This document shows positions 1 through 64,000 of a DNA stretch of 64,000 nt, in pieces. The stretch is from contig OZ231126.1 of assembly GCA_965153355.1 (NCBI GenBank), positions 6,510,001-6,574,000 of the forward strand, read 5' to 3'. Under the pieces are notes generated by a model. That model did not search any database. It had not been told where the DNA came from and was given only the letters and a program-made list of their open reading frames with translations. This stretch comes from Flaccisagitta enflata. Its lineage: Eukaryota. The position numbers and the translations under genes are program-made. Positions within the stretch are counted from its first letter, which is position 1. Every line of letters begins with the position of its first letter.

Positions 1-24
1 CCTCTCCGGTATCCTTCCCCCACC

Positions 25-288
25 TTGCCGCGACATATGTGGTCTGTTGAGAGTTGGTCGTGTATTACCCTTAACCCCCCTTCTTCTCTACCCCCCACCC
101 CCTTGCGGCGACATCTGTGGTGTGTTGATAGAGTAGGGCCTGCACGACTCTATTACCCCCCCCTTCCTCTCTACAAGCCCCCCCCCCCTTGCCGCGACAT
201 CTGTGTTCTATTGATAGAGTTTTGTGTGTCTTACCCCTAACCCCCCTCCTCTCTAGCCCCTTCCCCCCCTTTGCCGCGACATCTGTGG
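25..288. repeat. C-rich ~70-80 bp minisatellite, left part
   Basis: Repeated core TTGCCGCGACATCTGTG(G/T)T..GTTGATAGAGTT..TATTACCCC with poly-C tracts; resumes at 1713. Confidence 0.9.
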
Positions 289-290
289 TA

Positions 291-1712
291 GGGCCAACGG
301 TTTTTGCATCAAATCAATTGAACACCCCAGCCTGCAGCTTTTTTAAACAGACTATGTCTATACTGTTGAAAACTACTCGCTATATGACTTTTCTCCGTGA
401 TTCAGAGGTGCCAGATTTGATATTTTGATCATAACTTGCTGGTGGTTGTGGTAGAAATGTCAAATTTAGGTCATTTTGGCCACCAAATTGAGCCACTTAG
501 CCTTAGAAATCAAACCATAAAATCCATGAGATTTTAAAACTAGAACTCAAGATCTCACTAGTGGTGCAATCCGCATGTTTCTATCGTTTTTTGTTTAGAT
601 TTGAGATCATTTCTGATGAAAGCGGTTTGAAGGGAAAATTGCGGTTTTTATTAGTGGCAATTTTGACATTTTCCACATTTCAATTTTCGCGGTTTTGATA
701 GACAATTGCATAATTGGTGATCAAATTGAAGAGTTTTCCTGTTCTGCTGATGGTGTGGCTTTGATCGATATTCCCAATTTTAGAGACTGTAAAGCAGGTG
801 CAAAGTCGATTTTTTTGCAAATTGTCATTTTGGATGAAAATTAGGCCACTTCCAATTTATAAGAAGACTTAAAATTCATGAGCAAAAAAAGTACTGCTCA
901 GGAGCACCAGTGGTAATCGGCGCAATAAGTTTTTGCATTTAGATTTTATAGAACTTCAAAGATCTAAGGGTATGTCAAAATAACAATTTTTGGGTATTTT
1001 AATCTTTGAAGTTCTATAAAATCTAAATGCAAAAACATATTGACACGCCGATTGCACCACTGGTTAGCTCCTGAGCAGTACTTTATTTTGCTCATGGATT
1101 TTAAGTCTTTTTATGAATTGGAAGTGGCCTAATTTTTCATCCAAAATTGACCAATTTGCAAAAAAATTGATTTTTTTGCACCTGCTTCTACAGTCTCTAA
1201 AAATTTTTTGGGGGGAATATCGATCAAAAATTTTTTTACCATCAGCTAGAACAGGAAAAACTCTTCAATTTGATCACCAATTTTATGCAGATTGGTCCAT
1301 CCAAAGCCGCGAAATATTGAAATTTGTGAAAAATGTCAAAATTGCCACTGAAATTGAAGCTGCCATTTTCCCTTCAAACCCTTTTGTCTTTGAAATGCTC
1401 TCAAATCTAAACGAAAAATGATAGAAACATGCGGATTGCACCACTAGTGAGATCTTGAGCTCTAGTTTTAAAATCTCATGGATTTTAGGTTTGATTTCTA
1501 AGGCTAAGTGGCTCAATTTGGTGGCCAAAATGACCTAAATTTGACATTTTTACCACAACCACCATCAAGTTATGATCAAAATATCAAATCTGGCACCTCT
1601 AAATCATGGAGAAAAGTCATATAGCCAGTAGTTTTCAACAGTATACACATAGTCTGTTTAAAAAAGCTGCAGGCTGGGGTGTTCAATTAATTTGATGCAA
1701 AAACCGTTGGTC
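291..1712. mobile_element. ~1.4 kb foldback/palindromic non-autonomous DNA element inserted in the minisatellite
   Basis: Left arm (CCAACGGTTTTTGCATCAAATCAATTGAACACCCCAGCCTGCAGC...) is the reverse complement of the right arm (...GCTGCAGGCTGGGGTGTTCAATTAATTTGATGCAAAAACCGTTGG) along ~670-700 bp; spacer ~964-1000; TA at 289-290 and 1713-1714. Confidence 0.9.
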
Positions 1713-2156
1713 TATTGATAGAGTTGGGATGTATTACCCCTAAGCCCCCCTCCTCTCTACCCCTTCCCCCTTGCCGCGACAACTGTGTTCTGTTGATACA
1801 GTTGGTTGTGTATTACCCCTTACCCCCCTCCCCCTCCTCTCTACCCCTTCCCCCCCCCCCTTGCAGCGACATCTGTGGTGTGTTGATACAGTTGGTTGTG
1901 TATTACCCCTAACCCCCCTCCCCCTCCTCTCTACCCCTTCCCCCCCTTGCCGCGACATCTGTGTTCTGTTGATAGAGTTTGGCCTGCATAACTCTATTAC
2001 CCCCCCCCCCCTTCTTCTCTACCCCTCCCCTCTCCTTGCCGCGACATCTGTGTTCTGTTGATAGAGTTGGGCCTGCATTACTCTATTACCCCCCCTTCTT
2101 CTCTACCCCTCCCCTCTCCTTGCCGCGACATCTGTGGTGTGTTGATAGAGTTGGGC
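1713..2156. repeat. C-rich ~70-80 bp minisatellite, right part
   Basis: Same unit as 25-288, about 6 copies. Confidence 0.9.
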
Positions 2157-2680
2157 GTGTTTCGCCCGATTGTCCACCATTCGAGGCGTGGCAAGACGGC
2201 GTCCCAGAAGGCTGAGGCAACATTCCGCGTCTCCACTCTGGGAGGGAATTAGACTGAAATGATGCAATTGAAATCAATTATCTGACAAAAAATGTAAACC
2301 CTGCTGTAATTTTGGTTGGAAAGCAGACTGAATTGACATAATTGAGAAGAATTATTTGACAAGTAAAGCAAGTGTGCTTATTAATCTCAAAACTTTTGCA
2401 ATACTTTGCAGGGTAGCTTAAGATTTTTTACCAAGTTCATATATTTCTTGTATGACGCTACTTTAGAATGCACATTAACTAATAAATGATACAAACAAAA
2501 CTGTCAGAAAGAGATAAAACATAAGTTTTATAAAAGTTATATCAAAATGTTACATATAATAAAGCAGATTATAAATAAGTTTCCTGATGCTTCTTTTGAG
2601 CAAAGACTATCCCGCACTTACGCAACCTCCCATGCGATTGTTCCTATTTTGAGACTGCGCGTCAGTCGTCAGTCGTCACT

Positions 2681-3691
2681 GCCACCAAACTCATGATAAT
2701 GATAGTCACAACTATTTCTGTGATGCCATACGCCATCACACAGCGCCACCAAACTCATGATATTGATTGTCACAACTATCTCTGTGACGCCATACGCCAT
2801 CACACAGCGCCACCAAACTCATGATAATGATTGTCACATATGTTTTTGTGATGCCATACAGCATCACACAGCGCCACCAAACTAATGGTTATAATTGTCA
2901 CAACCATTTTTGTGACGTCATACGCCATCACACAGCGCCACCAAACTCATGATAATGATTGTCACAACTATTTCTGTGACGCCATACGCCATCACACAGC
3001 GCCACCAAACTCATGATAATGATTGTCACAACTATTTCTGTGACGCCATACGCCATCACACAGCGCCACCAAACTCATGATAATGATTGTCACAACTATT
3101 TCTGTGACGCCATACGCCATCACACAGCGCCACCAAACTCATGATAATGATTGTCACAACTATTTCTGTGACGCCATACGCCATCACACAGCGCCACCAA
3201 ACTAATGATAATGATTGTCACAACTATTTCTGTGACGTCATACGCCATCAAACAGCGCCACCCAACTCATGGTAATAATTGTCACAACTATTTCTGTAAC
3301 GCCATACGCCATCAAACAGCGCCACCAAACTCATGATAATGACTGTCACAACTATTTCTGTGACGCCATACGCCATCACACAGCGCCACCAAACTCATGA
3401 TAATGGTTGTCACTACTATTTCTTTGACGCCATACGCCATCACACAGCGCCACCAAACTCATGATAATGATTGTCACAACTATTTCTGTGACGTCATACG
3501 CCATCAAACAGCGCCACCCAACTCATGGTAATAATTGTCACAACCAGTTTTGTGACGTCATACGCACTCTCACAGCGCCACTGAACTCATGATAATAATT
3601 GTCACGACTATTTTTGTGACGCCATACGCCATCTCACAGCGCCACCAAACTCATGATAATAACTGTCACAACTATTTTTGTGATGTCATAC
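2681..3691. repeat. 64-bp minisatellite (~16 copies), resumes 4396-4548
   Basis: Unit GCCACCAAACTCATGATAATGATTGTCACAACTATTTCTGTGACGCCATACGCCATCACACAGC (period 3001->3065); internal GTCACA/TGTGAC hairpin. Confidence 0.95.
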
Positions 3692-4395
3692 GTCGAGGTG
3701 CAAATGAAGATAAAATTTCGGTTTCAGTCTCTTTTCATAACAATATTCATGATTATCTTATAATTTTTTTTAATGAAATTTGTAATTTTGTTGTTTGATA
3801 TCATTTCATTAGGAAAAGAAACCCTTGTATAATAAAGGTATTGCTTTTTTTTATTGACAAAGACAAGAAAGAATTACTGAAAATAATAGATTCCTCAAAA
3901 ATAGTCGTGCAAAAATTCAAAATCTGTGAAGGGAAAATTTTAAGTCTTGAACATATTGAACCATTATGCATTTCTGAGAACATGGCCCTTATCTTATATG
4001 TTCTTAGAATGAGGCTAGGTTTTTGAAAATGCAAAATTTTATAATTAGAGAGAGTCTTAGAATTTTCCCTGAGACAAGTCAAGTTGTAAAAATAAATTTT
4101 TTTTGGATTTCCTTCTTTTTAGTTGCGGACACGCAACTCTATAAGAGGCTTTGTCCGTCCGTCCATCCGTCCGCCCGTCCGTCCGTCCGTCCGTTGGTTG
4201 GTTGGTCCATGGACACGAGTCGAAAAGTGAGGAAACAAGTGTTTTAGATGTTTTTTGTGCATGTGAATGGGGGACTTGCAAAACAATATAACATGACAAT
4301 TATATTCATTGATGAAAAAAGTCTAAATAAGTAAAATTTAAAATATTGAAAAAATGTTTTGACTCCTCTAATTTGGTCTTCGTTTGCACCTTGAC
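3692..4395. mobile_element. TIR element (MITE) with 4-bp TSD ATAC, interrupting the 64-bp array; contains a HINE fragment at ~4121-4260
   Basis: Left GTCGAGGTGCAAATGAAGA, right TCTTCGTTTGCACCTTGAC (imperfect TIRs); ATAC on both flanks; array resumes in phase. Confidence 0.8.
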
Positions 4396-5289
4396 ATACG
4401 CCATCACACAGCGCCACCAAACTCATGATAATGATTGTCACAACTATTTCTGTGACGCCATACGCCATCACACAGCGCCACCAAACTCATGATAATAATT
4501 GTCACAACCATTTTTTCAATGCCATATGCCATCTCACAGCGCCATCAATGTCATTGATAACTGAATGATGGAATTGAATGAACGGATGGATCAATGAATG
4601 AATAATTGAATGAATGACTAACCTGCATCATATGCCATCTTCCCCTTCACTATCTCCATTATTTGTTCATTTCTGTCCGTGGGCCATTGCACATGCAACA
4701 TGTTTGCAAGTCAGTCTTTACTGATCTAACAGCATCACAGTATCACATTTTTTCCTGGCGACACCATAGGTTGTAACAAGCCACAAGACTGACCGTGGGT
4801 TTGTTAGTTGGTTGGTGTGTCTGTCATTGCATTCCTTGGCCTACAAAGCCTTGATCTGTTTGTTATCAAATATTCATGTCGATCGGTTAGTTAGTCGGTT
4901 GGTTTGTCTGTCAGTGCATTCATTGGCCCTACAAGGCCTCGCTGTATTAGTTATTAAATATTCAAGTTTAAAACTAAAAGATATTATAAATCTGAATCTC
5001 TTACGTTGTCGTTGTAATCAATAATGAATCGTAATCAAAAATGAATCATTTCGTTTAATCCCCTCATGTTCATCTGGGTTAGCTTAAAGCGTGTAATCTG
5101 CGTTGCATCTGTCCTCAGTTGATGTCAGTCTTGTGTGTTTTTCCCAGTTGCTGTATTTCCCCCTCTAACTTTTGTTTCACTTCTTTTAGAGGCTCTACAG
5201 TCCACAGTTAATCGTTCGTCGTTAATCAATAATTGTTTGTTTGGTTGTTCTACATTTCGTTAAATGGTATGTACTAAACTACTGATGTA

Positions 5290-7862
<2,573 letters not shown>

Positions 7863-8023
7863 CTACTACGCCGAACCCACGTGTCTTCATCTTCTTCTTC
7901 TTTTCTGGTCTTTCGTTGATCGTGTTCCATCGTTCTCATCGCGTTAGTTGTTGTTTTCTCATTCTCATCAACTTACAACTGCAACTTTTTCTATTTTTTC
8001 TCCTACTTTCTTTTCCTTTATAA

Positions 8024-8291
8024 ATGCGTCCTCGCATCTCTATAAGAGGGTCTGTCCATCCATCCATCCATCCATCCATCCATCTGTCCGTTGGTCCATT
8101 GCGTCGGTCAGCAAAAAACTCATTTTTCGGCTGTTTTCAGCCGCGGGGATATTTTTAACCGAGTCTGATGCTGTTTGAGGTGCAATAGGAGGGTCGATCT
8201 CTCCATCTGTGTGTCCAAGACACCTGTATAGCGCAAAAGTCAATACACGCAGAGGCACAGTCAGGACGCATTGTTGCCCGGTCAGGCTTGT
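8024..8291 (+). mobile_element. HINE/DINE-1-like element, ATGCGTCCTCGCAT subfamily (another copy on the minus strand at ~14052-14330)
   Basis: 5' hairpin ATGCG-TCCT-CGCAT, CTCTATAAGAGG, (TCCA)n microsatellite, subterminal GGACGCAT, 3' hairpin, CTTGTTT end. Confidence 0.7.
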
Positions 8292-10273
8292 TTCTTAAGC
8301 GGAGGAAAGAGGGAACTTATTAAGTAGAGTTGGCGGGATGGCGATGATGACTTATAAGGGGGGGGGGGAGAACAGAAAATTGAGGATTGATGGGATGAGG
8401 ATATGGGCCTATGGGGTGGGGGAAGGGAAAATCGATGATCGCTGGGGTGGTGATCGGGGTAACGGTGGGGTGATGATATGGAATGGGGGCCTGGAGGAAG
8501 GGAGGTAAAAGAGGAAATCGGGGGTTGGTGGGTTTATGATGTGAGGGTGATGGTTGTTAAAAATCGGGTATTGTTTGGGGTTATGATATGGGGGATAGCG
8601 GGGGTTGGGGAAAGAAAGCCGGATGGTGTGGAGGATAGCCGGGGGTGGGGGAAAGAAAGCCGGGTGGTGTTGGGGATATCTGGGGGTGGGGGTAAAAGAA
8701 AGCCGGATGGTGTGGGCGCTAGAATTGCGACTTGAGTTTATACTCATCAAGTTTTCTAATTTTCCCTCTCATTTTCTTCTGCTCGTCAGCGAGCTTTTGA
8801 AAAAAAGATATATCCAGACACGTACAACTACAAGCGATCCTGTAAGAGACTTCCCGTACGTCCATCTGTCTGATCCTGTACGTCCGTATGTACAAGCGAC
8901 TATATAAGAGACTTCCCGTGCGTCCATCTGTCTGATCCATTCTTAATTCGCGTGTCGAGTATTTCTTAGAAATGCGTATTTCCACCCCCGCTTCACCGCA
9001 TGCGACTGGTGTCATTGAATTTGCTGGTTTTATTTGAATTTTGATTCACTGCGTTTTTGCACATCAGTAAGCGGGCTGGCCTATCTGTTGGTCTGTTGGT
9101 ATTTTTGAAATGATTTGCACAATCTTTTTATGCTCAGAAGTCGTATCCTAACCTTGCTCCTTTAATCTTAGGGCATCTTTGCTTTAATTCCCTTCCTACT
9201 TTCTTCTCGCAACCGCATTTGTATTGTAATGATCTTTCGCCCGGTTTAAAAACTTCAATTCTCTTAAGGCTCGGTTAAACGCAGCGATTAAGCAGCAATT
9301 AAGCAGGGATTAACGGAACACCGAAACACACATTTAGTTGGACAAGAGCCGCCGACACCCCTCCTTACACACCCATGCACAACAGCACAGGTCGAGAAAC
9401 GTGCAACAACATGAAACTCCCATATGGTATCATGAAGCTTACCATATGGATATGGGTGACTGATTTGCGCACGTGGCGAGCCGGAATCTCAATATGTCAA
9501 ATCAGTTCACCTCAACCTCAGCCAGGCCAAAGTCTGACGTAATCATTGACGTCAGATTGGCACAGTTATACAGATCTAACGAACCTTGATGATGCTGAAT
9601 GGGAGTGAATGCTTAACTTAAAAAATTCTCTGACATGTTTGTCGTCCATCATAAGTGTTTAACTTTCAACTTCAAGGTGCCGTTGTTAGTTGCGAGCTCA
9701 TGACCCTATAACCCGCTATATCCGTTGGATGGTCGGTCGGATGGTAGGTCGGTTGGATCACACTTTGCTTTTTTGGCGTATACAGGCGTTTTTTGCATTA
9801 CTGCTCCTGGCCAGATGCTTGGATGGCCTTTTTTTATCACTGCCCCTGCCCACCCGCACGCGACTTTGGTAGCTTTTTATTCATAAACATTTGAATAGAT
9901 AACTTTTAAAACAAACTAGTGTGGTCTTCTTTTAAATGATTTGTTAGTTTTCTTTAGCGCACAGTGCAGTGACTTCTTCTTTTAAATGATTTATTAGTTT
10001 CCTTTGGCGCATAGTGCAGTGACGCAACCGCGGCCTCATTTGCAATCCATTAACTAAGCTCAAGTTTTCAGCCAACTTTGATGGCAAAATCTGTTTGCTT
10101 TCATTTTTGACGATATTATTTGCTGTAATGAATTTCCAATATCTAGGTCAACAATTAGTGCGCTTGACTTACACTGAGGACGCGTGGCTGCCACATTTCA
10201 GTCACATTAATCAAGATCCTTTACTCTGTACCATCACTTAAAAAAAGAAAAAAGAAAGAAAAAAACAAACAAA

Positions 10274-10406
10274 ACAAGGCCAAGTAGGCCAATAAGGTGC
10301 GACGTGTGGATCGTCGAACGAATGCGTTACCGACCAACCGACCGACCGACCAACCAACCAACCGACCGACGGACACAGCCAGTTATAGAGGTGCTTTGTC
10401 GCACCT
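10274..10406 (-). mobile_element. Short HINE/DINE-1-like element
   Basis: CAAGGCCAAGTAGGCC hairpin end, (ACCG/ACCA)n, TATAGAGGTGCTTTGTCGCACCTAAAA hairpin end. Confidence 0.7.
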
Positions 10407-11858
10407 AAAAATCTCACTATAGGAATAGTCATCTCCATGGAATAATTTTGTATGTCAATTTAATCTTTTCTTTGCAGTGAAATTGAATAACGCGAACTAA
10501 AACAATCCCCATTTATCAACAAACTCAGTTCTGAAACGAATTGGGTCAACCAGGAAAAAGTATCGGATCAGTTATCTGTCAGCGTCAGCGTCATTCGTTC
10601 GCCGTCAATCGTTCAGCTCCATTCTTTTAGCGCAAATTGTTCAGCTTCATTCGTTCAGCGCCGAACGTTCAGCGTCAATCGTTCAGCGCCTCCTATCTCA
10701 TTTCTACTTAATTATACTCCCGTCCTCAATTTCTGTGCTTAAAATTTTATAAAGTCTTTGTCCTGAACATGAATATGTCAAATAATCAATAAATACCGCG
10801 AAGCATAATCGTTTCATTCATCTACTATGTGCACCAATTAAGTAACGAAGTTTTATTCGATAATCGACATCCTCTTCAACATATTCTCCAGTTATTTATA
10901 GAAACCAAAATTTGGGCAAGAAAATTGAAAAGAAAAATAAAACACACGTGAAAACACGAATAAAAGTAATTTGAACCAAAAGAACGTAAAAATTATGGAA
11001 AAAGGAAATTGCTGATTTACAAACTGTGTCTTGTCTTTGAGCAAACAAATCAAAATTAAATCTTAAGCATCCTGTCTCTCTCTACTGTATTTGTCTCCTC
11101 CTTCCCCTCTCAATATCCGTGTTTCTGTGTCATTGGTTTTCTCTATCACCTCTCTATATCCCTTCTGTTGGCGTGCCTTTGATCATCTATCAGATCATCT
11201 GTGGGATCATCAGGAGATCTGCCGGATAATTGGCCGGATGAAATTTTCTAACGTCATGAAACAATCGTTAGCTGCCGGAAGTTATATAATACTATAAAAT
11301 TATCAAAACTCAATTGAACAAAAACATCCGAGGTTATATTGCTTGTGGCCTCTCACTCCCATGATTCCAGCGCTTCGACGATTCCTGTATCATCATTCGT
11401 TTGATAATTTGGGTCAGTAGTCATCGATTATGTACATACGGATCCTATTCCACACTCCATCATACAGAACAACCTCTCTTTCGAGCATCCCTTTCGATTT
11501 TCCCTTCTCGTTAAAATCGTGATACGCTATTCAATGAAATGATCAGATAAAAAAATATCTATTAATTAGCTAAACAGAAAAAAATAGTTCCTTGCTAAAA
11601 ATAAGCTTTTCGTTTTAAAGTGTGCGAATTTCGTCGAACTTTTTCACCTGACTACTCTTTTGCCGAACTTTTTTTCGTATTTCTCATAGTCGTTGATTCA
11701 ATTTTCAATGATGGCAAACTTTCCTCAATCCGCGAAAAGCCGACAGTTTCTTATCAAAGCTTAGATGCATTCAAAGAACATAATTTGTTTTAAAACCAGG
11801 AACACGCCATTCATTTGAAAAGCTAAAAAGTGACGAACTTTTCCATCGTTTCTGCATC

Positions 11859-13458
11859 ATGACTCTCGAAGTCGCTCCTCCGACCTCAATCTCCGTCGAA
11901 AAAAGTTCGGCAAATGATGAAGTTGACGAACTTGTCGTCCATAATTGTAGCAATCCGTCATCAACGCCAGTCACTGTCTCATCCGTTACCTCGTTAGCCC
12001 ATTGTGAACTGTCATCTTCTTCATCCGTCACCCCGTTAGCCCATTGTGAACTGTCAGCTTTTTCATCCAATACCTCGTTAGCCCATTGTGAAGTGTCATC
12101 TTCCTCATCAGTTACCCCGTTAGCCATTTGTGAACTGTCATCAACGCCAGTCACTGTCTCATCCGTTACCTCGTTAGCCAATTGTGAAGTGTCATCTTCC
12201 TCATCCGTCACTCCGTCATCCCACTCAAACTTGTCACTCTCTCCATCTTTCACGTCGTCATCCAAATCTGAGCAACCTCACTCGTCACCCTCATCCACGG
12301 ACGCCCCCTCACCCACCATCTCATCCACCTTCTCAACTCACTCTTCAAATTCTTCCTTCTCCTCAGCCAACCCTTTCTCACTTTTCAACGCCACCGCCGT
12401 TTCCTCCTCCTCGTCCTCCTCTCCCTCGTCATCTTCGTCTTCCTCCTCTTCCTCTTCTTCCTCCTCCTCCTCGTCTTCTAACGACAACGAAACTTACTCC
12501 ACGTGGGGAAGAAGTGACACATTTTGCGTAGAAATAAAGAAGGGCGACGTTCAAAGAAAAGGAGAAATTCCGTTAAGGGTTCGAAAATTGACGAAAATGG
12601 TTTCTACGTCTCGTTTCGATGCAAAAACTGGGCAAAATGTTGATGATGATAATACTCTTGCTACTACGACAACGCTTAATCGCGGTATTATAAAAATCAG
12701 ACGAGATGAGTTTGAAAAAATCAAGTCTGACGGCGATGAAAATATCAAAAACGGTAATGATCGGAAAACAATTCTTGTAACTGATAGGAAACTGATCCAA
12801 AACTGCGACGAAAAATTCCCATCAAGTGATAATCACGAAATTACAGCATTTAATTGTCAAAACATGGCAGCAAACGATGAATACAAAATGGCAGCAAATG
12901 ATAATCAAAAAAAGGCAGCGAAAGTTGATCTCGAAATGACTGTGAATGGCAGTCTAGAAATGGCGACGAACGCCAGTTGGAAACTGACCGCGGACGCGAA
13001 CGCAAACGCAAACGCAAACGCGAACGCGAACGCAAACGCAAACGCAAACGCAAACGCAAACGCAAACGCAAACGCAAACGCAAACGCAAACGCAAACGCG
13101 GACGTCCGTCTAGAGATTACATCAGAGGCCCCTAAGAAAGTTAAATCAAACATCTCGCGAAAAACGACCTCGAACACCCGCCCAAAAAAGTCATCTAACA
13201 TCAATCAAAAAATGACATCCAACATCCATCATAAAGTTACATCAAACACCCACGAGAAAATGACATCAAACACCCGCCAAAAAACGACATCAAACGCCCG
13301 CCAGAAAATGACATCAAACAGCGACGTGAAATTCGATTTTGACGTCGGACGTAAAAACCGGAAGAATGGTCTTTTGTTGGATTTTATCTTCGCTGCCATT
13401 TTTGGCTTCTTCGTATTCGCAGCGCCGCCAAACGTCGACGCGAAACCAACACAAACAT
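11859..13458 (+). CDS. Probable first coding exon (533 codons + 1 nt) of an unidentified gene: Ser/Thr-rich repeats, poly-S, (AN)n, basic 11-aa repeats, then a hydrophobic signal/TM-like segment
   Basis: 1.6-kb open frame in otherwise stop-rich DNA; internal repeats have frame-preserving periods; LLLDFIFAAIFGFFVFAAPPNVDAKP is followed by donor GTATGT at 13459, after which the sequence becomes a (TATCATC)n repeat. Confidence 0.65.
12997..13099 (+). repeat. (AACGCA/AACGCG)n hexamer microsatellite encoding (Asn-Ala)n
   Basis: Directly visible, in frame with the 11859 ORF. Confidence 0.9.
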
Positions 13459-13666
13459 GTATGTTTTTTTTTGGCTGTCATCATATCTATCATCTATCAT
13501 TTATCATCATATCTATCATCTATCATTTATCATTTATCATCTATCATTTATCATCATATCTATCATCTATTTACCATTTACTCCTCGATAATTGACAGCC
13601 CAACGCGGTCAAGGAGCAGAAAGGGGAATTGGTCTTTTGTTTTCCAGCTGAAGAAGACTCTCGCGC

Positions 13667-13795
13667 GGGTGGGTTTTGGCTGGGGTTTACGTTAGGGTCA
13701 GGGGTTGGGTTAGGCATAGGGATGGGTTTGGGGTTAGGGGTAGGGTCAGAGGTTATGTTAGGGGTGGGGTTAGGGTGAGGGTATGGTTAGGGGTA
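13667..13795 (+). repeat. Degenerate (TTAGGG)-like G-rich tract
   Basis: GGTTAGGG/GGGTTGGG/GGGTAGGG variants with G runs at ~6-bp spacing. Confidence 0.7.
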
Positions 13796-14787
13796 AGATT
13801 GCAGTTATGGATTCGTGAAAAAAAAACAGGTGCACAACCGCAGTGAGGTGTTCTCCACTTAACCGTATAAAAGGATTTAGTCTGTTCTTTGATGGAAGAA
13901 GAACATCGAATATGACGATACACATACGTACATTTATTGCAAGAACAGAGCCAAAATTTTCGACTTGTCCAGCCAAATCTTTGTTCAATGACAAATGAGC
14001 AGAATGAGCGAAGAGAGGGTATAAATAGGGAAAAATGGTCAAATGAAAGAACAAGGCCAAGTGGGCCAACGATGCGTCCTCTTTGAATGAACGTTTTTTA
14101 TAAATGAATGTTTTTTATGAATGAATGTCATTTGTGAATGAATGAATGATTGAATGGATGAATTACTTGATGTATGCTTCTTTTACTGGGGTAAAACCAC
14201 TTTTCTGTTGAAAAAATGCTTGATTTTGATGTTTTTAATGAATGCGTTACCAACCGACCGACCAACCAACCGACCGACCGACCGACCGACCGACGGACAC
14301 AGCCTATTATAGAGATGCGAGGACGCATCTAAAAATGGAAAGGAAAATTTTGGCTATGTTCTCGCAATAAATGTATGTGTATCTTCGTATTCGATGTTCG
14401 CCTTCCATACACCATACACCATACATATGATGTCTCATTCGCTTCAAAGATTTACTCTGTTGAAATGAATACACTATGCAATTACGTTTTTGACAGATTA
14501 AACAAAAAAAAAAAAAAACACCTTTGACATATTTCTTTTCTATTTGTTGCACATGCCTTAATTATTCGAAAGTACTGCCAGCTGCTAATCAAATTGACGC
14601 TTGAGCGGCTTTTCGATTTTATGTATTGGCTGTGTTTTGATCATGCCTAAGATTCTCCCACAGAAGTTAAAGTTGGAAGCGCCCTTCATCTAAAAAGACA
14701 TACTAAATGTGTTAGTTTCAACATCACGTACTTGTTATTTTGATGAAATACTCCCCACCGTACCTGGATGGATGAATTTGAATTGAG

Positions 14788-14869
<82 letters not shown>

Positions 14870-14982
14870 CAGAGAGACAGAGAGAAAGAGAAAGAAAGAA
14901 AGCGCCATATGAGAGGAGGCTGAGGCAGAGAATGAGTGTTTCAAAAATGTCCCCAGTCAACTCTCACGTCCAAAAAAAATTG

Positions 14983-15045
<63 letters not shown>

Positions 15046-15184
15046 GAGAACGGACAGAGACAGATGGGATGATTTGCATAGAAAGATGGATTAATTGTGC
15101 ATGAAGGCATAAAGGCCTATATAATTTGAATTAAACCAACACACAAAAACAAACATACACTACTTCAGGAGAAGGATTTCATAG

Positions 15185-15255
<71 letters not shown>

Positions 15256-15892
15256 TATCTCTCTGTCTGTCTGTCTGTCTGTATCTGGTTCTGTATCTCT
15301 CATTCTCTTTCTTCTTTCTCTCCCCCTGCTGTTGGCCTTGGAGTTAGAGAATAGACTGAAGAGTTCTCTTCCACCTCAAATGGAAGTTGAACCTATTAAG
15401 GCATCCTTCCCTTCTTTTCCCTTTTTGGGCACTGGCCCCAAAGGGCTTGTGACCTATAAACTAGCACATGTGGGGAAATATTTTCCTTTCTATACCCTTT
15501 GAATCCTAGAAATATAATGCCTCATAATATCCAGCCTCATGGTCCACAATTCAGCCTTAACCTCCAAATTCCAAGTTTAGATTCAAATATCCAGCTGTAC
15601 TACAATCTCAAGGCCTAAATTTCTGCCGTGAGACCATATCTCAGCCTCAAGCCTCAAATCCATGCCTTGAGGTACACGATTAAGTCAAAATTCCCATCTA
15701 CTAGTCATATATGTAGAAAAAATCCCAACCTCATGGCCTAACTCTTGTTGACTGAACTGACAGTGAGAGTCCACCTGTTTGTTTGTCTTTCTATGTGTCT
15801 GTGTGTAAGTCTGCTTGTTGTCCTTCTCTACCTTCTCTGTGTCTGTTTTTTTATGTCTTTTGTTGTCTCTGTCTATCTCTCTCTTTCTTACA

Positions 15893-15995
<103 letters not shown>

Positions 15996-16371
15996 TCTCT
16001 CTCTCCCTACCATCAATTTGCCACATTAAAATTCCCATTGTAAGTTCCCACATGGTTGTTGATCAATAGCACTGTGGTATACTTCTACTCTTCTAACATG
16101 CTTTACGTTGTGTGGATTGCTTTGCTTTTCAACTGGCATTTTTAGGCATTATGCTGAGAACTATCCTTGTATGGATTGCTTCAGTTTTCAACCTGCATTG
16201 TTTGGCATTATGATTAGAAGTATCCTATTGTGAACTTCTTTGCCTCTCAGCTGGCCTTGTTTGGCATTTTGATGAAAACCATCCTAGTGTGGATTGCTTC
16301 TGCTTTCAACTGGCCTTGTTTGGGGGCTGACCTCCTTTTAATGACCGTCCCGTCATCTTCCGGCGAATGTG

Positions 16372-16685
16372 GGCGTGCAAGGTTGTATGAGTGTACTTCC
16401 ATGAGTTGAAGTGAGCGTGCAAGGTTGTATAAGTGTACGTCCATGAGTTGAAATGAGCGTGCAAGGTTGGATGAGAGTACGTCCATGAGTTGAAATGAGC
16501 GTGCAAGGTTGCATGAGTGTATGTCCATGAGTGGAGTGAGCAAGCAAGGTTGTATGAGCCTATGTCCATGAGTTGGAGTGAGTGTGCAGGCCTGTATGCA
16601 TGTATGCGCATGCCTATCAGTGGGTGTGCAAGGTTTTACGTCCAAGAATTGGAGTGAGCGTGCAGGCTTGTAGGCATGTACGCCT
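16372..16685. repeat. 42-bp minisatellite (~7 degenerate copies)
   Basis: GCGTGCAAGGTTGTATGAGTGTACGTCCATGAGTTGAAATGA repeated. Confidence 0.85.
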
Positions 16686-16713
16686 AGGGCATTTAACTCG
16701 CATAACAATAGCA

Positions 16714-16758
<45 letters not shown>

Positions 16759-16913
16759 GGAACAAAATGTTTGTCAGTGTTTCATAATCATCTGATGAGA
16801 AAAACATAGCAAAATCCATGACCATTTTGAAGCTCTGCGAAAGATGTTTCGAATATGACCTTGCTGGTTGTCCTAGCTTTATTCGTTGAGAAATGGCGTA
16901 AAGATAAAGAGTA

Positions 16914-17312
16914 CAGAGGAAGGAGAAATATAAGATGTGAACCCCCAAAAACTGTAGCACCCCCCCTTACAGCTCCAAATATAGCAATTAATAATAAATT
17001 TAATATTGCTAATTAAAGCTTATGACTATACAAATGGCGCCACCAGAGCGATTTTGCAATTTCCATTCCAGTCTCAAATTATAATAGAAAAACTTTAATT
17101 TTAAGAATTTTTAATAATACTTAATTTTAATACTTTATTAAGCTATATCTTGACTTAAAAAACAAAAATTAAAAATTGCTCTGGTGACGCCACTTGTATT
17201 AATGTAAACATTTTTCTTTTAACTTTAGAATATCTATAATCTAATTGATAAAAGCTGTAGGGGGGTGCTACAGTTTTCAGGGGGTTCACACCTTATATTA
17301 ACCTTCTTTCTG
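16914..17312. mobile_element. MITE with TA TSD (Tc1/mariner-superfamily type)
   Basis: TA|CAGAGGAAGG..AATATAAGATGTGAACCCCC..AAAACTGTAGCACCCCCC vs GGGGGGTGCTACAGTTTT..GGGGGTTCACACCTTATATT..CCTTCTTTCTG|TA; second internal IR pair ACAAATGGCGCCACCAGAGC / GCTCTGGTGACGCCACTTGT. Confidence 0.85.
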
Positions 17313-18571
17313 TAGGTGGTCACAATTGTAAAAGTTGAAGTTGAAGATGCTGCATCTTTTTGTAATCCATGGGAAAAACACAAAAAAATTTTATTTGGAC
17401 TTTTTTTTTTAGAACGATTTTAAAGAACTGAAAACGATTTGTATTTTCATGATGGAGCAAAAACGAACAATTTTGCCTAAATTTTCGAATCCATATTCAG
17501 TATTATACTACCGGTGCTTACGATGACGATTCGTCACCTGATTTTAAAGAATTTCAAATTTTCTTTCATTCTAGACCAATCCCAAGTCTGTATATGAAAC
17601 GGTTTGAAAGCTTGTCAAAGTGAACTATGTTTTTTTTTCAAAACCTTTTTATTCAAATGAACTCAAAATTGAAGGGGTTAATGTTTTCACTCTTTCCAAT
17701 GCCATTTCTAAGAAAATAAAGCTAGAATGACCAGCAACGTGGTATTTGAAAGATCTTTTGCAGAGCTTTCAAACGGTTATGAATTTTTTGGTTTAAGCAC
17801 TCAGTTCAGCAAAAAAAAAAAAAAAAGTGAAACAAGTTTTTCCGTTTTTTCTTGTGCTATTGTTATGTATGAGTGGATGTGCCATGTCTCATGTGTCTAC
17901 GCGCATGTGTATGAGTGGGTGTGCATGTGTACATGTGTTTTTTTGTGGGCCTGCAAGGTTGTATGAGTGGACGGGCATGTGTGTGAGTGCCACATTGTAC
18001 TCTTATACACATGTTTATAAGTGGGCATGGTGAATCCACGATGGATTGACAATACATACTAGAATTCAAATATCACCGCGATTCTTACTTTAGATTTTGT
18101 CTTCATAATAACTTCATATGCTCAATTATAAGAAAACTATTTGCTTTAATATCGAAGACAAACAAAGAATCAAGGAAGGAAGTTGTCAACTTGTTGTCCC
18201 TTTCATGAAAAATCGTTTTTTGGCTTTCTGCTAGAGCTTTAGAAAAAAAATCAAAACATTAACTAGTTCTAAAATCAATCAGAGATGCAGGGTAATACCC
18301 CTCTTTTAGGCTCTCTCAGCGGCACTCATTTTTACACATGTGTATGTAATGGGTGAAAAGTGTAAAGACAATGACGAAAGAAAAGAGAAAGCTGAAAGAA
18401 ACATAGGAAAGAATATGGGTGAGCAGAGGGGAAAAAGTGGAAGGAAGAGAAGTAAGAAGCAAAAGGAGGGGCTGAAGAAAAAGATAATTTTTCCCACATC
18501 CTCTCGCTTTCTTTTATCTATTTTTGCGGCTTCACTGCTCCAATCTTTTCAGGTTTCTGTTTCCTTCGGCT

Positions 18572-18840
18572 ACAACTTATCTCGGTTTGTTCGTCAATTA
18601 TGTTCTTGTGATTTGTTCTTTTCTTTTCTTTCGACTTATCTCATTCTGTTTTTCAATTATGATCTTGTGTTCTGTTCTTTTGTTTTCTCTGGACTTATCT
18701 CATTTTGTTCGTCAATTTTGTTCTTGTGTTCTGTTCTTTTGTTTTCTCTGGACTTATCTCATTTTGTTTGTCAATTATGTTCTTGTGTTCTGTTCTTTTG
18801 TTTTCTCTGGACTTATCTCATTTTGTTCATTTTGTTCTTT
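18572..18840. repeat. ~59-bp T-rich minisatellite
   Basis: GTTCTGTTCTTTTGTTTTCTCTGGACTTATCTCATTTTGTT..TCAATT repeated 4-5 times. Confidence 0.8.
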
Positions 18841-19614
18841 TTCTTTTCTTTGGCTACGACTCAACTCCTGTTGTTCTTCAATCATGTTCTTGTGCTTTGT
18901 TCCTTCCTTTCCTTTAGCTATACCATATCTTCTTTTGTTCTTTAATTATGTAATTTTTGTTCTTGTGTTCTGTTCTTTTGTTTCTTCATTAGTTTCTCAT
19001 TTCTTTTCACCTCATCACCATTTTTACCTCATTTCTTCATTAGTTTCATTTCATCTCATCACTATTATTACCTCATTTCTTCATTAGTTTCTTTTCACCT
19101 CATTTCTTCATTAGTTTCTTATTTCTTTTCACCTCATCCGACCAACGATTGTAATTTTCAAAAGAAAACACAATGATACATTGAACAATACAATGTAAGC
19201 AACAGCTGCATTAATAACTCGGAGATTACTAGATTCCATAAATGCTTGGATAAAAGCGTATTGGTCTAGTACACGTCATTGTAAAGATAATGCAACGGAA
19301 TAATAAAAAATAAATTAAGGCATGAACATGTAAGCGATAATTTCGAGTAATGTTAATTATTGTTGAATAGCTAATGGATGAGGCGATGACCAAGATGGTT
19401 CATTTCTCGCCGAAAAAATGCTAAATGATGCTTCAATTCTTCATTAGTTTCTTTTCACCTCGTCACCATTGCTACCTTATTTCTTCATTAGTTTCTTTTC
19501 ACCTTGCAGTTTTTCATTTTCTCTCTTTTTCCTTCTTCCATCAATTTTTGTCGATTTCTTCGAAAAATTCTTCGCCTTCTCAAAATGGATCCTCACGCAC
19601 GTAGGAAGTACTTC

Positions 19615-20230
<616 letters not shown>

Positions 20231-20240
20231 TATCCGTTTT

Positions 20241-20730
20241 TGGGCAGCGGCCCCGAAGGGGTCGATGACTTATGCTGTCACACATATGGAGAATTTTCTC
20301 TTCCTCCTCCTAGTTCTCCTTCTTTGTACTCCCCTCAACCAACCTCTACGCCCATATCTCAGCCTTGAGGCCCACATCCTAGCCTCGAGGCCCAAATCCC
20401 CGTCTTGAGGCCAAAATCCCGACCTCAAGGCCCAAATCCCAACCCAAAGGCCCAAATTCCTGCCTCAAGGGATTCGGGCCTCAAGACTGGGATTTTGGCC
20501 TCAAGGCTGAGATATGGGCCTGGAGGTTGGGGGGAGGGAGGATGCGGAGGTGGAGAAGGAGGAGGAGGAGGAGGAGGAGGAGGAGGAGGAACAGGAGAAA
20601 ATTCCCCATGTGTGGAAGCATAGGTCATCAACCCCTTCGGGGCCGCTGCCCTGCTCCCTCCCTCAACTACTATTGTAACTTATTCAAGCAGGGCACGGGT
20701 ACCGCTGACCAACTAACGCTTTTGCGACTA
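20241..20730 (+). mobile_element. Interspersed element with long asymmetric inverted repeats and 3' hairpin (HINE-like family 2); related copies at ~15426-16100 and ~33935-34258
   Basis: GGGCAGCGGCCCCGAAGGGG..CACATATGGAGAATTTTCTC is inverted at 20596-20651; followed by the GCCCTGCT..AGCAGGGC hairpin; T-run at the 5' flank. Confidence 0.7.
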
Positions 20731-20965
20731 TTCATTCATTTGCCATTCATCATTCATCCATTTTTCATCCATTTTTCATCAATTAATCATTTATCATTCA
20801 TTATTCATCCATTTTTCATCCATTTATCATTCATCTTTCATTTTTCATCCATTTTTCATCATTCATCATTTTTCATTCATCCATTTTTTATCATTCATCA
20901 TTCATCATTCATCCATTTCTCATCCATTAATCATTCGCAATTCATAATTCATCCATTTTTCATTA

Positions 20966-22108
20966 GGTTATTTCTTCTAACAGACTCCTAGCTCCGGCAA
21001 GAAAAATCACAATTTTAAACATTATTAAAATCATTTTTTCCTTTCAGATATAGTGGATAGTGTGTCTAGGGGGTCAAAATTCATCGTCAGCCCATCTTAA
21101 TGGGCCCTCATTTTTATTCCGCATTCTCACTACCCTTTGTATAGCTTTTAACCTTTTTTGTAAAAATTGTTAATTCGAACAAAATTTTGTTTACCCAACG
21201 TAGATCATCTTTTGCAATCTACTCCGTGCTGTTTGATGATGTTTCAGCCAATAAAATCGATCCTGGTTGGTTTGCAACGCATGTAGTCAACATTTCATTT
21301 TTTGAAGCAAAATGTTGAATAATTTGAAATGTCCAAAACTCGATTTTTTTTTCTTTTAACTTCCAAAATTGGGAATAGGTGATCATTTATGGTTTTATTT
21401 CAGTGCCCCACCTCTTTTGTTATGATCAGGAGGGATAATCTTCGCAGCAGGAGTACAGGGGCTTAATGGGGAAAACATAAATCAAGGTGGACAGGCCTGG
21501 GACAAATAGAAATGTTGAATAATTTGAAATGTCCGAAACTCAATTTTTTCATTAAAAATTGGTGTAGGTTGTTTAAACATCGTTCATTGATACTTGTCGG
21601 TTACCTTGTATTGTGGTGATCAAATAGGGGTGTATATTGTGTTATTCTTTTTCTTCATCATCGCAAATTGAACCAAATTTGACAGACTGTCATATTTGTA
21701 GCAATCTTGGTCATTATTCCCTTCGCTCTTGCACAGGGGAAACAAGAAATGTATTTTTAACTTATAGCCACAATTGTGGCTCCAAAAGAAAGACAATAGG
21801 TTCACGATGTGGATTCATATGAATTAGATAGACTAATAAAGGATTAGAATGCCTTTTTTCGATCAAATAAGTGTGTGTAACACATTTGTTACATGATAAT
21901 TAGGGTTTGGGACATAATCAAAAACAATCGAAATTTTAGGAAATCTGCACCAAAATCTTTTTTTTCCTGTTAAATCCTCTCAGCACATCTTAACCTCATG
22001 TAAGAATAAGATACTGAAACCTCTTTGTCGCATTCTTTACTATATCCTGTCCAAAATGACACGATCAGAACAAAAATTAGAGCTAGGAGCCTGCCCGTGA
22101 AAATAACC
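20966..22108. mobile_element. 1.1-kb TIR element with 4-bp TSD ATTA, inserted in a (TCATCCATT)-type repeat
   Basis: ATTA|GGTTATTTCTTCTAACAGACTCCCTAGCTC ... GAGCTAGGAGCCTGCCCGTGAAAATAACC|ATTA; same low-complexity repeat on both flanks. Confidence 0.7.
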
Positions 22109-22552
22109 ATTACTCATCATTCATCATTTGTCATTCATCCATTATTCATCCATTTGTCATTCATCATTCATCATTCATCCATTTTCATCAATTTTTCATC
22201 CATCAATCATTCATCCTTCATCATTTATCAATAATCATTCACCATTATCGTCATCTCTATTCAGCAACAGAGTTTTTTTCTCTTTTTTGGGAAGCGTGTG
22301 TGTGACTTTATATCATAGGTTGGGCCCATGGCAATATCACTTTTTTGGCATCCTGCCCCTGCCCACCCACACATGAAAGGGGCAACGATTAACTATGTAT
22401 TCTCTCCCCCCCCTCCCTAGAGCAGCTTTTACTCAGGGCCTTGTTTGATTGGTGCGAATTTCAGCATAAACTGGTTGATTTCTTTCGACAGTGATTTTTA
22501 TTGAGACAAATGACTCGGCTAATAATCCTGTGGTTCTTTTTTTTTTCTTTTT

Positions 22553-22761
22553 AGTCGCGTGCTACGCGACTCTACACCCCGCTTTGTCGGATCGTCCGTC
22601 CGTCCGTCCGTCCGTCGGTCGGTTGGTCCGTCCGTCACACTTTATTTTTTTGGGGGTTTTGCGGTTTTTGGCCTCACTGCTCCTGCCCAAATGATGGAGT
22701 GACCTCAATTATGGCCCCTGCCCACCTGCACGCGACTGGGGTAGCCGTGTATCCGGCCTTG
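22553..22761 (+). mobile_element. Complete HINE/DINE-1-like (non-autonomous Helentron-type) element, reference copy
   Basis: T-run|AGTCGCGT-GCT-ACGCGACT hairpin, (GTCC)n/(GTCG)n microsatellite, subterminal IR GCACGCGACT, 3' hairpin GCCG-TGTATC-CGGC, CTTG|T-run; no TSD. Confidence 0.85.
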
Positions 22762-22794
22762 TTTTTTTCCAAAAGGATTCTTGTAACTATGCAC

Positions 22795-23766
22795 TGTGTC
22801 TTTGGAAGAAAGGAAACGACCGACAATGCAACTGTGTCTAAGGAAGGAAAGAAAAGGCCGACAATACATTGTGTCTAAGGAAGGAAAGAAAAGGCTGACA
22901 ATAGATTGTGTTTAAGGAAGGGAAGAAAACGCTGACAATAGATTGTGTCTAAAGAAGGGAAGAAAACGTTGACAATAGATTGTGTCTAAGGAAAGATTGA
23001 AAAGGCTGACAATAGATTGTGTCTAAGGAAGGAATGAAAAGGCTGACAAAAGATTGTGTCTAACTCTAAGGAAGGGAAGAAAACGCTGACAATAGATTGT
23101 GTCTAAGGAAGGAAAGAAAAGGCTGACAATAGATTGTGTCTAAGGAAGGAAAGAAAAGGCTGACAATAGATTGTGTCTAAGGAAGGAATGAAAAGGCTGA
23201 CAATAGATTGTGTCTAAGGAAGGGAAGAAAACGCTGACAATAGATTGTGTCTAAGGAAAGATTGAAAAGGCTGACAATAGATTGTGTCTAAGGAAGGAAT
23301 GAAAAGGCTGACAACAGATTGTGTCTAAGGGAAGAAAACGCTGACAATAGATTGTGTCTAAGGAAGGAAAAAAAAGGCTGACAATAGATTGTGTCTAAGG
23401 AAAGATTGAAAAGGCTGACAATAGATTGTGTCTTAGGAAGGAAAGAAAAGGCTGACAATAGATTGTGTCTAAGGAAGGGAAGAAAACGCTGACAATAGAT
23501 TGTGTCTAAGGAAGGAAAGAAAAGGCTGACAATAGATTGTGTCTAAGGAAGGAAAGAAAAGGCTGACAATCGATTGTGTCTAAGGAAAGATTGAATAGGC
23601 TGACAATAGATTGTGTCTTAGGAAGGAAAGAAAAGGCTGACAATAGATTGTGTCTAAGTAAGGGAAGAAAACGCTGACAATAGAATGTGTCCAAGGAAGG
23701 AAAGAAAAGGCTGACAATAGATTGTGTCTAAGGAAGGAAAGAAAAGGCTGACAATAGATTGTGTCT
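22795..23766. repeat. 37-bp minisatellite (~26 copies)
   Basis: AAGGAAGGAAAGAAAAGGCTGACAATAGATTGTGTCT with a few recurring variants. Confidence 0.95.
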
Positions 23767-24736
23767 ATTCCATCAGACTACTGCCGTACTTGATCCAGCC
23801 GAAAATGGCAGTGCAGATTCTAGACTACAAAGGATAAAGCAAGAGTGGAAGCAGGGATTGGAGTTATGGGGTAGGGCCTCTAAAGGTTCGGGAGGAGGTC
23901 ATGGCGCAGATTCTAGCCTACTGTGGCTAAAGCAAGAGTGGAAGTAGGGATTGGAGTTATGGGGGAGGGACTAAAAAGGTTCGGGGAGGAGACTCAAATT
24001 CTATTTGGTGGGTGGTGAGAAAGAGGTAGGAGTCACTATAGTTAAGGTTTTCAAATTAACTGATTATCAATTAACAAACTAAAAATTTCGTTAGTTAACT
24101 AGCTAAAATAGTTTCACCTTATAAAAGGCAGAAATTACGGAAAATTGTCATCATTTTGACACAATTTTTTAATGTATCAATAATTTCAGTATGGATTTTT
24201 CTGTTTGAGGTTAAAGATCCTCAAGTTTCCATGTTTCTCTGTGGCAATCCAAATATTCTTTTCTTAATGCCAAAAAAATCTACAAAAAATCATGTCATTT
24301 TAAGGAAAAACAGGTGAATTCTCCTCATTTTTCCACAAAAACCATTATCTGTTAAACCTAGTTGATTTCTCATATTTAACTATAGGGGTTTTCAGAATTT
24401 TAACTAGTTTACTAGCTAGTTAAGGTTAACTATTGCAAGTCCTAGAAAGAGGGTTGGGTTGGGAGCCGGGAGGTAGAAAAGGCAGGTGATGATAGGAGAA
24501 GGAAACACGACACGGTAAGAGGGGAGAAGAAGACAGTGGGGTGGAAGTAGAGTGACAACGGGGTAGGAGGGGGGAAGACAACGGGGTGGGGGAAGAGGGC
24601 GGGGAAGAGGACGGGTTAGGAGAGGGGGGGGGGAGAGGCCACGGGGTAGGAGAGGGGGGAAGAGGCCACGGGGTGCCGTCAATTGAATTAAGTAAGAGAG
24701 AAAGGCGTTAATGGCCATTCGATTAAAAGTCGCAAA

Positions 24737-25058
<322 letters not shown>

Positions 25059-25115
25059 AGATGAAGCCATGAAAATTGATCCTCAACTATTAAGCTCTGC
25101 TTTATGAACATATAA

Positions 25116-25502
25116 CAAGGCCGGATAAACGGCCCCATTAGCCAAATGTGGTTAGGCAAGGGTAGACAACCAGACAGACATTTAATGATTCAAAAAACAA
25201 CGGACAGACCAACAGACAGACGGACAACAAGACAGAGCAGGCTGAAGAGTCGCGTGCATGAGACTAAGCAAATAAACAAGTGAAGCAGGGTCACAATATC
25301 GTTTTGGACAGGTGGGCAGGGGCATACAACCCCCATCCATTCCCTCATCAACCCCATACTCACTCACATACAGCGACAATCATAACTACAGCGTCATAAA
25401 TGAGCGTTTTTACACTTTCTGACTTGATCACCACGGACAGATTGACGGACGGACGGACAAACAGATGGACAAAGCCTCTTATAGAGTTGCGCGTCCGCAA
25501 CT
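25116..25502 (-). mobile_element. Two adjacent HINE-like copies
   Basis: CAAGGCCGGATAAACGGC..GAGTCGCGTGCATGAGACTAA and CAAGTGAAGCAGGGTCAC..TATAGAGTTGCGCGTCCGCAACTAAAA. Confidence 0.7.
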
Positions 25503-25575
25503 AAAAATTTAAAAATGTTGTCTCCAACGTTTGTTCTTTCATTTGTTCAATTTGTTCGCAAAAGCGATATTGATT

Positions 25576-25626
<51 letters not shown>

Positions 25627-25801
25627 CTCTTTTATCCTGCCGACTTGAAATAGACTTAACACGTAGACTTTTAGTTTTCATGTATTGGCTTAAAATCTGA
25701 CTGAAAGGGCCAGATATTCGATGCACGTACAGACAAATGTAGTGACAAATGGTCGTATGGACGTTTTTTCTTTTTTGTTTTATGTTTGTATACATTTCAG
25801 A

Positions 25802-26745
25802 CCAATTACCGCGGTTGGGTAGGGTTGAGCAGGTGCAGGGGCTAGGGCAGGGGCAATTTCTGCGGTTGGGGAGGGGCAATTGTCGCTGTTGGGTAAGGGC
25901 AATTGCAGCGGTAAGGCAGGGGCAATCACCGCGGTTGGGGAGGGGCAATTGTCGCTGTTGGGTAAGGGCAATTGCCGCGGTTGGGGAGGGGCAATCACCG
26001 CGGTTGGGTTGGGGCAATTGTCGCTGTTGGGTAAGGGCAATTGCAACGGTAAGGCAGGAGCAATCGCCGTGGTTGGGGAGGGGTGATTGTTGCTGTTGGG
26101 TAAGGGCAATTGCAGCAAGTTGGCAGGGGCAATTGCCGCGGTTGGGGAGGGGCAATTGCCGCGGTTGGGGAGGGGCAATTGCCGCGTTGGGAAGGGGCAA
26201 TTGCCGCGGTTGGGGAGGGGCAATTGCCGCGGTTGGGGACTGGCAATTGTCGCTGTTGGGTAAGGGCAATTGCAGCGGTTGGGCAAGGGCAATAGCCGCG
26301 GTTGGGAAGGGGCTATCGCCGCGGTTGGGGAGGGGCAATTGTTGCTGTTGGGTTAGGGCAATTGCAGTTGTTGGGCGAGGGCAATTGCCGAAGTTGGGCG
26401 AGGGCAATTGCCGCGGTTGGGCGGGGGCAATTGCCGAAGGTGGGCGGAGGCAATTGCCGCGGTTGGGCAGGGGCAATTGTTGTGGTTAGGCAGGGGCAAT
26501 TGCCAGGGTCGGGGTGGAAAAATTGCCGTATATAGGAGGGGGAAATTGCAGTGGTGGAGAGGGGGCAATTACCGTGGTTGGCCAGGGGCAATTGTTGCGG
26601 TTGGGCATGGGTTGTGCGTCATCAGCGACAATTGCCGCGCTTTGGCAGGGGCAATTGCCGCGGTTGGGAGGGGCAATTGTTGCTGTTGGGTAGGGGGATT
26701 GTAATGGTTGGGCAGGGGCAACTGCTGCACTTGGGCGGAGGCAAC
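25802..26745. repeat. GC-rich ~22-bp minisatellite built on palindromic CAATTG and CCGCGG cores
   Basis: GGGGCAATTGCCGCGGTTGGGGA and GGGCAATTGTCGCTGTTGGGTAA variants. Confidence 0.9.
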
Positions 26746-26796
26746 TATGATTTGATGGACTAATGAAATAAACTTGCGCGTCCATCTCTTATTTTC

Positions 26797-27442
26797 ATGC
26801 TTTTCCACACGTGTCTTTATAATAATCATCTCCAAACCAAACCTCACTTTTTGCAACTACATTTCATCCATTTCATATCTCCATGCTTTTCCAAGCGTCT
26901 CTTTCATTATCATCTCCCAAAACCAAAATGGGTACAACTGACCAAACTTTACTCTTTGCGATTACTTTTCATCAGTTTCTTATCTCCGCGTTTTTCCAAG
27001 CATCTCTTACATTATCATCTCCAAAAACCAAAATGGGTACAACTGACCAAACTTTACTCTTTGCGACTACTTTTCATCTGTTTCTTATCTCCGCGCTTTT
27101 CCAAGCGTGCCTTTCATTATCATCTCCAAAAACCAAAATGGGTACAACTGATCAAACTTTACTCTTTGCAACTACTCTCCATCCGTTTCTTATCTCCGCG
27201 CTTTTCCAAGCGTGTCTTTCATTATCATCTCCAACAACCAAAATGGGTACAACTGATCAAACTTTACTCTTTGCGACTACTTTTCATCCGTTTCTTATCT
27301 CCGCGCTTTTCCAAGCGTGCCTTTCATTATCATCTCCAAAAACCAAAATGGGTACAACTGACCAAACTTTACTCTTTGCGACTACTTTTCATCCGTTTCT
27401 TATCTCCACGTTTTTCCAAGCGTGTCTTTCATAATCATCTCC
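26797..27442. repeat. 108-bp minisatellite (~6 copies)
   Basis: CATCTCCAAAAACCAAAATGGGTACAACTGACCAAACTTTACTCTTTGCG... ; 36-aa periodicity in the ORF track. Confidence 0.9.
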
Positions 27443-29188
27443 CACTCATCTTTTTTTTGGCAGTAGATCCAAATACCTAAATCATCTTCGAATCCTCACA
27501 AAAGCGATAATCATCTTTCTTCTTTCTCATCCTTCTTCCTCATCTTCATCCTCATCCTCAACATATTTTGCCTTCCATCCAACTGACTGGAAACTTTTTG
27601 GAGATGAGTATATACCTCAGTGGTAACGATGAAAGATCAGCATCGGTATCCGTTATCCACAACCCTTATCTCTTCTACTCCTACCCCTTCACGTTTTTTT
27701 CTCTCATACCTCAACCTGCCACTTTCTCACTCTTCTCATTCTCTTGTCTCTCTTGCGTCACTCCTATCATTCTTTTCCCTTATTCCCCCCCCCCTGCCGC
27801 CTCTCTTCCTCTAAAATTTCACCCTTACTTCAATGTCTCTAATTTAGTAATTATTCTCGACCTCTTTCTTACCTGCTTCTGCTACCATTGGGTGCTTCAC
27901 GTAGCAAAAGTTGGTTATTTCTTTTCACCCTCTTTACCTGATATGGAGTGGTTGAATCAACTGGTTGATTTTAAAACTCTTACCATTTTTTTTTATCAAA
28001 AATTGTTTGTCTTTTGTTCCTTAGCAAATTATTTTTTAGGACTTGATTTGCAAAATGCAAAGGGATAAATCAATCTTCTAACATTCTCTTTAAAAAAAAG
28101 TATTAATCTGCTTATTAAGTAAGCTCTTTCATAGTGTATGTTCTGTTGTTTTAGTCAATTCTTAAAAATATCATGATTTTCTAAAACAAATGATTGTCTT
28201 TTTAAAAACAAAACTAAACAGGATTTTGCTGATTTCTGGGGTTTCTGTGGGAGTTTTGAGGCCAAAACGAAAACAGATGTATTGAAAACTTTGAGAAAAA
28301 TTTTTTTTGAAAAATTAAAAAAAATTTGAATTTTTAATAAAAGGAAATGATTATCTTCATGATTTTTGCTCTTCTATATTAAAAAGGGTGAAGGGATACA
28401 CCAAACTGTTGCTGTGTGAAGCACCCAACTGCTACCATTCTCTCTTCCTCTCTTCCTCTCCTCTATCCTCCTTGACCCTCTCTCAACCTCTTTCTTCTCC
28501 TCACCCTCCTCCTCCTCCTCTTCCTTCCTCTTTTCCTCCTTTGAACTTCCGTTGGTGACGCAAAGGCGAGAAATGGATCGTATTGACTCCTTATCATCTT
28601 CCTCATCCTCCTCTTCTTTCTCCTCTTCCATCACCTCCTCCTCACTTTTCCCCTCCTCTTCCTTCCCCTCCTTCTTCCCCTCCATTTCTTCCTCTATTTT
28701 GCATTGATTTGACAAATTTCAACATTTGAAAGAAAAGTAAAATTGAAATTAAGATGAAGAGAATGAACATCATTCGTTCATTTATTCACTGATTCATTTA
28801 TTCATTCATTCATTCATTCATTCATTCATTCATTCATTCATTCATTCATTCATTCATTCATTTATTTTTTTTACATGTAAGGGCTATCGCGTGGAGTTTT
28901 GTAAAGGTACGTCTCTTAACGTTTACGTTTTTTTGGTTCTCTTCAAATTTGAGATTTGATCATAATTAGTCGCGTGCTAAGCGACTCAACACCCAGCTAT
29001 ACCCGACCGTTGGTCGGTCGGTTCCTTTTTTACTTTTTTTGGCGTTTTTAAGCGTTTTGAGATCGCTGATTTTGCCCTTGTATATTGTTTAACATAAGCA
29101 ATTTACATTAGCGATTTTGCCCTGGTATATTGTTTAACATTAGCAATTTACATTGTTCAGAGGAGCCACTGGTTTTCTCTATATTTCT

Positions 29189-29276
<88 letters not shown>

Positions 29277-29815
29277 GAAAATATTATTGTGTCACCCCTC
29301 ACTAACTGATCCAATTACGGTGCGCCCTTCCCTCTCACCCTGGTTGCAATTAGCCTCTGGTGAGTCAGGTCTCTCAATTTTTAGGGTGGATTCTATCTAA
29401 TGTCCCTTCCGTCTCCAGGCTGCATCCTCTTTTTCTTAATCCTTCCCTTGGTCTGTTTTTGTCTGTTTTTATTTCATTCACCATCTGTTTGTATGCCACT
29501 GGGTTTGTGGTGATACATGAGTTAAAGGAATGCTGAAAAAAGATCTGGTCAGATCTGCTTAAACTATAGAAGAGGCCATGTGAATATTTTCTGACCAAAT
29601 CTACTGACTATATTACTTCACAGATCCATGTAATTCACAATAATGCACAATGATAACAATGATGACACAAATATGATGATTCGTTTTTAAACTGTAATTC
29701 AAACAAGAAATATTTTTAACTATTTATATCTGTAATGTATTTCCTTTAACACAGTGCGTACAAATAGAAATACGTCAGTGCAATATTTGCAACTCAATTT
29801 CACCATTTTGTGGCT

Positions 29816-29923
<108 letters not shown>

Positions 29924-30136
29924 ATGCAGTTGAATGACATTTGGGTGATACGAAAGCATCTAAATAATGTAGTGTTTTGGGTCATTGTAAGGTAAGTATG
30001 GTATGTAACCGTGAAATTCTGTTTTATTCTAGTTTTGCAGCACTAAAAGACTGCGCCTGCCCAACCGTCCGCGACTTTTGCACTGTGTTGAGCTTGTTGA
30101 TTGTAAATTGAATGGGCAAAAAAAAAAAAAAAAAAA

Positions 30137-30343
30137 CTAGACTCTCTCCCACATTCGAATTCCACTCATGATAACAGCAGAGTAACTAAGAGAACTTGAA
30201 TCCAAGACACTAATGCCCAAACACTTAAAAGACCCTTTCACAGTCTCAGCAACATCGCAATATTTGCTCTGCGTCAACCTTTCAAAATGTCGTCCTGACA
30301 TGTCTTCACATAAGATGGTCCAAGCGGCGTTTTCATCACAAAC
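30137..30343 (-). CDS. Last exon of the secreted discoidin/F5-8 type C-like protein gene (VCDENAAWTILCEDMSG...FKCLGISVL...IMSGIRMWERV*)
   Basis: Acceptor CTCTCTCAG before 30343, phase 0 matches the upstream donor, 69 codons ending TAG at 30139-30137. Confidence 0.85.
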   Translation of the reverse strand, partial: VCDENAAWTILCEDMSGRHFERLTQSKYCDVAETVKGSFKCLGISVLDSSSLSYSAVIMSGIRMWERV

Positions 30344-30399
30344 CTGAGAGAGTAATGAAGTGAATGGTCAATAAGATTGCTGCGATGATGGAAACGGAA

Positions 30400-30630
30400 A
30401 CAACAACAACAACAAACACCACAACAACAAACACCACAACAACAAAAATGACAATGACAACAACAACCACAACCACAACAACGACAACAACAATGACAAC
30501 AATGACGACAACAACAACAATGACAACAACAACAATAATGACAATAATGACAACAATGACAACAATGACAACAATGACAACAATGACAACAATGACAACA
30601 ATGACAACAATGACAACAATGACAACAACC
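30400..30630. repeat. Intronic (ACAACAATG)n/(ACA)n repeat
   Basis: Lies between donor 30636 and acceptor 30344; produces the spurious CCH-rich ORF tail. Confidence 0.9.
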
Positions 30631-30636
30631 AAATAC

Positions 30637-30944
30637 CTCGTCGTTGGTGCCGATGAACTGCCACTTGGTGGCGCCGCACCAGTAGCCATTGTTGCCACAG
30701 TGGTTGGTCTGACGTGGACGGAAAGAGACGCGTCCGGGTGAAATCGCCGTCTTGAATTCGTACCAAATGAGATGAGGGAATGGCACCCCATAACCACCAG
30801 CTCCGTTCTTATCCTGGCCACTGCTCCACATCTTGCCCGGTGAATGCAAGAAAGCATTCGAAGGTTGATATGTGGAGCTCATGTCATAGCGTGAAGATGC
30901 ATCAGCGTGTCCGCCAATGAATTCGACTTGCTTCAGCACCTTGT
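30637..30944 (-). CDS. Internal exon of the discoidin/F5-8 type C-like protein (KVLKQVEFIGGHADASSRY...PSNAF...WSS...PFPHLIWYEF...VSFRPRQ...ATKWQFIGTNDE)
   Basis: (CT)n-CATAG acceptor, GAG|GTATTT donor, 308 nt phase 1->0; motif order ASS / P.NAF / W.S / P..IWY.F / RPR / W.F.G.ND / WT matches the galactose-binding-like fold pattern (recognised by eye). Confidence 0.85.
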
Positions 30945-31325
30945 CTATGAGAGAGAGAGAGGGTACTTCAGGGTACATCAGGGTACTTTAGGATACTTAG
31001 ATTACTCTAGCTACTTATGAAACTCTCTGGTATTTTTGGGTATTTTTGGGTATTTTGGGTAATTTTGGGTACTTTTGGGTACAATACTCTATCGAATCGT
31101 ACCAATATCGTATCGATACATTGAGCAATACGTATTGCACGGCCTTGCACTATATGAGCTGAGCGACTCAAGGAATGCAAACGTCTTATGTTGGCAAAAA
31201 AGCAAATTGTATTTCTTTTAAGTGTTCATAGATGTCCCCGTGATTGTTTCTTCAAGAACTTGCAATGATTTAAAAAAGATCATCCAAAAATTAGCCCCCT
31301 CCTCATCTTCCTCACTCCGCCTTAC

Positions 31326-31386
31326 AACTCTTCAGCTTCTCCTCTTCTCTTAATGATTGAGAACTAATTTCATTGTGAACCGCACT
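31326..31386 (-). CDS. Candidate small internal exon (SAVHNEISSQSLREEEKLKS) of the same gene
   Basis: TTGCAG acceptor, GTAAGG donor, open in phase 0->1, compatible with the phase-1 start of the 30944 exon. Confidence 0.45.
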
Positions 31387-31499
31387 CTGCAATTCACTTT
31401 AACTTGCCTCTTGAATTTTTTCTATTTTTAAAATTGTTTTGCATGCAAGATTTAAAATAACCAAAAGACTTAAAATGAATAATATGAAATGTGTTGAAA

Positions 31500-32236
31500 T
31501 GAGAAATATGACAAAATTGATTAAAATGACAAAAATAACTTAAAATGCCTTGTGATAGTTTGGGACTTAAAATAACCTAGAATGACTTAGAACAACTTAA
31601 AACAGCATAAATGACTAAAATGACAAAAACAACTGAAATGAAAAAAATGACTAAAATGACTAAAATGACAAAAATGACAAAATGACAAAATGATGAAAAT
31701 GACAAAATGCTAAAAATTACTAAAATGACAAAAATGATAAAAATGACAAAAATGACTGAAATAACTGAAATGATTAAAATGACTAAGATGTCTAAAACAA
31801 TTAAAATGATTAAAATTACTAAAATGACTAAAATGACAAAAATGACAAAAATGACAATTTAACAAAAATGACAAAAAAAAAAAAAAAACAAACAAATATA
31901 ACAAAAATAACTGAAATGACAAAAATAACTGAAATGATTAAAAGGACAAAATGACAAAAATAACATAAATAACAAAAATGACTAAAATGACAAAATAACA
32001 AAAATGATTGAAATGATTGAAATGACTAAAATGACTAAAATGGTTAAAATGACTATAATGACTAAAATAACAAAAATGATTAAAATGATTAAAATGACAA
32101 AAATAATTAAAATAATTAAAATGACTAAAATGACTAGAATAACAAAAATAATAAAAATGACAAAAGTGATGAAAGTGATTAGAGTGACTAAAGTGACAAA
32201 AGTGACTAAAGTGACAAAAGTGACTAAAGTGATTAA
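31500..32236. repeat. Degenerate 9-10 bp (AAAATGACT/AAAATGACA)n repeat; resumes 32632-32850
   Basis: Directly visible; the reverse complement of this motif is found inside the HINE at 49915-50325. Confidence 0.9.
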
Positions 32237-32628
32237 GTCAAGGTGCACACGAAGGGGCAATTTTCGTGGTCAAAAGATATTCTAGAAAAAAGAATAAAAT
32301 GATGAATTCACATTTTTTGAAAAAGAAATCATATTTTTAGTATAAATCATTTATCTATTTGCATCGAGAATCATTTATGTGTTCAAAATCAGTTGGAAAA
32401 ATGGAGAGGAAAAAAAGAAAATTAGCCTCCATTCCTTGACTTGTTTTACATGAAATTCTTAATCTGTCTCTGAATGCATAAATTTGCATTTCTAAAAACA
32501 TGGCTTTATTTTAAAGACATTTAAAAAAGGGGCCATGTTCTTAGAAATGCAAAATTTTGCATTCAGAGACAGATTAAGAATTTCACGCGAAATGATTTTC
32601 CAAACTTGCTGTTCCTGTGCACTGCAAC
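32237..32628. mobile_element. TIR element flanked by TTAA with a strong internal palindrome; related to the 3692-4395 element
   Basis: TTAA|GTCAAGGTGCAC...GTGCACTGCAAC|TTAA; 32451-32504 inverted at ~32532-32585; shares TGCATTTCT..AACATGGC and AAATGCAAAATTTT with 3966-4070. Confidence 0.65.
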
Positions 32629-34614
32629 TTAAAGTGACAAAAGTTACGAGAGTGACAAAAGTGACAAGGTGATAAACGTGATAAAAGAGATAAAAGTGAC
32701 AAAAATGACAAAAATGACCAAAATGATCAAAATTACTAAAATGATTAAAATGAAGAAAATGGCTGAAATGACAAAAATGGTTTAAAATGACTTAGAATAA
32801 CATTAAATAACTTTACATAACATAAATGACAAAATTGACTTAAATAACAAATTTTTTCCCATATCCCTTAATTTGATGCTATGACATACTTTTATTTCCA
32901 TCATCGTCCTCATAAAGATATATCCTTATCTTTAAATAAAAAAAATTTATCTATATCTTATTAATAACCATAATTTTTATTTATTATAATCAAACTGAAT
33001 AGCAGTTAACATACAATGGCGAACGCCACTGGTTTACACAAACCGGCGATGCTTGAATCGATGATGATCCCAGTTTTGACTCACCACGATCGGCGCTCGC
33101 CATCAGCAGAAATGGATCGCTGAGTTGCAATGAGATTTCCAAAGGCTGGCCAAAACTGGACCATGAAACTATATATCTGGGTTCCTTATTCAATTCTCCA
33201 CACAGTGATGTAAAAATTTCCGTGGCAAAAGGCGGCAATGAAAAATTTTTTCTCTCCCATAGGAATGTATATTGAGACATTGAGACCATATTATCCATGC
33301 TAGATGTGCTCATAGCAAGTTGAAACTTAACGATGACATCAAGAACACTTGTATTGATATTGTTCAATGGTTGTATTCAATGAGAAAAATATTGCCTTTT
33401 TTTTCGCTAAAAAAAACCACTCCAGACAGTGTGCCTTGGAGGGGAGGAACAAAAGGAAGGGAGGAAGGGAGGGAGTACAGGAAGAAATGAATGAATGCAA
33501 GGGAGGAAGGAAGGAAGGAAGGAAGGAAGGAAGGAAGGAAGGAAGAAAGGAAGAAAGGAAGAAAGGAAGAAAGGAAAAAAGGAAGGAATGAAGGACGGGA
33601 GGAAGGAAAGTTGTGTAAATGTGTGAATATGCATGCGATTGTGTGTGTATCGTGCACGCGACTGTTGGCCTGTTGGGCTTGTTATGTTTAGTGTTGACTC
33701 TTCAAACTGGCTGGCAGCCAGTCAGTTGGTCATTCATTCAAGTTTGAAGTTCTTTTTTGATGTCCAGTGTCTACAGATCCAAACTGTAAGGTTGACCGAG
33801 CATTTCCATTTTCCAATGAAAGTTGGACAACATTACTACTCACTGAGTAGTACTCAGTCCCTATCTTACTTAAGGATGAGAGTCTTTGGAGCTCTCAATG
33901 GTGATTATTCCGGACCCATCGCAACTATCCTTTTTGGGCAGCGGCTCCAAAGGGGACGAAGTCCTGAAGAACACAGATTCAAGGCCTGAGACTCTCAGTG
34001 AGAGGGCAGATTTCAGGCCTGAGAGGATAGATATTAGGCCTCAGAGAGCAGATTTCAGGCCTGGGAGGGCAGAATACAGGTCTGAGAGAGCCTGGGGGGG
34101 AAAGATGGATGGACGGACGAAAAAAAGTCCCTTTGGGTTCTACAGGACTTCCTCCCCTTTGGGGCCGCTGCCCTGCTTTTCCTCAATTCAATTCACAATT
34201 TCGTGCAAAGCAGGGCAATGGGTATCGCTGACTACATATTGCCCTTGGGCGACCTGTTAGTTATCAGTCAATAACAATTAAGACCATATTAGCATTATTA
34301 TAAAATTATTAAAAAAATACAATCCCATCAATAGAAAAAATCAATAATTTTCACCTGTTTGCTACAAGTGCCAGTGACAAGGAAGAGCACCAGATAAGTG
34401 TGCTGACCGGTAGGGCCTAATCCAAGTATCCCTCACATCCATCTGATCCTCCCATTGTAAAAGGCTCAACCCATAGCCTAAAATCAAAATTTTAGTTTTT
34501 TAAAACTTGCTAAACTAAGTATATAGTCAACCAACCTAGAGACTAAACGACCAACCACCATCAAACTATTTAAACATTGAATTGATCAACAAGGACGAAT
34601 TAGACATTACTCAC

Positions 34615-34696
34615 TTGGAAAAGGTTCTGCGACATCATCCGCGTTTATCGCCAGCAAATTCATCAAAATAGCCAGCTTGATGGCGTTGAACAGCAT
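34615..34696 (-). CDS. First coding exon encoding a signal peptide (MLFNAIKLAILMNLLAINADDVAEPFP) of the discoidin-like gene
   Basis: ATC-ATG start, hydrophobic core with I-N-A|D cleavage-like site, consensus GTGAGT donor at 34614, phase 1 matches the exon at 30944. Confidence 0.75.
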
Positions 34697-35909
34697 GATT
34701 CCGATTGAATTGCTATTGATACTTAGTATTCTAAATGAACTTCAGAGTATTGTTCTTCAACCTATTTGAAAAACCAGGGATGTTCTTTTTGATTTTTAGG
34801 GAAGAAAAAATTGCAGGTTTTGGTTGCTAAGAAACTGGTTATATACTTCAAGAACTAAAAAAAAGCATTACCGTTATATGATTCAAATGGCAAACATCAA
34901 AACCTTTAAAGCTGAAATAGTATATTGCTGTAAACTGCCAGGATTTTTTTAAAAATGGGGAAAGTCTTTCAAAAAAAGAAAAAAAAATCTGTGAAATCAT
35001 TTCACATTCTTGGTAAAGAATTACCTATACATAAATCATAACCTTCAAAGGAACTGAAAAGTAAGTTGTTATGATCAAAAAATTACATTGGGTCTTCCAA
35101 TATAGAGCTATTTTAGGCTAGCAAAAGCTGACCTAATTTTTGAATCTTTGGACGTTGTCTCCTATGAAATGTGCAACAAAAAGCATCTTACAAAAAACTT
35201 GAAGAAAAATGTTTTTTCAAAATCAACTGAAAATCTGAAAATAAACAAAACATTCAAAAGTTACTTATTCCTGTATAGTATATGCCTCCACTCATATACT
35301 AACCTATCCAATCTTAGGTACGACCTAATTTTAGTTGTTGATGAATATCAAAACATTTGGATAAGTAATTTTTATGCAGAAAACAAGGCCTTTGTCTTAC
35401 TCTCAACAAAATCATTTTTCCATGTAAGCTATTGGGTTAGGGGATGAAAGTAGGCTCTGACTTCTGGCATTGACAGGGGTAGTCAATTCAGCAAGATTTA
35501 CATCTAATTTAAAAGAAGGAACTATGGGTGTCCGACATCCTAGTGGCTACCCTTACTCTTAATTAAATGAAGGGGGGTGGGACTAAGGACAATATATACT
35601 AAATTTTTGTTAAAGGGAAACCTTAGTGATTGGAGGAATGAGAATTCATCTTCAAGGAAGTTATATCATGGGATGATAGGTCACCATGAAGTGTAAAAGA
35701 TACTTTGCCATATTCAGAAAAGAATCTTATCTTTTTAAAAAATATTACTATATCCAGTTTCATATCATCAGTTGGAAATCTGCACCCTAGACTGAGTTTT
35801 GGTCCATTAACTCCAATACTCAGGTGCAGGCGGTCCCATAAAAGGTGCCCTCACTGGATAAAGATAAAAACTTAAATATTTTCAAGTTAAAATTAGGATT
35901 TGTAAAATT

Positions 35910-36233
35910 CAGGCGTGTATAAAGTTAAGCATTTCCCCCCCCCCGGCGGGGGGGGAATAAAATCAAAGGGTTTGGAGATGGGGAAAAAAATCAAAAGCTA
36001 AAAAAAAAGAAAAAAGAAAATTTTTGTAGATTTAACACTTTTGGTAGTTCCAAATGGTAGTCTCTGATTACTACAACACATTTTAACACTATTTGAACCT
36101 ATAATATACTGTTTAATTGTCTTGTGGGGAAGAAAATCATAGATTTTGTAATGCGTCGCGACGCGTTGCGGGGAAGAAAAACAAAGGCAGGGGGGGAATA
36201 AAATCAAAAGCCGCTCAACTGTATACACCCCTG
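35910..36233. mobile_element. hAT-type MITE with perfect 8-bp TSD GTAAAATT
   Basis: GTAAAATT|CAGGCGTGTATAAAGTTAAGC ... GCTCAACTGTATACACCCCTG|GTAAAATT; internal direct repeat GGGGGGGAATAAAATCAAA. Confidence 0.9.
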
Positions 36234-37332
36234 GTAAAATTTTAGTGACAGTGAGGAACTGAATTTTTCGCTTTAACACAATGAGCTTTTAGATGAAAAT
36301 TTTCATTTAGGACTTGGCCGACTTGCCATTGATATAGTAATAAACGTCAAAAGACTATCAAAAGTCAAAAGAATAATGAGGAGAAGCCAATTGACCCACT
36401 CACACATTGAGACTTGTGATAATCAATTAAGATTCATCACGGTTATATATCTTTGATAAAAATGCTGGTATCATTATGGTTATAATTCAGCACAATATTG
36501 TTCCTATCTTTGAAAAAACGCAAACTAAGCCTTTTTAAATCTGCAAGTTTGTAACCCTACCTTAGGAGCCTCTCAGTTAAGTTTTTGCACTTGCACCTTG
36601 AAAGCCTGATAGCTAGAATTAATTCTTACAAATCTTATCATTTGACCATGGAAAACTTCTAATGCTGAATTTTTAGGAATACAGTTATCCATAAAAGGGA
36701 AATTTACTATATCAAAATTAAAATCATCCCTCTTATCAAAATACATTTATGGAAATATCAAATGATCCATTTTCAGATTTGATTCTCAGGTCCAGATAAG
36801 AAATACCGGTGCTGAAAAGGCTGTCTCAACCACTGTGTTACCACAGCACTAAATGGTTAGAGGTCAGCAAATCATTATAGCAGCAACTATTTCAATTGCC
36901 AATACAACTTTGCGCTTAAATTGGTAGTTTCCTCATCTCAGCCCATCCAATACTATCCATAACAAGTAACGTGGGGTTACAATACTGTTGCTTTCTGACT
37001 AAATCACTACAGACTGATATTGCGATGGAACAACAAACTGACGGACCAATTGAGCAATGGACGGACAGACCGATGGACCGCACTAATGAACCAATAGACC
37101 AATGAACCAATAGACCAATGGACCATCGGATGGTTGAAAGGACTCTTGATAAGACTTATTTTTAAGAGGATCTTACAAAGCCTTGAGTCCGCGACTACAA
37201 ACGCTTCATCTTTTTCTGGTTCATGAAGTATGACATCTGTTTTTTTCCCAACCAAAAAGCCAATTAATCAAGAATGCCGGTTATGATTTGATTTGGCCTT
37301 TGCTCTGTTTTATTCAGTTGAATTCATTTTTA

Positions 37333-37837
37333 ATTGCGGACACGCAACTCTATAAGAGGCTTTGTCCGTCTGTCCATTCGTTGGTCCGTCGGTAATGAAT
37401 GAGTCCAAAAGTGGAAAAACAAGCGTTTTCGAAGCTTTTGTGTATGTCTCTGTGTTGCCCACCCGTCTGCAACGATATTGTGACCCCGCGTCACTTGTTT
37501 TACATCAAGATTACTCGAATACAAGAAAGTCCCGCAGATTATTCTGACTGATAACGACTTGACGGAAGATTGAAAAAAATGCTTTTTGATTAACCTTAAA
37601 AAAAAACAAGGCCGGATACACGCCGATACACAGCTACCCCAGTTGCGTGCGGGTGGGCAGGGGCCATAATTAAGTTCAGTGGAACATTTGGGCAGGATCA
37701 ATAAGGCCAAAACCCCCATTAACGCCGAAAAAGTAAAGTGTGACGGACGGACGTATGTACGGACGGACGTAAGTACGGACAGACGGACCGACGGATGGAC
37801 CGACAAAACGGGGTGGAGAGTCGCGTAGCACGCGACT
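37333..37837. mobile_element. Two HINE-like copies in opposite orientation (37333-37498 +, 37607-37837 -)
   Basis: TTGCGGACACGCAA hairpin ... GTGACCCCGCGTCACTTG; and the reverse complement of the 22553 element. Confidence 0.8.
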
Positions 37838-38534
37838 AAAAAATCAACCTTAAAAACGTTTGTGTCTCCCGGTTTCTATGATACTTCTTCGTAACCAAAC
37901 TGGAACAACAATCCTCAGTCGAAAATCACCCTTTAGCTTAGTTGTTTATACCCACTATGATGAATTAGACTATAGTCTGACCGCCTTATTTTTGTAAGTT
38001 TTTCATAGAATAGAATAAAATCTTGAGAAAAACAAAGTATGATAACACTTCAGGACTGGTTAACTGTCACTCCCGGAGCCTCCCTCCATTTTGCTGGGTT
38101 TTGACTTTACCTGGATCTATGTGCACAGGCCTGTCTTGGAGGCCAAAATCCAAGGCTGAATATCCCAAAACCTGGTCCAATGTTCTGAATCCTAGCTTTC
38201 AAGACCCAAATCGTGGCCCTGAGGTCCAGATTTTGGCCTCTGAGACCCAGATTATGGCTTTCGAATTCCGAGACCCAGATTCTGGCCTACATCAAGGTCC
38301 CAGTTTGAATCAGAGATGCGTTATAAAAAAGATAAAGCACTTTATGAAACTTTTTTTATGGAAGATTTTCCTCCTATCAATCTCATCTTTCAGAGGAAAT
38401 TAGGCATCAAAGTGGAGAGATTAGAGAGTTACAGCTTTAGTTTCTTACGGCAGAAAACGGAAATGACTGCAGCTAAACCCAGCAATAATCAATGTAAAAA
38501 AAAATTGTCTCTTACCATTTACGACAGAGGTATA

Positions 38535-39293
38535 CACCGTCTTTAAATCGAAATGGCAAATAGTAAACCTTTGTAGCTCTAAAACTACTAGCCCAAAAGC
38601 CTTCAAATTTTCAGTGAATGTCGGTAACAACTGACCATTTTGTCATGTCCAAACTCGGATTTTAATACTGAATAGTTTGGGGTCAGTAAAACAAACAAGA
38701 TATGCCCAATTTTCAGGGCTGAATTTTTTTTCTTGCTTTATTTGAAAAGACTTGTCTTTATCAATATACAGATGTCAAAAAAATTGAGCTAGAACTCCGG
38801 GGTTGGTCTCAAATGATAGGAAATTTTTCAGAGATTAAACATTTACCTAAAAAATTGAAAAAAGTTGGATATAGATTGAGGTTATCATTGGTTTTTAGCA
38901 ATCATTGCTGAAATCCAAACTGTCAATCATTTGAAAATCATTCAAATCTTCATAAATACAATAAAAAAATGAAATTTTCAAGCAGAACTTTTTTTCATGA
39001 TTCGTAACTCTTCATTTAAGACCAACCCCAGGGTTCAAGTTTGCTTATTCAGGAAAAAAGCATTAAAAGAAAAAAGATTCTTCAAAGTATAGCTGGGACA
39101 AATTTTTTTTCCATTTAATTGATAGCTTTTCAATGCTTTAATGACCCTCAACCTATTCAGTTATAAAATCTGAGTTTTGGCATGACAAAATGGTCAGTTG
39201 TTACTAACATTCACTGAAAATTTGAAGGCTTTTAGGCTAGAAGTTATGGAGCAACAAAGGTTTACAATTTGCCATTTCGATTCAAAGACGGTG
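38535..39293. mobile_element. 759-bp MITE with ~130-bp TIRs and TA TSD; left-truncated second copy at 53427-54142
   Basis: TA|CACCGTCTTTAAATCGAAATGGCAAAT ... ATTTGCCATTTCGATTCAAAGACGGTG|TA; interior colinear with 53427-54142. Confidence 0.9.
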
Positions 39294-39358
39294 TATTTCG
39301 ACTATTTCAACGAATATTTCAAAAATATGTCTTACACTCTGTGGGACTCCTGTACAGT

Positions 39359-39648
39359 CAGTGGACAAAACACTATAGGTATATATATCATACCACTGGC
39401 TTTGATCCAACATACTGCTCAAAAAACAAAATATTGTATACGACAAACAGTTGCTCAAGTTACAGCCGGCTGTAACAAACAAAATGTTGTATTCAACAAC
39501 TGGTTGTTAGAATTACAGCTGGCTATAATGCTACAATTTTGTAACATTACAGCCGAGTGTTATTTAAACCATTGGTTGTTGCATACAATTTTTTGTTTGG
39601 ATCAAAACTAACAGTATGATATACATACATATAATGTTTTGTCCGCTG
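39359..39648. mobile_element. Small palindromic MITE
   Basis: CAGTGGACAAAACA..TATATCATAC..TTTGATCCAA vs TTGGATCAAA..GTATGATATA..TGTTTTGTCCGCTG. Confidence 0.7.
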
Positions 39649-39674
39649 TGTAGGCATCCACAACCGCCTTTATA

Positions 39675-40579
39675 ACAGGGTGTGCAAAATTATCCGCAAT
39701 TGCTTCCTGGAAAGAAAAGTGTACTTAAAACTGACCCAGCATTATGAACTTTGGACCAGAGTGCCCCAGTTAGTCATCCTAGAAGCTAGAATTGATTGCA
39801 GGTTTTCTCTGTACCCCTTGTAAGTATAGGAGACAAATGATTTAAAGCAAAGATTTTGAATTTGACAGGATTATATTTCATTGGCAAAATCGGTTACAAT
39901 ATCATAATCTTTTATATTTGTGACCACTGAATAATGATTTTTTTGGCTTGGCACACATCATGCTGAAGGTAGTTAATCATATCAACATGAATGGAGCTCA
40001 CTAAAGCAAATAAACTAGGCCTAAAGAGTATGAACAAGGCCGGATACACTGCAATCCAGTTGCGGACAGTTGGGTAGGAGCAGTGATGCAAAAACCACTC
40101 AGAATTCAAAAATGTGACGGACCGACCAACCGACGGACCGATCTACCGACTGACATGGCAAGGTGTAGAGTCACGTGTCCACGACTAAAAACTGATAACA
40201 GAATTTCAGATTATTTTGATGAAACATTTTTGGGAATGTTGTATTAGGGTAAGATATATCTGAAAAATTTTATTACTGACTTAGTGAATTTTAGTTTTGA
40301 ATATTAACAAGGTCGGATACACGGCAATCCAGTCGCGGACGGTTGGGCAGGAGCAGTAATGCGAAAAACGCTCGGAATTCAAAAATGTGACGGACCGACC
40401 GATGGACGGACCGACGGACCGACATACCGACCTACCGACCGACATGCATGGTAAGGTTTAGAGTCCGCGACTAAAAAGGATACTTTTTCATACTTACCAC
40501 TCATGCTGTCATAAATCCTTATCTTCTAGTATTTTTAAGAAAGGTAAAAGCCAATTGCGGAAAATTTTGCACACCCTGT
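39675..40579. mobile_element. TA-flanked MITE (ACAGGGTG termini) containing two nested HINE copies (40034-40186, 40308-40472)
   Basis: TA|ACAGGGTGTGCAAAATTATCCGCAATTG ... CAATTGCGGAAAATTTTGCACACCCTGT|TA. Confidence 0.85.
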
Positions 40580-41076
40580 TAAGCTTGTGCACTTTGAAAA
40601 CATTGGTCGATTTGGTGGAATTTTTTGATACATCATACCTACATATTTTTTCTCACTTGTTTAAGCATGCTGAGCGTGTTTTTTGCACCGTCACGATGTC
40701 CCACGGTCAATAAGACGGTAAAACAACGTTAAAACGCCAATTACGTGCGGGCGAACATTTTTTCCGAAGAAAGTTTCAAAAGTGATGTGTTTTAACATGT
40801 TCTTCTTTTTCGAGTTCGTTATGAATTGTAATTGAAGTGGCAAAGGCCTTATTTGAATTTTCTTATTTCTTTATTCTTGGAGCAAATTTTGTTGTGTGCT
40901 GATCCCCGAGAGAGTTATTTAAGTATTGGTCAAATCTAATGATCCCATCTTCCCGATCCCGAAAAAAAGCGTGACATTTCAAGTGCGATCTTATTAACGT
41001 GAGTCAAATATGACATGTGATCGTGTATCAGTGACCAACGGATGGACGGAGCCTCTAATAAATGGTCGCGATAGCC

Positions 41077-41755
<679 letters not shown>

Positions 41756-41834
41756 CGTTTACTACCGCGGCAACCTAATTGCGCGTTTCCACACTTTTCA
41801 ACACAACCAACCAACGATCAGATAGTCTTCCACA

Positions 41835-42282
41835 CTTGCAGGGGGGCAGGGGCCGTATTTGAGGTCACTTGATCATTTGAGCAGGAGCAGTGATGCCAAA
41901 AAAACGCAAAAACCCGAAAAAAAGTAAAGTGTGACGGACGGACAGACGGAACGACGGATTGACGGATGGACGGGTGGACGGACGGACGGACGGATGGACG
42001 GACAGACGGATTTACGGACCGACAGAGTGGAATGTAGAGTCGCGTAGCACGCGACTAAAAAGTCTCTTATAAAATAACAAGGCCAACACCAATAAGTCGC
42101 GTGCGAGACTTACAGATTGACTTAGAATGACTTAGAATAACTCAGTATACTCTTAAATGATTTTAAATGACTTAAAAAAATAAAATTGATAGAAAAAGTA
42201 AAAGTGTGACGGACCGACAGACCTACCAACCAACCGACGGACAAACGGACAAGGCGGGGTGTAGAGTCACGTGCACGCGACT
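41835..42282 (-). mobile_element. Two tandem HINE-like copies
   Basis: (GGAC)n then AGAGTCGCGTAGCACGCGACTAAAA; CAAGGCCAACACC...GAGTCACGTGCACGCGACTAAAA. Confidence 0.75.
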
Positions 42283-42371
42283 AAAAAGTGTATTTGTGAT
42301 TCTGCGACTGAAAAACACCCGCAATGGAGCGATTTTACTGACGGGCGAACTCTTGGATGGCGTGATGGATG

Positions 42372-43305
42372 TGTCGAGCCGGCCCGTTTTGTCAAGCTGG
42401 CTTATTTTGTCGAGTTGGCCCATTTCGTCGAGTTGGCCCATTTTGTCGAGTTGGCCCATTTTGTCGAGTTGGCCCATTTTGTCGAGTTGGCCCATTTTGT
42501 CGAGTTGGCCCATTTTGTCGAGTTGGCCCATTTTGTCGAGTTGGCCCATTTTGTCGAGTTGGCCCATTTTGTCGAGTTGGCCCATTTTGTCAAGTCGGCC
42601 CATTTTGTCAAGTCGGCCCATTTTGTCGAGGCGGCCCGTTTTGTCGAGTCGGCCCGTCTTGTCGAGTCGGCCCGTTTTGTTGAGTCAGCCCGTTTTGTCG
42701 AGTTGTCCTGTTTTGTCAAGTTGGCCCATTTTGTCGAGTCGGCCCATTTTGTCGAGTCGGCCCATTTTGTCGAGTCGGCCCGTTTTGTCGAGTCGGCCTG
42801 TTTTGTCGAGTCGGCCCATTTTGTCGAGTAGGCCCGTTTTGTCAAGTCGGCCCGTTTTGTCGAGTCGGCCCGTTTTGTCGAGTCGGCCCGTTTTGTCGAG
42901 TCGGCCCGTTTTGTCGAGTCGGCCCGTTTTGTCGAGTCGGCCAGTTTTGTTGAGTCGGCCAGTTTTGTCAAGTCTCCCTGTTTTGTCGAGTCGGCCCGTT
43001 TTGTCGAGTCGGCCCGTTTTGTCGAGTCGGCCAGTTTTGTCGAGTCGGCCCATTTTGTCGAGTCGGCCCGTTTTGTCGAGTCGGCCCATTTTGTCGAGTC
43101 GGCCCGTTTTGTCAAGTCGGCCCATTTTGTCGAGTCGGTCCATTTTGTCAAGTCGGCCCATTTTGTCAAGAGGGCCGTTCTGTCAAGTTGGCCCGTTCTG
43201 TCGAGTCGGCCTGTTTTATCGAGTCGGCCCGTTTTCTCGAGTCAGCCCGTTTTGTAGAGTTGGCCCGTTTTCTCGAGTCGGCCCGTTTTGTCGAGTCGGC
43301 CCGTT
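42372..43305. repeat. 18-bp minisatellite (~52 copies)
   Basis: TTTTGTCGAGT(T/C)GGCCC(A/G); variants are ordered along the array. Confidence 0.95.
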
Positions 43306-43777
43306 TAACGGCACTAGCTTAGAAGGTGATAAAGACCTGTTGAACACAGGGGGCCTTTATTCTGTTTCTTTGTTCGCCCCCCTGCAAATCAATTCAGTAT
43401 AAAAGACAACGGTCAGAATGCTTGTAGCTTTGTAAACAGTCGAACCTTTCCTGCAGGATGGGATAGTCTAACAGAATGAAGGTATGAACGACATTCGCAT
43501 TAAAATCGTCAATGAGTTGGTCGACGCACTCGGTCTGAGCCTCTTTCTTGGAGCAGCTCCTCCATTTATTCATCCGTTAGAATCATCATTGCCAAGGCCT
43601 GGACCTATTTGATGCAACTCAAAACTGGATTTTGCATTCGCCAGTCTACTACCCGCTTTGTCCGTCCATTGGTCCGTTTGTTTACTTTTTTCTACTTTTT
43701 CGGCGTTCATGGTTGATCATTGCATCACTGCTCCTGCCAACTGCCAACTGCCCCGGGTGTTCTTTAGAGAAACTGAA

Positions 43778-43861
<84 letters not shown>

Positions 43862-43902
43862 CGTGCGTGTGTGCGTGTATGCGTGCGTGTGTGCGTGTGT
43901 GC

Positions 43903-43945
<43 letters not shown>

Positions 43946-44055
43946 CGCGTGCGTTTCTTCTTAGTCACGTGCTAAGCGACCCTATACCCCGCTTTGTCCG
44001 CCTACTTTGCCACATAGTACGTCTGTCATACTTTTGCCGAGTATTCTGCCTTTTT

Positions 44056-44250
44056 AGTCGCGTGCTACGCGACTCTACACCCTGCTATGTTGGTCCATTG
44101 GTCGGTTGGTCAGTCTGTTGATCGGTCGGCACTTTTTTTGCGTTTTTGTGCTTTTTGAGCCCAATGCTTCTGCTCAATTCTCTAGTGAGCTCCTCCAGCA
44201 CTGCTTCTGCCCACCTGCAAGCGACCGGGGTAACCGCGTATCCAGCCTTG
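44056..44250 (+). mobile_element. HINE-like copy (further degenerate copies at ~43633-43760 and ~43963-44035)
   Basis: TTTTTAGTCGCGTGCTACGCGACTCTACACCC...GCGTATCCAGCCTTG. Confidence 0.75.
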
Positions 44251-46401
44251 CGTCCACGCACTTTTTTTTTAATGAATGTCATTTTTTAAAAAAAATTCTT
44301 GAAAAAAAAATGAAATTGAAAAGAGATAGAGATAGCTACTACGAAAATTAGCATTTTGAAGCCTTGATGTTCTTATAAAAAAGAGTGAACAAGAGGTCGT
44401 GTCCATTGGTTGGTCAGTCGGTCATGCAAGTGAAATGCGCAAAATGGCCGATTCGTGATTCATTCCTTTATTCATTTATTCACATTGTTCATTCACAAAT
44501 TCTTAATCAGTGAGGAGCATTCATTGGCATTTCTGAAAAAACATTGATAATCGGCGAAATTTCTTATGTGGAATTGAATTATTCTACAGCATTTTTTGGC
44601 CTAATCGGAGAAGCCGCTGCTGTTGTCATTCATTGACCAAACCGTACTATCCGCATCATGGATTTGATACCTATATATCTCTCTCACAAGCTTCACGTGT
44701 GAAATGCAGAGTTCAATACATGCGGAAGCCTTGTTTACTGATGGGGCTTTTTGTCAACAATATCGAGTTTTTCGCATGGGCTCATGCTAGTGGTGATGAG
44801 AAGAAGTTGACTCAGAAAACTGCTCTCTGAAGAAAGAGCTATCATGAAAAACAATGTACAGTATTTTGACTTGAGGACTGGAAATTGAGCTGATGGTCAG
44901 ATTTAAGAGAAAAATCAATTTTTTTATCGTCGTCGATCAAAAAGTTGGAAACAGTTGGATCCAAAAAAATGATAAATGGACTGAGGGGAGTCGAAAGAAA
45001 AAGCAATATAGATCTCAAAGCGTCGACCCTCGTCGGACGGTAACTACATAACGTCAAACATGAAATTTGTAAAGTACCAAAAGACATGGGAGAAACGATT
45101 TCTCGATTATACGGCAAGAATGAGCATCAAATACCGTCTCTGGAAAGGTACATGTTTGTACGTTTTGGTATCCACAGCCCTTATAACTAGACACGCTTTG
45201 TTTGGCAATTTTTTTGATGAAATTATGGGAGAGATGTAGGAACTAATTTTTGGCAAATTACGCTTACCAGCTATTGTAAAGAGTGTTTCCCGATGTTTTG
45301 GGCGCATTTTTGAAATTTCAGTTTTACCCTACGACTGATTCCACGAAATTGGCTCATGTTTTCAAAGTGTTGTGGTGATTTTTCAAGAAGTATTTGTCTT
45401 ACCACACTAGAAATAGAATTGCTTTTATTAGATGAACAGAATAAGTACTCTACTTCATAGCATTGTTTTCAACCAAATTACCTCCATAGGATTAAAACCG
45501 ACCAACGAAGAATGCAACCTATTTCAAGCTTTTTACAAAACAACTTTCGTTTGATGAAAATATTAGAAAAAAAATTCTAAACCAGTTTGAAAAATAACTT
45601 TGAAATGATGAAATGAACAGTTCATTTTTTTTGCTATTGCTACTAGGAGTATCATACTTGTTTGCTTCTCATGTTTAAACTAAAACAAGTGACGCGGGGT
45701 CACAGTATCGTCGCGGACAGGTGGGTAGGGGCATCCGACTCCTATCCACGCCCCAAACCCAACTCCATACACAAACGTGCAAAGAAAGAATCCAAAACGC
45801 TCATTTTTCCACTTCTACTCTCAATCACCACGGACCGACACACGTAGATCGGAGAGTGTACCATAACAGGTCAAAAATATAAGCCAGTGCCTAGAGATGA
45901 CAGCTTTGGCATAAAAATGTTCTTAAGTATGTGTAGATCACACCTATATGGGGTTTTGCCTGCGTCATGATTCATCTAGGGACATTTTTTTGCTCTTGAA
46001 CTCAGTAGGTTCAACATTTTGGAGGCTCTGAATGGACAAGATTTTTTTCATCTGAGATTGGAATTTTGCGAGTTTTTTTTTAATAGGTCCTACAAATTTA
46101 GGAGCAGGCTTACCAAATTTTACACATGGCGTATTCAATCAATCCTGAACCTTTGCTAAAGATTTGGCATCCTCCCTCTTATCATAAGTACCATTTTTCA
46201 TTTCTAGAATAGTACCATATGAAATGGAAAAAACATTTTTTGCCGCATTTTAATTTCAGAGAAGTAGTTAACTTCAAGGGGCAAAAAGAGGCTTTGGATT
46301 AGCTATGACGCAGGTAAAACCATATGTTTTCTTGCTCAGGGTAAGCAACTGTACTAGTTTCAGCCGTTTGTTTAAGTCAAAAGTGCCAGCATAATTTTTT
46401 T

Positions 46402-46562
46402 AGTTGCGGACACGCAACTCTATAAGAGGCTTTGTCCGTCCGTCCGTTGGTCGGTTGGTCGGTTGGTTGGTTGGTCCGTCACGCTCAAGTTGAAAAGTGG
46501 GAAAACGTGCAATTCCGCCCCTGCCCACCCGTCCGCAACTGATGGCCGTGTATCCGGCCTTG
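46402..46562 (+). mobile_element. Complete short HINE-like copy (AGTTGCGGAC subfamily)
   Basis: AGTTGCG-GACA-CGCAACT hairpin, (GTCC/GTTG)n, subterminal GTCCGCAACT, GGCCGTGTATCCGGCC hairpin, TTG|TTT. Confidence 0.85.
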
Positions 46563-47771
46563 TTTGTCTAGAGGTGACGCCTTCTGGGAACAAAGTGCGA
46601 CAGACGCGCCAATGACTATTGAGTGGTGCGCCCGCAACTAAAAACGCTGTAAGTTTTTAAGAAATTCAATGTGTAAATGTGTGGAGAATGGAAGAATCCG
46701 CTATCGCACACGGCTGATAAAAAAAAGAACTACTGTTGAGCTTCACAAGAGCGCATTTTAAGGGACTGGGCAAAACTATGCCATATAGTCAAGCTGCAAA
46801 CTTGCCAAAATTGAAATATCTACACAATCTTTAATGGGACAATAGGTTTTTAGCCTCATAGGCTGGCATACCTTATTGGGGGGTGTGCTCTAGCGGTGTT
46901 TTTTGTGTGCATTAGTTCCCTATATTGTGGGCTTCTTCTTTTTCTCATTGTTAGTTTACACCGCTTTTAGATTGGACTGTCGCGAAAAGAATCTATGTTA
47001 CTCAAAAACTACTTAAGATAATCACTTGATTCTTTTTTTCTGTGGTGGATAATTTGATTAAGATTTGTTACAAAAACAGAAATAAAGCCCCAATGTTAAT
47101 TCAATTTCAATTCAATTTGCTTCTATTTTTGTCAACATTAAATGCGACAATCCAAACATCAATCACACAACTGAGTACTAAGTCTACTACATGAGTAATG
47201 TAATTTCAGCAATAAATTTTTTTGGGGGGGGAGAAAAATGAGGTTAAAATAGCATCAGTGCTTCTTTTTTTCAACGAGACTGGTCCTGCGGTGTTGGATA
47301 TGAGGAAATAACGAAAGTCTGATGAAAATCCTAAAATTTGAGAAATTTTAAAGAAAATTGTCTAGAAATTACTTACAATCAAAATTAGTGGAACATCATT
47401 TGCTTTTATTGTAATTGTAAAATTCTCTCAAATTCAAGACTAGCTCCAACATTTTTGCGCAACTGGTTTAGACATGACAACTATGAGAAGTGACATAAAC
47501 AAAAACTCATGATGGAAAAAATCTTTCAATAAAAAACATCCACTGTCCATTTGTTCTGAGCAAGAGGCTTTAATTTTTGGGTCAGTGGAACATTCTTGGA
47601 TTGTAGCAAAACTTAATCAAATTATTTAGCTTGTGAAAAAAGAAGTAACTAATAAGTATGAATAGTTATAGAGTAATATAGGTTCTTTTGGCGACATTTT
47701 GATCTAAAAATGGTGTAGATTGGACTGCCTGGTGATGTGATTAGTGTATATTCAATTGGCCATTATTATAA

Positions 47772-47874
<103 letters not shown>

Positions 47875-47927
47875 TCCGCTTCCGCTTTCTGCTTAGTACC
47901 CAAAGGTCATGAGAAGGGAGAGAAGAG

Positions 47928-47987
<60 letters not shown>

Positions 47988-48317
47988 GTTCCTTCTGTCA
48001 CCCGTCATTTTCTTGAACCTGAAGAGAGGACCAGCCAAGCGGTATCATCAGATTCCCACCCATAACTGTCATCAGATTCCGCCCATATCTGTCATCATCA
48101 GATTTCCAAACGTATCTGTCATCATCAGATTTCAACCCATTACTGCCATTATAACATTTCAACCCATATCTATTATCATCAGATTCCGTATCTGTCATCA
48201 TCATATTCCCATCGGTACCTGTCATCATCATTTTTCACCCATATCTGTCATTGCTGCATTCTCTTACATCATTCAGTTCAGTCAGTTTTTTGATCTTCCT
48301 GTTTAAGATAGCCTTTT

Positions 48318-49036
48318 TAGGTGCGCCATAGCACCTCTATGAGAGGCTCTGTCTGTTGGTCGGTCAGTTGCTCGGTCGGTTGGTCGGTAATGCTCGAGTT
48401 GAAAATCTCGAAAAGAAGCAAAAATAATTGGAAATATGCTAGGATGATTTTTAGATGCACCATAGCATCTGTAGAGGAAGCTCTGTCCATCCGTCGGTCC
48501 ATCCGTCAGTCGCGCTTGAATGAAAATTCGCTAAAAATGTTTGAAATCAATGGAAAACTCATTTTGTTCATCATAAATGATACTCGTCATTTCATTCATT
48601 AATATAATCAGCTACGGTTAGGTCTTATAGAGCTGGGGATAGGTCGGATAGGTCTGGTGATAGGTCGGATAGGTTTAAGGATAGGTCTGAAAGAGCTGGA
48701 GATAGCTCTGATAGAGCTGGTGGTAGGTCAGATAGAGCTCGGGATAGGTCTGATAGAGCTCGGGAAAGGTCTGATAGAGCTCGGGAGAGGCCTGATAGAG
48801 CTCGGGATAGGTCTTATAGAGCTAGGAATGGTCTGATAGAGCAAGGGATAGGTCTGATAGAGCTAGGGATAGGTCTGATGGAGCTAGGGATAGCTATGGA
48901 TTAGTAACGCCTGGCGGGATAGGTCTAATAGAGCTAGGAATGGTCTGATAGAGCTGGGGATAGGTCTGATGGAGCTACGGATAGCTATGAATTAATAACG
49001 TTCGGCGCACCGTCTTGGCCCGTGTATCCGGCCTTG
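48318..49036 (+). mobile_element. Composite HINE with an internal ~20-bp tandem array; inverted homologue at 61612-62161
   Basis: AGGTGCGCCATAGCACCT hairpin (duplicated internally), (GATAGGTCTGATAGAGCTCGG)n, GGCCCGTGTATCCGGCCTTG end; 61612-62161 is its reverse complement with fewer units. Confidence 0.85.
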
Positions 49037-49324
49037 TTTTTAAATCTTCCTTTCCACAATTCTTTTCAAGGTTATATGAAGTAATAACGAATAAGAAATT
49101 AAATAAAATGTGTGGGGGTGGGGAGGCGTGGGGGGGAGAGGTGAGGGGGGCGTGGGGAGGAGGCGTTGGGGGGAGTAAGGAGGGGGGTGAGGGTTTAATC
49201 AGTTTTATTTGTCTCTTAATATCTTTTTATCTTCATATCATTATATTTTAATGTCTTTATATCCTGATATTTTGTATATTTATATCTTACATCTAAAGAG
49301 GACGCATCTATTGGACATCTCTTG

Positions 49325-51720
49325 GCCTTTTTTTCCTGACCTCGCCTTCTCTCCTTACTGTGCCTTTTTTCCTGACCCTGCCTTTTTTCCTGACCTTACC
49401 ATCTCTCCTTACCTTGCTTTTTTCCTGACCCTGCCTTTTTTCCTGACCTTACCTTCTCTCCTTACAGTGCCTTGTTTCCTGACCCTGCCTTTTTTCCTGA
49501 CCTTACCTTCTCTCCTTACCTTGCCTTTTTTCCTAACCTTGCCTTCTCTCCTTACCTTGCCTTTTTTCCTGACCCTGCCTTTTTTCCTGACCTTACCTTC
49601 TCTCCTTACTGTGCCTTTTTTCCTGACCCTGCCTTTTTTCCTGACCTTACCATCTCTCCTTACCTTGCTTTTTTCCTGACCCTGCCTTTTTTCCTGACCT
49701 TACCTTCTCTCCTTACAGTGCCTTGTTTCCTGACCCTGCCTTTTTTAGTCGCGTGCACGCGACTCTACAACCTTGCCTTTTTTCCTCCGTCGGTCGGTCC
49801 GTCCGTCCGTCCGTCGGTCTGTCGGTCGGTAACACTTTGCTTTTTTTCGTCTTTTTGGGTCGTCTGGAGTTATTTTGACTCATTTTTTTGTTGTTTTTGG
49901 GAATTATTGGTTGCTTTTAGTCATTTTTGGTCATTTTTGATCATTTTTGGTCATTTTGGTCATTTTGGTCATTTTGGTGATTTTGGTCATTTTTGGTCAT
50001 TTTTGGTCATTTTTGGTCATTTTTTATTATTTTTGGTCATTTTGGTCATTTTTGGTCATTTTTGGTCATATTTGGTCATTTTGATAATTTTGGTCCTTTT
50101 TGTCATTTTGGTCATTTTTGATCATTATTGATCATTTTTGATCATTTTTTGTCATTTGAGGTTTTTTTTTGTCATTTTTGGTCATTTTGGTCATTTTTGG
50201 TCATTTTTGATCATTTTTGGTCATAATAGGTCATTTTTGGTCATTTTCGGTCATTTTGGTCATTTTGGTCATGTTGGTCATTTTTGGTCATTTTTTGTCA
50301 TTTTTGGTCATTTTTGGTCATTTTGGTTAAGTCTGCTGGTTTATATCTGCTGGGTAAAGTCTGATGGTTAAAGTCTGCTGGTTTAAATCTGCTGGTTTAA
50401 GTCTGCTGGTTTAAATCTAATGGGTTAAGTCTGCTGGTTAAAGTCTGCTGGTTTAAGTCTGCTGGTTTAAGTCTGCTGGTTTAAGTCTGCTGGTTTAAAT
50501 CTAATGGTTTAAGTCTGCTGGTCTAATGGTTTAAGTCTGCTGGTTTAAGTCTGCTGGTCAAAATGATATTAAAGATAAGTATGGTTTAAGTCTGGTTTTT
50601 TATTTTAAAATTTTTGAATTTTCAAAACTTGTTTTTTCATTTTCTGTCATTGTAACTTTGTCCGTTGTATTTTTCTCTTTTATAATATGTTTTTCTTTTT
50701 CTCCTACTATCTCTAGTTTTTTAGATATACCGTTTTCACCTAATTTGCATATTTGGGTGGTACCCAATATTTGCCCAAAATTTGTTTTAGAACATTGCAT
50801 ATTGTTCGTCTGTTCGTCCTGAGTCCGATTAGGTGCTTGATTTTGGTCTCCTGTTGTCCGTTCAGGAGATATTCCATTTTTACTAGGCTCATTTTTACCC
50901 CCAACTTTCTGCGCTTCGCGTGTACCCGATAATCCATAGTGCAAAACCATCGGGGCCTTTTGTTCGGTTGAAATTTCGGCGCAAGTAAGGTTTCTCATCT
51001 GGTTTGAGTCTGGATTGAGTCTGGTTTGAGTCTGGTTTGAGTCTGGTTTGTGTATGGCTTAAATCTGGTTTATGTCTGGTTTATGTCTGGTTTATGTCTG
51101 ATTTAGGTCTGGTTTCGGTCTGGTTTAATTCTGGTTTGAATCTGGTTTGAATCTGGTTTGAGACTGGTTTGAGTCTGGTTTGAGTCTGGTTTGGGTCTGT
51201 TTTGGGTTGCGTTTAAGTCTGATTTTCGATGAAAAGATACAATAAGGAGTCAGGTCAGTTCAGTTATTTTTTTCCTGCACGCGACTTATAGGTGTTGGCC
51301 TTGTTCCTGACCTTACCTTCTCTCCTTACCTTGCCTTTTTTCCTAACCTTGCCTTCTCTCCTTACCTTGCCTTTTTTCCTGACCCTGCCTTTTTGTATGA
51401 ACTTGCCTTCTCTCCTTACCTTGCCTTTTTTCCTGACTCTGCCTTTTTTCCTGACCCTGCCTTTTTTCTGACCTTGCCTTCTCTCATTACCTTGCCTTTT
51501 TTCCTGACCCTGCCCTTTTTTCCTGACCTTGCCTTCTCTCCTTACCTTCCCTTTTTTCCTGACCCTGCCTTGTTTCCTGACCCTGCCTTTTTTCTGACCT
51601 TGCCTTCTCTCCTTACCTTGCCTTTTTTCCTGACCCTGCCTTTTTTTCCTGACCTTGCCTTCTCTCCTTACCTTGCCTTTTTTCCCGACCCAGCCTTTTT
51701 TCTTGACCTTGCCTTTTTTT
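49325..51720. repeat. Pyrimidine-rich (CCTGACCTTGCCTTCTCTCCTTAC/CCTGACCCTGCCTTTTTT)n minisatellite split by a 1.56-kb HINE (49747-51303)
   Basis: Same units at 49325-49745 and 51304-51720; the insert starts AGTCGCGTGCACGCGACT and ends GCACGCGACTTATAGGTGTTGGCCTTG. Confidence 0.85.
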
Positions 51721-51793
51721 CCCACTTTCAACGCGACTCCTTTTAATTTCCGGTCTAAGAAAAGGCAAATAAAAAATGGTCAGACCAAAACAC

Positions 51794-52065
<272 letters not shown>

Positions 52066-53169
52066 CGGAGATAAGAGTTTCTTTTTTTCCATGTTCAGCT
52101 TTCATAAATTCAGCTGCCTCATTCATAAGCATCGAAATAAATGCCTGATGCACGTTTCGCTCAAAAAGATCATTGATGTGAGATAATGATTCAAAACATA
52201 CCCAGCCGGTGATGATTCCAAACAGCGTGTTATTTCCACCAAAATACCGATATCTGAGACTTTTTTTGAGAGAAATGAGACCATTAGCGCGGACTCTCCA
52301 TGTCAGTTAAAAAAACAAAAGTGAAAGCCATCAGGAAATTTTTTTTTGTTTCTCCAACTTGGAATTCAAAGATTATTGTTACGCAAAAATTTCTGAACTG
52401 TTCAGGGTAGCATTAACATTTAAGCTCTTGCAGCGGTCTCATCATAGATTGAGGTTTGACCTAGCAAATAGAATGAACTTTTTAAAATTTTCTATCAGAT
52501 CACAGATAGCGCGCAAGCAATTCTTGAAGATGCTATCTTTGTTGGTGTGTGTGTCTATCTGTTTTTCTGTCAGTCCTTAAAATTTCTTAATTTGTGCTAT
52601 TTAGGTATACATAAGCGGTTTTTAGCTATGCCCATTGCTGAAAAGAAATACTTCTGCATTGTTGCCTTGATCCTCCTGCCTAAGACAAAGCTGAAATGAC
52701 ATCATGTTTATCTAAATTACCGGTCATCTTTATTCGGTATTAGAGCTCTGAGCAGCTGAAATGACATCATGTTTATCTAATTTACTGGTCATCTTTATTC
52801 AGTATTAGAGCTCTGTGGAGCGCACATATTAAATCAGCTGACATCAGCGAAATCTATCGATAAAAGTCAAAACTACCAAAAACAGTGAAAAAAAAGGAAG
52901 AAAATTTGCGGGGGGGGGGGGGGGGAAATTGGTCAAAATTTACTTAAAACAAAGGCTCAGACGGCGGCTAAAATAAACAGTCAGCTGACAAACTGATCTT
53001 CTTGTATTTTTCAATTTTTCAATTACAAGCCTGTTGGTTATTCCCAAAAAAGAAAAAAAAGATAATATCAAATACTCTCAGTTCGATCCATGACTTCATG
53101 GTCGCCTTCCAAATCTTTAAATGACCTGTTTGCAGTGAAAAAGTAAGCTTGTATACAGTCTACCATATA

Positions 53170-53328
53170 CAGTTGAGCTTCACTAGAACGCATTTCAAGG
53201 GACTGAGAAAAATAATGTCTTATAGTGAAGCTTTATGGAAATAACTACAAAATCTTTCAGGGGTCAGGTTTCATGCCTTAAATGAGGGCATGCCTTATAA
53301 GCGGGTGCGATCTAGTGGTGCCCTACTG
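53170..53328. mobile_element. Small TA-flanked MITE (pogo/Tigger-like CAGT termini)
   Basis: TA|CAGTTGAGCTTCACTAGAACGCA ... TGCGATCTAGTGGTGCCCTACTG|TA. Confidence 0.65.
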
Positions 53329-53426
53329 TATGTTTCTAAATGAAAATACAGCTAGAACCCACTCTAACAGACTTCATGGGACCAATATTTTTTTTCTGTG
53401 TAAGGCAAAGATCTGTTAATGCAGAC

Positions 53427-54142
53427 AAACTACTAGCCCAAAAGCCTTCAGATTTTCAGTGAATGTTGGCAACAACTGACCATTTTGTCATGTCCAAACT
53501 CAGATTTTAATACTGAATAGTTTGGCGTCAGTAAAACAAACAAAATATGCCTAATTTTCGAGGCTGAATCTTTTTTTTTCTTGCTTTATTTGAGAAGACT
53601 TGTCTTTATCAATATACAGATGTCAAAAAAATTGAGCTAACACTCCGGGGTTAGCCTCAAATGATAGGAAATTTTTCAGAGATTACACATTTACGTAAAA
53701 AATTAGAAATAGTTGGATATGAATTGAGGTTATCATTGGTTTTTGGCAATCTTTGCTAAAATCCAGACTGTCAATCATTAGAAAATCATTCAAATCTTCA
53801 TAAATACAATAGAATAATGAAATTTTCAAGCAGAATTTATATTCATGATTTGTAACTATTCATTTAAGACCAACCCCAGGGTTCAAGCTTGCTTAATCAG
53901 GAAAAAAGCAATAAAAAAAAAAAATTCTTCTAAGTATAGCTGGGACAAATTGATTTTTTCCATAAAATTGATAGCATTTCAATGCTTTAATGACCCCCAG
54001 CCTATTCAGTTACAAAATCTGAGTTTTGGCATGACAAAATGGTCAGTTGTTACCAACATTCACTCAAAATTTGAAGGCTTTTGGGCTAGTAGTTTTGGAG
54101 CTACAAAGGTTTACTATTTGCCATTTTGATTTAAAGACGGTG
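53427..54142. mobile_element. Left-truncated copy of the 38535 MITE
   Basis: Colinear high similarity; intact right TIR ...TTTAAAGACGGTG|TA. Confidence 0.85.
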
Positions 54143-54419
54143 TACATTGGTTAGAATCGGAATTTCATTGCTGGCAGATTCGTAAAAGCGGGGTTCAAAT
54201 GTGATTCAAAAGCGCTCAGCGCTGAGAAATTAAACAGAAACAAACCAAGTCAATCAGCTGCGGCAATTGCATTGCTAGCTTTGCAACAGATGGACAGACC
54301 AAATGTATTGAGTCAGACGCAAATCAACAAGAACAAGTGACGCGGGGTCACAATATTGTTGCGGACGGGTGGGCAGGGGCGTGTAACCCTCATCCACACC
54401 TTCACCCACCCTACACACA

Positions 54420-56620
54420 GTCGCATTAAGCTTGACCTCGATTCTATCCTCTAAGGGTATGGTTTCTTAACAATGTTACCCTCGGGTGATTTGTTGAATT
54501 TTGGTTAAAGAAGTAACAATCATTGCCCTGACTACTTTTGGTAAGCAGTTTGCTTTTGGGTTAGATTGAGAAGGAATGGTTTTCAGATTCTGTTTTATGG
54601 AAAACTAGGAGTGGTGCGCGTATTAAGTAGTCAGTGAGGGTTCACAAGGCCCTCTTCCGTTTATTTCAGTTTGGGTATAGTGAGGGATATTGTTCCACTT
54701 TTCATACTACTCAGTACCTTGGATTGGAATGTCCGGCGGTCGCATTAAGCTTGACCTCGATTCTATCCTCTAAGGGTATGGTTTCTTAACAATGTTACCC
54801 TCGGGTGATTTGTTGAATTTTGGTTAAAGAAGTAACAATCATTGCCCTGACTACTTTTGGTAAGCAGTTTGCTTTTGGGTTAGATTGAGAAGGAATGGTT
54901 TTCAGATTCTGTTTTATGGAAAACTAGGAGTGGTGCGCGTATTAACTAGTCAGTGAGGGTTCACAAGGCCCTCTTCCGTTTATTTCAGTTTGGGTATAGT
55001 GAGGGATATTGTTCCACTTTTCATACTACTCAGTACCTTGGATTGGAATGTCCGGCGGTCGCATTAAGCTTGACCTCGATTCTATCCTCTAAGGGTATGG
55101 TTTCTTAACAATGTTACCCTCGGGTGATTTGTTGAATTTTGGTTAAAAAGTAACAATCATTGCCCTGACTACTTTTGGTAAGCAGTTTGCTTTTGGGTTA
55201 GATTGAGAAGGAATGTTTTTCAGATTCTGTTTTATGGAAAACTAGGAGTGGTGCGCGTATTAACTAGTCAGTGAGGGTTCACAAGGCCCTCTTCCGTTTA
55301 TTTCAGTTTGGGTATAGTGAGGGATATTGTTCCACTTTTCATACTACTCAGTGCCTTGGATTGGAATGTCCGGCGGTCGCATTAAGCTTGACCTCGATTC
55401 TATCCTCTAAGGGTATGGTTTCTTAACAATGTTACCCTCGGGTGATTTGTTGAATTTTGGTTAAAGAAGTAACAATCATTGCCCTAACTACTTTTGGTAA
55501 GCAGTTTGCTTTTGGGTTAGATTGAGAAGGAATGGTTTTCAGATTCTGTTTTATGGAAAATTAGGAGTGGTGCGCGTATTAACTAGTCAGTGAGGGTTCA
55601 CAAAGCCCTCTTCCGTTTATTTCAGTTTGGGTATAGTGAGGGATATTGTTCCACTTTTCATACTACTCAGTACCTTGGATTGGAATGTCCGGCGGTCGCA
55701 TTAAGCTTGACCTCGATTCTATCCTCTAAGGGTATGGTTTCTTAACAATGTTACCCTCGGATGATTTGTTGAATTTTGGTTAAAGAAGTAACAATCATTG
55801 CCCTGACTACTTTTGGTAAGCAGTTTGCTTTTGGGTTAGATTGAGAAGGAATGGTTTTCAGATTCTGTTTTATGGAAAACTAGGAGTGGTGCGCGTATTA
55901 ACTAGTCAGTGAGGGTTCACAAGGCCCTCTTCCGTTTATTTCAGTTTGGGTATAGTGAGGGATATTGTTCCACTTTTCATACTACTCAGTACCTTGGATT
56001 GGAATGTCCGGCGGTCGCATTAAGCTTGACCTCGATTCTATCCTCTAAGGGTATGGTTTCTTAACAATGTTACCCTCGGGTGATTTGTTGAATTTTGGTT
56101 AAAGAAGTAACAATCATTGCCCTGACTACTTTTGGTAAGCAGTTTGCTTTTGGGTTAGATTGAGAAGGAATGGTTTTCAGATTCTGTTTTATGGAAAACT
56201 AGGAGTGGTGCGCGTATTAACTAGTCAGTGAGGGTTCACAAGGCTCTCTTCCGTTTATTTCAGTTTGGGTATAGTGAGGGATATTGTTCCACTTTTCATA
56301 CTACTCAGTGCCTTGGATTGGAATGTCCGGCGGTCGCATTAAGCTTGACCTCGATTCTATCCTCTAAGGGTATGGTTTCTTAACAATGTTACCCTCGGAT
56401 GATTTGTTGAATTTTGGTTAAAGAAGTAACAATCATTGCCCCAACTACTTTTGGTAAGCAGTTTGCTTTTGGGTTAGATTGAGAAGGAATGGTTTTCAGA
56501 TTCTGTTTTATGGAAAACTAGGAGTGGTGCGCGTATTAACTAGTCAGTGAGGGTTCACAAGGCCCTCTTCCGTTTATTTCAGTTTGGGTATAGTGAGGGA
56601 TATTGTTCCACTTTTCATAC
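54420..56620 (+). repeat. 319-bp tandem array, 6.9 near-identical copies; candidate twister retrozyme
   Basis: GTCGCATTAAGCTTGACC starts at 54420, 54739, 55058, 55376, 55695, 56014, 56333; only scattered single-base differences. Confidence 0.97.
54916..54979 (+). ncRNA. Candidate type-P5 twister ribozyme (copy 2 of 7; others start at 54597, 55234, 55553, 55872, 56191, 56510)
   Basis: AUGGAA(P5)-AA-CUAG(P2')-GAGUG-GUGCGCGUAU(P1)-U|AA-CUAG(P2)-UC-AGU-GAGGG(P4)-U-UCACAAGG(L4)-CCCUC(P4')-UUCCGU(P5'); pseudoknots GU/AC and UC/GG can both pair. Manual folding only. Confidence 0.7.
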
Positions 56621-56928
56621 AAATACAAAGACAAAGACAACTGCAGCATCAAAAATGCGCATTCCCACACTTTTCAACTCGATCATGACGGACGTAAGGA
56701 TGGACGGATGGAAAGATGGACGGACGGAATGGGGGATAGACGGAGAGAAGAAAGAGTGAAAGTAATGTTGAAAGAAGGAAAAGAGAGGAATTTGAAAGAT
56801 AACAAGAAATAGGTATTGAAAAGTAACAAGGCTGGATAAACGGCTACACCAGTCGCTTTCAGGTGGGCAGGGGAAGTATTTCAGTGAGTAGAGCATTTGA
56901 TCAGTAACGGTATGGCGACAGACGGAAG

Positions 56929-57027
<99 letters not shown>

Positions 57028-57381
57028 CGTGTTGTTAAGTGTGCATATCACCCTGTCGTATCTTGATGAAAAGCGTCATCAGGGCTAACTTTGGGGGGTC
57101 AAAAATCAAAATTGAGATTTTGGCGTTAATTTTTTTTTTAATGGCAAGGTAACACGTGAACTAAGACCAAACAAATGATTTTTAACTTTATTTCCGACTA
57201 ACGCGGCGCTACGAGCTCCACTAAGTCAAAAATCGACGTTTTTGGGAGGTTGAAATTTTGACCTTTTTCGTCGTGAACTGCTGTTACAAAATCGATCGCT
57301 GTGGCTCTAAAAACTGCATTTTGGACATGCGGATTTTTTTGCTGGCTCGGTCTTGAGCAGCTCTACTGGTATCTGAAAAAA

Positions 57382-57524
57382 CAAGGCTGTATACACGGCA
57401 GCATTAGTCGCGGACGGGTGGGCAGGAGCGGAAAACCTCGAAAAGTGACTTTGTTACCGACGGACCGACGGACCGACGGACCAACGGACCGAAAAGTGGC
57501 TTATAGAGTCGCGTGTCCGCGACT
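57382..57524 (-). mobile_element. HINE-like copy
   Basis: CAAGGCTGTATACACGGC..AGTCGCGGAC..(GACC/GACG)n..TATAGAGTCGCGTGTCCGCGACTAAAA. Confidence 0.8.
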
Positions 57525-59349
57525 AAAAATCCCATAAAATGTAGTATCCTAGCCGCGTTAAACAAAAAAGTACACTTTTTCACTTTTTTTAACACAAAAT
57601 ACGCACAAAGATGGACCTGAAACCCATATTACCCCAGAAAACCCCATGAATTTTTTTTCACAATTTGATAGCCCTATTAGGGTAGTTTCCAGGACCACTG
57701 TCAAAATACTCGGACTCGGGCGGGCTTTTAGTCGTTTTTGACCAGATTTGCCAGAAAATCAAAAATGACAAAAATGACAAAAATCAAATTTGAATATCTA
57801 CAACCAAAATTTAGCTGACGCCATAAATTTTTAGGGGAACACCTACCCTGACATGGTGTTTCTAAAACCAACAGTTGAAATTTTTTTTTAATATGCATAC
57901 CAGCCCAACTGACCTATCACTTAAAAATTGAAAAAACATATTTTTTTTTGGCTGTTTTGCTCTTATTGTCTCCAAATTTTGCATGAGGGTTGTCACTGAC
58001 CCTAGAAACTATTTGCATATGCTATAGCTGATCGAATCGATGATACTCGCCAAAATACTATACACAAAAAAAACATGATTTTGGGTGAAATTATCCAAAA
58101 TTTTTGGAAAAGTCAAAAATGGTCAATTATCAGTTCAGTTATTTCCATATTGTAAACAAAACAAAAAAACAAAAAAATTCATCTCAAATTTTTTTGTTTA
58201 CAGCACTTTTTAGGTGAAAAAAGCTTATTTTTAGCATTTTTTTGGTAAAAAATTGTTTATGCAGCTTCAAAAATCTCCATTAATCCTGGAAATGTGTGGC
58301 AATAGTCTGGATATACACATTTTTACCTGTAACAACAAGTTTTTTTTACATATTTTTTAGATAAGAGCTTAAAAATAGCCTAAAAATAGCAAAATATTGC
58401 TTTTTTCAGCGTTTTTAAGTTTTTTCATGTTAATGAAGCATAAAAACTAAAAAAAAGTTCTAGAAATGTATAGTATTAGTCCGAGTATAAATACTTATGC
58501 CCTGAATAACCAGTTATTCATGATAGTTTTGGGTTTAAAGCCTAAAAATAGCTTAAGAAGAACAAAATATGGCTTTTTTTAGCATTTTTGAGCAAAAAAT
58601 AGTTTGTGCAGCTGTATTTATCCAGAAAAAATCCTTATAATGTGTAGTTATAGTTTGAGTAAAGATACTTTTACCCAGAACAACCAGTTGTTGGGGATTT
58701 TTTAAAGTTTAAAGATCAAAAATGCTGAAAAAACCATATTTTATCATTTCTAAGCTATTTTTAAGCTCTAATTTGTATGTTATTTCAAAAAACATGTTGT
58801 GAAGGGTTAAAATGTGTATATTCAAACTATTGCCTCACATTTTCAGTATTAATTAGAATTTTCAAAGCTCAAAAAAAAATTTTAAGCCAAAAAAAATGTT
58901 AAAAATAACTTTTTTCTACCAAGAGAGTTATATAAATGAAAAAATTTAAGATAAATTTATTTGTTTTTTTGTTTTTTTAGTATCCCACATGACACAGTGG
59001 CAAAAACGGTCTTTTCATACCTCTTGGGGGCGTATCCAGAGAGGTGTGATAATCCAATACAATTAATTTTCATTATTGGAAAAAACTAGTCTATGTAGCT
59101 AGTGTTACAATTTTGTCGCGGATGAATGGGCAAGGGCTTCCAAATTCCCCCCCCCCCCACTCATACACCTCTTCAACAATTGTTTTTCCACTTTCCGACT
59201 TACTCACAAACCAGCAGACTGACTGACTAACAGATGAACCAACGGACGGACACAGCCTCTTATAGATTCGTGAATCCGCGACAAGAAACGTACAAGTTTG
59301 AAAATAGAATGGAATGGATCAGGTAGTAGGTGAATGAGACAAAAGTAAG

Positions 59350-60528
59350 AAAGTGTGAAAATAGTCATATTTACGGCATTTTACGGCAAAAAATGACACT
59401 GAATGACAACAGCTTCACTCGATTTTTGGTAAGAATTTGTCCCAGATCCAAACTATTAGTGTTTGACCCTTTGCTACCTATTAGAGCTGTTTTAAAACAT
59501 TTACAACTTAAGAAAGTGTGAAAATAGCCATTTTTACGGCATTTTACGGCGAAAAATGACACTGAATGACAACGGCTCCACTCAATTTTTGGCAAGAGTA
59601 TGTCCCAGAGCCAAACCATCAGTGTTTGACCCTTTGCCACCCATTACAGCTGTTTTAAAACATTAAAGACCTAAAAAGTGTGAAAATAGCCATTTTTACG
59701 GCAAGAAATGACACTACATGACAACGGGTCCACTCAATATTTGGCATAAGTATGTCCCAGAGCCAAACCATTTGTTTGACCCTTGGCCGCCTATTACAGC
59801 TGCTTTAAAACATGAACAACTTAAAAAAAGTGTGAAAATAGCCATTTTTACGGCATTTTACGTCAAAAAAATGACACTGAACGTCAATGGCTTCACTCGA
59901 TTTTTGGTAAGAATTTGTCTCAGAGCCAAACTATTATTGTTTGACCCTTTGCTTCCTATTAGAGCTGTTTTAAAACATTTAAGACTAAAAAAAGTGTGAA
60001 AATAACCATTTTTACGGCATTTTACGGCAAAAAATGACACTGAATGATGACAGCTCCACTCGATTTTTGGCAAGAGTATGTTCCAGAGCCAAACCATTAG
60101 TATTTGACCCTTTTCCACCTATTACAGCTGTTTTTAAACAATAACAACTTATGAAAGTGTGAAAATAGCCATTTTTACGGCATTTTACGGCAAAAGATGA
60201 CACTGAATGATGATGGCTCCACTCAATTTTTGGTAAGAGTATGTCCGAGCGCCAAACCATTAGTGTTTTACCCATTGCCACCTTATACAGCTGTTTTAAA
60301 ACAATAACGACCTAAAAAAGTGTGAAAATAGCCATTTTTACGGCTTTTTACGGCAAAAAAAGACGCTGAATGATGACGGTTTCACTCGATCTTTGGTATG
60401 AGTATATCTCAGAGCCACACAGTTACTGTATGACCGTTCGCCAACCATAACACCTTTTTTTTAACATCATCAACCTGAAAACTGGCAAAAATGTCATTAT
60501 TACGTAATTTTACGGCATTTTACGGCAC
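59350..60528. repeat. ~163-bp satellite (~7 diverged copies)
   Basis: AAGTGTGAAAATA recurs at 59351, 59514, 59676, 59828, 59992, 60155, 60318. Confidence 0.92.
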
Positions 60529-61122
60529 TGCGTCGTCAATTCTTTACCGAAAGTGCTCTATAACTTTTTTTGACTTCTATGCAATACATATGATTGGTTT
60601 AAGGCAAAAAATTTTGATATTTGTGACTTTTGCCAAATTGCTTAGGGGTGACATACATAAGACACTGTGCATATCTTGTTTTCATAAAAATTCATCCTTT
60701 CGTTTAACTTTATTTCTCTGAAATTGACGCTGCGTTTGTTTCTTTCTTTGTTTTCAACTTTCCTTCTTTCTATCTTTATCTTTATCTCTATAGCCCGCTA
60801 TTTCGTTCCGATTGTTCTCTGGTAACGGGCTGTTTTTTCATCACTGCCCCTGCTAAAATGTTTGGTTGGATTTTTTTATCACCGCCCCTGCCCACCTGCA
60901 CGCGACTTGGGCAGACATTTATCCGGCCCTATTCAAATTTCTGTGTGAATGTCTGTCTGTTCAACAGCTTTTTTTCTTCCTGGGTTTGCGTACATGCGTG
61001 TCTCTCTTCTCCTTGGTTTGTCTGCCAATCTGTCTGTCTTTGTGTCTTATTGTCTGTCTGGAAGTTTTCCTGTCTGCCCGCCTGTTTGTCTGTCCTTCTT
61101 GTCTCTCAGTCTTTCTGCGTGT

Positions 61123-61316
<194 letters not shown>

Positions 61317-61611
61317 TAGTAATTCCAGTTAAGGCACGTTTTCCAATCGTTGGCATTGATTGACTTTGGCGCCTAGACTCAGCGTTGGGCATGCTTAAGG
61401 CATGATTGAAGTAAACCTAAATTAAAGCATGATTGAAGAATGTCCAAAGCATGATTGAAGTATACCAAAATTAAAGCATGATTGAAGAATGCCCAGAGCA
61501 TGATTGAAGTATGCCTTAGGTATGATAGATATCAAAAGATGATTTAAGTTGCCTTGATACATGACTGAAGTTTGGGTAAGTCAGAACATGAATATACTAC
61601 GCGTGTTAAAA

Positions 61612-62161
61612 CAAGGCCGGATACACGGGCCAAGACGGTGCGCCGGGCGTTATTAATTCCTAGAGCTATTCCTGGCTCCATCAGACCTATCTCTAGCTCT
61701 AATAGACCTATCCCTAGCTCTATCAGACCTATCCCGAGTTCTATCAGGCCTGTCCCGAGCTCTATCAGACCTATCCCAAGCTCAATCAGACCTATCCCAA
61801 GCTCTATCAGACCTGTCCCCTAACCTATCCGACCTATCACCAGACCTATCCGACCTATCCCCAGCTCAATCAGACCTAACCGTAGCTGATTTTTTGTGTG
61901 AATGAAATGTCGAGTATCACCAATAATGAAGAAAATGAGTTTTCAATAGATTTCAAATATTTTCAGCGATTTTTCATTCGAGCGTGACCGACGGATGGAA
62001 AGACAGACAGAGCCTCTTAAAGAGGTGCTATGGCGCATCTAGGAATCATCCTAGCATATTTCCGAATCATTTCCATTCATTTTTGCTTCTTTTCGAGATT
62101 TTCAACTCGAGCATGACCAACCAACAGACTGAGCGAGTTATAGAGGTGCTATGGCGTACCT
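61612..62161 (-). mobile_element. Composite HINE, inverted homologue of 48318-49036
   Basis: CAAGGCCGGATACACGGGCCAAGACGGTGCGCCG..(CTATCAGACCTATCCC)n..GAGGTGCTATGGCGTACCT. Confidence 0.85.
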
Positions 62162-62166
62162 AAAAA

Positions 62167-62571
62167 CAAGGCCAACACCTTACAGTCGCGTGTGGTTGTT
62201 AAGACCTTAAGACCAAATGACTTAAAGACTAAAAGACTAAAAGACTAAAAGTCTATAAGACTAAAAGACTAAAAGACTAAAAGACTAAAAGACTAAATGA
62301 CTAAATGACTAAATGACTAAATGACTAAATGACTAAAAGACTAAAAGACTAAAAGACTAAAAGACTAAAAGACTAAAAGACTAAAAGACTAAAAGACTAA
62401 AAGACTAAAAGACTAAAAGACCAAAAGACTAAAACACTGAATGTAAATTGCCTTGAAATAACTCAAAATGACTTTAAATGACGGAAAATGATGAAAACAA
62501 GCTATGCTTACCAACGAACCGACCGACCAACAGACGGACAGAGTAGGTCATAGAGTCGCGTACACGCGACT
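62167..62571 (-). mobile_element. HINE with internal (AAAGACTA)n array
   Basis: CAAGGCCAACACC..AGTCGCGTG..(AAAAGACT)n..TAGAGTCGCGTACACGCGACTAAAA. Confidence 0.8.
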
Positions 62572-63318
62572 AAAAAAAGACGGACCTTTCTTTTCATTGA
62601 CTTTCTAATCACCAAAGCAGGGCCAGGGAATTTCTAGCTATTCTTACATTGAGCCTCTCCCGTCCCGTCCGATGGTGAGATTTGATAATCAGTATCTTTG
62701 TTTGCACTATCGCTCATCACCAAAAACTGTATCATCTTTCATGATATTCCCCCTGCTCTGTTATCTCAATCCCGTCACTTTGTCTGTCCAATTGTCCACT
62801 CCGCCCTCATTTTCTTTCGTCCTGCCGCAGCCACTCTGTCCCTCCCCCCTAAGCTCCCCAGCTAAAACTCCTCCCCTCGCAACTCTCTGTCTGGTGCCCC
62901 CTCCTCTCGCCCCAGCCCCAGCCCTCTCTCTACCTCTAAATGTCCCCTACATAGGCTCCGGTCCTTTCAACCCTGTCTCTGTCTGGTGCCTCCTCCTCTC
63001 GTCAAAGCCACTCTCTCTCTACCCCTAACTGACCCTCGCTTGAGCTCCTGCCCCCGCCCCTCTGACTCTGTCTTATGCCCCCTCCTCCTCCTCAACTTTA
63101 TCTACCCATTCCATTTTCTGCCCCCTCAAATCCCCCCCCCCCCTCCCCGCCTGGCTGGTCGGTGGCCATTCTATCTGCCCCCTCCCCTTTCCGCCCCTCA
63201 TCCTTCCCCTAACACCCAGGCCGCAACCCCCCCCCCCGGCCACTCTGTCTCTGTCTGATGCCAGTTGTTGACGTCAGCGTTTTTTTCCGGTTTCGGCGAT
63301 TCGATACTGATTGATGGT

Positions 63319-63408
<90 letters not shown>

Positions 63409-63475
63409 GAGAGAGAACTCGTGTGTGTGTCTCTCTGCCGCACCATTTTGCTCGATTGATTAGAGTTTTTCTTGA

Positions 63476-63750
63476 CCACGTACAGATGTCGCACACGTGA
63501 GCATGTAGTCACGTGAGCACGCACAGATGTCGCACGCGTTAGTACGTAACCACGTGAAAATGTACAGATGTTACACGCGTGAGCACATACCAATGTTGCA
63601 CGCGTGAGCACAAAGTCACGTAACCACGTACAGATGTTGTAGGCGTGAGAACGTAGTCACGTGAGCACATACAGATGTTGCACGCATGAGCATGTACAGA
63701 TGTTGCACGCGTGAGCATGTACAGATGTTGCACGCGTGAGCGTGTACAGA
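63476..63750. repeat. ~25-bp minisatellite
   Basis: GTACAGATGTTGCACGCGTGAGCAT repeated, with interspersed short variants. Confidence 0.8.
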
Positions 63751-64000
63751 GACCGCAATTGTAAGCATGTACTCATGTATTTTTGAGGTCGATATTAGAA
63801 AGATGTCGCATATTCCCGTTGCCCTCATTTTCATTTGCAGTTACATGGTGACATGGTACTGTATTTGAGGTTACATAGCTTAATCTATAAGTGTTAATTC
63901 ATAAGAATGTACTCATCTTCCCACTGATCGCCATCTCACGCTAGCGTTGCTAACGTACACTTCTGTGTTAATAAAAGTCGAATATAAGAATGTTCATGGG

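What the first reader, a model, noticed from the sequence alone, without database searches (positions are those of the whole stretch)
54420..56620. 319-bp tandem array with a type-P5 twister ribozyme in every monomer: candidate twister retrozyme / circular RNA element
Seen: 6.9 almost identical 319-bp units without a credible ORF. Each contains AUGGAAAACUAGGAGUGGUGCGCGUAUUAACUAGUCAGUGAGGGUUCACAAGGCCCUCUUCCGU. Established: the twister core is P1-U|AA-P2-NC...P4-loop(UYNNAAGN)-P4'...P2'-GANNR-P1', with two pseudoknots and circular permutations P1/P3/P5. By hand this motif gives P2 CUAG/CUAG, GA followed by GU that pairs with AC of the L4 loop, UC pairing with GG, P4 GAGGG/CCCUC, and closing P5 AUGGAA/UUCCGU. 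The predicted cut is U|A (54943/54944 in copy 2). Established: metazoan non-LTR retrozymes are non-coding tandem repeats of a few hundred bp with one self-cleaving ribozyme per unit, mostly hammerheads, and give monomeric circRNAs. Inference: transcription here would release 319-nt monomers that could circularise, and the array is an integrated rolling-circle reverse transcript. Caveats: one extra U before L4, a U-G pair in one pseudoknot, and a very short P1.
Basis: partly seen in the sequence, partly recalled or inferred. Interest (0 to 1): 0.93.

Follow-up and report, generated by a model that had tools for sequence, protein, structure and literature searches.

The report
Twister-like ribozyme in a tandem repeat
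A 319-base non-coding repeat, very abundant in a marine eukaryote, carries in each unit a sequence that fits the twister self-cutting RNA almost feature for feature, which would make it the twister counterpart of the hammerhead-bearing repeats that give small circular RNAs in animals, but cutting is untested.

Summary
The array is real: 319 bp x 6.9 copies, 98% alike, at 54420-56620, non-coding, 41% GC. All three Rfam twister models miss it, even at E<=10 on the 76-nt motif alone. A descriptor written from the published twister architecture still matches 5 of 7 units and nothing else in the window. Its chance expectation is about 7e-6 per window, or 4.5e-7 if P5 is also required. All 23 model pairs, both pseudoknots included, are standard pairs.

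Public contigs show a very abundant family: 19,702 contigs in one DNA run, 80-100% alike. Its common variants avoid all 37 critical twister positions (P about 0.01). Hundreds of copies end at one monomer position before A/T-rich sequence. Family contigs also occur in two RNA libraries.

Against activity: one extra nucleotide in loop L4, a G-U pair in T2, a 3-bp P1, and a competing nested fold 6-7 kcal/mol more stable.

Verdict: probably a divergent type-P5 twister in a retrozyme-like mobile repeat, a new variant of a known kind. Cleavage and circular RNA are unproven.

The parts
54420..56620 (+). Tandem array, 319-bp unit x 6.9, non-coding, 41% GC
   Evidence: TRF; unit phases and 13 differences among copies; no frame over 52 aa; GC
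54597..54660 (+). Twister-like motif, copy 1. A C>G change in P2 (54627) breaks one P2 pair, so the descriptor fails. Predicted cut 54624|54625
54916..54979 (+). Twister-like motif, copy 2 (reference). P5 54916-21/54974-79; AA 54922-23; P2' 54924-27; GA 54928-29; T1' 54930-32; P1 hairpin 54933-42; U54943|A54944 A54945; P2 54946-49; L2 UC 54950-51; junction 54952-54; P4 54955-59/54969-73; extra nucleotide 54960; U54961; T1 54962-64; AA 54965-66; T2 54967-68
   Evidence: descriptor match; all 23 pairs standard; architecture
55234..55297 (+). Twister-like motif, copy 3, intact; predicted cut 55261|55262
55553..55616 (+). Twister-like motif, copy 4. C>T in P2' keeps a U-G pair. G>A at the conserved L4 G breaks T2, so the descriptor fails. 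Predicted cut 55580|55581
55872..55935 (+). Twister-like motif, copy 5, intact; predicted cut 55899|55900
56191..56254 (+). Twister-like motif, copy 6. C>T in P4' gives a G-U pair and the descriptor still matches. Predicted cut 56218|56219
56510..56573 (+). Twister-like motif, copy 7, intact; predicted cut 56537|56538
54980..55026 (+). 47-nt tail downstream of the motif (copy 2 coordinates). Motif plus tail (54916-55026) is the best-covered part of the family and ends where many family copies end
   Evidence: depth steps up at bin 54912-54922; loose ends 'before 54916' and 'behind 55024-55026'
56621..56656 (+). A-rich stretch directly after the array. The array stops at the monomer position equivalent to 55026, the shared 3' end of the family
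   Evidence: sequence; table 7
54326..54419 (+). Context only: a short dispersed repeat module abutting the left end of the array. It holds GGTGGGCAGGGG and is about 80-87% like 25275-25362 and 45678-45732

Best explanation
Each 319-bp unit encodes, on the + strand, a divergent type-P5 member of the twister class of self-cleaving ribozymes. It lacks P3, has a minimal P1 hairpin and carries one extra nucleotide in L4.

Shown: the array; the fit of sequence and pairings to the twister architecture; the very high copy number and sequence spread of the family in one organism's DNA; a shared 3' end in many copies; presence in contigs of RNA libraries.

Inferred:
- Read-through transcripts of the array fold so that P2, P4, P5 and the pseudoknots T1 and T2 place U54943|A54944 in the active site.
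- G54928, the G of the GA motif, acts as the catalytic guanine.
- Cleavage releases 319-nt monomers with 5'-OH and 2',3'-cyclic phosphate ends.
- The ribozyme halves at the two ends of a monomer re-pair through P5, P2 and T1 and bring the ends together, so an RtcB-type ligase or the reverse reaction can close a circle.
- The family spreads as a non-autonomous retroelement with a fixed 3' end, the twister counterpart of hammerhead non-LTR retrozymes.
For: 1. Descriptor. It was written from Table 1 of PMC8501958 and the structural review PMC5408937. It requires: UAA; P2 of exactly four Watson-Crick pairs; L2 NC; P4 closed by G-C; a conserved U; T1 of three Watson-Crick pairs; AA; T2 of two pairs; GA; and AA before P2'. 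It hits 5 of 7 units and nothing else on either strand of the 64 kb.
2. Chance rate. From 4 Mb of Markov-random sequence the expectation is 7e-6 per 128 kb without P5, 4.5e-7 with P5, and 3.6e-8 per monomer. All liberties used were counted: a 1-nt insertion, G-U allowed in T2 and P4, and a free P1.
3. Pairing. 23 of 23 model pairs are standard in the consensus and 97.8% of cells are paired, against 36-51% when the partners are slid.
4. Departures from the usual letters are compensated. The T1 middle pair is A-U where the usual pair is C-G. L2 U pairs with L4 G where the usual pair is G with C.
5. Family variation (X1 = 19,702 contigs laid). Variants at 5% or more fall at 54917 and 54978 (one P5 pair, which becomes U-A in 97% of depth), at 54933 and 54942 (P1), and at 54960 (the extra L4 nucleotide). 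None falls in the 37 critical positions, P = 0.0106. The adjacent tail has 7 of 47 such positions, Fisher P = 0.014.
6. G54957>A and C54971>T are the two sides of one P4 pair. They have similar frequencies in each run and the same depth (7.27, one contig each) in X17.
7. Family homology begins at 54916, the first base of P5 (loose ends 'before 54916': 87 in X1, 24 in X3, 2 in X17). It ends at 55024-55026 before A/T-rich sequence (566 loose ends in X1, 96 in X3 and 4 in X17, shown rows only), as this array does.
8. Contigs of RNA libraries X11 (129 laid) and X17 (32 laid) hold the family. One contig in each bridges a unit junction.
9. Habitat. Non-coding tandem units of about 300 bp with low GC are where animal hammerhead retrozymes live. 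P1 is dispensable for twister cleavage and about 20% of twisters lack P3.
Against: - No Rfam twister model (P1, P3 or P5) reports the motif at gathering score, at E<=10 on 1 kb, or at E<=10 on 76 nt. The only hit is a 9.5-bit hairpin match to Ocean-VII on P4/L4.
- L4 has one nucleotide more than the canonical 9-nt loop. The alternative reading is one fewer, with position 60 pairing to G68. Position 60 is polymorphic U/C in the family.
- T2 has a G-U pair. P1 is three pairs, two of them G-U, and the commonest RNA-library variant (A54933 with G54942) loses one pair.
- The nested part of the twister fold scores -10.1 to -11.8 kcal/mol against an MFE of -17.6 kcal/mol that uses a competing pairing of the P2 strands.
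- Neither the motif nor the monomer folds better than shuffles (z = -1.04, -0.74, -0.14), unlike rod-like or branched retrozyme circles.
- In this array 4 of 13 substitutions lie in the motif and 2 of 7 units are disabled, so there is no local constraint.
- Over the whole 64-nt motif the density of variable sites equals the rest of the unit (5 of 64 against 23 of 255, P = 1.0).
- The variant table shows only 41 of 82 rows.
- Transcription is not shown. DNA can be present in RNA libraries and no silent control stretch could be laid.
- No related copy could be fetched as sequence, so no proper covariation test was possible.
Confidence: 0.5

Rival explanations
1. Twister by descent but now inert. 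The motif came from a working twister, for instance the head of a non-LTR element. The present family is a satellite amplified at the DNA level by unequal exchange or replication slippage, with no self-cleavage and no circular RNA.
For: The L4 insertion, the G-U pair in T2 and the weak P1 could each cripple the fold. The Rfam models miss it. There is no local constraint, with 2 of 7 units disabled. The window is full of other tandem arrays, 54 TRF rows of score 200 or more, so arrays arise readily in this genome. Fold z-scores are ordinary.
Against: Across a family with copies down to 80% identity, no variant at 5% or more touches the 37 critical positions (P about 0.01). The deviations from the usual twister letters are pairwise compensated. 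A shared 3' end before A/T-rich sequence in hundreds of copies points to mobility, not only to array dynamics.
Confidence: 0.2
2. Active twister used for end-processing of a short non-LTR retroposon, not for making circles. The mobile unit would be the module of about 111 nt (motif plus 47-nt tail, 54916-55026) with an A-rich tail. It would be mobilised by a LINE, as twister variants serve Perere-3 (RTE) in Schistosoma. The 319-bp array would be a secondary expansion.
For: The module has its own boundaries in the family: loose ends before 54916 and behind 55024-55026, the latter followed by A/T-rich sequence. Its summed depth is 2.7-fold (X1) to about 28-fold (X11) that of the left part of the unit. 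Twister variants at the 5' ends of RTE elements are documented.
Against: In a type-P5 arrangement the cut lies inside the motif. A processed RNA would begin at A54944 and lose P5, P2' and the GA strand, so copies would be dead. The family boundary is at 54916, not 54944. The sequence before 54916 in the other subfamily is itself a consensus (agreement 0.54-1.0), not random flank. The tool warns that contig depth cannot rank parts of a stretch.
Confidence: 0.13
3. Chance look-alike. This is an ordinary satellite whose unit happens to be threadable as a twister.
For: There is no covariance-model support. The threading was made after seeing the sequence and needs three concessions. Many windows are scanned in this project, so rare coincidences will surface.
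Against: The expected chance matches are 7e-6 per window, or 3.6e-8 per monomer, with every concession counted. The rest of the window has 0 matches to even the 5' half of the descriptor. The variant pattern and the family boundary at the first base of P5 fit the model.
Confidence: 0.12
4. tRNA-derived SINE head. GGAGTGGTG (54927-35) would be an A box and GGTTCACAAGGCC (54957-69) a B box or T arm, followed by a tail and an A-rich end.
For: The spacing of about 30 nt between the two box-like strings, a 5' boundary some 10 nt upstream, and A-rich ends resemble SINEs. The box consensus sequences are recalled, not taken from a call.
Against: ARAGORN finds no tRNA-like gene in the window. The Rfam tRNA model gives nothing at E<=10. 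The T-loop would have 9 nt instead of 7. The twister descriptor explains far more of the sequence.
Confidence: 0.03

Closest known systems
Twister self-cleaving ribozyme class, type P5 permutation (Rfam twister-P5, -P1 and -P3; architecture as in review PMC5408937, passages read, and Table 1 of PMC8501958, section read). The founding paper, Roth et al. 2014, is not held and is only recalled.
   Same: UAA at the cut; P2 of exactly four Watson-Crick pairs; GA after P2'; AA before P2'; L2 with C; P4 closed by G-C; L4 with U, three T1 nucleotides, AA and G; T1 of three Watson-Crick pairs; T2 of two pairs; P3 replaced by a short junction, as in about 20% of twisters; termini in P5.
   Different: One extra nucleotide in L4, polymorphic U/C. 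L1 reads GAGUG where the examples read GAGGG, with a compensating A in L4. L2 reads UC where the usual is GC, with L4 G making a G-U pair. P1 is only a 3-bp hairpin. No Rfam model scores it. Activity is untested.
Metazoan non-LTR retrozymes: tandem repeats with type I hammerheads that give small circRNAs (Cervera and de la Pena 2020, PMC7229834, passages read; preprint 10.64898/2026.07.22.740005, abstract read).
   Same: Non-coding tandem units within the published 150-450 bp range (here 319 bp), GC below 45% (here 41%), multimers (here 6.9), one ribozyme motif per unit, high copy number, and presence in RNA libraries.
   Different: The motif is twister-like, not a hammerhead. No hammerhead is found on either strand. 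Circular RNA is not shown. The predicted monomer fold is not unusually stable. No link to Penelope-like elements was seen.
Twister variants (T-variants) at the 5' end of Perere-3/RTE retrotransposons of Schistosoma mansoni (Liu et al. 2021, PMC8501958; abstract, introduction and one results section read). See also the remark on truncated twisters in RTE elements in PMC7761336 (passages read).
   Same: A twister-class motif tied to a highly repeated, probably RNA-mobilised element. These are twisters that standard searches had missed.
   Different: Those are type P1 with the cut at the very 5' end of a coding LINE. Here the motif is type P5, the cut is internal, and the element is a non-coding tandem unit.
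Twister-bearing viroid-like circular RNAs from metatranscriptomes (Lee et al., bioRxiv 10.1101/2022.07.19.500677, passages read).
   Same: Small RNAs with a twister in one polarity are reported there (930 asymmetric clusters). The present family also turns up in marine metatranscriptome contigs.
   Different: The passages read name only twister-P1. Those RNAs were detected by Rfam-type models and are taken as RNA replicons without a DNA stage. This family is encoded as DNA in a eukaryote genome and escapes the models.

Membership tests
Twister ribozyme (Rfam twister-P5 / -P1 / -P3) | Covariance-model score at or above the family's gathering score | tested here: not met
   0 hits at gathering on the whole window. 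0 twister hits at E<=10 on 1,001 nt and on 76 nt.
Twister ribozyme (Rfam twister-P5 / -P1 / -P3) | Conserved loop nucleotides: (U)AA at the cut, GA and AA around P2', C in L2, U..AAG in L4 | tested here: met
   Descriptor matched in 5 of 7 units. Which ten nucleotides are more than 97% conserved was not seen in a call; only that they lie in L1 and L4.
Twister ribozyme (Rfam twister-P5 / -P1 / -P3) | P2 of exactly four Watson-Crick pairs and P4 closed by an invariant G-C | tested here: met
   CUAG/CUAG, and GAGGG/CCCUC with G54959-C54969.
Twister ribozyme (Rfam twister-P5 / -P1 / -P3) | Double pseudoknot: T1 (three Watson-Crick pairs, L4 with L1) and T2 (two pairs, L4 with L2) | tested here: met
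   T1 is GUG/CAC, all Watson-Crick. T2 is C-G plus U-G. This is pairing potential only; formation was not tested.
Twister ribozyme (Rfam twister-P5 / -P1 / -P3) | Canonical L4 length and register (9-nt loop as in Table 1 of PMC8501958) | tested here: not met
   One extra nucleotide (54960, U/C polymorphic) between the closing G and the conserved U. The descriptor matches only with the insertion allowed.
Twister ribozyme (Rfam twister-P5 / -P1 / -P3) | Site-specific Mg2+-dependent self-cleavage 5' of the conserved A | not testable with these tools
   Needs transcription and cleavage assays.
Metazoan non-LTR retrozyme | Non-coding tandem units of about 150-450 bp, low GC, dimers to large multimers | tested here: met
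   319 bp x 6.9, 41% GC, no frame over 52 aa. Definition.
Metazoan non-LTR retrozyme | A type I hammerhead ribozyme in each unit | tested here: not met
   No hammerhead family on either strand at E<=10.
Metazoan non-LTR retrozyme | Expressed as monomer-length linear and circular RNA | tested here: inconclusive
   Family contigs occur in RNA libraries X11 and X17, and one contig in each bridges a unit junction. Contigs cannot show ends or circles, and no DNA control was laid.
Metazoan non-LTR retrozyme | Target-site duplications, when present | tested here: not met
   The only flanking direct repeat is a 12-mer at 54368 and 56862. It belongs to a dispersed repeat present 15 times in the window.
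tRNA-derived SINE | tRNA-like head recognisable by tRNA models | tested here: not met
   ARAGORN finds 0 genes. There is no Rfam tRNA hit at E<=10.

The most novel reading that the evidence does not exclude
This is the first retrozyme-type element built on a twister instead of a hammerhead. It would be a very abundant, mobile, non-coding 319-nt unit of a widespread marine eukaryote that cuts itself out of array transcripts, circularises and is copied back into DNA from a fixed 3' end. Its type-P5 twister with an enlarged L4 loop is invisible to the current Rfam models, which would imply that more such ribozyme-bearing satellites are being missed.
Probability: 0.33. Interest if true: 0.8.

Novelty: new variant of a known kind. 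Interest (0 to 1): 0.62.

Why it matters
In the papers I read, all retrozymes described in DNA genomes carry hammerheads. The only biological role those papers tie to eukaryotic twisters is 5' processing of an RTE element in one flatworm.

A twister-bearing, circle-forming tandem repeat would show that a second ribozyme class was recruited independently for the same life style. It would also give a natural type-P5 twister with an altered L4 loop for structure-function work. And it would show that model-based screens miss part of twister diversity.

The family is abundant and is held by 20 public marine runs of 13 studies, so it is easy to test in existing samples. If it proves inactive, it is a well-documented example of a ribozyme relic turned satellite.

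Tried and rejected
1. Rfam: gathering threshold on the whole window, E<=10 on 54400-55400, and E<=10 on 54910-54985. No ribozyme family appeared; the only hit was a 9.5-bit Ocean-VII hairpin.
2. Whole-genome searches: no genome is held for this window.
3. Related copies as sequence: an anchor outside the motif and a motif pattern with free P4 in metagenome contigs gave 0 and 0. The motif pattern gave 0 in viral contigs and 0 in genome contigs. blastn and nhmmer of the monomer against the rest of the window found nothing. No covariation analysis on divergent copies was therefore possible. The seven local copies show none.
4. Earlier notes of this scan: nothing on this genome, sequence or topic.
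5. tRNA-SINE idea: rejected.
6. Target-site duplication: the 12-mer flanking the array is part of a dispersed repeat, so it was rejected.
7. Thermodynamics: no signal for motif or monomer on either strand. The nested twister fold is less stable than the MFE. This is uninformative for a pseudoknotted ribozyme.
8. Organism: 7 long frames gave no Pfam family. The longest frame is low-complexity and a six-frame survey found nothing coding-like.
They are no evidence of expression.
10. RNA-library contigs ending at 54937-54945 (table 8) sit beside polymorphic sites and cannot be read as RNA ends.
11. Roth et al. 2014 could not be read by DOI or PMC id.
12. Supplementary lists could not be seen: the T-variant lists of PMC8501958 and the cccRNA sets of the 2022 preprint. 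Either might already contain this family.
13. Print search: no paper describing a genomic tandem repeat or retrozyme with a twister turned up in the searches.
Full report
**Observation**

Tandem Repeats Finder reports one array at 54420-56620: period 319, 6.9 copies, 98% matches. The units begin at 54420, 54739, 55058, 55376, 55695, 56014 and 56333. They differ at 13 places in all.

The array is non-coding. No stop-to-stop frame inside it exceeds 52 aa. It is 41% G+C.

Copies 1, 4 and 6 carry one, two and one substitutions. No other copy of the unit lies elsewhere in the window.

The window as a whole is crowded with unrelated tandem arrays, 54 TRF rows of score 200 or more. A tandem array is therefore ordinary here. 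Everything turns on the motif.

**The standard test is negative**

cmscan against all 4,227 Rfam families finds nothing at gathering score in the window. It finds nothing at E<=10 in 54400-55400. On the 76-nt motif alone it finds only a 9.5-bit match of the P4/L4 hairpin to Ocean-VII.

So none of the three twister models recognises the motif, and no hammerhead, HDV-like, hairpin, pistol or hatchet model does either. ARAGORN finds no tRNA-like gene.

Folding energies are unremarkable: z = -1.04 for the motif, -0.74 and -0.14 for the monomer on the two strands.

**The architecture test is positive**

- Table 1 of Liu et al. 2021 (PMC8501958) gives P1 | UAA | P2 | GC | P3 | P4 | L4 GUCCCAAGC | P4' | GUAAA | P2' | GAGGG | P1'.
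- The review PMC5408937 states that P2 has exactly four Watson-Crick pairs and that the conserved GC in L2 makes T2. P4 is closed by an essentially invariant G-C followed by a conserved U. T1 has three Watson-Crick pairs. P3 is absent in about 20% of twisters, P1 is not needed for efficient cleavage, and permuted types P1, P3 and P5 exist.

The motif threads onto this as type P5:
- P5: 54916-21 with 54974-79
- AA: 54922-23
- P2' CUAG: 54924-27
- GA: 54928-29
- T1 strand GUG: 54930-32
- P1 hairpin: 54933-42
- cut site: U54943|A54944, then A54945
- P2 CUAG: 54946-49
- L2 UC: 54950-51
- junction AGU: 54952-54
- P4 GAGGG: 54955-59 with CCCUC 54969-73
- extra nucleotide: 54960
- conserved U: 54961
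- T1 strand CAC: 54962-64
- AA: 54965-66
- T2 strand GG: 54967-68

Where the letters depart from the usual ones, the partner departs too. The middle T1 pair is U-A instead of G-C. L2 U pairs with L4 G where G normally pairs with C.

All 23 pairs of this model are standard pairs in the consensus. 97.8% of cells are paired, against 36-51% with slid partners. That control is weak because the model was fitted to this sequence.

**Could it be chance?**

I coded the architecture as a descriptor and counted every liberty the motif needs. These were a 1-nt insertion on either side of the conserved U, G-U allowed in T2 and P4, a free 4-40-nt P1 segment, and a 1-12-nt junction.

The descriptor matches 5 of 7 units. 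Copy 1 fails on a P2 mismatch, and copy 4 on the conserved L4 G. It matches nothing else on either strand of the window, with or without P5.

Rates of the two halves were measured on 4 Mb of first-order Markov sequence trained on the window. Combined, they give an expectation of 7e-6 matches per 128 kb, 4.5e-7 if a 4-bp P5 is required, and 3.6e-8 per monomer. The real window outside the array has 0 hits to the 5' half and 11 to the 3' half, in line with the random rate.

Even after a generous factor for other ribozyme classes and permutations, coincidence is unlikely.

**Family-wide evidence**

Twenty public runs of 13 studies hold the unit. They are marine or seawater metagenomes, plus two runs labelled with a coded organism. 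Six of the 20 are RNA libraries.

I laid one monomer (54780-55098) against Logan contigs of four runs: X1 (DNA, organism A), X3 (DNA metagenome), X11 and X17 (metatranscriptomes). The contigs laid numbered 19,702, 2,360, 129 and 32. In X1 their identities spread as 3,334 at 99% or more, 6,420 at 95-99%, 6,935 at 90-95% and 3,013 below 90%. This is a very abundant, old and diversified family.

- **Tandem junctions are common.** 'Goes back 319' occurs in 36 contigs in X1, 8 in X3 and 1 in X17. 'Goes back 318' occurs in 1 contig in X11.
- **Depth steps up at the motif.** The step lies at bin 54912-54922. Loose ends show that homology in another subfamily starts exactly at 54916, the first base of P5 (87 in X1, 24 in X3, 2 in X17).
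- **Many copies share a 3' end.** They stop at 55024-55026 before A/T-rich, poorly agreeing sequence: 124 + 264 + 178 in X1, 62 + 34 in X3, and 4 in X17. The window's own array stops at the equivalent of 55026, followed by an A-rich stretch. A shared 3' end of this kind is what a mobile, probably RNA-copied, element leaves. Random array edges would not give it.
- **Variants avoid the critical positions.** Variants reaching 5% of depth in X1 within the motif are at 54917 and 54978 (the two sides of one P5 pair; A at 54978 in 97%, making U-A), at 54933 and 54942 (P1), and at 54960 (the extra L4 nucleotide, C in 40-59%). None of the 37 positions that the twister model treats as critical varies at that level. 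If the five sites fell at random in the 64 nt, that would have probability 0.0106. The adjacent 47-nt tail has 7 such positions (Fisher P = 0.014), and the rest of the unit 23 of 255 (P = 0.039).
- **A possible compensatory change.** G54957>A and C54971>T, partners in P4, occur at similar low frequencies in each run. In X17 they have the same depth in one contig each.

Caveats apply:
- The table prints 41 of 82 variant rows.
- Depths are sums over contigs.
- Linkage between variants is not shown.
- Taken as a whole, the motif is no less variable than the rest of the unit (5 of 64 against 23 of 255).
- C54917 (9%) must mostly sit opposite A54978, a mismatch.

**What is not shown**

- Contigs cannot reveal RNA ends, strand or circularity.
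- The tool warns that DNA can be present in RNA libraries. Transcription is a hint, not a result.
- The twister's nested helices score -10.1 to -11.8 kcal/mol against an MFE of -17.6 kcal/mol in which the P2 strands pair otherwise. Tertiary pairs are not modelled, so this counts only mildly against.
- Within this array there is no sign of constraint: 4 of 13 substitutions are in the motif, and two of those are disabling. That is expected of young, neutrally drifting copies.
- No divergent copy could be fetched as sequence. No genome is held.

**Mechanism proposed (inference)**

Array transcripts would be cut at each U|A into 319-nt units with 5'-OH and cyclic-phosphate ends. The two ends of a unit carry the two halves of the ribozyme, which can re-pair (P5, P2, T1) and present the ends for ligation.

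The passage read notes that tandem twister constructs have been used to make RNA circles in mammalian cells. The P1 segment GUGCGCGUAU is nearly self-complementary, so pairing between two units is conceivable. I did not test this.

How the DNA copies arise is open. The fixed 3' end argues for copying from a defined point on the RNA.

**Comparison with the literature**

Animal non-LTR retrozymes are tandem, low-GC, non-coding units of 150-450 bp with a type I hammerhead, and are expressed as circles (PMC7229834, passages; a 2026 preprint, abstract). This array meets the repeat features and fails the hammerhead feature.

Twister variants process the 5' end of Perere-3/RTE in Schistosoma. A review mentions truncated twisters in RTE elements. 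Those are type P1 at the start of a coding LINE.

Twister-bearing circular RNAs are numerous in metatranscriptomes, and the passages read name only twister-P1.

My searches and the passages read from a November 2026 paper of the same field turned up no genomic tandem repeat with a twister. Supplementary lists that might contain one could not be opened.

**Verdict**

| Reading | My estimate |
|---|---|
| The motif is a twister-class structure by design or descent | about 0.75 |
| Consensus copies self-cleave | about 0.5-0.55 |
| Full retrozyme-like circle cycle | about one third |

It is best filed as a new variant of a known kind. It is worth a simple cleavage assay.

Noticed in passing
window 9843, 22356, 22715, 25311, 26462, 26707, 37652, 41435, 41841, 45720, 46518, 54368, 56862, 57417, 60885: The 12-mer GGTGGGCAGGGG occurs 15 times at up to 1 mismatch, against 0.09 expected. 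It sits inside two kinds of short dispersed module of about 95-110 nt. One begins AACAAGTGACGCGGGGTCAC and the other AACAAGGCCGGATACACGGC. Several copies lie next to tandem arrays, including both sides of the 319-bp array. Their nature is unknown.
   Followed up: partly
window 53427-54144 and 38582-39295: A repeat of about 720 bp, 92% alike between the two places, with terminal inverted repeats of about 112 bp (53427-53538 against 53983-54095). It looks like a non-autonomous DNA transposon and lies 275 bp left of the array.
   Followed up: no
whole window: Unusual density of unrelated mini- and microsatellite arrays: 54 TRF rows of score 200 or more, with periods from 2 to 319. None of the others matches an Rfam family or the twister descriptor.
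   Followed up: partly
window 59346-60517: A second long-period array, 163 bp x 7.3 at 81% matches. It is older than the 319-bp array and was not examined further.
   Followed up: no
window 11859-13595 (+): A 578-aa open frame made largely of Ser-rich and (Ala-Asn)n low-complexity runs and 14-residue repeats. It has no Pfam family and is probably a by-product of tandem repeats rather than a gene.
   Followed up: partly
window 56657-56700, 41780-41810, about 46440-46500 (minus strand): A recurring segment (GCGCATTCCCACACTTTTCAAC... followed by short GACGGA- or CCAACC-type repeats) lies right of the array and near two other copies of the 12-mer modules. This suggests a larger composite repeat.
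   Followed up: no

Follow-up and report, generated by a model that had tools for sequence, protein, structure and literature searches.

Twister permutation types are laid out in PMC5408937, and the available text of PMC6154101 gives P5 for only 1% of annotated twisters. Type-P5 twisters run in the order P5, AA(A), P2′, GA plus a PK2 strand, a capped P1, UAA cut after its U, P2, a PK1 strand, P4/L4 and P5. The parts of PMC11662667 that were available describe the roles of A1 and A2 in cleavage and report that, across ~2,600 natural twisters, neither the length nor the stability of P1 had an effect on cleavage. Wobbles in PK1/PK2 and changes at L4 position 1 were also tolerated there. Cleavage at an almost wild-type rate is described for a twister without P1 (PMC5408937, in part), and the dispensability of P1 is also stated in the text at hand of PMC6154101. 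The corresponding portion of PMC8501958 calls P1-less cleavage inefficient and holds that P1 composition modulates activity. In the mini-twister, from which P1 was deleted, and in the T-variants of Schistosoma mansoni, where it is altered or absent, P1 makes at most a small contribution to folding; the cut is expected one nucleotide past whatever stands before UAA (excerpts of PMC5408937 and PMC8501958). These are type-P1 molecules whose 5′ strand is missing or comes from flanking DNA at the 5′ end of a retrotransposon.

Double hammerheads, as in newt satellite 2, avocado sunblotch viroid and Penelope-like elements, occur in tandem copies. Their cleavage-adjacent helix is too short singly, and a palindromic loop joins two copies (PMC6765202, PMC7761336, both in part). 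Metazoan non-LTR retrozymes and ribozyme satellites are very abundant, AT-rich tandem repeats with units of a few hundred bp, each unit with one small self-cleaving motif, and they are found in RNA libraries (available sections of PMC7761336). Both carry type I hammerheads; the non-LTR retrozymes have units of about 150–400 bp and yield circular RNA. A literature search found no case of a twister as the processing element of an abundant eukaryotic tandem satellite, although papers beyond its scope may describe one.

A twister-like motif in a 319-bp satellite

The window analyzed here is a 64,000-nucleotide stretch of Flaccisagitta enflata DNA (contig OZ231126.1). It contains a tandem array whose units each carry a small motif in the order of a type-P5 twister. 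The elements below are those of unit 2, mapped by hand against the Rfam twister-P1 consensus line and with a descriptor of our own.

54420–56620, plus strand: tandem array of a 319-bp unit, 6.9 copies, 98% alike (TRF and sequence)
54916–54921, plus strand: P5 5′ strand AUGGAA, pairing with 54974–54979 (hand mapping; probability 0.79–1.0 in the isolated 66-nt core)
54924–54927, plus strand: P2′ CUAG, preceded by AA (54922–54923) and pairing with P2 at 54946–54949 (hand mapping against the Rfam twister-P1 consensus; descriptor)
54928–54932, plus strand: GAGUG (consensus GAGGG), its first G standing where the general base is expected, the A placed to make the A.A contact and GUG supplying the PK2 (T1) strand
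54933–54942, plus strand: G-U-tolerant 10-nt palindrome GUGCGCGUAU replacing the P1 stem-loop (sequence, ViennaRNA; family variants 54933 G>A, 54935 G>A and 54942 U>G)
54943–54945, plus strand: U-1, A1 and A2, the UAA of the consensus, with the proposed scissile bond between 54943 and 54944
54946–54951, plus strand: P2 CUAG followed by the PK1 (T2) strand UC (hand mapping; descriptor)
54955–54973, plus strand: P4 GAGGG/CCCUC with loop L4 UUCACAAGG (ensemble probability 0.99–1.0)
54974–54979, plus strand: P5 3′ strand UUCCGU, pairing with 54916–54921 (hand mapping; probability as for the 5′ strand)
54983–55026, plus strand: conserved stretch 3′ of the motif (summed contig depth highest in three of four runs)

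By this hand fit and our own descriptor the motif looks like a type-P5 permuted twister, an assignment that Rfam does not support. The catalytic A1, A2 and G positions are filled as in type-P5 twisters, and the TAA before P2 (U54943, A54944, A54945, then CUAG) is kept in all seven units. PK2 pairs GUG at 54930–54932 with CAC at 54962–54964 through three Watson-Crick pairs; in its middle pair the consensus G-C is swapped for U-A by a change on both sides (G>U, and C>A in L4). PK1 pairs UC at 54950–54951 with GG at 54967–54968, as C-G and U.G. L4 reads as one extra U, CAC (PK2), AA and GG (PK1). Against the Rfam consensus, G UCCCAAGC C, it keeps eight of ten conserved letters with both adenines present, and the two altered letters are those whose pseudoknot partners also changed. 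The U-A and U.G pairs, the additional U, a P1 of three weak pairs and the eukaryotic satellite host all set the motif apart from type-P5 twisters.

The reading preferred here, held at slightly less than even odds (about 0.45), is that each unit carries a P1-poor, divergent, circularly permuted type-P5-like twister that cuts as a monomer. Once the satellite is transcribed, a core of about 64 nt (54916–54979) would fold locally through P5, P2, P4 and the two pseudoknots, and would cut between 54943 and 54944 without a partner. The 13 bases at 54933–54945 would be a vestigial P1 element followed by the cleavage site, the 10-nt stretch serving mainly as a linker from the PK2 strand to the scissile nucleotide. 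Its GCGCG-centered self-complementarity would permit pairing between units or separate molecules, catalysis being independent of such pairing. Transcription, cleavage and monomeric action are what we infer; what is observed comprises the fit to the consensus, the computed energies and the variants within the family. The fit includes UAA, a 4-bp P2, G-A after P2′, PK2, the A.A partners, PK1, a 5-bp P4, the second L4 adenine and a 6-bp P5, and it suggests a twister. By analogy with the twisters described above, in which P1 is dispensable and pseudoknot wobbles are tolerated, a motif of this kind may be active. Several points argue against this. Two of the ten conserved L4 letters differ and one letter is inserted, and the statement on inefficient P1-less cleavage (PMC8501958, in part) would apply here. 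In a nested-pair model, with pseudoknots outside its scope, the predicted probability of P2 is only 0.25 in the isolated core, and with 120-nt flanks those of P2 and P5 go to about 0.

As in the mini-twister and the S. mansoni T-variants, P1 would contribute little, if anything, to the fold of the satellite motif, and the expected cut lies one nucleotide past whatever precedes UAA. Unlike them, the motif lies within a tandem repeat and holds both “strands” of P1, closed into a 10-nt linker. At its two ends the array breaks off at unit positions 54739 (start) and 55026 (end), neither of which is the proposed cleavage site, a further difference. If the motif cleaves, a rare P5-permuted twister would be doing what has so far been described for hammerheads, namely processing an abundant eukaryotic tandem satellite.

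Searches, chance expectation and family variation

Rfam twister models (clan CL00120) gave no match at the gathering score on the whole window and none at E<=10 on segments of 5 kb, 131 nt or 68 nt. Ribozymes of any other Rfam class, hammerhead included, were likewise not found in the window or in these three segments. The preliminary description had called the palindrome a twister P1; that label depends on the hand mapping and our descriptor and finds no confirmation in Rfam. One Rfam row alone overlaps the P4 region, an Ocean-VII hairpin at 9.5 bits, and was taken as chance. The consensus used for mapping came from a type-P1 twister in a viral contig (locus L002, 55.9 bits, under the gathering score of 67.2). 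A scan of viral contigs with consensus motifs, meant as a baseline of hairpin-capped twisters, gave 40 loci; P2 pairing failed in 39 of them, which marks these as chance matches. Rfam, run on six of the 40, found a twister in L002 only, and the baseline was dropped.

The relaxed form of the descriptor matches five of the seven units. Both missed units carry a mutation in P2 or PK1; in unit 4 a PK1 G has become A. In random Markov sequence the relaxed form finds 8.4e-6 sites per nt (about one per 62 kb) and the strict form 5.4e-7. For the strict form this amounts to 3.4e-4 per unit on both strands, an optimistic value since the descriptor was written after the motif had been seen. Elsewhere in the window a match of the chance type lies at 54027 on the minus strand.

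Is the motif a ribozyme at all? It could be a chance or decayed twister likeness in an ordinary satellite or SINE-like repeat, with the CG-rich palindrome acting at the DNA level (protein binding, recombination) or having no function. We regard this as unlikely. The silence of Rfam, the expected frequency of relaxed matches together with the one at 54027, and a conserved block that reaches 55025, past the twister-like motif, all favor it. It sits poorly with the low chance of a strict match, with the compensated PK2 change and with the family variants below. If the motif does not cleave, the 10-mer would be merely a common type of palindrome in a satellite; if it does, Rfam models would be missing twisters with co-varied pseudoknot pairs.

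Family variation was read from contigs at least 80% alike to the repeat in four public runs, two RNA libraries among them. The table lists 40 of 81 variant rows. Among these listed rows, core variants occur only at 54933, 54935 and 54942 (P1), 54946 (the first P2 pair, below 1% in three of four runs), 54957 and 54971 (P4), 54960 (L4 position 1), and 54917 and 54978 (P5). None falls in G54928–G54932, U54943–A54945, PK1 or L4 54961–54968, so that the listed variants spare the catalytic positions, and the changes in P4 and P5 would keep pairing. The P4 partners 54957 G>A and 54971 C>U have an equal depth of 7.27, from one contig each in run X17, and 54978 G>A (92–99% of depth) turns a U.G pair of P5 into U-A. 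This pattern is consistent with the monomeric twister. Within the window itself the core is not depleted of variants, which counts against it: four of the 10 variable sites across the six full units lie inside the core.

The palindrome in the putative place of P1

The 10-mer GTGCGCGTAT lies at 54933–54942, directly before the TAA at 54943–54945. It occurs seven times in the window, once per array unit, and not at all on the minus strand. As a hairpin it forms three pairs only (G-U, U-A, G-U) around a CGCG loop, at +3.6 kcal/mol; the minimum-free-energy state of the 10-mer in ViennaRNA is unfolded, and the ensemble probability of the P1 hairpin is 0.04. As a self-duplex all 10 positions are paired (four G-C, two A-U and four G-U), at −12.9 kcal/mol (ViennaRNA). 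The self-complementary tract is in fact 14 nt long, TGGTGCGCGTATTA at 54931–54944, and thus crosses the proposed cleavage site.

How much weight should the palindrome carry? Outside the array, 758 of 61,790 10-mers (1.2%) are self-complementary when G-U pairs are allowed, so the palindrome alone is unremarkable and also fits a repeat that is no ribozyme. Given a 3-bp stem, all that is needed in addition is a self-complementary 4-nt loop, with a chance of about (6/16)^2 = 0.14. The center of the palindrome is a GCGCG run, whose ability to pair with itself in several registers is trivial.

Pairing between units was modeled for a tandem dimer, a 637-nt two-unit transcript (54784–55420), with a nearest-neighbor model. 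The two 10-mers pair with each other at a predicted probability of 0.93–1.0. This pairing is worth about 11.8 kcal/mol (minimum free energy −181.3, against −169.5 with both kept unpaired). The preferred structure is a fully swapped rod, in which P2′ of unit A pairs with P2 of unit B, the P5 strands are exchanged and a 14-bp helix forms the center. The preliminary description thus stands on its structural points: a one-copy P1 limited to a few pairs, two of them G-U, a 10-mer fully self-complementary with G-U allowed, neighboring copies able to pair, and a hammerhead precedent for palindromic loops, the last supported by the available parts of PMC6765202 and PMC7761336. It had gone on to propose that the palindrome makes the twister cleave as a dimer, and here the pairing holds up while the function is weakened, as P1 is reported to be dispensable, the predicted 14-bp helix buries the site and the outer pair is often lost in the family.

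In such a dimer, P1 would need two copies to form, giving a helix of 10 bp (or 8 bp) in a strand-swapped “double twister,” and multimers would be cut while the monomer or circle is spared. This seems improbable. The contrast between hairpin and self-duplex energies is in its favor, as are the predicted swapped rod and its gain in energy. The likeness to double hammerheads, tandem copies with a short cleavage-adjacent helix and a palindromic loop, speaks by analogy for it. Solved twisters have P1 stacked on T1 (PMC6154101, in part), and a swapped P1 would be geometrically conceivable. Helix III is essential for catalysis in hammerheads, unlike P1 in twisters, which is reported to be dispensable. 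A twister monomer should accordingly cut as well, and transcription would have finished its core 319 nt before reaching the partner. The predicted 14-bp helix takes in U-1 and A1 together with two of the three bases of PK2 and would block the active fold. The trivial self-complementarity of GCGCG weighs in the same direction. Our literature search found no report of dimeric twister cleavage, although papers beyond its scope may exist. The sole mention of a twister dimer that was met, in the portion of PMC5408937 at hand, is a crystal artifact with a disordered cleavage site.

Family variants bear on this in both directions. In the central 8 nt, 54935 G>A is the sole variant among the rows listed, and it keeps the pairing. 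The outer pair, which adjoins the active site, is often lost through changes in its two members: at 54933 in 33–91% of summed depth in three of four runs (11% in X17), and at 54942 in 34–91% in all four, which argues against dimer dependence. A shifted 8-bp register then arises, a pattern that involves few positions. With the commonest variant (first G>A, last U>G) introduced in silico into both units, the 10-mers still pair in a register shifted by one at a predicted probability of about 0.8, and the extension to 14 bp is lost.

The same helix might instead act as a switch or dimerization site, hiding the scissile bond between units or between monomers and so slowing re-cleavage, stabilizing products or circles, or joining RNAs. 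The inclusion of U-1 and A1 in the 14-nt tract and the large predicted stability would suit this. It rests on a thermodynamic model without pseudoknots, the extension is gone in a common family variant, and we consider it very improbable. A double twister occurring in nature, within a retrozyme-like satellite built on twisters, with a palindromic linker for P1, a shared P1 of 8–10 bp and cutting confined to multimers, appears distinctly improbable. If true, it would mean that the dimer strategy of hammerheads was reinvented in a second ribozyme class. The palindrome offers a cheap and clean test of whether pairing between copies can regulate a ribozyme whose adjoining stem is dispensable.

The repeat family and its setting

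In contigs of the four public runs the repeat family is huge and very abundant, and six of the 20 runs that hold the 319-bp repeat are RNA libraries. The satellite is in both respects like metazoan retrozymes and ribozyme satellites, as it is in its AT-rich composition, its unit length and its tandem layout with one putative motif per unit. With the non-LTR retrozymes it shares size and tandem arrangement, but no hammerhead is found in it. Presence in RNA libraries need not imply transcription, as carried-over DNA of so abundant a repeat may be present. Contig joints that go back 319 nt are equally compatible with tandem DNA.

Depth over 54916–55014 is well above that of the flanks in all four runs, and 54916 is the point where many contigs join the repeat. 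These observations point to a module common to several repeat families, which would favor the monomeric twister. Many contigs leave the repeat at 55017–55026, the region in which the array of the window likewise stops. No second copy of the module was found outside the array within the window, and scanning metagenome contigs, prokaryote genomes and viral contigs for the motif gave no related locus. Contig ends near 54937–54945 in runs X12 and X17 were considered as a cleavage signal and rejected, since the variants 54933 and 54942 account for them.

Two further readings of the repeat were set aside. A viroid-like rod was rejected, as the fold of the circular 319-nt unit is not unusually stable (z = −0.95); in this the satellite differs from retrozymes, and the value is in keeping with an ordinary repeat. 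The P4 hairpin was also considered as part of a tRNA or SINE. ARAGORN found no tRNA gene in 54300–56700, which tells against a tRNA-like origin and, to that extent, against the SINE-like form of the non-ribozyme reading. A BLAST search of the flanks for target-site duplications yielded nothing beyond noise from microsatellites and, on the left, a dispersed repeat. Pfam found no family in six ORFs, and one ORF has 28 metagenome homologs.

Fit of the repeat unit to the twister consensus

A 319-bp unit is repeated in tandem between 54420 and 56620 (6.9 copies, 98% alike), and the self-complementary 10-mer GTGCGCGTAT occurs seven times, once in each unit and always directly followed by TAA. The copy in the second unit, with its TAA, lies at 54933-54945, and the letters reported in the preliminary description are correct in seven of seven units. 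The reference consensus was taken from the twister-P1 alignment obtained by cmscan for a phage locus (L002), and runs P1, UAA, P2, GC, an optional P3, P4 with the loop GUCCCAAGCC, gUAAA, P2', GAGGG and P1'. The L002 element (positions 39-90, minus strand, also seen in L003), on a phage contig from the motif scan, is a type-P1 twister without P3 and scores 55.9 bits, below the Rfam gathering score of 67.2. Taken as a P5-type permutation of this order, the unit can be matched to the consensus one element after another, as judged from its sequence.

Elements of the putative twister in the second unit
54916-21, P5, 5' strand, AUGGAA, pairing with UUCCGU at 54974-79
54922-23, linker, AA
54924-27, P2', CUAG
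54928-29, after P2', G and A, the general-base G and the A.A partner
54930-32, strand of pseudoknot PK2, GUG
54933-42, P1 position, the 10-mer
54943-45, proposed cleavage site, U|AA, cut between 54943 and 54944
54946-49, P2, CUAG
54950-51, strand of pseudoknot PK1, UC
54955-59 / 54969-73, P4, GAGGG / CCCUC
54960-68, L4, the loop closing P4, UUCACAAGG

The unit differs from the consensus in its middle PK2 pair, which is U-A and not G-C with both sides changed, in one PK1 pair, which is U.G, and in L4, which carries one additional U. According to the CHiTA study, twisters tolerate pseudoknot wobbles, an altered L4 position 1 and imperfections of every kind in P1, while A1, A2 and the general-base G are important (PMC11662667); the unit keeps these three. 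Rfam searches reported no twister, whether at gathering score on the window or with the limit relaxed to E ≤ 10 on segments of 5 kb, 131 nt and 68 nt. Covariance models ignore pseudoknots and score co-varied pseudoknot letters as plain mismatches, which is a plausible explanation of this miss. The P4 hairpin (54955-54973) gave a weak partial match of 9.5 bits to Rfam Ocean-VII, a marine-metagenome RNA of unknown function, which was taken as chance.

We favor, at a probability of about 45%, a divergent twister of the P5-permuted form whose P1 is vestigial and which cuts as a monomer, the palindrome being a by-product or accessory. Could the motif instead be a chance look-alike and no ribozyme at all? 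A descriptor for hairpin-capped twisters matches five of the seven units, the two misses bearing a P2 or PK1 mutation, and also one poor site at 54027 on the other strand. Run on Markov-random sequence totaling 18.6 Mb, the descriptor gave 156 relaxed sites, and 10 of these also passed stricter limits (P4 ≥ 4 bp, adjoining P5 ≥ 5 bp); the resulting strict chance rate of 5.4e-7 per nt, equal to 3.4e-4 for a single unit with both strands counted, is too favorable to the motif because the descriptor, of our own design, was written with the motif already known. Contig collections from metagenomes, viruses and prokaryotes yielded no relatives. A chance resemblance is rated less likely than the favored reading, though it is the foremost competitor.

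The palindrome and pairing between neighboring units

As proposed earlier, P1 is weak within one monomer: the 10-mer as a lone RNA is predicted unfolded, its sole possible hairpin being G-U, U-A and G-U around CGCG at +3.6 kcal/mol. The accompanying claim that the 10-mer is self-complementary when G-U is allowed also holds, with a computed 10-pair duplex between two copies of -12.9 kcal/mol. The self-complementary tract is really 14 nt long (54931-54944) and takes in the proposed scissile step. As a sequence feature taken alone, the palindrome is not beyond chance, since self-complementarity with G-U allowed is found in 758 of the 61,790 10-mers that lie outside the array (1.2%) and, given a 3-bp stem, is demanded of the 4-nt loop only. 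It is also trivial that the GCGCG run self-pairs in several registers.

The preliminary description proposed cleavage as a dimer through the P1 palindromes of adjacent repeats. In a folding model of a 637-nt transcript with two cores (54784-55420), which ignores pseudoknots and transcription order, the two 10-mers pair with a probability of 0.93-1.0, and forcing both to be unpaired costs 11.8 kcal/mol. The predicted minimum (-181.3 kcal/mol) is completely swapped: P2' of each unit pairs with P2 of the other, the P5 strands are exchanged, each P4 stays local, and a 14-bp central helix joins 54931-54944 to 55249-55262. For the 66-nt core on its own, the predicted pair probabilities are 0.79-1.0 for P5 and P4, 0.25 for P2 and 0.04 for the P1 hairpin; once 120-nt flanks are added, competing pairings displace P2 and P5 in the model.

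It is established that hammerheads whose helix III is short, as in the newt satellite, a viroid and Penelope-like elements, can act as dimers by way of a palindromic loop (PMC6765202, PMC7761336); the preliminary description had stated this for tandem satellites and Penelope-like elements. P1 stacks on T1 (PK2) and P2 in solved twister structures (PMC6154101), so a P1 common to two molecules is conceivable. However, twister P1 is described as "dispensable," forms without it cleaving a single nucleoside at a near wild-type rate (PMC5408937, PMC6154101), and its length, stability and imperfections as all without effect across ~2,600 natural twisters (PMC11662667); a Schistosoma study, in partial disagreement, reports inefficient cleavage without P1 and activity modulated by its composition (PMC8501958). 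In the literature searched, no tandem DNA satellite carried a twister and no twister was described as cleaving as a dimer; the paper that first described twisters, outside the coverage of the search, may mention repeats. The dimer idea is thermodynamically sound and physically plausible in the model, but its function is opposed by what is known of twister P1, and dimer-dependent or dimer-enhanced cleavage appears improbable. In the modeled 14-bp helix U-1, A1 and two bases of PK2 are paired, contrary to what an active site would require; a palindrome acting as an inhibitory or dimerizing switch, with which this would agree, seems more improbable still.

Variation of the repeat family in public runs

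The stretch is contained in 20 public runs, nearly all marine or seawater metagenomes; six are RNA libraries, which may contain DNA of the repeat and so are no proof of transcription. One unit was aligned to contigs of two DNA and two RNA-library runs (X1, X2, X12 and X17) at a likeness of at least 80%. The repeat is extremely abundant, X1 holding 19,587 contigs of it, and its summed word depth runs into the millions. In each of the four runs, depth over 54916-55014 clearly exceeds that of the flanks and many contigs enter at 54916 or exit at 55017-55026, so the module is common to several repeat families; as contigs, these data do not give molecule ends.

Among the 40 variants listed of 81, between which linkage is unreadable and whose remainder may differ, none falls in G54928-G54932, U54943-A54945, the PK1 bases or L4 54961-54968. 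In the core, the listed variants are 54917 in P5, where 54978 G>A (92-99%) also turns the window's U.G into U-A; 54946, the first P2 pair (<1% in three runs, 12% in X17); 54957 and 54971, which pair with each other in P4 (in X17 at an identical depth of 7.27, in one contig each); 54960, L4 position 1 (40-59%); and 54933, 54935 and 54942 in the 10-mer. On these 40, the core pattern is as would be expected for a constrained twister. Against constraint, four of the 10 variable sites in the window's six full units lie in the core.

By summed depth, the first base of the 10-mer is A for G in 33% (X1), 55% (X2), 91% (X12) and 11% (X17), and the last is G for U in 36, 63, 91 and 34%, respectively. 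In three runs the two shares are close, which suggests that the changes are linked; the pair adjoining the active site would then become a non-pair and the hairpin be left with two pairs. The central 8 nt remain self-complementary in the family, 54935 G>A preserving pairing, and when the two substitutions are introduced in silico into each unit, the units still pair with each other at a probability of ~0.8, the register shifted by one.

Array borders and surroundings

In unit numbering the array starts at 54739 (window 54420) and ends at 55026 (window 56620), where an A-rich run follows; a 31-nt segment (55027-55057) is found between internal copies only. The proposed cleavage site coincides with neither end. 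The segment just 3' of the motif (54983-55026, corresponding to 56577-56620 at the end of the array) has the top summed contig depth in three of four runs, and at 55017-55026 hundreds of contigs exit the repeat into varied A/T-rich sequence. These features resemble a defined 3' terminus, such as a mobile unit of SINE or retrozyme type would have.

The window is ~60% A+T with 180 rows of micro- and minisatellites, and looks eukaryotic. Five further tandem arrays in it gave no Rfam family at gathering score.

Other tandem arrays
59346-60517, 163 bp x 7.3
26836-27442, 105 bp x 5.8
2681-3692, 64 bp x 15.8
22789-23767, 37/74 bp x 26
42372-43306, 18 bp x 52

An ORF on the minus strand (30274-30978) has no Pfam family; its residues 1-118 have 28 homologs among unnamed metagenome proteins (53-82% identity, best E = 4e-37) and the remainder consists of low-complexity CCH and V/I runs. 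The ORF may be an exon of a genuine gene from an organism thinly represented in reference databases. The left flank of the array (54332-54419) is a dispersed repeat also present at 25275-25362, 37456-37499 and 45678-45732 (80-95% alike), and the flank's first 145 nt (54000-54145) recur at 39152-39295, 38533-38675 and 53427-53520.
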